Notes under the pieces: generated by a model | Databases searched by the model: none | The model's input: only the letters and a program-made list of their open reading frames with translations | What the model was told of the DNA's origin: nothing | Shown here: in pieces, positions 1 through 64,000 of the stretch | Numbering within the stretch: the stretch's first letter is position 1 | Layout: every line of letters starts with the position of its first letter | NCBI RefSeq assembly: GCF_006345805.1 | Contig: NC_043006.1 | Coordinates: 4,898,001 to 4,962,000 of the forward strand | Length of the DNA stretch: 64,000 bases | Reading direction: 5' to 3' | Source: Octopus sinensis | Taxonomy: Eukaryota | Position numbers and translations under genes: made by a program

Positions 1-107
1 TTCTCTGAGAAGCGATCAAAGAGGCATGACTCTCCATTTCTTTTCATGGAGAGCGAAATCATACAATAAATGTGCTTACATTTTTATTTCTCTCACAGCT
101 AGGATTT

Positions 108-148
<41 letters not shown>

Positions 149-190
149 CACATATATATATGTGTGTGTGTAGGTTATATATACTTATAT

Positions 191-235
<45 letters not shown>

Positions 236-501
236 AAAAGCGTCCTGGTTACTTAAACAGATGCAAACATTGCTAGATTGCAACTCGCATTTAATATTCC
301 TTTAATCGTGTTAATCTTTTAATACATGTTTAATAATGTGTCTAACGTCACTCAAAACATTGGACAGAATTGAAATTACGTTTGGAAGCCTTTTTTTTTT
401 TTTGATTTATCACCTTTTTTGGCAAAAGTTGGCATTAAATAAAATAACCGGAAATCTGTTCTTCTCATCAACTCTGTGTCACACACATTCATAATGTTAC
501 A

Positions 502-545
<44 letters not shown>

Positions 546-592
546 AAAATAAAATATTTGTATGGCATCCTAGCCATACATATATATTCATG

Positions 593-627
<35 letters not shown>

Positions 628-1410
628 TCATGCAAGTATAATTTTCAAAACAATACTAGTGCTGATGGCATTGAAATTCAGGTCAAAGAGCAATGAGCAT
701 CATTCTATGAATATGTAAGGAAACTTGTTTTTTTGTAATAAAGTTTCGAATAACAAATAAACTGAACTGAAATTGCGGTCACATTTTTAGATTGATACCA
801 AAGCATTGTGCTTATCGGCCAAAGTGCAGAACGACCTGACAAGGAAGTGAAAAGATATGTTTTAAATTGCCAAGATGATGGCTTTCATTTCATGGTCTAG
901 TGAACCGACAATATTTTCTAATATCGCATTAGTATTGTGCATTTCTTGTTCTGTTTTTTTTTTTTTTGCTGCCATTTTGGTAAATAGATATACTATATGA
1001 ATGGAAAATTGATATTGTTTTCCATTAAAGATGTAATCTGTCGATATAACAATTCTAGTCAGTCTGAGAAACACATAGCCAAATCGTTCTCCACCTAATT
1101 GTGCATGACTAATACTATTCCAGCCGTATCTTATGCTTGGCTAAATATTGATTTAAATCGTGTTGTTTTTAGTTCTGTTGATTTAAATTCTCCAGCGTAT
1201 TTGCTATATTTTCCTTTTGTATATTTTCTGCGAGATTGAATTATATATTTCTCTCGAGGTCAGAGTTTGATAGAAAACTATTAGAAAGTTGAGGCTGTAT
1301 CATACGAAAACAAAATTAAGCCTGATGAAATGCGACTCCACTCGAAAAAATAACCTGATGAATTTTAACACACTTTTCCTACGTCTTATTTCGATTAAAA
1401 CAAAAACTCT

Positions 1411-1472
<62 letters not shown>

Positions 1473-1624
1473 TAATACACACACACGTGTCATCATTGCA
1501 CACATACACACACGCGCGCACCCGCAGACCTTCGCGCACGCACACATCCACACACATTCCTTGTCCTTACCCTACTGTCTTTGAAACTCTCCTGTCTTTA
1601 AAAAACATTATTCTTCCACCTTTC

Positions 1625-1848
1625 AACTTCCGTTCTTTCAATATGTGACCTCGTGTGTACCGCCAGCGATTTTTTTCCTCTGTCTTCCCTTCTCTGGATC
1701 TTTCCTTCTCCTATGTTTCCGACGAAGAGCTCCGCTCGAAGCGTTAAACTCTCCTTCTTCCCTTCTTTCCTGAGCGTCCAATAATACTTTATTTGTTCCA
1801 CATCCTCACGTTGCTGTGTTTTTTTTGTGTTTTCTTGTTTGGATTAAT

Positions 1849-1850
<2 letters not shown>
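1625..1850 (+). mobile_element. Short non-coding element, probably derived from a Penelope pLTR, with a degenerate minimal hammerhead-like motif
   Basis: GTTT-CCGACGA-A-GAGC-tcc-GCTC-GAAGC-GTT-AAAC at 1715-1749. The downstream CCTGAGCGT..TAATAC block is shared with 31080-31265 and 48390-48540. It ends at a (TA)n run. Confidence 0.5.
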
Positions 1851-1879
<29 letters not shown>

Positions 1880-3744
1880 GTGTGTGTGTGTAGAGAGAGA
1901 GAGAGGGGAGAGAGAGAGTGAAGGAGAGAGAAAGAGAGAGAGAGGAAGAGACGGGAGAGAGTCTTTCATTTTGTGATAAATAAAATACATACCCTGGGTG
2001 AGGGATTGGTGGACAGAACGTCGGACGAGGTACCTTGCAATATTTAATCTTGCGTTTTGGTTTTTGAGTTCAACTCGTGTCTCCTTTCATCAACCCCTGT
2101 TGGCAGAAAGGAGTCCTTCGGTGATAAGCCATTAATGTCAGTGAGAACGACGCAATGACTGGAACAATGTTTGCTTTAGTTTGTGGAACGTGTTAGAAAA
2201 GAAATGTGCAGGTTCTCTCTAATCGGCAGGAAGCGGTTGAAGCCAATGAAGACATCATTTGACCCGATTCGGGGACAAGGGATGAAACAAGCGGAAATGT
2301 TTATTATTTAGAATCGAAGATCCAATCCATGAAATTGCATCACACTTCTTTTTTTCTTCCAAGATCTAAGAAGTTCAATTGCCAGTAAATGATCGACACA
2401 GACTGTCATGACAGTCAATTGGCACCAAAGCTAAGACTTCCGGGAGACGTTCGCCACAAATTGTGTCAGCAGGTTTTATCTGTTGTTGCATCAAGAAGTA
2501 GTAAAGACTGAAATGTGTGGTGGCCCTGCGTACAATGCACACAGCAAGAGAAAATTGAGGTTAGGGTTTTCCCTTTGGATACCGCTGGAAGATGGTATAT
2601 CGGTAACAATATGAAAATTTAGTGACCCCTGAAGTACTGTTCAGGGCATTCTTCATACGAACCTTAACGAAACTTCGGGACACCATCACATCTGCGGTCA
2701 AGTCTTCAAAGAATCACTGAAACTACTTCATCGAATTCGAATATATGTAGTGTAATTATTCTATCCAGAGTAATTATGTAACATCCGGTTTCACGATACT
2801 GGAAGGTAACACGACTCCTTTGCCTGCAAGATATAATGGTTTCTTTGGTCACCTGTTAAATTAGCACAGTAAGTATATCTATCAGTATTGGTCTCTTATT
2901 GTATTCTCATCAACAAGCTTCTCACAACCTTGCAGAATCTGTCACGATCGCGGTACCCAAAACTGCTTACGGGGCCTAAACACCACTCAACTTTAATCTT
3001 GATGGTATTCTATCTGTTGAACATAAATAAGTCGGTGTCCTGGAATTTAATCTCGGATACATCGTTGATTAGTTTGACTGTCCTCGATTATGGTATTTAA
3101 GCTCCATTCTCATCTCCCCAAAAGCGCATTTCCTCATGTTGACTGGTACCGAGATCGATAACTTCGACAGCCATTTGATTCAAGTTTGGACTTCGATACA
3201 AAAAGCGATTGAAATGCCGTTGTGGGTCTACAGAAGATGTTTTTGGACTCTATTTTACGTCATGCTGCCTCAATATTTTTTGGAATGTGACATGTGACAC
3301 ATTCCAAATTAGTACAACGGCAGCCTTGTGAAACTGACTCAGATCCCAACTTCGTTACTCGACAGGAAGGGGATTGCAAGTTGCCAAAGTACCAGCTACT
3401 CTCTGAAAGGTTTACTTTTTAACCTAAACGTTAGACATTCTGGAACCCTGAAATAACTCCCTACTCTATCTGATCAGAATAGAAATAGCCATACGAGGGG
3501 CTGAAGTCTGATTATTGAACTATTCTTTCTCCATGTTTTACAACGAGTCAAGACCACGGGTAACACATCGTGTATCAGAAGTTAATTCTTTCTGTTTGTT
3601 CTGTCACATAAATTATAGCCCCAAATAATTCATAATCTATACGAACATTTGTTGAGCACATTTGGTGAAAAATGCCGCCGGAAGACCAATTATAGTATAC
3701 CCTGTGGAGATCATATCTTACAACTGAGTTGGTATATGTATGAT

Positions 3745-3787
<43 letters not shown>

Positions 3788-4149
3788 TGTACATACACTC
3801 TCACATACATACACATATAAAGGGAAAGAGAAGAGTGAAAGGAAGAGGGATATGTGTGTCTAATTTTGGTGCTAAATCCGCAATTACTGCAAACATAGTA
3901 ACACCAAAACTAAATCTTTCGCCAAATAACGCTTATCTGTGGAATGCTTTTCCTCTCTCGTGTACTGCCGAGGCTGGTGCATTATTTTCATGGTATCTTT
4001 TACATCTTTAATCATAACCTTTTCCCTTTCTTTGGAGTCATTTTAATATTTTGTTATAAACTTTCGGTTGCGCTGAATATGAATGAATGCGCATCTGTGT
4101 GTGTGCGTTGATGTGTGTGTGTATGAGGGGGTGCACGTATACATACAAA

Positions 4150-4150
4150 T

Positions 4151-4197
<47 letters not shown>

Positions 4198-4732
4198 TAT
4201 ATATATATAATATGATATATATGTATATATATATATATATTATATATATATGTATATATATATATATGGTATGTATATATATATATGTATGTATATATAT
4301 GATGTATATATATATGTGTATGTATGATATATTATAGTATATATATAACACATATAATATAATATATATGTAGTATATACATCATAGATATTTTATATGT
4401 AATATATATATACACATATATATATAATATATATATATATTATATACATATATTATTATATGTATATATATATATATATATACGCATATATATATATAAT
4501 ATATAATTATATACATATATATATAATATATATATTATATACATATATATATAATATATATATTATATACATATATATATATACATATATATTATATACA
4601 TATATATATATACATATATATATATACATATATATATATACATATATTATATACATATATATATTACATATATATTATATACATATATATATACACATAT
4701 ATAATATATATATATATATATATATTATATAC

Positions 4733-4773
<41 letters not shown>

Positions 4774-4925
4774 TATATATACATATATATATATACACAT
4801 AATAATATATATATACATATTATATATATATATAATATATATTATTATATTATATATACATATATATATTTATATGTATATATATACTTATATGTATATG
4901 CCCTGTATATATATGTTTGTATATA
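4150..4925. repeat. Degenerate (TA)n/(TACA) microsatellite field
   Basis: Directly visible; it produces the Y/I-rich pseudo-ORFs. Confidence 0.95.
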
Positions 4926-5266
4926 TTCATAAATGAATGCGTGTGTGTGTGTGTGTCTGTGTGTCTGTGTGTGTATACGCACACACATACACGCGATTTG
5001 AATGTGTTTGATGTTACGAAAGATTTGAGCTATTTTGCCTGTAAGACGTTTTTTTTTCCTCCATGGCTCGTTGGCGAAACTGTTTATGGCAGCTTGTGAT
5101 CACGTTGTCAGTAACAGGTGTAGAGTTCAAATAAGAAACAGGACAAACTACTTACCTACTACTACAACTCCCTTCAAAATGCTCACAAGAAAAAAGATTT
5201 AAAATAATGATATTTCTATGTAGGAACTAGTGTAGCTGTTATGTGGCAGAAGTCTGCGAAAGCAGC

Positions 5267-5318
<52 letters not shown>

Positions 5319-5489
5319 CAACGGAGAAAGGAAAGAAAGGGAAACCAGTTGAAAGAACACGCATAATTAAATACTTTCTTAAAGGACCTTGTTTGTATTT
5401 CCTTTATTTCTGCACGAGAATACATCTTGAGCAGAAGAAGCGACTGTTGTTTTTTCAGGGGATTTTTTTTTATCCCCTCCTTTTGCTAA

Positions 5490-5782
5490 CATCACCGCAC
5501 CACCACCAATACCACCACCACCACCAACACCACCACTAACACCACCACCACCACCACCAACACCACCACCAACACCACCACCAACATGCTGTTATCACCC
5601 CCCACTTCCAGTCCTCACCGCACCCACCATTGCTGCTACCGCGGCTGCTGCACTTACTAGTACTACTACTATAAGTACCACGGTCAGCACCGCCAACACT
5701 AATACTACTATTACCAGCACCATCACCACCACCACAACTACTTCTGCTACTACTACCACCACCACCACCACCACAACTACTT

Positions 5783-5816
<34 letters not shown>

Positions 5817-5820
5817 CATC

Positions 5821-5854
<34 letters not shown>

Positions 5855-5855
5855 T

Positions 5856-5899
<44 letters not shown>

Positions 5900-5931
5900 T
5901 CACTACTACTACTACTACTACCACCACCATC

Positions 5932-5963
<32 letters not shown>

Positions 5964-5965
5964 AT

Positions 5966-6024
<59 letters not shown>

Positions 6025-6054
6025 ACTACTACTACTACCACCACCATCACTACT

Positions 6055-6090
<36 letters not shown>

Positions 6091-6122
6091 TCACTACTAC
6101 TACTACTACTACCACCACCATC

Positions 6123-6156
<34 letters not shown>

Positions 6157-6157
6157 T

Positions 6158-6221
<64 letters not shown>

Positions 6222-6240
6222 GTTGCTGCTGCTGTTGCTT
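5490..6240. repeat. Compound trinucleotide microsatellite (CAC/CAA)n grading into (TAC)n with a recurring CACCACCAT interruption
   Basis: Directly visible; it produces the poly-V/S pseudo-ORFs. Confidence 0.95.
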
Positions 6241-6643
6241 GCTTCGCTTCTGACTTGTCAACTCGGTAGAGTTTCAATTCTTGGTTGAATATATTTCACC
6301 GGTGCCTTGCTATTATTAGCCACGTCTTTAGAATATGGAATCTTCGCAAAAACGACCCTCTAGTGTCATATTAGAAGTAATAATAATCATGAAAGAAGAG
6401 AAAAAAAATGAAAAGCAAACTCTTGGCTTACTGGGCATAAATCAATTTAAAGATCCTTCGCCGAGGAAACATCTGCATTTGTCAAACTGATTCCTAAACT
6501 TAGACTGAAAGACAGCGAATAGTTTATACACACAGACGCACACGCGCGCACCCCCCTCCACACCCAAATGGAATTTATATAACGTTATCTCGTTTCTCGT
6601 GTCACCAATTGACTAATGTAGTTAATCACCATCACTGTATATA

Positions 6644-6677
<34 letters not shown>

Positions 6678-7050
6678 TTTGAGGGAATATTATTCCTAAC
6701 TTACAGGGAAAAATTCAATTTAGAAATACTAAATCAAATTACACAAAATATATTATATATAAAAAAATTTAAAAAAACTACCTTTTATCAATTCAAAACG
6801 AACAATTAAATTACACCATCTAGAAAATTACATAAAATAGAAATATAAAAATTAAATAACAATAATATACTGATGATTAAGTAAATTGCAAAATAATAAT
6901 AAAAACGTATATATTTGGTAGAATAACGAATATATTTACAAGCACACACACACATGATAGAAGTAGATAAACATCCTTATAATCATTAAAATGTATTTAA
7001 ATCTGAAATTAAACATTCAAATTATTGATTAATTGTTATAATGTGAATAT

Positions 7051-7790
7051 TTAATATTTAGTAGACATGTCCTTTGCATTTTTCAATGGAAGGACACTCT
7101 TAGGCATGTTACTGATCAGATGACGAATATTCACTTGTGGAATTTCTTGCCAAGTTTCATACAGTAATCACAAAAGATCTGGCTTTGAAGATGCTTTCTT
7201 GTTCTTTTTATGAAGTGTCCTGTCCATTATGCCCCAGAGGTGTTCAATAGGGTTCATATCTGGTGACTGGCTTAACCATGGAAGATTTTTAATGCTATTC
7301 TAAACCAATAAACCTTGGGTCATTTTAGCCGAGTGACAAGGAGTCCCATCTTCCATAAATAAAGCATTCTTTAATCATTTCACCACTTGGAGAAGATTGA
7401 AAAAAGTTCTTTCTGCAATATGGACACATATTTATCTGAGTCTATGTTTCCCTCACACTCCACCACCTCTGATCACCTATTGCTTCAAATTGCTTCCCTC
7501 ACCATTCCAGAATAGCTGTCGTGCTTCATTGGTGACTGCAATCTTTTCACATCAAATTCTTGACCACAGAGTCTCCAAACCCACATTCGACCACTGTCAG
7601 GAAATACAGCAAATATGGACTCCTCAGACAATATGACAATGTCCCAAAATGCTAGTGGCCTCTCCACCATCTCGCTGGCTCAATCTTTTCTCTGCTTTAT
7701 GTTGGCTGGTTGAAGAAGTGGCTTCTTTCTTGGCGACAAGAAAGGGTGGATAACTTTGAACATGTTTCGGTGTTGTCTGACCTTAACGAA
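7051..7790 (-). pseudogene. Tc1-family (DD34E) transposase remnant
   Basis: Minus-strand translation gives FWDIVILSEESIF..GRMWVWR..KRLQSPMKH, then FMEDGTPCHSAK...PWLSQSPDMNPIEHLWG...TKY*. There are 34 residues between D and E, with stops and frameshifts. No TIRs found. Confidence 0.9.
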
Positions 7791-7864
7791 TTAGTGGTGA
7801 ATGAATAATTAACTAGGTGTACCATTTAGTATACGAATTAATTATGGTCGTTATTTTCTTCGTT

Positions 7865-8052
7865 ATTCTTTAATTCTTTTCAGTCATTTGACTGCGGCCA
7901 TACTGGAGCACCGCCTTTAGTCGAGCAAATCGAGCCCGGGACTTATTCTATCGGTCTCTCTTGCCGAACCGCGAAGTGACGAGGACGTAAATACACCAGC
8001 ATCGGTTGCCAAGCGATGTTGGGGGGGGGTGTACAAACATAGACTCACAAAC

Positions 8053-8109
<57 letters not shown>

Positions 8110-8240
8110 ACGACGGGCTTTTTTCAGTTTCCGTCTACCAAATCCATTCACACGTTTTTGGTCGGCCCGAAGCTATAGTAGAAGACACCTGCCCAAGGTG
8201 CCACGCAGTGGGACTGAACCTGGAACCATGTGGTTGGTAT
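7865..8240 (-). mobile_element. SINE family A (tRNA-like head, CCTTGGGCAAG core-like block, internal microsatellite, LINE-like tail), 5'-truncated
   Basis: Near-identical to the copies at 20480-20910, 27425-27806, 33000-33435 and 45220-45606. Confidence 0.9.
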
Positions 8241-8321
8241 CAAACTGTAAAGTGTATTTGAAAGTACGGTTTCACCCAAAATTGGGTCAATAATTCTAGT
8301 GGAGTAATTTGGTGAATAGAC

Positions 8322-8484
8322 ACAGATGTGGCTGTGTGGTAAGCAGTTTGCTTCCCAACCACATGGTTCTGGGTTTGATCCCACTGTGTGGCACCTTGGG
8401 CAAGTGTCTTCTACTATAGCCTCGGGACGACCAAAGCCTTGTGAGGGGATTTGGTAGACGGACAGAAACTGAAAGTAGCCCGTC

Positions 8485-8568
<84 letters not shown>

Positions 8569-8800
8569 CTTTGTGTTTGTGTCTGTCCCCCAGTATCGAG
8601 TGACAACTGGTGTTGGTGTGTTTACGTTCCCGCAACCTAGCGTTTCGGCAAAAGCAATCGATAGAATAAGTACCGACCTTTATAAAGAATAAGGTCTAGG
8701 GTCGATTTATTCAAAAAAAATTGAGAGATGTGGTGCTCCAGCATGGCCGCAGTCTAATGAGTGAAACAAGTAAACGGTAAGAAGATAACAGATAAAAGAT
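8322..8800 (+). mobile_element. SINE family A
   Basis: TGGCTGTGTGGTAAG (A box) ... GGTTTGATCCC (B box) ... CCTTGGGCAAGTGTC ... (TA)(TG)n ... GGTGCTCCAGCATGGCCGCAGTC tail. Confidence 0.9.
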
Positions 8801-11602
8801 AATACGTGATTCTGTCGGCTCTAATACGTTTGTATGAGAACCAATGAGTTTTGTGTCAAGTGTACATTCCTATTTTTGAATCGATAAAATAAGATTCAAA
8901 GTGTAAATAATTTATATATGATATAAAAATATCCAAACTTTACACAGAATATTAGAAAATACATTGTAAGCCAGCGACAAATTGCATTCTACGATGGGAA
9001 CATTTAAAGCTGGAATATTTAAACTAGCGGTGTGGAATAATACTTAAAATTTGCATAGTAGCGGCTCTTTATTGCCAGCGAAAGAAATTATTATTTGAAG
9101 TGGAGGAAATAAGATCTTGCTTCACAAGATTCGAACTTTTAATCGTTATTTCATCTGCCTGTTTGCAAGCTTATACTATTTGATATTTTAAAATATATAG
9201 AATTTTTACTTTCTTTGTAACACGCCGATTATGAACTTAAATATACAGACAGCTGCTTTTGTAGCCTTCATATACAATTTTGAAGAGTCTTAATGTATCC
9301 ATCAGTTTATGTATTTTCTTGTCCGAATTTCAAATTGAGAAACTTATTCGGTAAAATCTTGTCAGAACAGAAATGTTTTACAGAACTTATTCGTTTACAT
9401 TGTTATTCATACTAACAATAAGAAGGGAGTTACATTGTTTTGTTTTGCTTATAAATGAAATTAAATAGCATAACACACACACACACACACCACACACACA
9501 CACACACACAGAATATGTGCATGTGTGCGATAGTAAAATATTTATTTTACTGCTGAAAACTATTTGAACCCTAAATTTGAACTACTAATGACTTTTAAAG
9601 TTTGTTACCAATGGACATACCGGTTACAGCAGTATATTCTAGACACCTATTCATGAAGCAATAATCCTCAACTATGTTATAGCTGATAGTTTGATAAGTC
9701 GTCCAAAACATTCACACTTATGAGCAAATTGTTTTTCTCGTATATAAAACAGATTTCAATTGTTTTTAAATCCAAATTATACGGAAAGTACAGTGAGCGG
9801 TAGCTTTAGATAAGCAGGAAAAGCAATTTTCAACTGCAAATCTGGAAAGAAATTTGAATACTTTTTGCAGTGCGCCCGCCAATGAGTACACTGCTGTGTC
9901 AGTCTGAAGGAATAAGTTAAGAACGACGGAGAATTTGGGTAGCTGTCTTTATTCTGAGCACGAGACAATTTGCTTGTAACTTCCGGTTGCAACAAATTAA
10001 AGAGTATATTATTTCAAATCTCTAAAGGCAAACTATGGAAATCACTCTTAGACATTTGGTAATAGAAACTGATAATGTTTAGCTCTCATGATTTAATACT
10101 CCCCCAGCGGTCTTTATTCTTTTTTGCTGGTGAGTAATATAGCTGACACTGACGATAACATTTTGAACATATAAAAAGAAGCAACAAAAAACTGACTATG
10201 AGACTGACTCATTCTTTATTCTTTTCTTTGGTCAAAGATTTGCTTTGTTAATACAAACATTACTTTATAAACGATTGAACGGAGAATAAGTTTGTCACAA
10301 ACGATAGAGGGATCGGCATTGCAAATCCTGTCTCTAAAGTATTTCCGATTTAAGAGAACTTGTGTTGGAAGCTTATTTGATGATATGAAAGGTATTAAAG
10401 GAGATACGTATGAGCAAAATATCATTAAAATGAAAAGTTGGCATAAATTGCATTGAAATATTAGAAACGAATAGAGGATAATAGATTCTTATGTAAAATT
10501 ATTCTATATAAGGAGAAAAAAAACTCAAACAAATATTAAAATAAATGAAAGAAATATGTCTCAAAATACACAAACACAATTTACTTACAGGATAATTTGC
10601 ACTGCTGTTATTGCTGGAAAATAGAAAACAAAAAGAAAAAATGTCACCATTTCAAGTAAATTAACGACCACAAGAAAATATATTCAAGTGTATTGTTATT
10701 TATACCAACGAGTCAAAAAAGCACTTCCGGCATCTTAGTGTAAGCCTTAACAGTACGGAAGTTCTTCATATTTTTTTTAGTTATCTTTTTTTCTATTGTT
10801 TATTTAAGTATGGAAACCATATATCTATAAAATGGTGAAATGCATTAATGTTCTTATTTATCGAAAAAATATTGTTTACTGTAAAATGAAAAGTTTTGAA
10901 AATTTTAAATGTTTTTGTGTCTGTATCCAAATTGCTCCGTTTCCTCTTTTTGAATTTATTTGTAAAAGGCTCTGCTTATGTCTGTTATAGTTCATATCAG
11001 TACATTGTATGATTCATTGAGAAACAGATAAAATGTTGTTTCTTTCGGTTCGTTGATATTGGAGTTAATCCAAAGATTTTGTGTTTTCATTTAAGAATCT
11101 TGTTAAATTAGGTATACACTAAACTTCCAAAAAAATATGTCATCATTTCATTTACTTTTCTATTATTTGAAATATTCTGTTTATATAATAAATTACGAAA
11201 GTGTCAACAAAATTTCTTTCTTTAAGAAATTCACTTCTAATGGTTTGCTACTTACGCAAACATTGTTTCTCAATTTCTCGGGTAACATTGTTTTAGACGA
11301 ACCAACGAGGGAGCCTTACATGGCCCCTTATGCTGCAAGAAATTAGCAATACCTCTCTGAAATCATCATAAATAAAAAATATTTTGAATGTTCTAGACAG
11401 GCTTAAAAAGACAAGTTTTGCTCATAAGTCTTCTCAATCAGGACTGACATGCCAAATACCAACATTTCTTAGAATTTACGTACATGACAAAATGTAACCA
11501 TGGAGACCTCTCTTTCCTACAATCTGTTTAAATCAGCTCTGCTTCAAGGATAGCATTTATTTTGACACTCTTATTAAGTTCTACCTTCATATGCACATAT
11601 AT

Positions 11603-11815
11603 CTATTTCTTTACTACCCACAAGGGGCTAAACACAGAAGGGACAAATAAGGACAGACAAACGGATTAAGTCGATTATATCGACCCCAGTGCGTAAGTGG
11701 TACTTATTTAATCGACCCCGAAAGGATGAAAGGCAATGTCGACCTCGGTGGAATTTGAACTCAGAACGTAGCGGCAGACGAAATACCGCTTAGCATTTCA
11801 CACGGCGTGCTAACA
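11603..11815 (-). mobile_element. SINE family B (GCCTTTCATCCTTTCGGGGTCGAT central block, resembling the Meta-SINE domain)
   Basis: Matches the copies at 26140-26330, 26695-26928, 46481-46633 and 52740-52938. Confidence 0.9.
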
Positions 11816-12275
11816 TTTGTTTTTCTGTAAGCGAATCGAGGACCTTCTGCAAATCGCTCTGGCAACCTATGAGGAGTATTTTCATCTTGGGAAAGAGATG
11901 GAAGTCCGCAGGTACTAAATCTGGCGAATAGGACGGGCGCGGGAAGTGATACCATGTTGGTTTTGGTGAGAAACTCACGAGTGAGGAGAGCTCTGTGAAA
12001 AGTTTGCCGAAGCATGCTCAATGTTTCTGTAGTAGACTTCCCAAGTTTAACGCAAAATTTCACGTTGGCGCTTTGTTCCTGTCCATGACAAATTCGAAGA
12101 CTATAGCATACAATAATCATAAAAACACAAATTTCACAACTTGTGAAGTAAACACACCCACGTCACTCGGTATACTGCCTCATGAAGGTCACTGTTAGCT
12201 CTCATTGCGCCCGCAACCGTGTGCTGTCATCTGTTGGCGCGCTACACAACTAGTCCGGGAACGTTTTGATACCAC

Positions 12276-12279
<4 letters not shown>
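11816..12279 (-). mobile_element. Internally deleted mariner (DD34D-type) element, one end lost
   Basis: Begins at a TA run with GAGGTGGTATCAAAACGTTCCCGGACT (mariner-like TIR). The N-terminus EQSANVKFCVKLGKSTTETLSML is joined directly to the C-terminal PSYSPDLVPADFHLFPKMK motif. Confidence 0.85.
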
Positions 12280-12320
<41 letters not shown>

Positions 12321-12344
12321 ATATGTGTGTGTGGATGCGTGTAG

Positions 12345-12490
12345 TAGGCGAACTGGCATAATCATTAGCAAGTCGGTCAAAATGCTTAGCGACATTTCCT
12401 CTGTCTTTCCGTTCCGAGTTCATCACTGGAGTTAATTTAATCAGCTTAACCCTTCCCCCAAAATTGCTGGCCTGGTGCCAAAATATGAAA
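12345..12490 (+). mobile_element. Degenerate SINE family B copy with the alternative tail CCCCAAAATTGCTGGCCTGGTGCCAAAA
   Basis: Head and tail resemble 44755-44970. Confidence 0.7.
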
Positions 12491-12799
12491 TCTATATAAA
12501 AATGTGTGTGTGTGTTGAAAGAGAGCGAAAAGGGTGGGGTGAAATTTGAATTTATGATTGTAATATAATGAAAAATGAAGTAATTTTTTTCTTTTTGCTT
12601 AAAATCCCTCGTCTTAAATTATCTTGAAGTAAAACTTAATCTACATAGAGTAAAATTAAATCAACCGGAGATGTTGTAATGGTATATATCATTGATATTA
12701 CTTTTTTATAATATCGACTGCCAAGAAGAATTGGTTAACGAAAGCCTTAGGCGTTGAATAAAACATTTGAAATTATATGAGAAGTGGAACGTGTTCCAT

Positions 12800-14690
12800 G
12801 ATTTTTTTGTTCGAGAATTATTCCTTATATTTTCTTTTTTCTCGACTTGTCTGTCATTTTTCTTACCAATAAGTATTTGTCATCAGGGTTTGCCTTTTAA
12901 TTGCCTTACAATTCCAGATATTATGTTTTACTGTCTGGTATCCTACTGTTATTATAAGCCAGCACATTTTTTTTTATCCATTCTTATCTTTTTTGGCAAT
13001 CCGATTAAATCGCTTTTTAAATGTCAAAGAAACTTGCACGATGCAAGCTGGTCTGTTTTGTTAGGCTGTTTACTTACGGGAAAGCGAACTAATACTTAAA
13101 TTGGTTCAGAGAAAATCTAGAAGATATTAGGAAGGGAAAGCAAAGCACAGCTTTAGATCTGAGACTTTTGCTAAAGGTAATGAAATAACCAGATCCTTAA
13201 CAATGTAGATGTTTATACTGACCCCCAGTACGGAAGAACAGGAAAACAGCGGCCAATAAAAAATGGTTGGTACTTTCTATATCTGACATATTTAAAATCT
13301 AAAACTATTTTACTGAAGCCATTTGTTGAATGGTCCCTTTGTTTCTGGGCGTTGTTGGTTTGTCAGTTTTGTATGAAATAGCGTATGATGACACTGTGCT
13401 GAAGATCATATATTTAATTCTAGATCAGATAAACAATATTTATTGAGTCTTTATCTTAACCACTTAACTAAATATTCATGTGGAATGATCTCAAAAGCTT
13501 AGGATCGAAGTTACCCTGAAGTACAGGTCAAACAGGATAACTTGCAAATATCTTCCTGTTCAAATCTATTAAATTTACCTTTTGACTAAAGTAGAAAGTT
13601 AAAATCTGTTCTATATTTATCAATTCTATGTAAGACTTACAATTGAAGATTGTAAACCAATCGAAGATTTGACTGCTTGTTCCAGACTATTTTGGAATTC
13701 TCTCTATAAGATACTCTCTTATTATTATTCAGGTCACTGTCTGGAATCGAACTCGGAATATTGGGGTTAGTAGACCACACTCTTAACCACTACACCATAG
13801 GCCAGTGTCAATGTTATTATTGATGTGGAAGTTTCCCGAGATGATTAGTATCTTCCTAGTCTTAATGACCAATTTGCAGATCTCTTCGAGTATCTACAAT
13901 GTCAAATCTTGCACTTTTACTTCAAAAACATTATGGGACATGTTCTTATTGTGTAGGAACAATTCTTATTCCTTATCATTCTCTATCTGCTAAAGAATCC
14001 CTTTAGCTCTACTCACAACACCACTGCAATAACGAGTGCAATATTCTCATTAATTCCGAGATATTTTGTAGTTTTCGTTATCGGCGAGAGGCCATTGATA
14101 TCCATATTCCTCGCTTGATGAAAAATTTTACGCAGGTGATTAAAAAATAGGTGCGCTAATTCGCTTCTTTTGCCCAGTAAGAATTTTATCTCCAGTCCTA
14201 AGTCTTGGTATAGGGAATATTAGCTTAAAAGACATTGAAAAAAAGGACGGCATTAGTTTTTCTTTCCACTGCAGATCATGACCTGTAGCCTTGCCGTCTC
14301 TTCAACGACGCTGATAAAAGATTCACTGTCAGGGCAAACAACTTTACGTATATGTTGAAACCATGGAATTTCCAGTCGATAAACTAATTCTGTTTGAGAC
14401 TAAAGCAGTTGCTTCAGTAAATAAAGCTGTGCGAACTTTGTTGTAGGCAATTTTTGTTAACGGTATTGACTATAGCATCTGGAAACTCGGTAAGATGTAT
14501 TGTCTCAAGTACGCGGAATGAAATATCTTATAGTCAATCTATACAGTCACAGGACTTCAGTGATGCTGCCTCGCCTTCATAAGAAGTGTTGTTGCTGAAG
14601 AGCAGTTCATTACAACCCAAGGCTCCTTTCTTTCCTACTTCTTGCTCATTAGTTTCCGTATAATTTGTTTCACAAGAGAAACACATTCAA
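12800..14690 (-). pseudogene. Highly decayed R4/Dong-like (RLE) non-LTR retrotransposon, RT to Zn-knuckle region
   Basis: Minus-strand motifs occur in the expected order, with frameshifts: EQEVGKKGALGCNELLF (~14640), KIAYNKV.HSFI (~14440), LAHLFF (~14155), KYLGINEN (~14060), KTRKILIISGNFHINNNID (~13830), and a cysteine/ESTNH remnant (~13270). Confidence 0.65.
13718..13803 (-). mobile_element. Very short tRNA-derived SINE (or tRNA pseudogene) with an (AAT)n tail, inserted in the LINE remnant
   Basis: Minus strand reads GGCCTATGGTGTAGTGGTTAAGAGTGTGGTCTACTAACCCCAATATTCCGAGTTCGATTCCAGACAGTGACCTGAATAATAAT. A and B boxes are present; there is no proper acceptor stem. Confidence 0.75.
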
Positions 14691-15399
14691 GCAACATCGA
14701 TGTGTGTAAATGTGTGATTTATACACGGCCACAAGTATAAACGTGTACAGTTCTTACACAGCAATGTATGTATATAAATTATGCACATTTTATACACAAC
14801 ATTCAAGCATGCTATAGGTGAGTTGGTTACTGCTACACGCATTTCTTGCTTCTTTAAGCACGAGTGCTGCCCGTGCAATTATCGTCCACAAGTCTGACAC
14901 ATCAAATTTATCGCTCTTTGTTCTCTGTCTATGAGAAGAATTTTAAAACTAAACCCAAAAGCACATACACACACATATGAAACAGGTAAACTAATTGCCT
15001 TTAAAGACAAGCTATGAGAGGTAAATAAAAAGTTTTGATTTCGTATGAAATTACAACAACGTAGAACTATGAACTGCATGTTTGCATTAAACCTATAAAA
15101 TGTATATCGCAGTATGAAAGGTCATCATTTCAAGGTTATCAATGACTTCCCTCATCAGTTGTTGTGGATTCAACGTGGGGGGAATCATGAACATAAATAA
15201 ACAGCACAGTTTCAATGCTATAATTAAATGAGCTTCGGGATGAGTAATGTCTAAACGACTTCCCAGCAACATATATCACCTGTGAAACACTTCTGACAGT
15301 TGTTGTAAAACTACCGAATTGGAGAATCACTTGGGAGAGAGAGAGAGTCGATTATTAGCAGAGGAAATTCATATTCTACGCTAATGCAGTCATCAACCT

Positions 15400-15995
15400 A
15401 TTAAAAAAAATAAATGCAACAATAAACCTTAAACTTGATGTGCGAGACTGGTTGACAGTTGCACGGGCAACATTCTTGCCTAAACAAGCAACGCAAGTAG
15501 CAATCGGCTACACACTCGATATAACTCTGGTTTATCTGTGGTGCTGTCAGTCTGATGCTTTTTAACAACATGATCTTTTGTAAGCAAGAAAGCTTCTCTT
15601 CTGATGCCCCATGGTGGTAGAGTTGTGCAACTTCACCGTGTGTGCATTTCCATTCATCAGTCATGGATTACCTTTTAAGAAGATCCTTACCAATCTTCAT
15701 GCGTGATACCATTTGCTTCGTGTATACAGTTTTGACTCATGGATGCTCTCAAAACTTGATGCTGTAAAACTGTTGCAACCCTTAAAGCTTATTTGAACAG
15801 ATGTTAAGCCTCTACCTTTTTTTTTTTAATTTTCAGGTAGAAAATGTCTGTCAAAGTTGATATTGGTGTGGAACTTTCCAGTGGTAGTTTGACATTTTTG
15901 GCTTTTAACATCAACCGGAACCTCATCCAGCGTTCAATGAAGTAAGTCAAATATTGGTATTTCTGTGTAGTTGGGAATTGGTGTCTTACAAAATA
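15400..15995 (-). pseudogene. Second R4/Dong-like LINE fragment (post-RT region)
   Basis: TTGKFHTNINFDRHFLP..GRGLTSVQ resembles the HP.SDVDRLYLPR..GGRGL motif of this clade. Confidence 0.55.
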
Positions 15996-16029
15996 GCTGA
16001 CTTAGTGTGAGTGAGGCGGAGCGGGAAGG

Positions 16030-16345
16030 GCGAAGGAGTGGGATGAGTGAGAGGTTTTGTTAAAAGAAAACAGATGGAGACGATGCTGGAATGGTGAATC
16101 GGAAAAAGTGCCGAGAAATTGGCAGGTGCTCGAGATGGTTGCTGCCAATCTCAAATTAGAGTGGTAGGAAATGAAAGAGGTGACTTGTTCACGAGTAAAG
16201 AAAGAAACACCTGTACTACTGTCAATATAATAACCACAGAGCTCTGGAGGTGAGTCCCTGATAATGGGTATAGATTTGGCCTTCAAGATGTTCAATAAAC
16301 AGATTAGCGTAATTGGTGCCTCTTATCCTGGCGAGTTCCACTTCC
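16030..16345 (-). pseudogene. Penelope-like RT fragment
   Basis: GTNYANLFIEHLEGQI..YQG / PPELCGYYIDS.TG..FTREQVTSFI..TISST.QFL resembles the PLE motifs MGP.YA.LF...E, RYIDD and FLD. Confidence 0.65.
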
Positions 16346-16814
16346 GGGAAAAGTAAAATCAAGTGAGAGAAAGAACAAATGGTGTGAAGCAGAGAAGCAT
16401 TAGTACTCAGCTGCAATGGGAAAACCTGAAAATGAATGTTTACAGTACATACAGACATACACACTCATAGGTAGAGTTTCTAAGCAAAAATGAAGTTTGA
16501 TCGGTTGGTAACAGTCGTCTGTGTGGCAAACCCACACCAGAAGCCTCCAGTGGTTAACAATAAATAAAAATAAAAATTTTAAACCGATGATAAAATATCG
16601 ATAACAGAAATCCACCTCGCTCCTTAGAGTCAAAAAAATTCTTCCAAAAGATTCCATTTGTCAGTTACTGGTTTTCAGATTTAGGTATTTAGAGGTAGTA
16701 AAGAACCCTTTGTCTATGAAAAGATACCTATTGAAATTATGACATGCCCTTGCATGGTCATATTCTAAAGACTGGAACCAGAAAAAGGAATAAAACAGCA
16801 ACAACGATAACAAT

Positions 16815-16990
16815 AATAATATTGGTTTCAAATTTTGGCACCAGGCCACCAGTTTTGGGGGGAGGGAATGAATCGAATGCATTACTCAACTAGTACTTGA
16901 TTGCTCAACTCAGAAAGGAAGAAAGGTAAGGTCGACCTCGTTGGAATTTGAACTCAGAACGTAAAGACGTATTAAATGCCGTTAAACACG
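16815..16990 (-). mobile_element. Degenerate SINE family B
   Basis: GTCGACCTCGTTGGAATTTGAACTCAGAACGTAAAG block, plus the TTTTGGCACCAGGCCACC tail. Confidence 0.75.
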
Positions 16991-17113
16991 TGCTTGTGTA
17001 TATATGCACACATACCTATGTATATGCAAACACACACACGCGTGCACATACATGCATACACGCACAGATGCATACGCACACAGGCACACACACATATACA
17101 CACACACGCACAC

Positions 17114-17150
<37 letters not shown>

Positions 17151-18655
17151 TATACCATTATGTGTTATGGTATGAATTGGGAAGCGTATATCTAAATGTG
17201 CTGATTGAAATTTGGGCCCCATTGAAAGACTTGCTCATAATTCTGTAGTTTTGTTTGCCTAAAAGCTGCAAAATTGCTTGGCAAAGCAGCAACCGCGCAT
17301 TCGCTAAATACCCATCACGGAGAGTTTAATTATCTTCCCCTGTGTTATAAACACGGGAGCCAGTTATTTGGATGGTTTTCTCTCGGTATTAATTACCCAA
17401 TGCAACGTAAACGTTTGGTTGTAGTGATTCTTCTTTAGCTAAATTTATATCACAGACGCCTTTTTATTTCTTTTATACACTCTTCTAATGATCTACGAGA
17501 ATGCTTCAGAGAAGAATTTACTGATAAAATTTAACTATAGTAATTAAGGGGAAAAGAAACTGCTTGGAAATAAAACTACCCCATTTCTCTGCTATTATTT
17601 GCGCCCAGAAAAACATGTCTTCGGTAGATTTAAAAACAAAATAAAAAGAAAACGAAAAGATATTAAATTTCTAGGATGTTAAGTTACTGCCGACCTTTCC
17701 CACTTGCCTTTGAACTTTCTCCACAAGTCGTATAACAAAAAGTCATCTTTATCCTTCTTTTGTGTCATTCAAAATTTACGTCTTTCAATCTCGACTCCCT
17801 AACCAGATGGATCGCAACAGAAAAAAAGTATGGATTTCTTAAATATTAGTGGACATGAAATACCGGCTTCCTTTTATCTCATCCAACATAATGCTTCCCT
17901 CGTTAATTGAAGAGATTGAGTAAATAGTCTCGCGTGTCGCTTTCCTCATATTTCTCTCAATCAGTGACTACCACACTTGAGGAATAAAGAAACCGCCCAT
18001 TACGAAGCGCTCATTATCACCGTTGCTTCATGGTTTATAACGGTTTAGAGATAAATAAAACACACACACACACATACACACACATACACACACACAAACA
18101 CACACACACATACACCTCGAAGTAGAAATTTCAAGAAGGTATATGTGCTTAACAGCCACATTAGATGAGGCCAAAATAAAGAGTCCATTCTAAAGACAAC
18201 GAACAACTTACAGCACATTTGAACCTAAACTAGTTTCGTTTTGTAGTTTTTGAATGACACAAGTTATGGAAAGAAAAGTGTTTTTCAATAGGAAAGAGAC
18301 CAGCATCAATACAAGGTTCACCAAAGAGGACAATGCAATTGATGGTTCGATACTATATCGGAAATATTAAATAACTTGCAATTGGGGAAACAGCTGTAAA
18401 CCGAAATTATTTAAAATAAAATAAAACAAAATATTTGGATGTTGCAAAATATAATCGTTTGTGATCATTGTTTGAACATCGTTTCTGATAAATTAATGAA
18501 TATGAAAGGAAACTAAGGGTGATTTTGGTATCCTTATTTGGCGGGAGTCATAAATAATGCAGTATTGCAGTAGAACAGATCAGTGGTCCCCAACACTGGT
18601 CCCCATCCCTTTTATTTAAATGAGTTTTTCCACGGACATCTTTTAATATGCTTAT

Positions 18656-18736
<81 letters not shown>

Positions 18737-18924
18737 ATGTGTGTGTGTGTGTGTGTGTATGAAATTTTGAATTTAGTTCCCGGACTCCCAATACTACCTT
18801 TGTGGATCATCAAAGGTCCGAGTGCCCCTGGTTGGGAACTACTGGAATATATTATGACGTTATCTGATATTAAATCACATATTTTCTACAAATATCTATA
18901 TTTTCTCTTCAGATTTTCTCTTCG

Positions 18925-19212
18925 ATTACATTGACCCCAGTGTTCAACTGGTACTTATTTCATCGACCCCGAAATGATGAACAGCAAAGTCGACCTCGGC
19001 GAAATTTGAACTCAGAACGTAAAGACGGACAAAATGCCGCCAAACATTTTTTCCCGGCTTACTAACGATCCTGCCAGCACGCTGCTTCGTAATTCCAAAT
19101 TTTGGCCCAAAGCCAGCAAGTTTGAGGGAGGGGATATGTCGATTTGATTGACCCCGTGCTCAAGTTTATCGACTCCGGAAGCCGCTAAACATTTCGTCCG
19201 GCGTGCCAGCTC
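18925..19212 (-). mobile_element. Two adjacent SINE family B pieces
   Basis: GACCCCAGTG..TGGTACTTATTT..ATCGACCCCGAA..GTCGACCTCGGCGAAATTTGAACTCAGAACG, followed by an internally deleted second copy. Confidence 0.8.
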
Positions 19213-19958
19213 ACTGATTTTATCAATAAAATAATATAAATATATAACAAAATGTGAGTAGTCGAATTCACTCTATAACATATTATTAAAGGTAGATTTG
19301 TTCTGATACACCCACATTATCCCGGGCAGTCTTTACCAGGAGTTTTTTTGGTAGTACACTGTAACTTCCGCATTTGACGTACAAAGTTTTAATACAAAGT
19401 CTCATTGACCCATCACCTTGGTGTAATTTGTTGGTGATATACAATTCCTAGTTCCGTTTTGAGATAACGACCGACAATATTGCAACGAAAGAGATCCGAA
19501 ATGTTAAACAATAAGATAGTCGAAAGCAGGTGCAACAAATAAGCATTTCTTTGACGCAACAGAATAGATTCAATAAATTATCCACACTTTTTTTTAAAAT
19601 CTCATCTCAGATTGGCGCCAAATGATAACAGCTGATCTAGGAAACCAGATGTTCATTCTAATTTTTAGTTGTTAACATAGATTCAATTGTAACTATTTTT
19701 AGAGACTAACGCTAACTTAAGTCCTAATTCTTGATTATTTTGTCGGTTTGTTGGGGTATTTTAATTTTTAACATTTTAATTCGGCTAACTACCAATATCT
19801 TAAATTATTACAGAAATTTTCTTTATTGTTGCTTTTATGCTTCGTTTCTTCTGTTTCTTCCGTATTGAGTGCAACGCAATGGTCTGATATTTACAAGAGC
19901 TTATTAAATATATGAAGAAACAATAATAATTTTTTATTGATTCAATTATTTAAACTGT

Positions 19959-20218
19959 GGAGGCACGTGGCTTAGTGGTTAGGGTGTCAACACCATGATC
20001 GTAAGACTGTAGTTTTGATTCCTGGACCGGGTGACGCGTTGTGTTCTTGACCAAAACACTTCATTTCACGTTGCTCCAGTACACTCAGCTGGCAAAAATG
20101 AGTAACGCTGCGATGGACTGGCGTCCCGTCCAGCTGGGGAACACATACGCTCTAGAAACCGGGGAAACCGGGCCCATGAGCCTGGCTAGGCTTTAAAAAG
20201 GGCGTATTTATTTATTTG
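19959..20218 (+). mobile_element. SINE with head H2 (CORE-like CTTGAGCAAGACACTT block) and tail W
   Basis: A and B boxes present; tail GCGATGGACTGGCGTCCCGTCCAG; 13-bp TSD TTATTTAAACTGT at 19946-19958 and 20219-20231. Confidence 0.9.
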
Positions 20219-20479
20219 TTATTTAAACTGTAATCATTGCAAACACTTACTTCGACACTGTCACACTCACACATATACTTATAAATTTAGACAAAAGTAA
20301 CTAATTTTACTTTTATGTAACCTAGAAATTGAATTCCGCTTCTGCGCAGAAAGGAAACGATTGCAATGCACGAGTTTAGTCCGGGTTTTTATACACACAT
20401 TAAAATAGTGATATTTGTTAACTACTTTAGATTTTATCACCGTCCTTTTTCACACACACACGCGCACACATTGTATATT

Positions 20480-20706
20480 TACTCTTTACTCTTTTTTACT
20501 CTTTTACTCTTTTACTTGTTTCAGTCATTTGACTGCGGCCATGCTGGAGCACCGCCTTTAGTCGAGCAAATCGACCCCGGGACTTATTCTTTGTAAGCCC
20601 AGTACTTATTCTATCGGTCTCTTTTGCCGAACCGCTAAGTGACGGGGACGTAAACACACCAGCATCGGTTGTCAAGCAATGCTAGGGGGACAAACACAAA
20701 CACACA

Positions 20707-20739
<33 letters not shown>

Positions 20740-20912
20740 CATATATACGACAGGCTTCTTTCAGTTTCCGTCTACCAAATCCACTCACAAGGCATTGGTC
20801 GGCCCGGGGCTATAGCAGAAGACACTTGCCCAAGATGCCACGCAGTGGGACTGAACCCGGAACCATGTGGTTGGTTAGCAAGCTACTTACCACACAGCCA
20901 CTCCTGCGCCTA
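20480..20912 (-). mobile_element. SINE family A, full length
   Basis: Runs from the head GGCGCAGGAGTGGCTGTGTGGTAAG to a (GTAAAAGA)n tail. Confidence 0.92.
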
Positions 20913-20914
20913 TA

Positions 20915-21490
<576 letters not shown>

Positions 21491-22002
21491 AAGGTTTATG
21501 ATATAACTTCCTCAGTGTATCATGGTTTACCAGCTTAATACAGACGTTTAAATTGGTTAAATATATAAAATAAATATAATTCACTTTTTGAATGACAATT
21601 TTAAAGACTCTTCCAAGAGGATCAACTATTTAATTATTCTACTTCAGTTATTTAGCATTAGTACCATTATGTCATTCAAGACTGGGTGTTTGGATTTTTA
21701 TTCTTGACAACACTATTTAAGACCGCATAGTGTAAAAACAGTTTTATCAATTTTATCATCTAAAGGCAATTTTAGAATTGTCTCAGATAGCCAATTCCTT
21801 CTATTCAGCTAAAACAAAAAAAAAAAAAAACGCCATCAATAATAGTATAGTTATAATGTAGTAATATCTGTTCATATTGATTTATTACAAGTGATACTCT
21901 ACTAGTGACACGATGAAAATAAAAACCTTTTCAAGGTTATAGGAATGCAGTATGAGGGATCAATTCATTTCTTAGAAAGTGGGAATTTATTATATATGTG
22001 TA

Positions 22003-22120
<118 letters not shown>

Positions 22121-22138
22121 GTGTGTGTGTGTGTGTGT

Positions 22139-22437
22139 CGAAGCATAATAGCCCAGTGGTTAGGACAGCGGACTCGCGGTTGTAGAATCGCGGTTTCGAT
22201 TCCCAGACCGGGCGTTGTGAGTGTTTATTGAGCGAAAACACCTAAAGCTCCACGAGGCTCCGGCAGGGGTTGGTGGTGATCCCTGCTGTACTCTTTCGCC
22301 ACAACTTTCTCTCACTCTTTCTTCTGTTGGCCTGCTCGCTTAGCCAGCGGGGTGGCGTCCTTTGAAGGCTAAAACAATGCGAAGCGCATTGTGACCAGCG
22401 ATGTGTAGCAACATCTGAGAGCCTGATCGGTGACGGT

Positions 22438-22440
<3 letters not shown>
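22139..22440 (+). mobile_element. SINE with head H1 (GGCGCAATGGCCCAGTGGTTAG..GCGGACTCGCGG) and tail X
   Basis: A and B boxes present. The tail GCCTGCTCGCTTAGCCAGCGGGGTGGCGTC..(CGGTGA)n is also at 48558-48869. Confidence 0.9.
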
Positions 22441-22475
<35 letters not shown>

Positions 22476-23144
22476 GTGTGTGTGCGTGTGCACGTGTGTG
22501 TGAAGAAAATAGATATTTTCAAACAGATTTTTTTCTTCAAGGCGACACGAACAAAGAAAAGCCTAATCCTTATTGTGAATTAAGATTTGGTCGTATAAAT
22601 AGCATAGAGTAACTGCTTGAAGCTAAAATACGTTGGATTGTGAGTTCGCAACATATTGCAGCTATACATAATGTCTGGGCAAGTAATTTAACTAAGCAAT
22701 TAGCTACGTGGCTAATCCAGACACAAAAATACAGATAATGTTATAAGATATATTTAATATAGTGAGTAAAGAGGGAGAAATCGGAGAGCCGACACCAGAT
22801 GTTTTATGGTAATCAAATTACGCGTCTGTCATTTCTGCTCTTCCTTGGCTTTATCTTTCATTCCGTCATATCCTTCATCGTGTTGAAAGGCGTCACGAAA
22901 ATAAGTATTTCTAGTTCTAATATACTACTACAGTCTAATTAAATATATCACGCATTTTCCTAAATAAAAAATTAAACTCCTAATATAAGTTTTGCTTCTC
23001 TGTCCGCCAGCGAATATTTTCCTCTTTCTGCTGCATGTGAACAATTTAAATATTTCTTTCACTATATCTACCGCGACTGAACAATTTAATTCCACTTAAA
23101 ACAATACCCATATGTTATTAAAGTTAAGATTATTGGGTATTAGT

Positions 23145-23503
23145 GGATGGAAGCACTCCGTCGGTTACGACGACGAGGGTTCCGGTTGATCCGAATAAAC
23201 GGAACAGCCTGCTCGTGAAATTAACGTGTAAGTGGCTGAGCACTCCACAGACACGTGCACCCTTAACGTAGTTCTCGGGGATATTTAGCGTGACACAGAG
23301 AGTGACAAGGCCGGCCCTTTGAAATACAGGTACAACAGAAACAGGAAGTAAGAGAAAGTTGTGGTGAAAGAGTACAGCAGGGATCACCACCATCCCCCGC
23401 CGGAGCCTCGTGGAGCTTTAGCTCAATAAACACTCACAACGCCCGGTCTAGGAATCGAAACCGCGAGTCCGCTGCCCTAACCACTGGGCCATTGCGCCTC
23501 CAC
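23145..23503 (-). mobile_element. SINE with head H1 and tail Y, flanked by a long direct repeat
   Basis: Tail TACCTGTATTTCAAAGGGCCGGCCTTGTCAC..GTAACCGACGGAGT; flanks duplicated at 23059-23144 and 23504-23616. Confidence 0.9.
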
Positions 23504-24224
23504 TCACTATATCTACCGCGACTGAACAATTTAATTCCACTTAACAATATTTATTACCCAAATATGGCTCCTTTAATACCCATATGTTATAAAAGTTAAG
23601 ATTATTGGGTATTAGTAAAACTTGTTTAAGAGATAACTTTCATTCAGTCTGTTTATGGATGGCTTTTGACGAAGATTGCGATTAATCATAGCATATCGTT
23701 TTCCGAACATCTATTCTAATTTACATCATTAGTTATTTTGAATGATTATATTAGTTATGATCTTATCTTGAGTAAGATATTAATGTATGGTGCTTCCTGT
23801 AAAATCGAGCAGGAACCTAATTATTTCGATAAAAATTAAATTACATGGAGAGGTAATATGTACGTTGGTGTAGCATTAACTGATAAACTAGTTCTTGTAA
23901 TTTTGTTTAAACTACATCTGCCGTTTACTGCTGTTGTAGACACACCTTGTTGGTAGCAGTGGAATAAAATTGGTAATACGGTAGAAATTTAAATAAGATT
24001 TTTCTTTTGTCGTTTGTGTTAGTAGGGGAATGCCAGAATCGGTATTATATCATTAGGTAAATCCTAAGTTTAAATAATCTGGAGTTAACCACATGTTTCT
24101 TTGAAGATCAGTATATATACATATACATTAACGTTTATCGAATATTTTATATTTTTACCTCAAAATATGAGGATTTGTGATAAAATCACGTGTCGATTTT
24201 GTCTTTCCAGTGACAATAAATCAC

Positions 24225-24720
24225 AGTCTACTACTACTACTACTACAACAACAACAACAACAACAAACTACTTTAGCTGACAAGGATGTTGTTCTGGGGT
24301 TCGGTGGCAAGTTTTCTCAAATCTCAAGAATCATTCTTAGGGTTCTTGCAGAATACAGTTTGGTACTTTCTGTGGGTCGACAATAAATGCTTTAATCCAG
24401 TATCTTTCAGCCTTTTAGGTAGTCGTTTTGGTGTTGCGTCGAATGCCGCAGAACATTTCATAGGTCAATTTCAGTGGCATAATACAGATTAAAATTTTGT
24501 AATTTTCGCATTCGAGATAGATCTGATGCTTATGGCCCAGACATTCTAAAGAAAATTTCATTGTACTCTGCAGTTGCTGCTGTTGCTGATTTGGTGCAGA
24601 AAACCTGCACATTTTGTTGTTCAATAGATGAAGGATGACGGGAACACACAACATAATCCATTTCACGAATGTTCGCCTCACTTGTATTACAGTGACTCCA
24701 CAGAACGAACAAACTCATAC
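24225..24720 (-). pseudogene. 3' end of an R4/Dong-like LINE with a (TTG)n/(TAG)n tail
   Basis: AFDATPKRLPKRLKDTGL..IVDPQK..YSARTLRMILEI*, homologous to 52560-52700. Confidence 0.6.
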
Positions 24721-24897
24721 ACCGGAGGCTAATACTCCTAAAAAAGACAGAAGTGCCGACTAATCATATTTTATGATCTTAGGAAATAAAAAGGCATTGA
24801 ATAATGTGGATCTGCATAGACGTAAAATGATGGGATGTTTATAGTTAGACCAGGGTTGAACAAAGGCTAAACAGCAGTAGCAGCAGCAGCAACAACA

Positions 24898-25265
24898 GGA
24901 GGCGCAATGGCCCAATGGTTAGAGCAGCGGACTTGCGGTCGGAGGATCGCGGTTTCGATTCCCAGACCGGGCGTTGTGTGTGTTTATTGAGCGAAAACAC
25001 CTAAAGCTCCACGAGACAACGGCATGGGGTGGTGGCGACCCATTGTTGTACCCTTTCGCTCCAACTTTCTCTCACTCTTTCTTCCTGTTTCTTGTCCCCG
25101 ACTTCCTACGCAACCGCTGAGCCTGGGTGCATATTCATCCATCCGTCGATGCTCTCGGTGTCGGGGGTTGACCTGCTTTCTCTTCTGCGGGTCTTACGAA
25201 TAGCAAAAGGACCACGTTTTGGACTTCTCCCATCTTGCGAGCTCTGGGACGAAGACCTTTCGCTC
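24898..25265 (+). mobile_element. SINE with head H1 and a unique tail Z
   Basis: Head matches the 22139 and 23503 copies up to CAACTTTCTCTCACTCTTTCTTC, then diverges into a ~170-bp tail. Confidence 0.88.
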
Positions 25266-25406
25266 AACAGCAACAGAAGCAGCGACAGCGACAGCGACTG
25301 CAGCAGCAGCAACAGCAGCAGCAGCAACAGCAGCAACAGCAGCAGCAGCAACAGCAGCAGCAGCAACAGCAGCAGCAGCAACAGCAACAACAACAACAAC
25401 AACAAA
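25265..25406. repeat. (CAG/CAA)n microsatellite
   Basis: Directly visible. A short CAG/CAA run also precedes the SINE at 24870-24898. Confidence 0.95.
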
Positions 25407-26139
25407 ATGCAAAGGGGTGATAACTCAGTTGAACATCAATGCTACTCAGCATTTCTATTCGAATATATTGATACTCACTCCATTTTTATTGAATTTCTCC
25501 TTACTATATTTCAGTCACAAAGTTTTATTCAACTCGAGTCTATGGTAGAAGAATACCCAAAATACCAATCAGTGAGTCTGGAGTTGTCTTACTAGTGTTG
25601 CTTATTTCTGTATTTCGTGCAGAATTATTAAAAAGGGAGGTGAAGAATTTGTTTTAATTACTTTTTTTTACCATGTTTGGGAAAAAACGCATTTACAAAC
25701 GTAATGGAGGAGGTACTTGTCAGAATGGAATTAGTACAATCATAACCAAATACGCCTTCCAACTCAACGTTTGTGAACAAATAAGTGTATAACTTTTAGA
25801 AATAAATATAAAACTGAAAAATATAAAGTACGAACATCGAAAGAAAAAGACACAAAAAGAAAAATAATGACTCTGGAAGAAAACAAAGATGATATTGATG
25901 TAAACATCGGTAGAGAAAAGACAGATAACTTCTCTCTCACCCAAATTTTACTGCGTTGATGTTAGTAGCTTTGAAAGCAGTTTCTGCGAACTTTGGCTCC
26001 AAGAGAATATCAGGAAATAGAAAAGATCCACTCGGCAACACCTTCTCCCCCCACCCCACAAAAATTCCTCACATTTAGGTATTTTTCAAGAAAGGGCTTA
26101 GAGAAAGTAACATATCTTTTCGGTCAAAAAGCTGAATAC

Positions 26140-26332
26140 AGCTTAGCGGTATTTCGTCTGCCGTTACGTTCTGAGTTCAAATTCCGCAGAGGTCGACTTT
26201 GCCTTTCATCCTTTCGGGGTCGATAAATTAAGTACCAGTTACGCACTGGGATCGATGTAATCGACTTAATCCATTTGTCTGTCCTTGTTTGTCCTCTCTG
26301 TGTTTAGCCCCTTGTGGATAGTAAATAAATAG
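26140..26332 (+). mobile_element. SINE family B, 5'-truncated
   Basis: GAGTTCAAATTCC B box, GCCTTTCATCCTTTCGGGGTCGAT block and GTCTGTCCTTGTTTGTCC tail. Confidence 0.9.
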
Positions 26333-26519
26333 GTTATCACTCTGTTAGATACAGATTGACATAATCTAATTTCCCATCCAACTCCACAGATAATTTGATT
26401 ATGTCTTCTAATAGTAGTATAGTAAGTTAACGTATTCTACCATGTTCAATATCAGAAGTGCTATTGGATGAGATCAACAGAACTGTAGCGCTGCCATTAG
26501 CAAGTGGTTTAGTGATTAA

Positions 26520-26928
26520 TCCTTTTTCCTACAGGCACAAGACCAGAAGTATTCGGCGATGGGGTTAGTCGATAACATCGGCCCCAGTGCTTAACTGGTA
26601 CTTAATTCAACTCGGAAAGCTGTTAGGAATTTGAACTTGAAACGTAAAGACAGACGAAATACCGCTAAAAAATTTCTCCGGCACACTAATGATTCTTATT
26701 TCTTTATTGCCCACAGGGGACTAAACACAGAGGGGTCAAACAAGGATAGACAAAGGGATTAAGTCGATTATATCGACCCCAGTGCGTAACTGGTACTTAA
26801 TTTATCGACCCCGAAAGGATGAAAGGCAAAGCTGACCTCGGCGGAATTTGAACTCAGAACGTAACAGCAGACGAAATCCGACTACGCATTTCGCCCGACG
26901 TAGTAACGATTCTGCCAGCTCTCCGCCT
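26520..26928 (-). mobile_element. Two tandem SINE family B copies (26520-26692 degenerate, 26695-26928 near full length)
   Basis: Reverse-complement matches to 52740-52938. Confidence 0.85.
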
Positions 26929-27424
26929 TGTTCAGTGATATTAATAAGAAAGCTGTTCATGGATTCAATAAGTTTTGATAACTTGGATATCTATCCTACC
27001 ATAAGGAAAAATCTTTGTCTGAAAGCTCTGAAATTTCGGGTGCAACTGTCTTGGACAAGAGATTTCTATATTAAAATCAGTGGTAATATTTTCAGAATTT
27101 TTCTCGAAACTTTGGAAAGAGAAATTACTAGAATTTCTTGAACTCTATGCACTCTAACTTCACCCCCCCCCACACACACACACACATACAGATGTCTGAT
27201 AAAAATATATAAAAAACATGGTTGCTAGAACAGGTAAACAGGCACTTTTGGTGTGGTGCATATTGCTCTACACCGTTGTATGTTAACTTCCAACAAGAAC
27301 ATTGCAGTGAAAGCCAGCCACAAATACGGCTTCCGATGAGTCAATACTACGAAAGGCAATCAACTAAATGTTGTCAATTGATATGTTTTCGATCCGATAA
27401 TTTCATTATTGAGTTGAACAATGC

Positions 27425-27808
27425 CTCTTTACTCTTTTACTTGTTTCAGTTATTTGACTGTGGCCATGCTGGAACGCCGCCCTTAGTCGAGCAAATCGAC
27501 CCCAGGACTTATTCTTTGTAAGCCTAGTACTTATTCTATCGCTCTCTTTTGCCAAACCACTAATTTACGGGGACGTAAACACACCAGCATCGGTTGTCAA
27601 GCGATGTTGGGAGGACAAACACAGACAAACACATACATATATACGACAGGCTTCTTTCAGTTTCCGTCTACCAAATCCACTCACAAGGCTTTGGTTGGTC
27701 TGAGGCTATAGTAGAAGACACTTGACCAAGGTGCCACGCAGTGGGACTGAACCCGGAACCATGTGGTTAGTAAGCAAGCTACTTACCACGCAGCCACTCC
27801 TGCGTCTA
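27425..27808 (-). mobile_element. SINE family A, full length, with a short internal microsatellite
   Basis: Matches 20480-20912. Confidence 0.92.
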
Positions 27809-29782
27809 TAAATTTTTTCTAAAAAATCCCAAAACAAAACACTGAGAGCATATCCTGCTATGCTTTTGTCTTTGCACACCTGAATTTGGATACTAGCGTT
27901 TTATACGTGAGTGTGCATTTGTGTATATAAACGCGTGTGTGTGGATGTATGTATGTGTAGACGTCTTATTATTCGTTGATTTGTTGTTTTAAGTTTTGCT
28001 TACTTTGACAGGTGGTATGACAAAAAACAAAAAACTGATCATTGAGCGACATCTATAGCTTCCGTGAGCGCGCGCGCGTGTGTACGTGTGTGTTTTGTGT
28101 GCGCGTGTGCATATGTTTGTGTACCTATAATACATATAAAATAGGTAAACACCCATACACACATCTCTATGCGTGCATGTGCGAGGGGATCGCGTTTAGC
28201 GATGACAAATTTAAACGTAAGTCACTTTGCGCATTTTTGCTTTCCCGGATGAGAAAGCATTTCCTTGTCCCGTACGCCATTAGCGATACAGTGTACCGGA
28301 AATTTGTCCCACGGAATCCTGTACCTAACAATACTACGACATAGAGTAAAAGTGTAATATTAAATAACCAGTTTCAAAATAGATTACATTTCTTTTGTTT
28401 CCAGTTTGTAAATTGTAGTTTTTAGAGTAAAAGTGTAATATTAAATAGCCAGTTGCGATGTAGGATAATAGAAATTTTACGGTCCCTGTGAGGGAATAAA
28501 GGTAATCGATTCAGTATTAAATAAACTTAGAACCTCTAATGCAGTAAGTTTATCACCAGTTAATGGTTTTACAGCGGACAACTCTCCATGAGATTATTAT
28601 CCTTCAATGAATGCTCTGACTGATTTTTGTTCCTGTAATTTTGAACTTGGCATTTTAAGCACTTATAACAGAGTGTGGCTGCTTTTAATTAACCGCATCT
28701 TCCTTCCAGTTTCCATTCTCGGTTGGAGATACGTAATTTTTCATTTACTTAGGTTAATGTCTTGCGAAAGCGAAACACATTCTTCTTTATTCTAAATCTA
28801 ATCCCAAGTGCCCAGAGAAGCAATAAACTTTGCGGACTGAGTTTTATAGGGAAACGTCGGGAAGAATCCATTAAAACGTGTTGATACTTATTGTTCTCAA
28901 GAATAAACATCATTATGTAAGAATGATACATTTCATAATATCCCTTGTCGCCAGAATGTTGAAGGGAAATGTAAACGCCATATGCTACACTCAACGAATT
29001 GTTTGTATGACTTAATTCTAACACCCACTCTTTGTGACTCAGTGTTCTAATTTCATCCTCAAGTCAATTTAGTCGGTTATTTTCGGGATAATGTAATTGT
29101 TGATATAAAGTAACTATTTTGGTCCATACCACCTTCCTGTGTCACCCTCAAGATTCTCGGCCAACTATAAACAAGTAGAGACTCTCTTTCATTTCTTTTG
29201 ATGTAAGCCGACGTTTTTTGTGGTTTTTCAATATTCTTCACTTATAAAATAGATTACATTTCTTTTGTTTCCAGTTTGCAAATTTGTATTTTTTTTTAGT
29301 TACACAACACATACAAAAAGTGACCTCATTGACTTATTTATTTCCGGATTAATGTTGTTTATATTTATTTGATAAAACTTGTTATTTATCAGAAACAATT
29401 CTGATATGCTCTGGTTTGAAAAGGAAGCGGTGTTTATTGCTTTGGTACGCTCTTCTTTCAGACACATCCCCACACAGATCCATAGACACCCGTCCAACTC
29501 GACGAGTGAACTTCTACATTTTCAACAGAGCTGCTAGAAATAGAACATAAATCTACTTCAAACTGCAATCTATCGCAAGACACTTTTGATAATGTTGTCC
29601 TGAATAATGCTGATAATGCTGTGTGTGAAAAAAAAAAAAAAGAAAAGTGATGGTCCATGCTAAATGAATATTCTCATCAGAGCCAACTTGGAGCTAATGA
29701 ACAGCAATAACGACGAAACATCATCATCAAGAAAAACAACAGATAGAGGGATACAATCTCAGTTCTTATATTCTGTTTATTC

Positions 29783-29813
<31 letters not shown>

Positions 29814-29816
<3 letters not shown>

Positions 29817-31066
29817 GGGCTGGACAAAATAATGGAAACACCTAGCATCGTAGCATCATAATTTTGAAATTTCTATAAAACAGTCAAAAGCTTGTTTATT
29901 TTTATGTTTTTGATTTATTATTAGTGTTGCTTAATATGTTTTGCTAAAATTGCTGTTTCTTTTCAGATATCATCAGAAAAAGGTAATTAAAATTCATTAA
30001 AATGACAGATCTATCGGACTTTTAGAGAGGTCAATTTGTTGGTGCTCGTATAGCAGGCGCTAGCGTAATGAAAACAGCCGAAATGCTTGTGTATCGAGAA
30101 GTACTGTCTTGAAAGTAATGACAGCTTTGAGGAGGAGAGAAAAATCTCCTCGTTGAAACAAAACTCCAGAAGAAAACCAAAACTTTGAGTCTTACACGTG
30201 AACTGTTAGAAAAGAACACAAAAGTACAGCTCCCAAAATTACTGCTGAGCCTAATGACCACCTCGAGAACCAAGTTTCCACAAAAACTGTTCGCCAGGAG
30301 CTGCACATAAGCCGGATTTCACGGGAGGGCTGCATTCAGAAAACCACTACTTTCAAAAGTAAACGTTGCAAAGCGTTTAGAGTGGAGTAAAAACATACAG
30401 AATTGGACCCTAGAGTAGTGGAAGAATGTTATTTTCTCGGACGAGTCATCCATTACCTTATTTCCCACCGGCCGAGTATACGGGTGGAGACAGCCAAAAG
30501 AAGCATTTGACCCAGAAGAATCCAACTGTTAAACATGGAGAAAGATCAGTGATGATCTGGGGGCTATATCTTGGAAATCCGCGGGCCTAGTGGTTTCCTT
30601 TCATGGTAGAATTAATAGTCAAGACTATTTAAGCATTTAATCTGATCAAATTCATTCTATGTTTTCGGAACTGTTTCCGGAAGGAAACGCAATCTTTCAG
30701 GATGATAATGAACCAATTCACACAGCTAAAGTTGTTACTGAATGGCGCGAGGAACATTCTAGTGAAGTTGAACATCTTATCTGGCCACCACAGTCCCCAG
30801 ATCTCAATATTATTGAACATTTATGGTGCATTTTCGAAAAGCAAGTAAGAAGTCAAGTCAATATCCTCTACCATCATCACTACAAGAATTGGAGACTGTT
30901 TTAGCTGAAGAATGGACAAAAACTCCTTTGGAAACAATTCAAACTTTGTACGAGTCCATACATCGTAGAATTCAAGCTGTAATTACTGTCAAAGGTGGTC
31001 CTTCCCCATGTTAAAATAAATTTGTTTGAAATAATAATGTGATTCCATTATTTTGTCCAACTCCTG
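29814..31066 (+). mobile_element. Near-complete Tc1-type DNA transposon (1253 bp) with a pseudogenised DD36E transposase
   Basis: TIRs CAGGGGCTGGACAAAATAATGGAAAC and reverse-complement CAGGAGTTGGACAAAATAATGGAATC, with TA on both sides. The ORF remnant spans 30002-31014: MTDLSDF*RGQFVGAR.., FSDES, FQDDNEPIH..WPPQSPDLNIIEHLW. Confidence 0.95.
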
Positions 31067-31077
31067 TATATATATAT

Positions 31078-31265
31078 CGCCATGATAGATCGTTAGCCAC
31101 TACACACATTTTTTTCTCTCCTTGTTTTTTCTGTGTCCCTTTCTGTAGAAGAGCGTAGGCTCGAAACGTAAAAGACTTTTTCTATTCCTGAGCGTTATAC
31201 TAATACATCTGTTTGTTTTGTACACCACATGTCTTCGTCTTTTGTTTTTTTCGTAAACTCTCCCT
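31078..31265 (+). mobile_element. Short element, probably Penelope-pLTR-derived, with a minimal hammerhead-like motif
   Basis: CTTT-CTGTAGA-A-GAGC-gtag-GCTC-GAAAC-GTA-AAAG at 31139-31174; TA runs on both sides. Confidence 0.55.
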
Positions 31266-32999
31266 ATATATATATATATATATGCGTTAGTCACACACAC
31301 ACACACATAGCGAGGTAAACGTATGATAGTCATGACCATCTCTCACTTTTAATTGCTGTCGCTTATGAGAATGAGAACATGGATCTCTGAAACAAAACAA
31401 TATTACATTACATAAATGTCCAATATATCTCGTATTGTTGAATGGAAACTAAAATAATGGCCGCTGAAATATTATTTCTTAATTTAGAAACAGGAATTGC
31501 AACATGGAGCATGAACAACAAATAAAACAAATACTTTTATTTAGGAGAGATAAAACTAGAAAGCCACTAAATGGGATTCTACCCTCACGTCTGGTATGGT
31601 ACGGCTATGACATATACAGACATCCTGCACCACATCTTAAGAAAAAGTGACCTAATTGATTGGCGTAGAGTTGCTCAAGAACGCACTCCAAATGCTAACT
31701 CACATTCCGTCTGTAGTTTCATTCTACCTCTTCTAGAACAATAAATTTACCTCTGCTTTGCCTCTTGTCTCTCATAATGCATTACTTCCTAACCACACAC
31801 AAGTCACAAACTCATTTCTTCCTATCTATAACATCGACTCACACTTTTATTATCAATTTCACCGATCAGTTGTTCAAGAACGCCTTGGACTTGGTGGGGG
31901 GGGGAGTTCCTACGAAAGCTGTTGTTATTGACATTTGTTGCATTACGAAACCCTTAAAAAGCAATGGTAGAGGTATGTGCCCCAACATATCCATAACTGT
32001 TTGACTGAAATTAGTAAAGGAATAAGAGAGTCAAATAATTTGGAAAATATGTATCTGAAATTATAAAGTGATGGCGACGCTGATTACATATTTAAGTCAT
32101 ATGAAGGTAGATATAATTATTTTTAATGTTTTCAACATCAGAAATAGCTGCATTGTGATTAAATGCGATTAGGAAAAACACTAGAGATATCATTTTTGGC
32201 CGAGTGAGCAAGGCCGATAAATCTGTTTATTAGGCATTGTTAAAGAATGTGAATCTTTACTTACTAATACTGTAACAACTAAATGCTATATAAATTGTTA
32301 ATAAAAGGCTTGTATTTCCATTGATGATGTTTAAGAATACAGAAATGTTTGAACTAATCCCCACCTCGCTCAATCAAAAAAGAGTGCTTACCACTCATTA
32401 ATATTTTCCTAATAATTGCATTAATACTTGAACTATTTACTTCAGTGTTTAACTTTCTGTTTGGTCTTCAATTGATTGGAACTTTTAATTATGATTGTTG
32501 CAGGTAAAGACGGGATTTATGTTGGTGGAAGATATTTCATTGCAGCGTGGAAAGTATTTATAAGCCATTTAAAAACACACAAAAACCGTTAGAGTCACTT
32601 CAAGATGTAAATTTAATTTGTAAAATATTTTCGTCGCTTTGAGATCGTGACCTGTTCACTGACAAAATTCCGTGCTGCATCACGGAATTTTATTGTTAGA
32701 TTGAAAAGAAAAATCTGGTAGAAAAATTCTACTTTATATTTATTTATAGAAGTGATGTCTTTGCAAACATAACATCACTATAAATTATGTAATAATTTGG
32801 AGTAGTGATGTGTTTATAAACATTTTATAAAAACATTTTATATAATAATCTTGTGATATTTCTGTACATCTGAAGCTGAATGAGAGCCATCTGACTGGTA
32901 GTTACTTGATTATTTGCTCACCATTTTACTACGCTGTGGTAAAGTGAGAAACTCTAGAACGGCATAAATCTACGAGTGAGATACACTTTTCATAAAAAT

Positions 33000-33220
33000 G
33001 GCTCTTTTTCTTGTTTCAGTCATGTGACTGTGGCCATGCTGGAGCACCGAGTTTAGTCGACCAAATCGGCCCTAGGGCTTATTCTTTGTAAGCCTAGTAC
33101 TTATTCTATCGGTTACTTTTGCCGAACCGCTAAATTACAGGGACGTAAACACACCAGCATCGGTTGTCAAGCGAAGTTGGACACACACACACACACACAC
33201 ACCACACACACACACACACA

Positions 33221-33273
<53 letters not shown>

Positions 33274-33436
33274 GACGGGCTTCTTTCAGTTTCCGTCTAC
33301 CAAATCCACTCACAAGGCGTTGGTCGGCCCGAGGCTTTGGTAGAAGACACTTGCCCAAGGTGCCACGCAGTGGGACTGAACCCGGAACCATGTGGTTCGT
33401 AAACAAGCTACTTACCACACAGTCACTCCTACGCCT
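33000..33436 (-). mobile_element. SINE family A, full length
   Basis: Matches the other family A copies. Confidence 0.92.
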
Positions 33437-36400
33437 ATTTATTTCATTTATTACTACTTTCAACATGTTCCTTTGAAATTTGTGTACCAAAACACTTTGA
33501 TATTCAAAAGAAATTCACAAAAGGATAAAGAAGTGGATACAATCAATTAGTGTGTATCTTTAATTAATGATAAAATCCTTTCTTGGAATAATAATTTTGC
33601 TCCATCGCTAAAGTCCTGACTAACACCATTGTATACAGCGTCTTCTTACAGGGAGACAAACGTTAAAATAATTTGTAAGATAAGTAAAAATTATGATACT
33701 GTAAATTTTAATTGTTTTGGAATAAAAATTAAATTTATGATGTCGAAACGTATGAATCAAGAAAAGTATTTCGGTTAATTTTGACGAACGCAAAGGTTTA
33801 ATATTTTAGGGAGGTCGGTAATTAAAACCTTTGATGCTTATACCTTTTTTTTTCTAAGAGCGTTAGTAGTATAAGTGAAGCTAAGTATCATCAGTCGATA
33901 CTCGGAGACTGTAATTTCGGTTAAATGTAACCTTATTCTTTACTATATGGCATTCTGCTATTCCCGAAATTGATTAAAGAGGCATAAACACTCACGAACA
34001 CATTTCACAGAGACAAATATATGTTCAAAATAATAAGTTTTGTAGTTAAGCAATTCTTACTAGTCTTTTATTAGTTATCAAAATAATGTCTGTATATTTT
34101 AATAAAGCATTATCGAAGTTTTGTATCATATCCTGACTCCCTAAAAGAAATATGGCTGTTTATATTTGGACTAACATGTAATATTTTTTAAATTTTACCT
34201 ATGTCTTTTTCCCTCTTAACTTTTCATATTATTGCACTTGAGAAATTACAGAAATCTTCATGTCATTTCTTCACCTATTCTCTACTCTTTTATCTAATTA
34301 TATTTTGTTCTTTTCTCTTTATCAAATAGAATGTGAGTTTTTACTCACATTCTATAATTTTGTTCCAGTTTTAATATCTAATTTTATTGGCATCCCTGTA
34401 TTAACCCACATTTCATTATGAAGTTTGTCTTTACACATATATATATACATATGAAATGTCGGTTAAAGAAGTCAATTCTATAACGAAAAAAGTGTTTAGC
34501 TCAAAATATGTTTTACTACGTACCTTGCTCTATTTTCTATGAACACCATAGTCCTGAATGGACAAATTCTCGAAAGAGTTAGAAATTTAAACTAGAAATT
34601 ATGAATTACAACATAAGATGGATTATAAAACTTATTTCATCAGTTGTCATTGTTTCGATAGTGTAAGAATTCCTTAAGTTCTGAGTTCAAATCCTCCTAA
34701 AGTTATTATTTTATAGTGTACTTTTAAAATTGGCTCATCAATTCATAACTCATTCTGTTAAATTATTCTTTTATATAATATTCTTCAGTATATTTAACAG
34801 TTTTCCCGTATGAAGCTACTTCCTTTTACCATTTAACAATGATCTTTATTTAACTGGGATGAACATATCATTGATGATAAATAAAGCCATATATTTTATA
34901 GACATGTTACTGGAACATTAGTAGACTTTAATTTTATTATATAGACCGCCAACCGTATTTTACAATAGTTAACGCTAATTTTTCCATTCTTTAAAATTTT
35001 CAGTATTCATTAATACTTACAGGCTTTGAATCTTTTCAAACCTTTGAAAATATGTTGTATTATTATCATGAAATTAAAAATGGCGAGTGATTTCACAAAA
35101 ATCCTTCCTACAGTTTTTATGAAAATGCTTGTATAATTACATAAGTATACCGGTATATTCGTGTATTTTATAAGCAAAAATGGGTGGATATAATTATTTT
35201 TTAAATAACTAAAGAATTGTGCACTGATTCTCAAAAAAACTTCGTTCAATCAATAATTAGTTCAATGAGTTAATCCATCTCCACAAATTATATCCATCGT
35301 ACTCAAACACTTTCTTAGAAAAACGAAAATAACAAAAAGAAATCGTTTTCATTTTAAAATTCTTTTAAGCTCGGACTAATATCCTGTTGCATGTATCTCC
35401 ATAGTTTGGCAACCATTTCTGAAGTGGTTCTCCTCAATTATCTTTGTGTTTTGATAAGCAGGTGTATTCATTTACATGAATCAATGTGAAAACGTAAACT
35501 AATATTACTTTGCAAAAAACTTTTCTTAAAAAAAAAAAAAAAATTAAAAACTGTTGGTTTGCCCTTGTAAAACCATTTATCATATTCTATAGTTGATTGG
35601 AAAACCATTTATTTACTTTGTCTTTAATAAAACGGCCAAGCTACTTCTCATGATATCATTGAACAGTTGGTTACTTTAATGCACTGCTATAGGTTACGAA
35701 TATATAAATATTCACCAGAGTCAGGGATATAAGACTTTAATTTGATATCAATAAAAACTCTCTTGTGACTAGAATCTATTTATAAATAAACAGAAAAATG
35801 TATGCCTTACTTTAAATGAATTGGAACAATGATATCTATGAAGAAATATTTTCGAGTTGTTTACTCGCCCACCAAGACAATACTGGAACACAACAGAGAA
35901 CTGCTGAGATAAAGCAGGTTGTTGGCACTAATATCCCGCTAAAAAGGCGTAGGCGATATATCCTTGGAAGGGCTCACTGTTTCATAGTTTTTAGTGTCTG
36001 TTATTGGAATCTATTTTCCTTAAACAACTCCTAGCAGGATCAGACACCTAACAAATGTTATAAACGCCCGTGCACTCCATTAGCGTAAACACAGAAACAT
36101 CAATAAGATCTTTGTATAAACTTACTTCCACGTTATGCAAATATGAATTAATGGAAATGCAGACATACAATTCTAATGTTTTTTTAATAATTAAAATAAA
36201 CAAAATAACCAGTCAGTAGAGCTTCAAATTGCTGTTTTCCTTTCCTATTCGGCTCCAATTACAAATTTGCTAAACACACACAGCGACCCGCTCGCACGCA
36301 TGTATGTATATATATTATATATTATATTTAATAAAAGAATTCCAACCTTGTCTGATTTTCACGTTTTATTTACAATCTTATAATGATATATTATAAGATA

Positions 36401-36998
36401 ATATATTATATTGAATAAAATAAAATGAAATAGTAGAATGTTAAATATTCATTCTGATTGAACTAGTACTTTCATGCATTGAATTCTGCAATCTTCGGTT
36501 CATGTAGTAGTGTTGACAGTCATGCTTCACAATTTTTGACTGTAGCAAGATGATTGATTCTGTGCTATAAATACAGCTGGGTAGGCTCCAGAGTGCTAGG
36601 TTTTGCAAACTGTATTCTGACCAATCAGTGTGTAGTATCACTCAATTACTTAAGCTGATTGGTTGGTTGAGCTGATTGGTTTAGGCATCACGCTTTGTTG
36701 GACATGTCAAGAGTCCTGTATCTTGACCCTGGCCGAAGCAGCAATTGTTGGGTTATTTTTAGAAATGTTGTAATATCCTTTGTCAGAGATTTTTATATTT
36801 TTATATTTCAATTGTCATCATCATCATTGTCACACCTTAATTATTGTTGCTAGTGGTGATGGTTATGGCAATAGAACTTTAAACCCTAAATAAGATAATT
36901 TTCCTGCTATCTTCGTCTTGATCACTTTAGTATTGTTGTTGTTGTAGTGGTCATGGTCGTAGCAGTGGAAGTAATACCTCTAAGTATTATTATTATTA

Positions 36999-39045
36999 TT
37001 ATTGCTTATTTAGCTTGGGTTCGAATTTATCAATAAAATTCTTTTCTCTGATTTTCCTCTCGATTTCACTTGGGCTGTGTAATTTGTAGAATGGAAATAT
37101 TATATATATTTTTCCGACCACATGTTGCTAGGTGGTTACTCAAAGGTATTTGACGTACCTCGGGTCTCTAATCTGTTGCCGGTGTACACGTGAGCGTTCT
37201 AATAGTGCGTTTCCCGTCTGACCTACATATATTTCTTCACAATTTGGGCATTTGATGCAGTAAATAAATTTCTGCTTTTGCAGTTCATATTCGCGTTTGT
37301 GAATATTTTCCCGGTTTTTGTGTTTATATATTGACCGGTATGTATGAATTGGCATGTGCCACATCGGCTATCATTGCATTTAGATACCGTGAAGTTTGGT
37401 CTTTGTTGCTGAGGTCAAATTTTGCCTTTGTTAGTAATGTTTTCAAGTTTTTAGGCTGTCTTTTACTAAGCACCATAGCTCGATCCGTGATTATGTCTTT
37501 TAATTCATTACTTTGGGCAATGATTGGTAGGTTTGCTTTGGCAATGTTGAAGATATTCTGGTGACATGGGTTGTGTGTCACTATGAATGGTATGACTTGT
37601 TCTTGTTTTCCTCTTCCTTGGGTTGTCCTAAGTTGTTGTATAGGTATTTTTATATAGCCCTGTATGCCATTTTCTATAAGTAGAGATGGGTATTTTTGTT
37701 TGAGCAAAAATTCTCTTAGTTCTATTAGGCGTTTTGTTCCTGATATTTGCATCTTCTACAATAGTAACAAATTCTTCTGGCTAGGCAGTATGGGATGTTA
37801 CGTTTTGTATGTGGTGGATGGCACGACTTAAAATTTAGGTATTGATGTGTGTCTGTGTGTTTATAGTATATATCTGTGGTGATGGTGGTGTCTTTTTTTA
37901 TTACCATTATGTCCAGGAATGGTAATTTGGTACTACTCATCTCCTTTGTAAATTGGAGAGATGGGTGTAGGTTGTTCAGGAGGATATTGAACTCTTCCAG
38001 AGTATTTAGAGATTCTGTCCAGATTATGAAACAGTCGTCTAGGTATCTCTTCCATGCCTTTTCAATATACTTTCTAAACCCAGTGCCATAGTTTACCTCC
38101 ACCTCTTGGTAGAGTTGTTCTTCTAAGTATCCCATTACAGAGTTGGCGTAAACGGGAGCAAACCTCGTTCCCATCGCCGTGCCTCTAATTTGGATGTAAT
38201 TCTTTCCATTGAAGAAGAATGTGTTATTTTCTAGAATGAGCTTGACTGTGTCTAATATAAATGGCACTGTGAATCTGCTGGGAATCACTTCTCTATGTTT
38301 TTCTAACCAGTATTTAATCGCCTTATTCCTAAATCGTGTGGAATATTGGTGTAGAGGCTTACCACATCAAAACTTAGTAAAACTGAATTTGTTTCTGTTG
38401 TTTTGGGAAGATGGGACAGGAAGTCGATGTCATCCTGATGAAACTTGGTATGTAAGTACATAGTGGTTTCAAAACAATGTCAATAAAATTGCTTAGACGG
38501 TGTGTAGTGCATGCTGGACCAGCTATAATAGGTCTAAGTTTTAGGTCTTTTGGATGTAATAATTTATGTACTCACTTTCTTGTTCTTTTACTGCCTGTTG
38601 AATGTTTTTTGATTTGTGTACTTTTGGTAAGCCGTAGAAGTTGCTGGGTTTTGGTTCAAAATTGGTGATGTAGTCTTTTTCATTATCCGTAAGTGAGTTG
38701 TGGTGTGGTTGAAATCAGGTTGTTGATCTTTTTCATGATGTGGTGGTCTATATTGCGGGTATTTTCACAATAGAAGGTTGTATCCTTCAGTTGGTCTTCA
38801 ACCAAATCCTTATAGTATTCGGTATCCATAATAACAATTGCACCACCTTTATCTGCTTGTTTAATTATTATTGTTTGATCGTTTGTATACGTTTACATGC
38901 AGACATCTCTGATTTGCTAATGTTGGCCTAACATTGGTATTGCGGTCTAAGGGAAATTTAGACAGGATATCAATGTATTGGTCAAGGTAGTTATTCTTCC
39001 TTTTGGTGGGGTGAAATTTGATTTATTCCTTACTAGGGATTCATC
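36999..39045 (-). pseudogene. Penelope-like retroelement: frameshifted RT plus GIY-YIG endonuclease
   Basis: RPIIAGP, GTAMGTRFAPVYAN, WKRYLDDCF, LPFLDIMV, YKHTDTHQYL..SCHPPHTK, LLKQKYP, and the GIY-YIG motif FIYCIKCPNCEEIYVGQTG..ERSRVH. It ends REKNFIDKFEPKLN, and the 5' side runs into (TA)n. Confidence 0.93.
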
Positions 39046-39328
<283 letters not shown>

Positions 39329-40249
39329 CATACATATTCACATACCAACAAAATCAAACATATATATAATGTGCTTACGTGTTTGGTATCTGCTTAATCT
39401 ATCTCCATGTGCATCTAATTGTATATATATGTGTAAATACCGGAATATAAATAGAGAGATAGTTACATAGAAACTCTTGGAGATAGTTATACAGATAGAT
39501 AGGTCATCAGTTGGATAGATATATGGATAAATAGATATGCGGTTAGATGGACATATATTTCGCTATAAAAACTAGCTGGAGACGAACTAGTCTGTCTGTG
39601 GAATCACATTATTTGCGTTTGTTTTTTGAGCAACATGGATTGTACAGACATTGTATACTTTCACATGAAAAAAGTGTCGAGACATAAAAGAACAACTGTT
39701 TTTATTCTTATCTGATTAGAAGCCGACTATGTTTAATCAAGTACATATATATAAATACATATTTTCTGATATGTGCATCTAGACATAAATTTGTCGTATG
39801 TAAATATATATATGTGACAAGGTGGCCCCTATATAATCTGGTAGTTTTTTTTAATTGCCTTGTGATATTAGCAGCTATAATCTGCATTTGGTTACAGCCG
39901 ATAAGGTTTGTGAAAATTTAGACAAAAGCTGCATCGTTCGCCATAACTCATAAAGAACATTTGTAAAGTTACTGGAAAATATTTATTGAACACGTCTAGA
40001 ATGTCAAAAGAATTTCTAATTAATTATAGTATGGGTGAAATGTGAAATCAATTATCTAATAAATGATCTTTGTTACGAATCAATCAGCCGTTTAGAAAGG
40101 AATGATAATACCGTTTTGATAGGCCATGAAGTCGTCTTTCAGAAAACAGAAACTAGAAGTGACTGGTTATCTTAAAAACGTAATTTTTGACCGGCCACCA
40201 ACTTGGTAGCAAGGTTATGAAGGAAAATATCTTGATTTAACCCTCATCT

Positions 40250-40425
40250 TTTAAATCTTAAGAAGCTCTTGCAGATTTTTATAGTTCTAGATATCGTGAT
40301 CATTTGTTGCATATGAATTAAGGATTAGCGTTCTCTTCTCAAGATCCCAAATTCAGCCATACTTTCCTCCAGACGGGTTTGCATGTATCCTGTTATTCCA
40401 ATAATAATGAGTATGAAGCTGAAAA
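40250..40425 (-). pseudogene. Extreme 3' end of an R4/Dong-like LINE ORF
   Basis: FSFILIIIGITGYMQTRLEESMAEFGI..ISRTIKICKSFLRF, homologous to 58700-58875. Confidence 0.55.
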
Positions 40426-40925
40426 TGTATGAATGTATGTATTTATGATTGTTAATGTCGGATCACTCTTAGTCCTTGTAGTAACTTGTAACCCAGTACA
40501 ACCTATCACATGGTCGGGCTGCCGGCGACTAAACAGGCAACCCTGTCAAACCTGCTTGGTAAGGAGGTTAGGTTCCGTTGAACACCGTGCAGAATGAAAA
40601 ACACAACCCGTCAAAGGATTAACGAACTTTGTAGGGTTAACGGCCATCAAACAATTCGGAGTAAGAGATCGTTAGTTCTCTTTGTTTTGACGTTTCCCGA
40701 GGAGAAGGAAATTTCGAAATAATAGCCGACTCGTTGCAAAGCCAGAGATCTTATTTTCGCTTCTTTCTGGACTTCTTGGCTTCGTAGATGTGAGTCTTAG
40801 CAGTGATGTGCAGGCTGTTATTAACATTAAGTTTCAGCTCTGTCATTGCTGACAGCCGTCGTCTTAAACATCTAGGATCAGATGATTTGTCAGTGATGGT
40901 TAATCGGCTGCGAGATGAGAGCACC

Positions 40926-41836
40926 ATGTATGTATGTGTGTATGTATGTATGTGTGTATGTGTGTATGTGTGTATTTATGTGTGTATGTATGTGTGTATG
41001 TATGTGTGTATGTATGTATGTATGTATGTATGTATGTATGTATGTGTGTGTATGTGTGTATGTATGTATGTATGTATGTATGTATGTATGTATGTATGTA
41101 TGTGTGTGTATGTATGTATGTATGTATGTATGTATGTATGTATGCATGTATGTATGCATATATGCATGCATGCATGTATGTATGTATGTATGTATGTATG
41201 TGTGTATGTGTGTATTTATGTGTGTATGTATGTGTGTATGTATGTGTGTATGTATGTATGTATGTATGTATGTATGTAGTATGTATGTGGGTGTATGTGT
41301 ATGTATGTAGTATGTATGTATGTATGTATGTATGTATGTATGTGTGTGTTGTATGTATGTATTATGTATGTATGTATGTATGTATGTATGTATGCATGTA
41401 TGTATGCATATATGCATGCATGCATGTATGTATGTAGTATGTATGTATGTATTATGTATGTATGTGTGTGTATGTATGTATGTATGTATGTATGTATGTA
41501 TGTATGCATGTATGTATGCATATATGCATGCATGCATGTATGTATGTATGTATGTATGTGTGTATGTGTGTATGTGTGTATTTATGTGTGTGTATGTATG
41601 TGTGTGTATGTAGTGTGTTGTATGTATGTATGTATGTATGTATGTATGTATGTATGTGTGTGTATGTGTGTATGTAGTATGTATGTATGTATGTATGTAT
41701 GTAGTATGTATGTGTGTGTATGTATGTATGTATGTATGTATGTATGTATGTATGTATGTAGTATGCTGCATGTATGTATGCATATATGGCATGCAGCATG
41801 ATGTATGTATGTATGTATGTATGTATGTATGTATGT
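40926..41836. repeat. ~900-bp (TATG)n array with higher-order substructure
   Basis: Directly visible. The GCATGTATGTATGCATATATGCATGCATGCATG block recurs near 41143, 41394 and 41506. Confidence 0.95.
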
Positions 41837-41876
41837 GTCAGCCTGTGTGTGTCAGTCTATGCATCTAGCTCTACAT

Positions 41877-41920
<44 letters not shown>

Positions 41921-42604
41921 ATAATTCATATATACATACCCGTCTCTCTTTACGATACTGTCTACTTCAAAGTATTAAAGTACATAAATAGCTGCATATA
42001 GTCTCGTACATAAACATCGACATACGAACATGGCCATTTACTCGTGCAGAAATTTAATAACATACAGTGGTATGAAACCAAAGTGCCATTTCTTTTCTTT
42101 CTTTATTTTTTTAACATAAGAAAAATCTACAACATATAAAGAAGAGATTTCTACAGAAAAGTTAGATCTATATACAATGACAAAAATAGAACATAATCAG
42201 AATATAGAATTATTTCCTTTGTTTCTTAGAGAGAAGAAAGAAATATTCAAAATGTAAGGGTGACGAGACTGGTTGGAATTCGGACAACAATAAACTAGTA
42301 GTGTCAATGCTAAACGCTGAAAAGTTCTACATATTTTTAGTGTTTTACTGACAGAATGAATGCGTGAAATGTAGGTCAATTGTCTTTGCCCAGGCTTTGA
42401 GAAGTGTAACATTACGAGCTTAGTAACAATAATAATGATCATTCTACAACATTAAGTACAAGCGTTAGAGGCAGTATGTAGGTTACAAGTTCTCTCTAAC
42501 CACTGATCTTCAGTGTGGAAGGTATGTGTCAGGTAGAGAAGGACTACTTTATAGAATTTATGTTGGATATACTGTTGTTGCTCACATATTGTAAACGTAT
42601 AAGC

Positions 42605-42800
42605 ACTGGCTTGGGTGCGTTGTTAAGAAGCTCGCTTCGTAGCTGCATGTTCTCGGGTTCGGTTCCATTGCGCGGTACTTTGGGCAAATGTTTTCTACTA
42701 TAGCTCCGGGCTGGTCAATGCCTTGCGAGTGAATTTCGAAGACGGAAACTGTTTGGAATTCGTTATATATATTTATGTGTGTATGCGTGTGTGTGTGTAA
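42605..42800 (+). mobile_element. SINE family A 5' half, diverged
   Basis: GGGTTCGGTTCC..ACTTTGGGCAAATGTTTTCTACTATAGC..GACGGAAACTG. Confidence 0.75.
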
Positions 42801-43204
42801 TTTGTTTGGACTAATGGGTGTATGTCACTTAGTGTGTTGAGTAAAGCACGTTCACAGTTTGGGCTACATGGTGTCATCTACGGTTATATTTCCGCTGGAT
42901 CTACTTGAGGAATTCCGCGAAATAATAATAACTAATGAACGAAACGGAAGATAGATTTGCCCAAGATATACATGCATACATACATAGCTACATACATGCG
43001 TACGTGCGTACACACACATATGCGCGCGTACACATATGCCTATATGGATTTAGAGAATTGTGCAGCTATCACAGTAAACTCCTGTTACGGACTCATCTAT
43101 CAGTCCACGTAGTAATTAATCAGAAAGTAGTGTAATGTACAGTGTCCATGTAACTGAAAATCAAGAAAATCCTTCCGATAAAATCATTCTGTGGCATATA
43201 TATA

Positions 43205-43595
43205 TCTTTATATATAAAAGTGAAGTTGTGTGTCTGTCTCCTACGATTTAGATTCCTAACTACTCCCACATTTTGCGGTGCAGTTTAACCAAAACCGGGT
43301 ATCTTATAGTCGTGATTCATATCGAGCCCTTCTGGGTATTAGCGCGCGTCTACGATGAGTCTACGATTTAAAAAAAATTTACCATCAATTTTTCCCATTT
43401 TTAATGCATTTTTGGCATATATAAGGGAAGTAACTCTCTAAAAATTTATTATTAAATCTCAGAACGTAAAAAGCTACAGTAACACCCCCCCTTGTGGTTA
43501 GCCATGTTGAGATGGCTATTATACTTTACATCCCTAAAAATGCTTATATAGTTATTTCCCATACAAACCCGAGCAACGCCGGGCGATACTGCTAG
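43205..43595 (+). mobile_element. Non-autonomous Helitron
   Basis: A|TC 5' end at 43205, 3' CTAG|T at 43592-43596, subterminal hairpin CCCG-AGCAACGC-CGGG at 43568-43583, no TSD. Homologous to 56164-57570. Confidence 0.85.
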
Positions 43596-43768
43596 TAAGG
43601 CATAAAGTCAGGAGATATGAGAGGGGAATATAGATTTATGTAGCCATCTGAGCTCTATGAGATTCTGACCGTTTCGCGATCTTTTGTCATATTAATTTCA
43701 GTATGTAAGAAATTATATGTACGTTTGTATTAATATATACATTATACTCGACATTATATAATTCTAAT

Positions 43769-44095
43769 GTGAAGGTGCGTGGCTTAGCGGTTAGAGGCAT
43801 TCGGCTCATGATCGTCAGGTCGTGAGTTCAATTCCCGGTGAAGCGTTGTGTCCTTGAGCAAGACACTTTATTTCACGTTACTTCAGTCCACTCAGCTGAC
43901 AAAAATGAGTAGTACCTGTATTTCAAAAGGACCAGCCTTGTCACACTCTGTGTTACGCTGAATCTCACCGAGAACTACATTAAAGGTACACGTGTCTGTG
44001 GAGTGCTCAGTCACTTACACGTTAATTTCGCGAGCAAGCGGTTCCGTTGGTCATATCAGCTGGGACCCTCGTCGTCGCAACCGACGGACTGCTCC
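43769..44095 (+). mobile_element. SINE with head H2 and tail Y
   Basis: 14-bp TSD TATATAATTCTAAT at 43755-43768 and 44096-44109. Confidence 0.9.
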
Positions 44096-44111
44096 TATAT
44101 AATTCTAATAT

Positions 44112-44975
44112 TCCTTTCTAATATAGGCACACGACATGAAATTTCGGTGGGAGGGGGGTTAAGTCGATTACATCGACCCCAGTGCTCAACTGGTACTTAC
44201 TTTATCGACCCCTAAAAGAATGAAAGAAAAAGGATGAAAGACAAACTATACAATTGTAATATTAAAAAAAAAATAATGCAAATAAAGAAATCTAGGTCAT
44301 CAGATGATCAGTACATGGTTACACCAACAATTCGTCTCTAGGTACACAAAGTTTACTCTTCATATTTACAATGTACGTCAGGCTAGACCTGGACAAAACA
44401 ACATTGATAATCGCAGTTAGTATTAGGCTGATGCAGGCAGTGAGCTGGTAGAATCGTTACCCTGCCGGTGAAAATGCTTGGCAGTATTTCGTTCGTCCCA
44501 ATATTAAATGGCCGAAGGCGGCAATCTGGCAGAATCGTTTGCACACCGGGTAAAACGCATAGCGAGGTCGACTTTGCCTTTCATCCTTTCGGAGTTGATA
44601 AAATATGCACCGGTTGAACACTGAAGTCGATGTAATCGACTTAATCCTTTTCCCGAAATTGGCCTTCGGCCACAATTTAATATCAACGTTGTTGACATTA
44701 TAGTTAAAATCTAATTAAATATATATGTAATGATTATATGATATCGATAGTTTTAAGGTGGTGAGCTGGCAGAATTGTTAGAACGCCGAGCAGAATGTTT
44801 AGCAACATTTCTTCCATTTCTTTACGCTCTGAGTTCAAATTCCGCCGAGGACGACTTTGCCTTTCATCTTTTGGAGGTCGATAACATACGTACCAGTTGA
44901 TTACTGGGGTCGATTTAATCGACTTACCCCTTCACCAAAATTGCTGGCCTTGTGCCAAAGTTTGAAACCGATATT
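44112..44975. mobile_element. Cluster of SINE family B pieces: 44112-44240 (-), 44435-44680 (+), 44755-44975 (+)
   Basis: Repeated GAGCTGGCAGAATCGTTAG heads and GCCTTTCATC..GTCGAT blocks. Confidence 0.8.
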
Positions 44976-45219
44976 AGACCGATGATCAAAGACGGATAAA
45001 AACTATAGAGTAAAACATATAAGGTTCCTGATGTCCATTGGATACGAGAGGAAAATCCAGGGAGGGACAAGGAGGAGAGGAAAGGAGAAATGAGAGCCAG
45101 GAAATGTACGTAGGTAAGGTCCACATGCTTGACTCACTGGAAGTGTGACAAGTGATTGTGGTTTTAAAGGTAAGAGAATAATACAGGGAGGGGGGTGCCA
45201 GTTGGTATGTGGATGCATA

Positions 45220-45606
45220 TGAGAGTGGATGTGTGGTAAGTAGCTTGCTTACCAACCACAGGGTTCCGGGTACCATGGGCAAGTGTTTTGTACTATAGCC
45301 TCGAGCCGACCAAAGCCTTGTGAGTGGATTTGGTAGAGAGAAACTGAAAGAAAGCCGTCGTAAATATATATATATATATATATGTATGTGTGTATATGTT
45401 TGTGTGTCTGTGTTTGTTCCCTCAGCATCACTTGACAACCGATGCTGGTGTGTTTACGTCCTCGTAACTTAGCGGTTCGGCAAAAGAGACCGATAGAATA
45501 AGTACTAGATTTACAAAGAATAAGTCCTGGGGTCGAATTGGTCGACTAAAGGTGGTGCTCCAGCATGGCAGCAGTCAAATGACTGAAACAAGTAAAAGAG
45601 TAAAAG
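45220..45606 (+). mobile_element. SINE family A, near full length
   Basis: Head GAGTGGATGTGTGGTAAG, tail CAGTCAAATGACTGAAACAAGTAAAAGAGTAAAAG. Confidence 0.9.
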
Positions 45607-46480
45607 TGTATGTGTTTATGTGTGCGGACGTATGTGTATGTAGTGTGTATATGTATCTATATTCGTATGTCTGTCTTGTGCGCGTGTATCTGCTTATAGA
45701 GGTACGAGCAGTGTGTGTGAGAGAGAAAGTGTGTGTGTTTGGTTCGTAAGATCAGCAGTGAGTGTGTGTGTGTGTGTTAGTGTGTTTGTGATTGAATGAA
45801 TGTATGTATATATATATGTGTGTACGTATATATATATATGTGTGTATATGTGTGTGAGTTAGTGTGCAGCGTAGGTAAAATTTGAGTTCGTATGCTTATG
45901 TGCGTGTGTGTGTGTGTGTGTGTGAATACGAATGGTAGGAAGCTAAAGTATATGGTAGCGGTGAAGACTGAGTGGTGTGTGTGTGTGTGCGCGTCTGTAC
46001 GTGTGAATTCATGAGTGTGCGTGTGTATTTGTGTGTGTGTTCGTATGTGTCCCTCATTAGAAATATTAAATCCTCTTTCAACGATGTAAACTCTGAATTG
46101 AATTTAGAACCTCTATTGCGTGGCACCTTGGGCAGAAGCTTTCTCCTATATTCTCGAGTCCGCTGCTCTAACCACTAGGCAATGTGTCTCCACCAACTCT
46201 ACGCATAGGCCATTAAAAAGCAGCCGTATTTTTTGTGGCCTTATTTAATAGCAATGCAAATATTTTGAGTAGCATTTAATTTAAAAGGAGGATCCCTTTT
46301 GTAACGTACAGCTTATGTAAATTTATGGCATTGTTTTACAATTAAAATATAGTATTTTAAAAGCATTTTAATAATGTTTATTCTCAATTTATTATTGGAA
46401 ATCACGTTTTGACCTTGATTATTCAATTAGTGATCTGTGAAAAGGGGATAGAGACATCAAAGGTATTTTATTTGCTACAC

Positions 46481-46633
46481 AAATTCCGCCGAGGTCGACT
46501 TTGCCTTTCATCCTTTCGGGGTCGATAAATTAAGTACCAGTTACACACTGGGGGTCGATGTAATCGACTTAATACCTATGTCTGTCCTTGTTTGTCCCCT
46601 CTGTGTTTAGCCCCTTGTGGGTAATAATGAAAT
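46481..46633 (+). mobile_element. SINE family B, 5'-truncated, with a perfect 20-bp TSD
   Basis: TSD AGGTATTTTATTTGCTACAC at 46461-46480 and 46634-46653. Confidence 0.93.
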
Positions 46634-48095
46634 AGGTATTTTATTTGCTACACGTATGGATACCTCTTGGGTGTAATAAAATCATAAACGCATATTTGTA
46701 AGAAAATTTTAATTTCATTTATTGATTTCTTTTAACTAAGCCCAAGACAATTGTTATAGAAAATCGACATAGTGAATAAAATCGATTACGGTACATTATA
46801 TTTAATGAATTCAATGTGGTCCTGTACTGAATTTTAAGTACGAGCTCTTAATGTTGCTGGCAAGATACACTTCCGGGCCCTAATAATTGTTTGGTTATGT
46901 ATGTATTATGTATTAATACTTGAGAGTATAGCGAGTCGTTTGTCAATTTTTCGTGGACCGGGAAACGAAACCTCGTTGTAGATTACGCTTGATAGAATTT
47001 TATCCATGGCGCTCAGCACTATAAACAGCAACCAATACGAACGGCAAAAACAACAACAATTGCAAAAGTGATGACGGTATTAATAAAGAAGAAAATAGAA
47101 AATAATGAGGCTAAATATAACAATCGTCTTTTACACAAATGAATGAATTGTTTTTGTTGAAGTCGAGTCTCTTTTGAAAATGCCTTCATTATCACTTAAA
47201 AAACAACAAACAAAGATACAACCAAATGAACAGATTTCTTGAAAATATAACTGGAAACATAGTAATATAAACCTTAATGCTTTACGAAATGTTTTGTGCT
47301 TAACATTCGAAATATACGAAGACACTGTTGTTTTTGTCTCTTCTCTGATGTAACATACAAGGTCTACTGAAATCGTGTCATTTGATTTTTGTTTGTAGTT
47401 TCCAACTTAACATTTCCAACCAACGCAAATAGGAAGTAAAATAATTCAAATCTACACACATGCAGATAGTTATGATGCATGTATCATACAGAATCTCGGC
47501 TTGTCAAAATCATTATATCATTCTAAATATATTTCTCTTTCAGTTGTTTTATTCTAAGTGATTTTAAAAAGACTCCCTCGACAATTTTATCAGTTAATAT
47601 TTCAGAGCGATCCTTAACATGTGAGTAATATCAACTAGCCACTTTCTGAATAAAATGAACAGGCATTCTGTCAAAGCTACGGTGCCTTGTTGGGAAAACG
47701 CCTTCAGATGTTCTTGAATTATAGTTTTCCCAAAGCCAATGTAACCATGTCCAATTAACCTCCCCCTTCTTTCTGATGAATTCTGTCTGATGATTCTTAT
47801 CTCAGTTTAAAAAAAGGAAACGGTGGTGATATCTTTCACGGATCACATGTAGACCAGGAAAGTATGCGTGAAAAAAGACTTTTGGTTTATCGCCTTCATT
47901 TTAAGAGGAGATGGTAGTTATTTTCCTAAAGATATGTATTATGATCCCTAATCATACAATACATATACACACACATATACAGACACGCACAAAGGCACAC
48001 ACACACACACACATAATCTCTCTCACACACACATACTCTCTCTCTCACACACACATACATGTTTGTATGTGCGTGTTCACGCATACAATTATATA

Positions 48096-48171
<76 letters not shown>

Positions 48172-48311
48172 ATATGTATATGTGCATGCATCGATACATT
48201 TTATGCATTGTAGTAGAGAGGAAAAACATCAAACACTAACTGAAGAATATTTTATACAATTCAGAAGAGCATTAAATTTGTTTCCTTATATATAAACACA
48301 TGTATACATAC

Positions 48312-48359
<48 letters not shown>

Positions 48360-48389
48360 GTGTGTGTGTGTGCATACACGCATACGTAT

Positions 48390-48540
48390 ATACGGACGTT
48401 TCCGTTTTCCTTTCTGACGAAGAGCAATGCTCAAAACTTCAAAAGCTCTCTTCTTTTTTCCACCGATACCGAGCGTCTAACTAATACATTCCATATGCAC
48501 GTCCTCTTGTTGTTTTTATTGTTACTTTTTATTGTTCTAT
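48390..48540 (+). mobile_element. Short element, probably Penelope-pLTR-derived, with a degenerate hammerhead-like motif
   Basis: CTTT-CTGACGA-A-GAGC-aat-GCTC-AAAAC-TTC-AAAAG at 48410-48445, then CCGAGCGT..TAATAC. Confidence 0.45.
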
Positions 48541-48557
48541 TATATATATATATATAT

Positions 48558-48869
48558 ATCACCGTGATCACCGTGACCGACCAGGTTATCAGATGTTGCT
48601 ACACATCTCTGGTCACAATGCGCTTCGCATTGTTTTAGCCTTCAAATGACGCCACCCCGCTGGCTAAGCGGGCAGGCCAACAGAAGAAAGAATGAGACAA
48701 AGTTGTTGCGAAAGAGTACAGCAGGGATCGCCACCACTCCCTGCCAGAGCTTCATGGAGCTTTTAGGTGTTTTCGCTCAATAAACACTCACAACACCCGG
48801 CCTGGGAATCAAAACCGCGATCCTACGACCGCGAGTCCGCTGCCCTAACCACAGGGACATTGCACCTCA
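48558..48869 (-). mobile_element. SINE with head H1 and tail X
   Basis: Reverse complement of 22139-22440. Confidence 0.9.
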
Positions 48870-48891
48870 CACACACACACACACACACACT

Positions 48892-48959
<68 letters not shown>

Positions 48960-50316
48960 ATAATATATATATATAGTGTCAAATCGACAAAAGGTGAAGA
49001 ATCCATTCTTTAATGGAATTTATGGAAATGTTCTAGAACCCAAGTTCTCATGATGGTAAATGTAAACAATTAGTTAACCAGAATCCAATTAGAATAAAAA
49101 TCACAAACTATACTCCCCACCTATTATGATTAACGAACACCAAGGGCATGACCAAAGATAAAATGAAACAATGACGTAATATTTTCAAAAAAGAAAAATA
49201 TATTGAAACTTATGCCCATATAGTCACTTACACGCACACACACACACACTACAATTGCAACTGTAATTAAATTTTCTTGGTTCACTATATAAGCATGATA
49301 GTATCCCTTTAACTAAACGTAGAAACATTGAGGACTGTTATATTTATAACAGCTTGTACATCAAGTTGATTCGAATGAAAAAAAAATTGCAGAACAGTTT
49401 CTGGTTATGTGGGACGGGTTACAACGTTTTCCTTTTGGTAAGTTTTACTATGTGTACAATATTTATGCAAGTCTGATTCTGTTAGGCTAAATGGGTTTAT
49501 TATATTTAGAGGAAACGAAGCAAAATTGCAGGCTTGGTGGCAGTTATATAAATAATAAACTTGAAAACAGTAAACATTTTTTGGGGGAAAATGAGTATTG
49601 AGTTGTTATTTCAGAAAAACTACGTAGGTTTTCTTTATTAACTGTAGAGTTTAATTTTTTCTTTCTATATATCTGTTGAGAAATCTTCTTCCGTACAGAG
49701 CTGGAAGTATGTTGTATTGTTATTATATGTTGATTTTGAAATAATAGGAAACATACTGCAAACTGACTTTGTTTGGAGCGCCTGATTGTCATTGAAGGAG
49801 TTATCTCTTCGGCAATGTTTACAAAGATGGAAAAAACTTAGCTGATTAGTATAATGATGGCTTTTCAAATTGTTTATTTAGAAGCACATCTCGAGGCTAT
49901 TAAAGCTAACAGATAGAAGCCAAGCAAACAGCAAGATGAGCCACAAGGACCACACACAACACTCTATGTTGCATTGTCCGAAAGACACAGAGCAACAGGG
50001 ATTACAATAGAGTGTTCCTTATCTTTAAAATGATCTTTAAGATATTCGTTCGTTTTCATTTCATTTGACTTGAATTTTATTCAAATATAAATTTGTGATC
50101 TTTTATTTACTATGTAATATATGTGTATATATACACACACATACACTATTTATATATGTATGCATATATATATGTATATATTATATATACATATATATAT
50201 ATATATATATTATATATATAATATATATATTATATATATATATATATGTATGTATATATATATATGTATATATATATGTATATATACATATATATGTGTG
50301 TGTGTGTATATGTTTA

Positions 50317-50386
<70 letters not shown>

Positions 50387-50507
50387 ATATATATATATAT
50401 AAATATACATATATATACATATATCAATAAATTTATATCATACGCACACACACAGGTACATACGCACACACACACACACACACACAGACACACACACACG
50501 CACACAC

Positions 50508-50675
50508 AGAGGCTGGGATGGGTGTGTGGTAAGAAGTTTGTTTCCCAGCCACATGGTTCGGTGTTCAGTCCCACTGGGTTGCACCTTGGGCAAGTGTCTT
50601 TTGTTACAGCCTCGGGTTGACCAAAGCCATGTGAGTGGATTTGGTAGGCAGAACGACAGAAACTGAAAGAAGCAA
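50508..50675 (+). mobile_element. SINE family A 5' half
   Basis: GTGTGTGGTAAGAAGTTTG..CACCTTGGGCAAGTGTC..GAAACTGAAAGAAGC. Confidence 0.8.
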
Positions 50676-52059
50676 TCAGATTTATATATATATCTGGCCA
50701 GATTGGAGTAATCTCAAGATTAATCAGCCGAAATTACGATTAGCCGTCAACTTGACGTTTAATCAAGGACTGTTGATTTTAAACAGTCCTTACTGTAGTT
50801 AACGCAAATGAAGAAAACCTTGTCGTGTGGTCTCGACGCCCTCTACCTTTTTCTAGTGTGTGCTCACCCTTGCTTTGTCAGCGTGTCATCGAATTTAAAT
50901 CATATAATTGTATGTATCCCTGAAACTTTATTTCAAGATGTACTGAATGGAAAAACCTTATTGCACGCATCAAAATATTGCATTTGGTGACTGCCTGTTG
51001 GACTCGATCACACAACCTCCCTCCATGCGACGCATATAATCAACCTATCGCAGGCGACCCTTTCTCAGCATTACTTTGACCCTATTTAGCTAAGTACTTC
51101 AACATTGGTGACCTTGTCTTCCTACATCATATTCATGATTTTATGAAGACGCTTCTTGTTTGACATATGTCATCCATGGTTCACTACCACATAGAACTGT
51201 GCCGAGGGCGATGGTTGATTAGCCGTCAACTCGATGTTTAATCTAAAATTTTACTTTCTGTTTGCGAGGTTATCACTGCAGTTGTGTTACCGACTGGAAC
51301 TTCATTAGGACTGAGCCAGAGTATCCTTTTATTCTTTTATACGGTTTAGCCTCAATGATGTGGCCATGTTGGAGCACCGCCAGTGAAAAATATGATTAAG
51401 TTGAACTGTAGTGACCAGGACTCGAACTTGGGGTCCTTATCACGAGACGATCACAGCCATTATCTGAAGATTTTTATCAGTAAAGTGTGAGGTCGGTTAT
51501 AAAAAAAGAAAGAGGGCACATACACGCATACACTCGCGCACACACGCACGAGCGCAAGCACACACACTCAAACACGTAAGAATGTAAAACAGTTCATCGC
51601 CCGGTACAGGAAACTACGATCTTACTGTCATGAGTGCAACACTCTAACTACTGAGCCACGCACCTTCACATATATAAACATGTATGTAAGTATGGATGGA
51701 TGGACAGATGGATGTGTGTGAGTGAACACACACACAAACGCACACGCACATACACACACACACACTCACACACAATTACAGACTCATTATAAAATAAGAT
51801 TTTAGCGGTGTATTTCAAAGCAGGTACAACTAACATTAATCTCATAAAGCACCGTGGATGGGAAACGGTTGCGAGGTTAACCCCACCCAATTTGTATTCT
51901 CATGGATGACCTTTCTAATGCTTTACATTACAGTAACATTTGGTCTCTCTACCATAAAATTTGGTGCTTTAATCTTACAAGCGGGGAAGTAAGTCTACTT
52001 ATATCACGAAATGTAAGCTATGGTCGACGGACAGACAGCTGAAACAAGGGACCGAAGCG

Positions 52060-52720
52060 CTAATCATTGCTGCTCAGGACGAGTTTGATAACAGCTAAGA
52101 TCGTGAAAATTATTAGGACGAATCTGAAAAAGGCAGAGATCGAGAAAAATCAGTCAGACATCAAATATAGTATCTGCAGAAAAGGACACGAAAGTATCAG
52201 TAATCTCTTGAGTGAACGTAGTATGCTAGCACGAAAAGAGCATACGCGCAGGCATGAATGTGTAGGCAAAAATGCATTGCGATGTTAGCTGAGTATGCGG
52301 CTTCAAAATAGCAGAAAAGTGTTAGAAAAGAATTGCAAGGTTTTGAGTAACTTTCCCTAAGGAATGACCATACAAATGAAGCAAATTAGATATGATAATA
52401 CAGGGCATAATAAACAGTATGGGTTCGTAGTTTTTGTTTCAATTTCCTATGATAATAGAGCCGATGCCAATGAAATTGAAGCAACTGAAAAATATCAGGA
52501 TCTAGCCAGAGAACTTAAGAGGCTGCGGAAGACCAAGACAACAAGAATTTCTGTGGTAATTGGTGCACCTGGTACTACACCTAAAATGCCAAGAAAAAGT
52601 CTGAAAAATATTGGAATTGAGACTCTCATTGTCGACCAGAAGATCAATACCGTCCTGTATTTTGCAAGAATCCTAAAGACAGATTCTTAAGATTTGTGGA
52701 GACTTGTCACTAAACCATAA
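52060..52720 (+). pseudogene. R4/Dong-like LINE 3' end: Zn knuckle plus restriction-like endonuclease
   Basis: ICRKGHESISNLLSE..LARKEHTRRHECV, then VSISYDNR..EKYQDLARELKRL..VVIGAPG..ARILK. Confidence 0.8.
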
Positions 52721-52739
52721 GGCAATATTCCTGCTGATA

Positions 52740-52938
52740 AGGCGGCGAGCTGGCAGAATCGTTAGCACGCCGGGCGAAATGCTTAGCGGTATTTCGTCTG
52801 CCGCTACGTTCTGAGTTCAAATTCCACCGAGGTCGACTTTGCCTTTCATCCTTTCGGGGTCGATATAATCGACTTAATACGTTTGTCTGTCCTTGTTTGT
52901 CCTCTCTGTGTTTAGACCCTTGTGAGTAATAAAGAAAT
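52740..52938 (+). mobile_element. SINE family B, near full length
   Basis: Head GGCGGCGAGCTGGCAGAATCGTTAG; degenerate TSD AATATTCCT..TGAT near 52724 and 52940. Confidence 0.92.
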
Positions 52939-53899
52939 GAATATTCCTATTGATTAAATTAGCATGTATTAGCTTAACAACAACAACAACAACAACTTAT
53001 TTTAACCAATAAGGACAATTTCATTCATTAACACTCATGCATGCAAAATACAAAAGCCCACATTGCCCCAATCATACACATCATTTTAATGCAACCTTTC
53101 CAAATCCTAGTAAAACAAGAAATTTCGAGAGAAGTGCATTACTAACAGTAAGCAAGTAAATCGCACGTTTTTCGGAATCTACACTTAATGTAATGTAAAT
53201 ACACGAGGAGCATTTCATCAATTGTTAATTATTCTTAGCTTTTGTGGATAATCGTCCTTAGCTTCAGTATTTGGCTTTCTGAGGTCTGTGCCATAGTCTG
53301 AGTGTCTCCGTTGTAAATTCGTTTTTATGTATTTCAAAATTATCTCACCATTTGTAGGTTGTATATCCAGTGCTATTCCCACGCTTTTGAGTATCTCTTT
53401 GTGCTTTGTTTTTTGTGGGTGAAGCTATATCGAATAGAATGTGAATCTTAATATAATTTTCAGAAGAATAAGATAAACCGAAAACATACGACTTTTGTCT
53501 ATCGCAGATATAAGGGTTAACGTCCACACGTGTTAATACCTTATTTGCACAATCACTCAAAAACTGAAAAATTTCCATCCGGTAAGACTTGGTAAAAATC
53601 TAATTACTCTCAGTGCTAAATGAATTAGATAGAAAAATAATAAACTGACCCAGAAAGATTATATTTATCACAAATGTAAGGATGTAGGCACTTCTACAAC
53701 TTGAAAAAAAAAATTACAAAATATCCACTGGAGAATGACAAAAATATTTGATAAAAACTAATGGAAAAATGCAAAAAGCTACAAAATACGAACAAAGCAA
53801 AATATGGTTTTCTATCTTCATGGAAGCCTGCTGTCCCCACCCTCAGCCCCTCTAAAAAACAGACGTTGAAGGCGATGCGTGGAGAAAGTAGAAACTATA

Positions 53900-54165
53900 A
53901 GAAAAATTGTGAAAAGGCTAAAAACTTATCCAAAAATGGTGCTACAGAATGACAGGAGAAAACAATGGCAAGAAGGCCTCCCACATACTTATATAAGAAA
54001 AAATAACTCAATATGAGAGAAACATACAGAAAGATCATAGCTGAGAAACGCAGAGCTCAGGGATGGACTCGAAGGAGTCCTTGACTGCGGCACAGGATCA
54101 AGGCCTTCTCAACAGACACTGCAGAAAGCAGGCAATGAAACGGAATACAAGAAGGAAGCGAAGAT
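53900..54165 (+). pseudogene. R4/Dong-like LINE fragment (region preceding the Zn knuckle)
   Basis: WQEGLPH.. and EGVLTAAQDQGLLNRHCRK (frameshifted) resemble the W..K.LHG and EG.L.AAQDQ motifs. Confidence 0.55.
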
Positions 54166-54407
54166 TAAGTGTAGTTACAAATGAAGTTACACATTTTATT
54201 TTATAAAATTAGTGAATAAGTATAGCATATAATGGCTAATTGCTGAGGCTGGAGAATGTAAGAACGGGAGAATATTCTTAGCTTATGGAGCTAAAATAAC
54301 TCTTAGAACACTTTGCTGATAACAAAAATAGCCTTCTGCTTTTGTTAGTCTAATGAGCTTTTTTATAGTCTTGTTTTGTTCCGAGAGAGGTATCTCTCTT
54401 CCCCACC

Positions 54408-54562
<155 letters not shown>

Positions 54563-54766
54563 TCTCCCTTCATTCTCTCTCAGTAAGTTATGGTAATAAA
54601 TTAATCAAAACATGTAGGATTTATGCACGGTTGGACGTACACAACGTTCATTTCACATTCACTTATACATATATACATGCATACATATATATGTGTGTGT
54701 GTATGTAAATATATATGTGTATATGAATATATACATACATAATATCTATATATATATATGTATATA

Positions 54767-54799
<33 letters not shown>

Positions 54800-54829
54800 C
54801 ATACATACACACACACATGTACACACACA

Positions 54830-54883
<54 letters not shown>

Positions 54884-55403
54884 TATATATATATATAGCT
54901 CATTACTACTGCTCACATTTTTGCATTCAGGTTGAGTGAGAAACAGATATTAGTCGTTTTGGTCTGTTGTGTTTTCCATTTTCATCAAGTGATGCGTGAC
55001 AAGAGATACTAATTAAAGTTGAAACATATTTCGGCATCGTGTTAGTTAAAGGCGCTAATATTCATAAAAAAAAAGATAAAAAAGCGTTGACGAATGAAAG
55101 CTGTAAGAATATTTTGTAAAGCTGACGAACTTCCTGTAAGTGTTTTTCAATTCAGCTTTAGCAACTATCTTGAGAAAAATACAAGCTGTAGAAGACGAGA
55201 ATGGATCTCATATGAAAACTACTTGTCAAATAAAGTGCACTTTATATTTACAGAGGCTTCACGCTTCTTTGAGAAGTGGTTATACAGTTGGTATCTCAAA
55301 AGTGAACAACTTATAAGGAGGTAGATTAAAAACAATAGACATTCTAATTTGAATAAAATTTCTAAATTATGCTTATGCTTACTACATACCATTCAAAATG
55401 AAC

Positions 55404-55487
<84 letters not shown>

Positions 55488-55517
55488 CCCCCTCTCTCTT
55501 TCTCTCTCTCTCCCTCT

Positions 55518-55593
<76 letters not shown>

Positions 55594-55596
55594 AAA

Positions 55597-55931
55597 TAAA
55601 ATACAAAATGGGACAAGAACGCAAAACATCCGGACAACTAGGTGATACAAAAAGGGGACAACAAAACATCCAGATAGACAATACAAAGAAAAAACAAGGA
55701 CGGGTCATTCGAAGCTTCCTATCCTCAGTCAAGAACCGGATCATCCTCACAATTTCAGCTGCAAGATTAATCGGCCGAAATTGCGAGGATGATCCGGTTC
55801 TTGACTGAAGATAAAAAACCTCGAATGACCCGTCCTTGTTTTTTTGTATCGTCTATCTGGATGTTTTGTTGTCCCTTTTTGTATCACCTAGTTGTCCGGA
55901 TGCTTTGCGTTCTTGTCCCATTTTGTATTTT
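55597..55931. repeat. Inverted pair of a ~160-bp element with a 10-bp spacer
   Basis: 55597-55761 is the reverse complement of 55772-55931. Same family as 20960-21078. Confidence 0.9.
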
Positions 55932-55944
55932 GTATATACATATA

Positions 55945-56012
55945 TGGCGGTGCCCAAATGGCGGTGCCCCAGCATGGCTACAGCTCGTGAGCTGAAACTA
56001 GATAAAATAAGA
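55945..56012 (+). mobile_element. Solo LINE 3'-tail fragment
   Basis: GGCGGTGCCCCAGCATGGCTACAGCTCGTGAGCTGAAACTAG matches the LINE tail at 61915-61960 (-). Confidence 0.7.
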
Positions 56013-56059
56013 AATATATATATAGCGGCGTACGTACACTTTGTTCTCTGTGTGTGTGC

Positions 56060-56103
<44 letters not shown>

Positions 56104-56125
56104 CAAAATGGGACAAGAACACAAG

Positions 56126-56162
<37 letters not shown>

Positions 56163-56163
56163 A

Positions 56164-57560
56164 CTAGCAGTATCGCCCGACGTTGCTCGGGTTTGTAAGG
56201 GAAATAACTATAAAGCATTTTTAGAGAGTTATAGCCAAAAAACAGCAAAAAGTGCATTAAGAATGGAAAAAAAATTATAATAAATTTTTTTTAAATCGTT
56301 GACTCATCGTAGACATTTTTAGAGAGTTACTTCCCTTTATTTAAAAATATGCTTTAAAATGGAAAAAAATGATGTTAAATTATTTTTAAAATCGTAGACT
56401 CATCGTAGACGCGCGCTAATACCCAGAAGGGCTCGATATGAATCACAACTATAAGATACCCGGTTTTGGTTAAACTGTACCGCAAAATGTGGGAGTAGTT
56501 AAGAATCTAAATCGAAGGGGACAGACACTCACCCAACTTCACTTTTATATATATAGACTAGCAGTATCGCCCGGCGTTGCTCGGGTTTGTAAGGGAAATA
56601 ACTATATAAGCATTTTTAGAGAGTTACTTCCCTTATAGATGCCAATTCGGGCTTTCTTAGCCATTTCTGCTTTGGTGTCTTCAAGCCATGAAGTCGTTGT
56701 TCTAAAATAACGCTGGTCTCCTTGACAACGCTTTACGACGTTGATTTCCTTAAACTCCCTTCCCCACAGCTTCACGAGGGAGGGAAGAAGGGGGAGAAGC
56801 AAACACAGGTGCAGGTGTTTGAGCGTGGACGCCAACTCCGCCGCCATCGACACACGAAAAATTATGCATTAAAATGGAATAAAAAATGATGTTAAATTAT
56901 TTTTAAAACCGTAGACTCATCGTAGACGCGCGCTAATACTCAGACGGGCTCGATATGAATCACGACTATAAGATACCCGAATTTGGTTAAACTGCACCGC
57001 AAAATGTGGGAGTAGTTAGGAATCTAAATCGAAGGGGACAGACACTCACACAACTACAGTTTTATATATACTAGCAGTATCGCCCGACGTTGCTCGGGTT
57101 TGTAAGGGAAATAACTATATAAGCATTTTTAGAGAGTTACTTCCCTTATAAATTCGGGCTTTCTTAGCCATTTTTGTTTTGGTGTCTTCAAGCCATGAAG
57201 TCGTTGTTCTAAAAGAACGCTGGTTTCCTTCACAACGCATTACGACGTTGATTTCTTTACACTCCCTTCCCCACAGCTTCACGAGGGAGGGAAGGGGGAG
57301 AAGCAAACAGGTGCAGCTGTGAGCGTGGACGCCAACTCCGCCGCCATCGACATACGATGCATTTTATGCATTAAAATGGAATAAAAAATGATGTTAAATT
57401 ATTTTTAAAATCGTAGACTCATCGTTGACGCGCGCTAATAGTCAGACGGGCTCGATATGAATCACGACTATAAGATACCCGAATTTGGTTAAACTGCACC
57501 GCAAAATGTGGGAGGAGTTAGGAATCTAAATCGAAGGGGACAGACACTCACACAACTAGA

Positions 57561-57570
<10 letters not shown>
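56164..57570 (-). mobile_element. Head-to-tail trimer of non-autonomous Helitrons (56164-56557, 56558-57070, 57071-~57570)
   Basis: Each unit begins on the + strand with CTAGCAGTATCGCCCG.CGTTGCTCGGG (3' CTAG plus hairpin on the - strand). The body matches 43205-43595. Confidence 0.9.
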
Positions 57571-57610
<40 letters not shown>

Positions 57611-58479
57611 AAGTAGAGAGGGAATGGGGAAGGATAGTTGAGGTAGATGTTCATTTTGAATGGTTTTCACTAAGTATAAGCATAATTCAAATTAGAATTT
57701 ATTCAAATTAGAATGCTTATTGCTATTAAAGTAACTCCCTATAAGTTGTTCAGTTTTGGAATACCAGCTGTATAACCACTTCGTGTTTATGTTCAGTTAT
57801 GATAAAAACAATCTTACATTAATCTTACATTAATGGGTTATTCTATACTTTTGTAGAATTCAAATTTACTATTCTTATACAAGAATGTTGTTGACAGTGG
57901 CTTCGAAGTTTCGGCCAGCTATATGGATAATATTGTTCAATTTGGCGGCTTGAACAGCAAAATGTTGCTGGGCTATAAATGAGCGAACATCAAGGCCAGA
58001 ATAAGAAAGGTACAGAAAAAAAAAACAACAAAAAAACGACAGGTTCTCTTGACTGAACGGGGAAAAGGAAGAGTTATGAAGAGAACGGGGAAAATATATA
58101 AACAGAAAGGTAAGAATAGCAAAGAAAAATGTAAATACACAAAAAACAATATTTGTACACAAAAACAGTCTTTCGGCTATACGATAGACATAAACAGGAC
58201 ATGTGTGAAAGCAACGCTAATAAAAAAGTACGAGGTCCTTTCAATTTAGAAAGGACGTGTGTAGAAAAGCAAAATACACCTAAGCAAAAGAAGAATTGAA
58301 ATAAATTTAAAATCTTAGGCGTAGGAGTGGCTTGAATATATAGACACACACATAGAGACACATTGATACCAACACACGCACATGCATATGAATATATACA
58401 AACATACACATATACAGGCATATATACACAAATATATGCATATATACTTGTATGTAAGAATACATACATAAGTATATAT

Positions 58480-59330
58480 GTATATATGTTATTGATTTTT
58501 TATTTCAAGATTTCTTGCCAATAGAGAAAGAGCTGGTTTCTAACCTAGATTCAAAGCTCTTTCATTGGAATTTCAACATTAACAACAGGGTATTTTTGTT
58601 TGTATGTAGGTATGTATATGTACAGATTTGTATGTTTTGCTTTGTGTATGTATTCTCATGCATATAGTTGCATATCTTGACATGCTCATATATATTTAAA
58701 TGCTAGACTTCTGGAAAGTTTTTAAAATGTTTACAGTTCTAGAGATGGATTGGATCTGTAGTTTTCGAATTAGCTTTCTCCTTTCTGGTTTTCAGAAGCC
58801 TAAATTCGTAAGATTTGTATTTAGGCAGTATGTTACATAACCAGGGCCCTAATAATTACAGGTATAAACCTGAACTTCTAACTTGGATAGTGTAACAGCA
58901 GATTTCTCAATAGTTCAGCGTAGGTGTTCTTTTCACTGATCTTCAGCTTTATGTTAACATCCGCTGGGCAGCTAATTTCCACAACTGTGCAGAGTTTCTC
59001 TTTATCCCAAATCATTATATCAGGTCCGTTGTCCTTACATTTTATTGAGGACTTCACTGGGACATTCCACCAGTACCCCTCTTTATTATGAGTGGTTATG
59101 GCTTCTACCATACTATGGGTTCTTATTTCTTTGTCCTCGGAGTTATCCTTCCGACGGATTTCATTATAGAGTGTCTTAGCTACAACATCATGTCTCATGG
59201 GTAGATATACCGTGATGATATTTTCGGACAACTGTTTATGATGTGGATGATATCTTCGGTGTTAACTCCATAAAGTCTGCATCGGCTGTCACATTTTACT
59301 GCTTTTTCTGCATCTCTTTCCCAACCAACG
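58480..59330 (-). pseudogene. R4/Dong-like LINE 3' end (Zn knuckle, RLE domain, 3' UTR)
   Basis: CRLYGVNTEDIIHIINSCP, YLPMRHDVVAKTLY, WWNVPV..PDIMIWDKEKLCTVVEISCP..EK..Y, FRFIPVII. Confidence 0.85.
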
Positions 59331-59412
59331 TGAGCCTCTACCTGGTCACTCAACCTGTTAGAAGAGGCAGCAAAATCACCCTTAAATTACACGTTAACGT
59401 TTTGTATATATT

Positions 59413-59703
59413 GTTGTTTCTTCCTTTTCAAGCCATCCCTGGCTCATAAGGGCCGGTTTCCCGGTTTCATTAGCGTATAGGTTCCCCACCTGGGCACCTG
59501 GGCGGGACGCCGGTCTGTCATAGGTGAGCTGCTAGATGCAAGAGGAAAGAGTGAGAGAAGGTTGTGGAAAAAGAGTCAGCAGAAGTCGCTATTACCATCT
59601 GCCGGAGCTGCGTGGAGCTTAGGTGTTTCGCTCATAAGTGCACACATCACCCGATCTGAGATTCGAACCGGCGATCCCTCGACCGCGAGTCCGCTGCCTC
59701 CAC
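59413..59703 (-). mobile_element. SINE with an H1-like head and tail W
   Basis: TSD TTTGTATATATT at 59401-59412 and 59704-59715; tail GACCGGCGTCCCGCCCAGG..GAAACCGGGAAACCGGCCC. Confidence 0.85.
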
Positions 59704-59715
59704 TTTGTATATATT

Positions 59716-60046
59716 CTTAAAAAAAGACTCCGTCGGTTACGACGACGAGGGTCCCAGCTGATACGATCAACGGAACAGCTTGCTCGTGAAATTAACGTGC
59801 AAATGGCTGAGTATTCCACAGACACGTGTACCCTTAACGTAGTTCTCGGGGATAATCAGCGTGACGCAGAGAGTGACAAGGCTGACCCTTTGAAATACAA
59901 GTACAACTCATTTTTGCCAGCTGAGTGGACTGGAGCAACGTGAAATAAAGTGTCTTGCTCAAGGACACAACGCGTCGCCGGGAATCGAACTCACAACCTT
60001 ACGATCATGAGCCGAATGCCCTAACCACTAAGCCACGCGCCCTCAC
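59716..60046 (-). mobile_element. SINE with head H2 and tail Y, full length
   Basis: Reverse complement of 43769-44095; TTGTATATATT at 59705-59715 and 60047-60057. Confidence 0.9.
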
Positions 60047-60749
60047 TTGTATATATTAAATAATCTTATTTATCCTAAAATATGTGGTAGTTACGGTTGG
60101 AATTTTTTTTTAACCAAGGCGTTCTGCTCGATTAGATTTCATCTGCTGTTAATCAATAGTGACATGTATGTGCATGTAAATCATTTGTAATTAACACAAT
60201 TATGCTCCAATTTTGACATTGTTAATATTTCTATTTTATTAATCCTAAATCAGAGATAATCGTTGGAAAGTGTTTTTAGAAGACAATATGTCCTAAGCGG
60301 AACTCTATTCCCAAATGCTAAAGTATCTGACTTCTCAGTTGTCAATTTATCATCCAGCTAACCAGTAATACAGATAAAATAGAAGCTACGAGACTAATTT
60401 AAAAGATATATTTCGGAATATTTTTTGTTTTCTTTCAAACAGGAGCAATTATTTTTAATCTTAAATAAACTAATGATTGCGCAGCTGCAAAAAATAAGAG
60501 GCCATGCAGAAGGATGTGATTTAATACAGTGTTTTGAGATGTGTGAAAAGTAAAGTGATAGGGTGTAACTAAAGTTGAGTTTATTTTATTGAGGTACGGA
60601 GTTAATAAGCGTACCCTGATGTCAAACTTTATCCATGTCAAGTTGGATAATGATATTTTCATTGAGATTTCTTTTAATGATGCCTACAAAGGAAGACATT
60701 CAGATACTATTTGTCAATTTCTCAACCAAAGTTTGCATATGCATTTATA

Positions 60750-60945
60750 ATATTGGTTTCACATTTTGGCACAAAGCCACCAATTTCGAAGTAACGGGTA
60801 AGTCGATTACATTGACTCCATTGACGTGGTGCTTGGTTTATCGACTTCAAAAGGATAAAGGCAAAGCCGACTTCGGTGGAATTTGAACTCAGAACGTAAA
60901 AACGAACGAAATGTCACGAAGTATTTTGCCAGTGTGCTTACGATA
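60750..60945 (-). mobile_element. Degenerate SINE family B
   Basis: GGAATTTGAACTCAGAACGTAAA block and TTTTGGCACAAAGCCAC tail. Confidence 0.75.
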
Positions 60946-61189
60946 AGGCCATAAATATTTTCCTACAAGTTTAATAAAAACAAGTTTATGGGACTAAATT
61001 GTAAAAATATGGATTTTAAAATTTATGATTAGCATCGACGTTTTACACAGTTTATCAAAGTAAGATAACAACACAGTCTATTATATTAAGGGTGAGGCGT
61101 GAGAATATTTTAATCAACTAAAATTATACATATACTTGTAGGAAATCGGTCATCGGTGCAGTCTTCTGCTAGTCATTTAGAGAAGTAAA

Positions 61190-61375
61190 TAGAAAAATAA
61201 ATGTTCCTTCTCGAGCGATGCCAGGCTCATAAGAGCCAGTTTCCCCGGTTTCAGAGGCGTAGAAATTCCCCACCCGCCGGTCCGTCGCAGGATTACTCAT
61301 TTTTGCCTGCCGAGTGGACTGGAGCAACGTGAAATGAAGTGTTTTACTCAAGAACACAACACATCGCCCGGTCCC
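61190..61375 (-). mobile_element. SINE with head H2 and tail W, 5'-truncated
   Basis: CTTGAGTAAAACACTTCATTTCACGTTGCTCCAGTCCACTC followed by CCTGCGACGGACCGGCG..GAAACCGGGGAAACTGG. Confidence 0.8.
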
Positions 61376-61436
61376 GTAGCTTCTATATCTATATATATAT
61401 ATATATATATATTTATAATATTAATAATATATATAT

Positions 61437-61479
<43 letters not shown>

Positions 61480-61513
61480 TAATATAATATATAATATATA
61501 TATATATATAATG

Positions 61514-61546
<33 letters not shown>

Positions 61547-61605
61547 GATACATACATACATATATATATATATTATACTATATATTATTATACATATATA
61601 TATAC

Positions 61606-61662
<57 letters not shown>

Positions 61663-61713
61663 TATATAGATATATAGATATAGATATATAATATACATAA
61701 TATTATACATATA

Positions 61714-61758
<45 letters not shown>

Positions 61759-61779
61759 ATATATATATACATATATATT

Positions 61780-61810
<31 letters not shown>

Positions 61811-61883
61811 CAATATATATACACATATATATATAATTATATATATACATATATAATATACACCACACATATATATATATATA

Positions 61884-62752
61884 TTGATTTGATTTTGATT
61901 TTGATTTTGATTTTTTTTCCAGTTTCAGCTAATGAGCTGTGGCCATGCTGGGACACCGCCATTTGGTTTGCTACACGGGTTTACCTCACGGATGCTTTTT
62001 AGCAAACGCACCTGATGCATGAGAGAGTTCGATGCAGCTGCCCTCATCTGCACCTCCTGCCGTGAAGTTGGTTCATCCGGGACACCTGACAGGAAGAGAT
62101 CCAGTCCTACTTTAAAGACATCCGCATCTACACCATGCAGGTCCCTCAGGTTCTTCGGGAGGACATTGAAGAGCCGTGGGCCTCTGAAGCCCAGGCTATC
62201 ACAATATCTTGTCCTACATCTTGATGGCAAATTTGGAGTCCTTGGTACTACGCAGAGTGGCGTCCGGTTCTGGCGTTTGTGTGACTCTCGATGCCAAAGT
62301 GAGACAAGACCTTCCAGGATCTTCCAGATATATATTATGGCATATCTTTCTCGCCTACGCTCCAGGAAGGAATAGAGCTTTAATCTCTTGAGTCTCTCCC
62401 AGTAGCTCGTATGCTGCACAGAGGCATCTTCTTCGTGTGCTTCGTTGGATCGCCTCAAGTTCTGTGATCAACTTGACACTGGATGGTGACCTAGCTGAGA
62501 GAGCAATAGTCAAAGTGGCTAGAGACAGTGTCTTCCAGAGGACCATCATGGTTTCTTGTTTTCTTGTTCTAAAGGTTCTAAGAATCCATCCAGCCAGCCG
62601 TCTGCATTTCATTGTCAGTTTAGCAACATGTACATGAAAGGTCGCGTCATCACTCATGTGTGATACCCAGGTCACGCACTGATTGTGCCTCTGGGATTGC
62701 AATCCTTCCGGGTCCAGTGTATTCATTGGGTATTGCATGCAGTTTTGCATAT
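61884..62752 (-). mobile_element. CR1/L2-group LINE 3' end (ORF2 C-terminus, 3' stem-loop, (AAAATC)n tail), 5'-truncated and lying inside a (TA)n field
   Basis: [35 protein letters not shown].., [69 protein letters not shown]. Confidence 0.9.
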
Positions 62753-62754
62753 AT

Positions 62755-62792
62755 GTGTATATATATATATATATACACATATATATATATAT

Positions 62793-62828
<36 letters not shown>

Positions 62829-62843
62829 CACATATATATATAA

Positions 62844-62881
<38 letters not shown>

Positions 62882-62882
62882 C

Positions 62883-62913
<31 letters not shown>

Positions 62914-63190
62914 CATATATACATATATATATATATATACATATATATACATATATATAAATACATATATAATATATATAGATATATTATATATATATAT
63001 ATATATATTACATATATATATATACATATATATATATAACATATATATAAACATTATATATACATATATATATATACACACATATATATTATATACACAC
63101 TATATATATATATACATATATATATACATACATATATATATATATATATATATTATATAATATATATATATTATTACATATATATATATA
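62755..63190. repeat. (TA)n field; another lies at 61385-61883
   Basis: Directly visible. Confidence 0.95.
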
Positions 63191-64000
63191 TAATTAATCA
63201 AATAGGGTGGCAAAAAATTTTGTAGAATTTTTTTGCCACAGCGGCCTAGTGGGAAAAAATTAAATAGTCATAGACCATTTTTAATTCAACATCACAATCA
63301 AGGAACGGCCATAATAGGCCATTCACCCACTAGAAATAACAGCCAAAAGCTTCAACCGCAAAATAACATCAATTCCGTAAACCAGGAGAAAATTAAAAAA
63401 CTTTACCCTGTAATTTCTTATACGATGCACCGTTTCATCCACTGTTTAATGGTAAACTAACCTGATTAAATTAAATCAAGCCAATCTACCATAGCCCTTA
63501 GATTCATCATCAGTAAGAAATAGCCAAGTCGGAACAGATATTTTTCACGAGGCATTCCCGTCCCTGCCTCGGCAATATCTGACCTAAAATTTTCAAATCA
63601 TCGCACTCGCGCCAAATTTATCGCAGCAAATAAATATAAGCCGCCGATTCCATTACGGAATTAACCAGAAAACTCATAATTAATCAATATAGGGTGGCAA
63701 AAAATTTTGTAGAATTTTTTTGCCACCAGCGGCCTAGTGGGAAAAAATTAAATAGTCATAGACCATTTTTAAGTTCAACATCACAATCAAGGAACGGCCA
63801 TAATAGGCATTCACCCACTAGAATAACAGCCAAAAGCTTCAACCGCAAAATAACATCAATTCCGTAAACCAGGAGAAAATTAAAAAACATTTACCCTGTA
63901 TTTTCTTATACGATGCACCGTTCATCACTGATGATGTAATGGAAACTAACCTGATTAAATTAAATCAAGCCAATCTAACATAGGCCCTTAGATTCATCAG
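63191..64000. repeat. Tandem repeat with a ~487-bp unit (63191-63676; second unit from 63677 runs off the window end)
   Basis: TAATTAATCAA..AGGGTGGCAAAAAATTTTGTAGAA.. restarts at 63677. The copies differ mainly by small indels. Confidence 0.95.
63413..63521 (-). ncRNA. Type I hammerhead ribozyme motif with extended stem II
   Basis: Minus strand: stem I ATTTCTTA, core CTGATGA(+TGA), stem II ATCTA..[19-bp hairpin]..TGGAT, core GAAA, stem III C-GGTGCATC-G, cleavage triplet GTA, stem I' TAAGAAAT (8 bp, perfect). The second copy at 63902-64000 has the uninterrupted CTGATGA-ATCTA. Confidence 0.75.

Follow-up and report, generated by a model that had tools for sequence, protein, structure and literature searches.

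The window, by which we mean the whole 64,000-nt stretch of Octopus sinensis DNA that was analysed (NC_043006.1, positions 4,898,001 to 4,962,000), ends inside a tandem array on its minus strand. The complete array occupies NC_043006.1:4961190-4963091 (contig C10 in our analysis) and runs past the window end to window-equivalent position 65091 (locus extract L011, 2190-4091); it is a single arm of 1,902 bp, or ~3.9 units, in a host genome assembly of 2.72 Gb. The insertion is 5'-truncated, at unit position 278, and AT-rich (AT)n runs lie on both flanks. TRF, applied to 55-64 kb of the window, did not report the array, of which fewer than two units lie inside the window. The features are as follows.

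62749..63192, unstranded: (AT)n microsatellite, the insertion target and 3' flank of the array
63190..64000, minus strand: 3' part of the single-arm tandem insertion (~3.9 units in all)
63190, minus strand: long site T, the 3' end of this insertion and putative second start site of reverse transcription
63190..63290, minus strand: the ~104-nt "tail" between S and T, with a hairpin (63239-63206) conserved in related families
63291..63326, minus strand: hairpin and short 3' end site S, ~129-131 nt past the cut; internal in this array, although about half of all arms end here, and putative first start site of reverse transcription
63413..63521, minus strand: predicted type I hammerhead, copy 1; stem I 63521-63514/63420-63413, CUGAUGA 63513-63507, a private TGA insertion directly after it, stem II base AUCUA/UGGAU, extended by a long G.U-rich hairpin, GAAA 63436-63433
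63422..63433, minus strand: stem III of copy 1, either 4 bp and a UGCA tetraloop (monomer) or a 12-bp self-complementary duplex (dimer)
63421/63420, minus strand: predicted cut of copy 1, after GUA
63421..63908, minus strand: one full 488-nt non-coding unit, from predicted cut to predicted cut
63901..64000, minus strand: predicted type I hammerhead, copy 2; CUGAUGA 64000-63994, GAAC for GAAAC, predicted cut 63909/63908, 5' strand of stem I beyond the window end

The microsatellite is adjoined by a LINE-like 3' fragment (61925-62750, minus strand), which ends in a short (TCAAAA)n and has no Pfam match; we take it to be CR1/L2-like.

Re-reading of the minus strand at 63521-63413 recovered each element described there in an earlier note on this DNA (CUGAUGA, the extra TGA, GAAA, and the GUA cut), and the GAAC reported for unit 2 is present in the sequence. 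A script placed the predicted cuts at the same positions, with the same spacing of 488 nt. The two window units are identical at 311 of 332 aligned columns. The family unit is 489 nt long with 37% GC, and the claim that it contains no meaningful ORF holds: the longest ATG ORF on either strand of the tripled unit is 26 aa.

Hammerheads were scored against a full descriptor consisting of CUGANGA and GAAA cores, an NUH cut site, and three stems, with stem I open (type I). Neither of the two window copies passes; both further copies in the same array do, as do 94 of the 118 units parsed from 20 loci, a count that is not complete since the anchors missed some units. Shuffled unit dimers gave no descriptor match in 2,000 trials. 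Given that the further copies are intact and the family mostly so, the window defects are private indels, from mutation or long-read error, rather than a family trait. The suggestion of one defect per window copy and a canonical consensus was correct, and complete folds prevail among the sampled units.

In the commonest exact hammerhead variant, present in 46 of the 118 units, stem I is 8 bp long and is followed by CUGAUGA; the stem II base is 5 bp long and leads into a 7x7 internal loop and a hairpin of 19 bp, rich in G.U pairs, after which comes GAAA. Stem III comprises A-U, C-G, G-C, and G.U pairs closed by UGCA, and the predicted cut follows GUA. The description of the stem III loop as too tight to close was overstated, because 4 bp with a UGCA tetraloop form in the monomer, at ~-0.8 kcal/mol; the 12-bp self-duplex reaches -17.5 kcal/mol. 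Stem III is thus marginal as a hairpin and strong as a dimer duplex, so that monomer and dimer folds are both possible, and on these calculated energies dimeric cleavage would be possible but not forced. RNA of the hammerhead strand folds better than its shuffles (z -6.85), and, folded as a circle, it reaches -149.8 kcal/mol versus -108.2 kcal/mol for the opposite strand. The minimum free energy fold, however, sequesters the ribozyme core by pairing and lies ~3.4 kcal/mol below the open-core fold, which is a point against activity.

A proposed check with covariance models did not recover the motif: the Rfam hammerhead models gave no match to the unit at gathering score, at E<=10, or at E<=1. 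The hammerhead call accordingly rests on the descriptor and on covariation; the ~60-nt stem II extension may account for the Rfam result. Across subfamilies, stem positions change on both partners (U-A/C-G in stem I, A-U/G-C in stem II, and G-C/A-U/U-A in stem III), N7 is free, the cut base varies, and GAAA and the palindromic UGCA loop are invariant; this comparison includes relatives of 70-78% identity, harvested with UGCA as a requirement and with overlapping loci counted more than once. When 13 hand-picked related rows were aligned (stem II is misregistered in 5 of the 13), 90.5% of the cells were paired, compared with 26-46% when the alignment was slid. As judged from these sequences, the ribozyme is kept under selection by compensatory stem change. 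Descriptor, covariation, and genome-wide arrays together bear out the original reading of a tandem repeat in which each unit carries a predicted type I hammerhead.

The family is abundant. A 20-nt pattern from the 3' core has 2,680 exact matches in the genome, and two other exact patterns have 2,149 and 657, the last representing part of the family; reversed-pattern controls gave 0 in every case. Arrays occur on many large contigs, the full-length matches listed are 92-98% identical, and arrays hold up to 22 scored units, with up to 17 in a single arm. A search of public runs with the unit found it in 24 runs from 9 studies and 4 organism codes; 18 are presumed to be RNA, none being listed as such. 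Contigs from four of the runs (three organism codes), whose RNA status is a guess, cover parts or most of the unit; they carry no strand, ends, or level and so give no indication of transcription. One of the four matches through a lone contig of 478 nt that differs by 16 substitutions.

We next consider the relation of the unit to Penelope-like elements (PLEs). The unit was fused to a PLE or reverse transcriptase (RT) ORF in none of 20 10-kb loci around arrays and none of 20 around isolated matches. Apparent pLTR-ORF neighbors at L020, L134, L135, L216, and L270 were rejected, as (AT)n separates the unit from the PLE piece, and visual inspection of four neighboring PLE pieces showed that (AT)n, and in most cases further DNA, lies between them and the unit. 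Locus L201, with two arrays 3.6 kb apart, contains neither an ORF of 300 aa nor a PLE match. With no fused ORF, and with PLE neighbors set off by (AT)n, the unit was in none of these loci the pLTR of an ORF-bearing PLE, and of the two options that the earlier note had weighed, an ordinary pLTR and an independent element, the 40 sampled loci favor the second. The units could still be pLTR remnants, that is, 5'-truncated copies of an autonomous ORF-bearing PLE outside our sample; such copies would leave an identical insertion footprint, and there are thousands of PLE RT candidates beyond those scored. Arms that string together as many as 17 units of 489 nt, head to tail and without an ORF between them, 5' ends scattered within the unit, and the lack of fusion in the sampled loci make this very unlikely. 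At L270 (3623-4210), a two-armed retrozyme insertion lies in an (AT)n run directly behind the 3' end of an autonomous PLE, a nesting that arises because both elements use the same (AT)n target.

The window itself contains a PLE (36330-38990, minus strand; ORF pieces 37324-37755 and 37725-38366), which is 5'-truncated and frameshifted. It belongs to a young family, and other copies of that family keep an open frame, 775-777 aa long, that includes RT and GIY-YIG domains and a linker Zn-finger motif. By that motif the family is Neptune-like, a label taken from PMC8557442. A minimal hammerhead-like motif, with CCGAAGA as its core, is present in the 3' region. A search for partners by blastn, local alignment against shuffles, and an nhmmer tail profile detected no pLTR similarity to the unit among ~8 sampled PLE families, the window family included, which are part of the PLE families of the genome. 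As judged by eye, hammerhead-like motifs of autonomous PLEs (L226 6150-6340, L216 3660-3520, L263 6230-6370, and L329 2940-3100) have the non-canonical cores UUGAAAA, UUGAAGA, and CCGAAGA and a short, mostly palindromic stem III; unlike these, the retrozymes keep a canonical CUGANGA.

The ends of the insertions are informative as to how they arose. We scored 111 de-duplicated outer ends, 96 of them 3' ends, and 55 delimited insertions, in a non-random sample made up of the best matches and the first matches on contig C1. Outer 3' ends fall at S, 128-136 nt past the cut, in 49 of 96 cases and at T, 232-239 nt past it, in 44, with 3 elsewhere; AT runs abut 92 of the 96. Two inverted arms, with 3' ends on both sides, were found in 40 of the 55 insertions, and 37 of these 40 pair one S with one T end, with no S-S or T-T pair and one irregular end in each of the other 3. 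Three of the 37 (L218-L220) are near-identical, 348-349 bp long, and within 270 kb on contig C1, and probably go back to a single insertion that was subsequently duplicated. Either of the two arms can be the longer one, and 5' ends are ragged and spread along the unit.

This footprint, with fixed 3' ends, a one-sided tail, an inverted 5'-truncated copy, and an AT or microsatellite target, is of the PLE type. PLE insertions are described as partly tandem and biased toward microsatellites, with a 5'-truncated copy in inverted orientation and a tail on one side (PMC8557442). In vitro, the anole PLE protein acts on either strand of AT-rich DNA, which it both cuts and extends, and two internal start sites on its RNA bound the tail (PMC11167929). 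The S and T ends, together with the inverted copy and one-sided tail, match both descriptions, and by analogy S and T would fit the two internal RT start sites known for a PLE protein. Autonomous PLEs of this genome also end at two distances from their hammerheads (one family, for instance, at 102-105 or 130-133 nt, and a second at 47-49 or 197-200 nt), as gauged by a crude first-AT-run measure that is unreliable where an element has internal AT runs. Mobilization by Penelope-like machinery is, in our judgment, very probable. The earlier proposal of a non-autonomous retroelement moved by the PLEs of the window thus stands in its first part, given the PLE-type ends and the dispersed young arrays; its second part gains no support, as the window PLE family has no detectable sequence similarity to the unit.

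Two other origins are judged by the same ends. An ordinary satellite or minisatellite, amplified by local unequal crossing-over and carrying a fossil hammerhead, would account for the tandem layout and the within-array homogeneity, and local amplification has been proposed for retrozymes (10.64898/2026.07.22.740005). Many dispersed short arrays, fixed 3' ends, (AT)n flanks, inverted arms with variants in common, and covarying stems are not what it predicts, and the end statistics largely exclude it; we consider it extremely unlikely. The mobilizer might instead be a non-LTR LINE of the CR1, RTE, or R4 type acting by twin priming, which is known for L1. LINE-like RT ORFs do occur in the sampled loci, presumably of the CR1, RTE, or R4 families. 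The units, however, have no poly(A) or short-repeat 3' tail, and two fixed internal starts with a one-sided tail are a feature unique to PLEs according to PMC11167929, so that a LINE mobilizer is barely credible.

Sequence variants bear on the template of the copies. In 218 units from 43 arrays, with homopolymers masked, the mean level of substitution is 0.86% for units of the same arm, 0.92% for units of opposite arms, and 3.1% for units of different arrays. Several variants confined to one array are present in every unit and both arms of that array; in arrays of >=4 units, 168 shared variants are fixed versus 38 partial, one example of the latter being two neighboring L174 units that share four. 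Variants common to all units and both arms indicate that one unit sequence was read repeatedly. We found no pile-up of 5' ends at the cut site, with 4 of 107 listed starts there and 2.6 expected (12 of the 107 are spurious hairpin self-matches); such an excess had been sought as a trace of in vivo cleavage. The missing pile-up implies a template continuous across the cut site. A ligated monomer RNA circle is the simplest account of the template of both arms, and probably the right one; Cervera and de la Pena (PMC7229834) likewise model the RT template as a circle.

An alternative is that PLE machinery used an uncut linear multimer, or a linear monomer re-used by template jumping, with circles absent or a by-product. 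It explains the missing 5' ends equally well, a homogeneous young source array would yield homogeneous daughters, and in the anole system hammerhead mutants had no effect on in vitro insertion and no RNA-seq reads ended at the cut (PMC11167929). Against it, transcripts of up to ~8 kb with up to 17 mostly intact hammerheads would have to survive, a single-unit bottleneck is needed for new variants to become fixed in every unit and both arms, and compensatory change keeps the ribozyme. We regard a linear template as unlikely, and favor the circle.

The unit has relatives in the same genome. Family A' is 76-78% identical to it; family B, which is older, is ~63% identical, with 1,552 first-look candidates (L081-L110, e.g., L092 1250-1830), different stems, a GUC cut, and the same two end positions; family C has 2,223 candidates (L233-L262, e.g., L242) and a near-palindromic 12-nt stem III. 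All three have hammerhead-bearing units, two ends into (AT)n, and a common tail motif, which was found in no sampled autonomous PLE. The 3-kb loci of families B and C (30 loci for C) contained no PLE ORF. Another tandem unit, at L231 7932-8541 with a ~505-bp period, is weakly similar to the tail profile and is possibly a further family. Further isolated type I hammerhead families occur at L066, L229, L147, and L213; those at L066 and L229 are similar to the PLE family of L329-L358 at its 3' end, of which they may be non-autonomous relatives.

On every feature checked from sequence, the octopus repeat belongs to the metazoan non-LTR retrozymes, with cleavage and circles as predictions. Like the coral, Mytilus, and axolotl retrozymes of PMC7229834, it is a non-coding tandem repeat whose GC is below 45% and whose units each carry a single type I hammerhead, with a short stem III with a tetraloop and a dispersed high copy number; PLE mobilizers and a circular template were proposed in the same paper. 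It differs in unit length (489 nt versus RNAs of 170-400 nt), in its long G.U-rich stem II extension, and in the GUA triplet, and no description of strict (AT)n targeting, fixed S and T ends, or inverted arms was found in the parts of that paper compared. Cleavage and circles were demonstrated there and are predictions for the octopus unit. The vertebrate non-LTR retrozymes of Li, Clavereau and Pollet 2026 (10.64898/2026.07.22.740005) are likewise tandem, carry type I hammerheads, and co-occur with PLEs, and their size range of 51-972 bp includes the octopus unit. That preprint, which sampled vertebrates, insects, and one anthozoan, argues that retrozymes derive from PLEs; its link to PLEs consists of co-distribution and pLTR homology, whereas ours is the insertion footprint, pLTR homology not having been found. 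A plant LTR retrozyme, with a type III hammerhead in paired LTRs, a PBS, a PPT, and a 4-bp TSD, was ruled out, the octopus unit being type I and head-to-tail with no LTR pair.

With EN+ PLEs (Craig et al. 2021, PMC8557442; anole Poseidon PAc, Frangieh et al. 2024, PMC11167929) the unit shares partial tandems, an inverted copy that is truncated at its 5' end, a tail on one side only, targets in AT or microsatellite DNA, and two internal RT starts downstream of the hammerhead. In contrast to them it has no RT/GIY-YIG ORF, and its tail is ~104 nt rather than 30-40 bp (PMC8557442, PMC11167929). It also strictly pairs one S with one T arm, whereas the PAc start site showed no strand difference in vitro (PMC11167929). 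The Chlamys MRC1 elements (PMC8557442), non-autonomous PLE passengers with multicopy head-to-tail insertions, are a further parallel. Our literature search, which covered mainly the main texts of open papers, found no paper on a cephalopod retrozyme, and the words ribozyme and retrozyme occur 0 times in the main text of a 2026 repeat annotation for Octopus vulgaris. Strict S and T pairing and the evidence for a single template had no earlier description in the portions of the retrozyme and PLE literature compared.

We conclude that the repeat is probably a non-LTR retrozyme relying on a PLE for its reverse transcriptase-endonuclease, most plausibly with a monomeric RNA circle as template. In the cycle that we envisage, an array would be transcribed on the hammerhead strand, and its hammerheads, as monomers or dimers, would cleave after GUA, releasing 489-nt monomers to be closed by a host ligase, as in the coral, mussel, and axolotl retrozymes. 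A PLE protein would bind the 3' region, nick (AT)n, and start cDNA at S (~131 nt past the cut) or T (~235 nt). Both target strands would prime, one at S and one at T, yielding the two back-to-back arms whose geometry is observed. The enzyme would go round one template up to ~17 times per arm and stop at random, in keeping with the observed homogeneity and ragged 5' ends. Two published results are counterpoints: unprocessed RNA was the main substrate of the anole PLE in vitro (PMC11167929), and 1 of 9 predicted Xenopus retrozymes cleaved in vitro (10.64898/2026.07.22.740005).

A bolder version, to which we lend slightly less belief than doubt, is that each insertion records one PLE dimer at work on one RNA circle, and that the families (at least A, A', B, and C) form a long-lived lineage of PLE-parasitizing circles. 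The two active sites would start 104 nt apart, at S and T, each primed by one cut (AT)n strand, and both would roll round the circle. If true, the genome would provide direct evidence that animal retrozymes retrotranspose by a rolling-circle route and that PLEs use their two start sites in a strand-coupled way.

Retrozymes are a known class, and their dependence on PLEs and a circular template have been proposed, with no demonstration found in the parts of the literature compared. Since the octopus family is young, abundant, and clean-ended, genome sequence by itself could fix the putative start sites of reverse transcription, the target, and the descent of both arms from a single template. 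The family adds a retrozyme superfamily missed by repeat annotation and Rfam, and it offers a short-RNA test bed for two questions: whether PLE enzymes roll round circles, and how the PLE tail and inverted copy originate.
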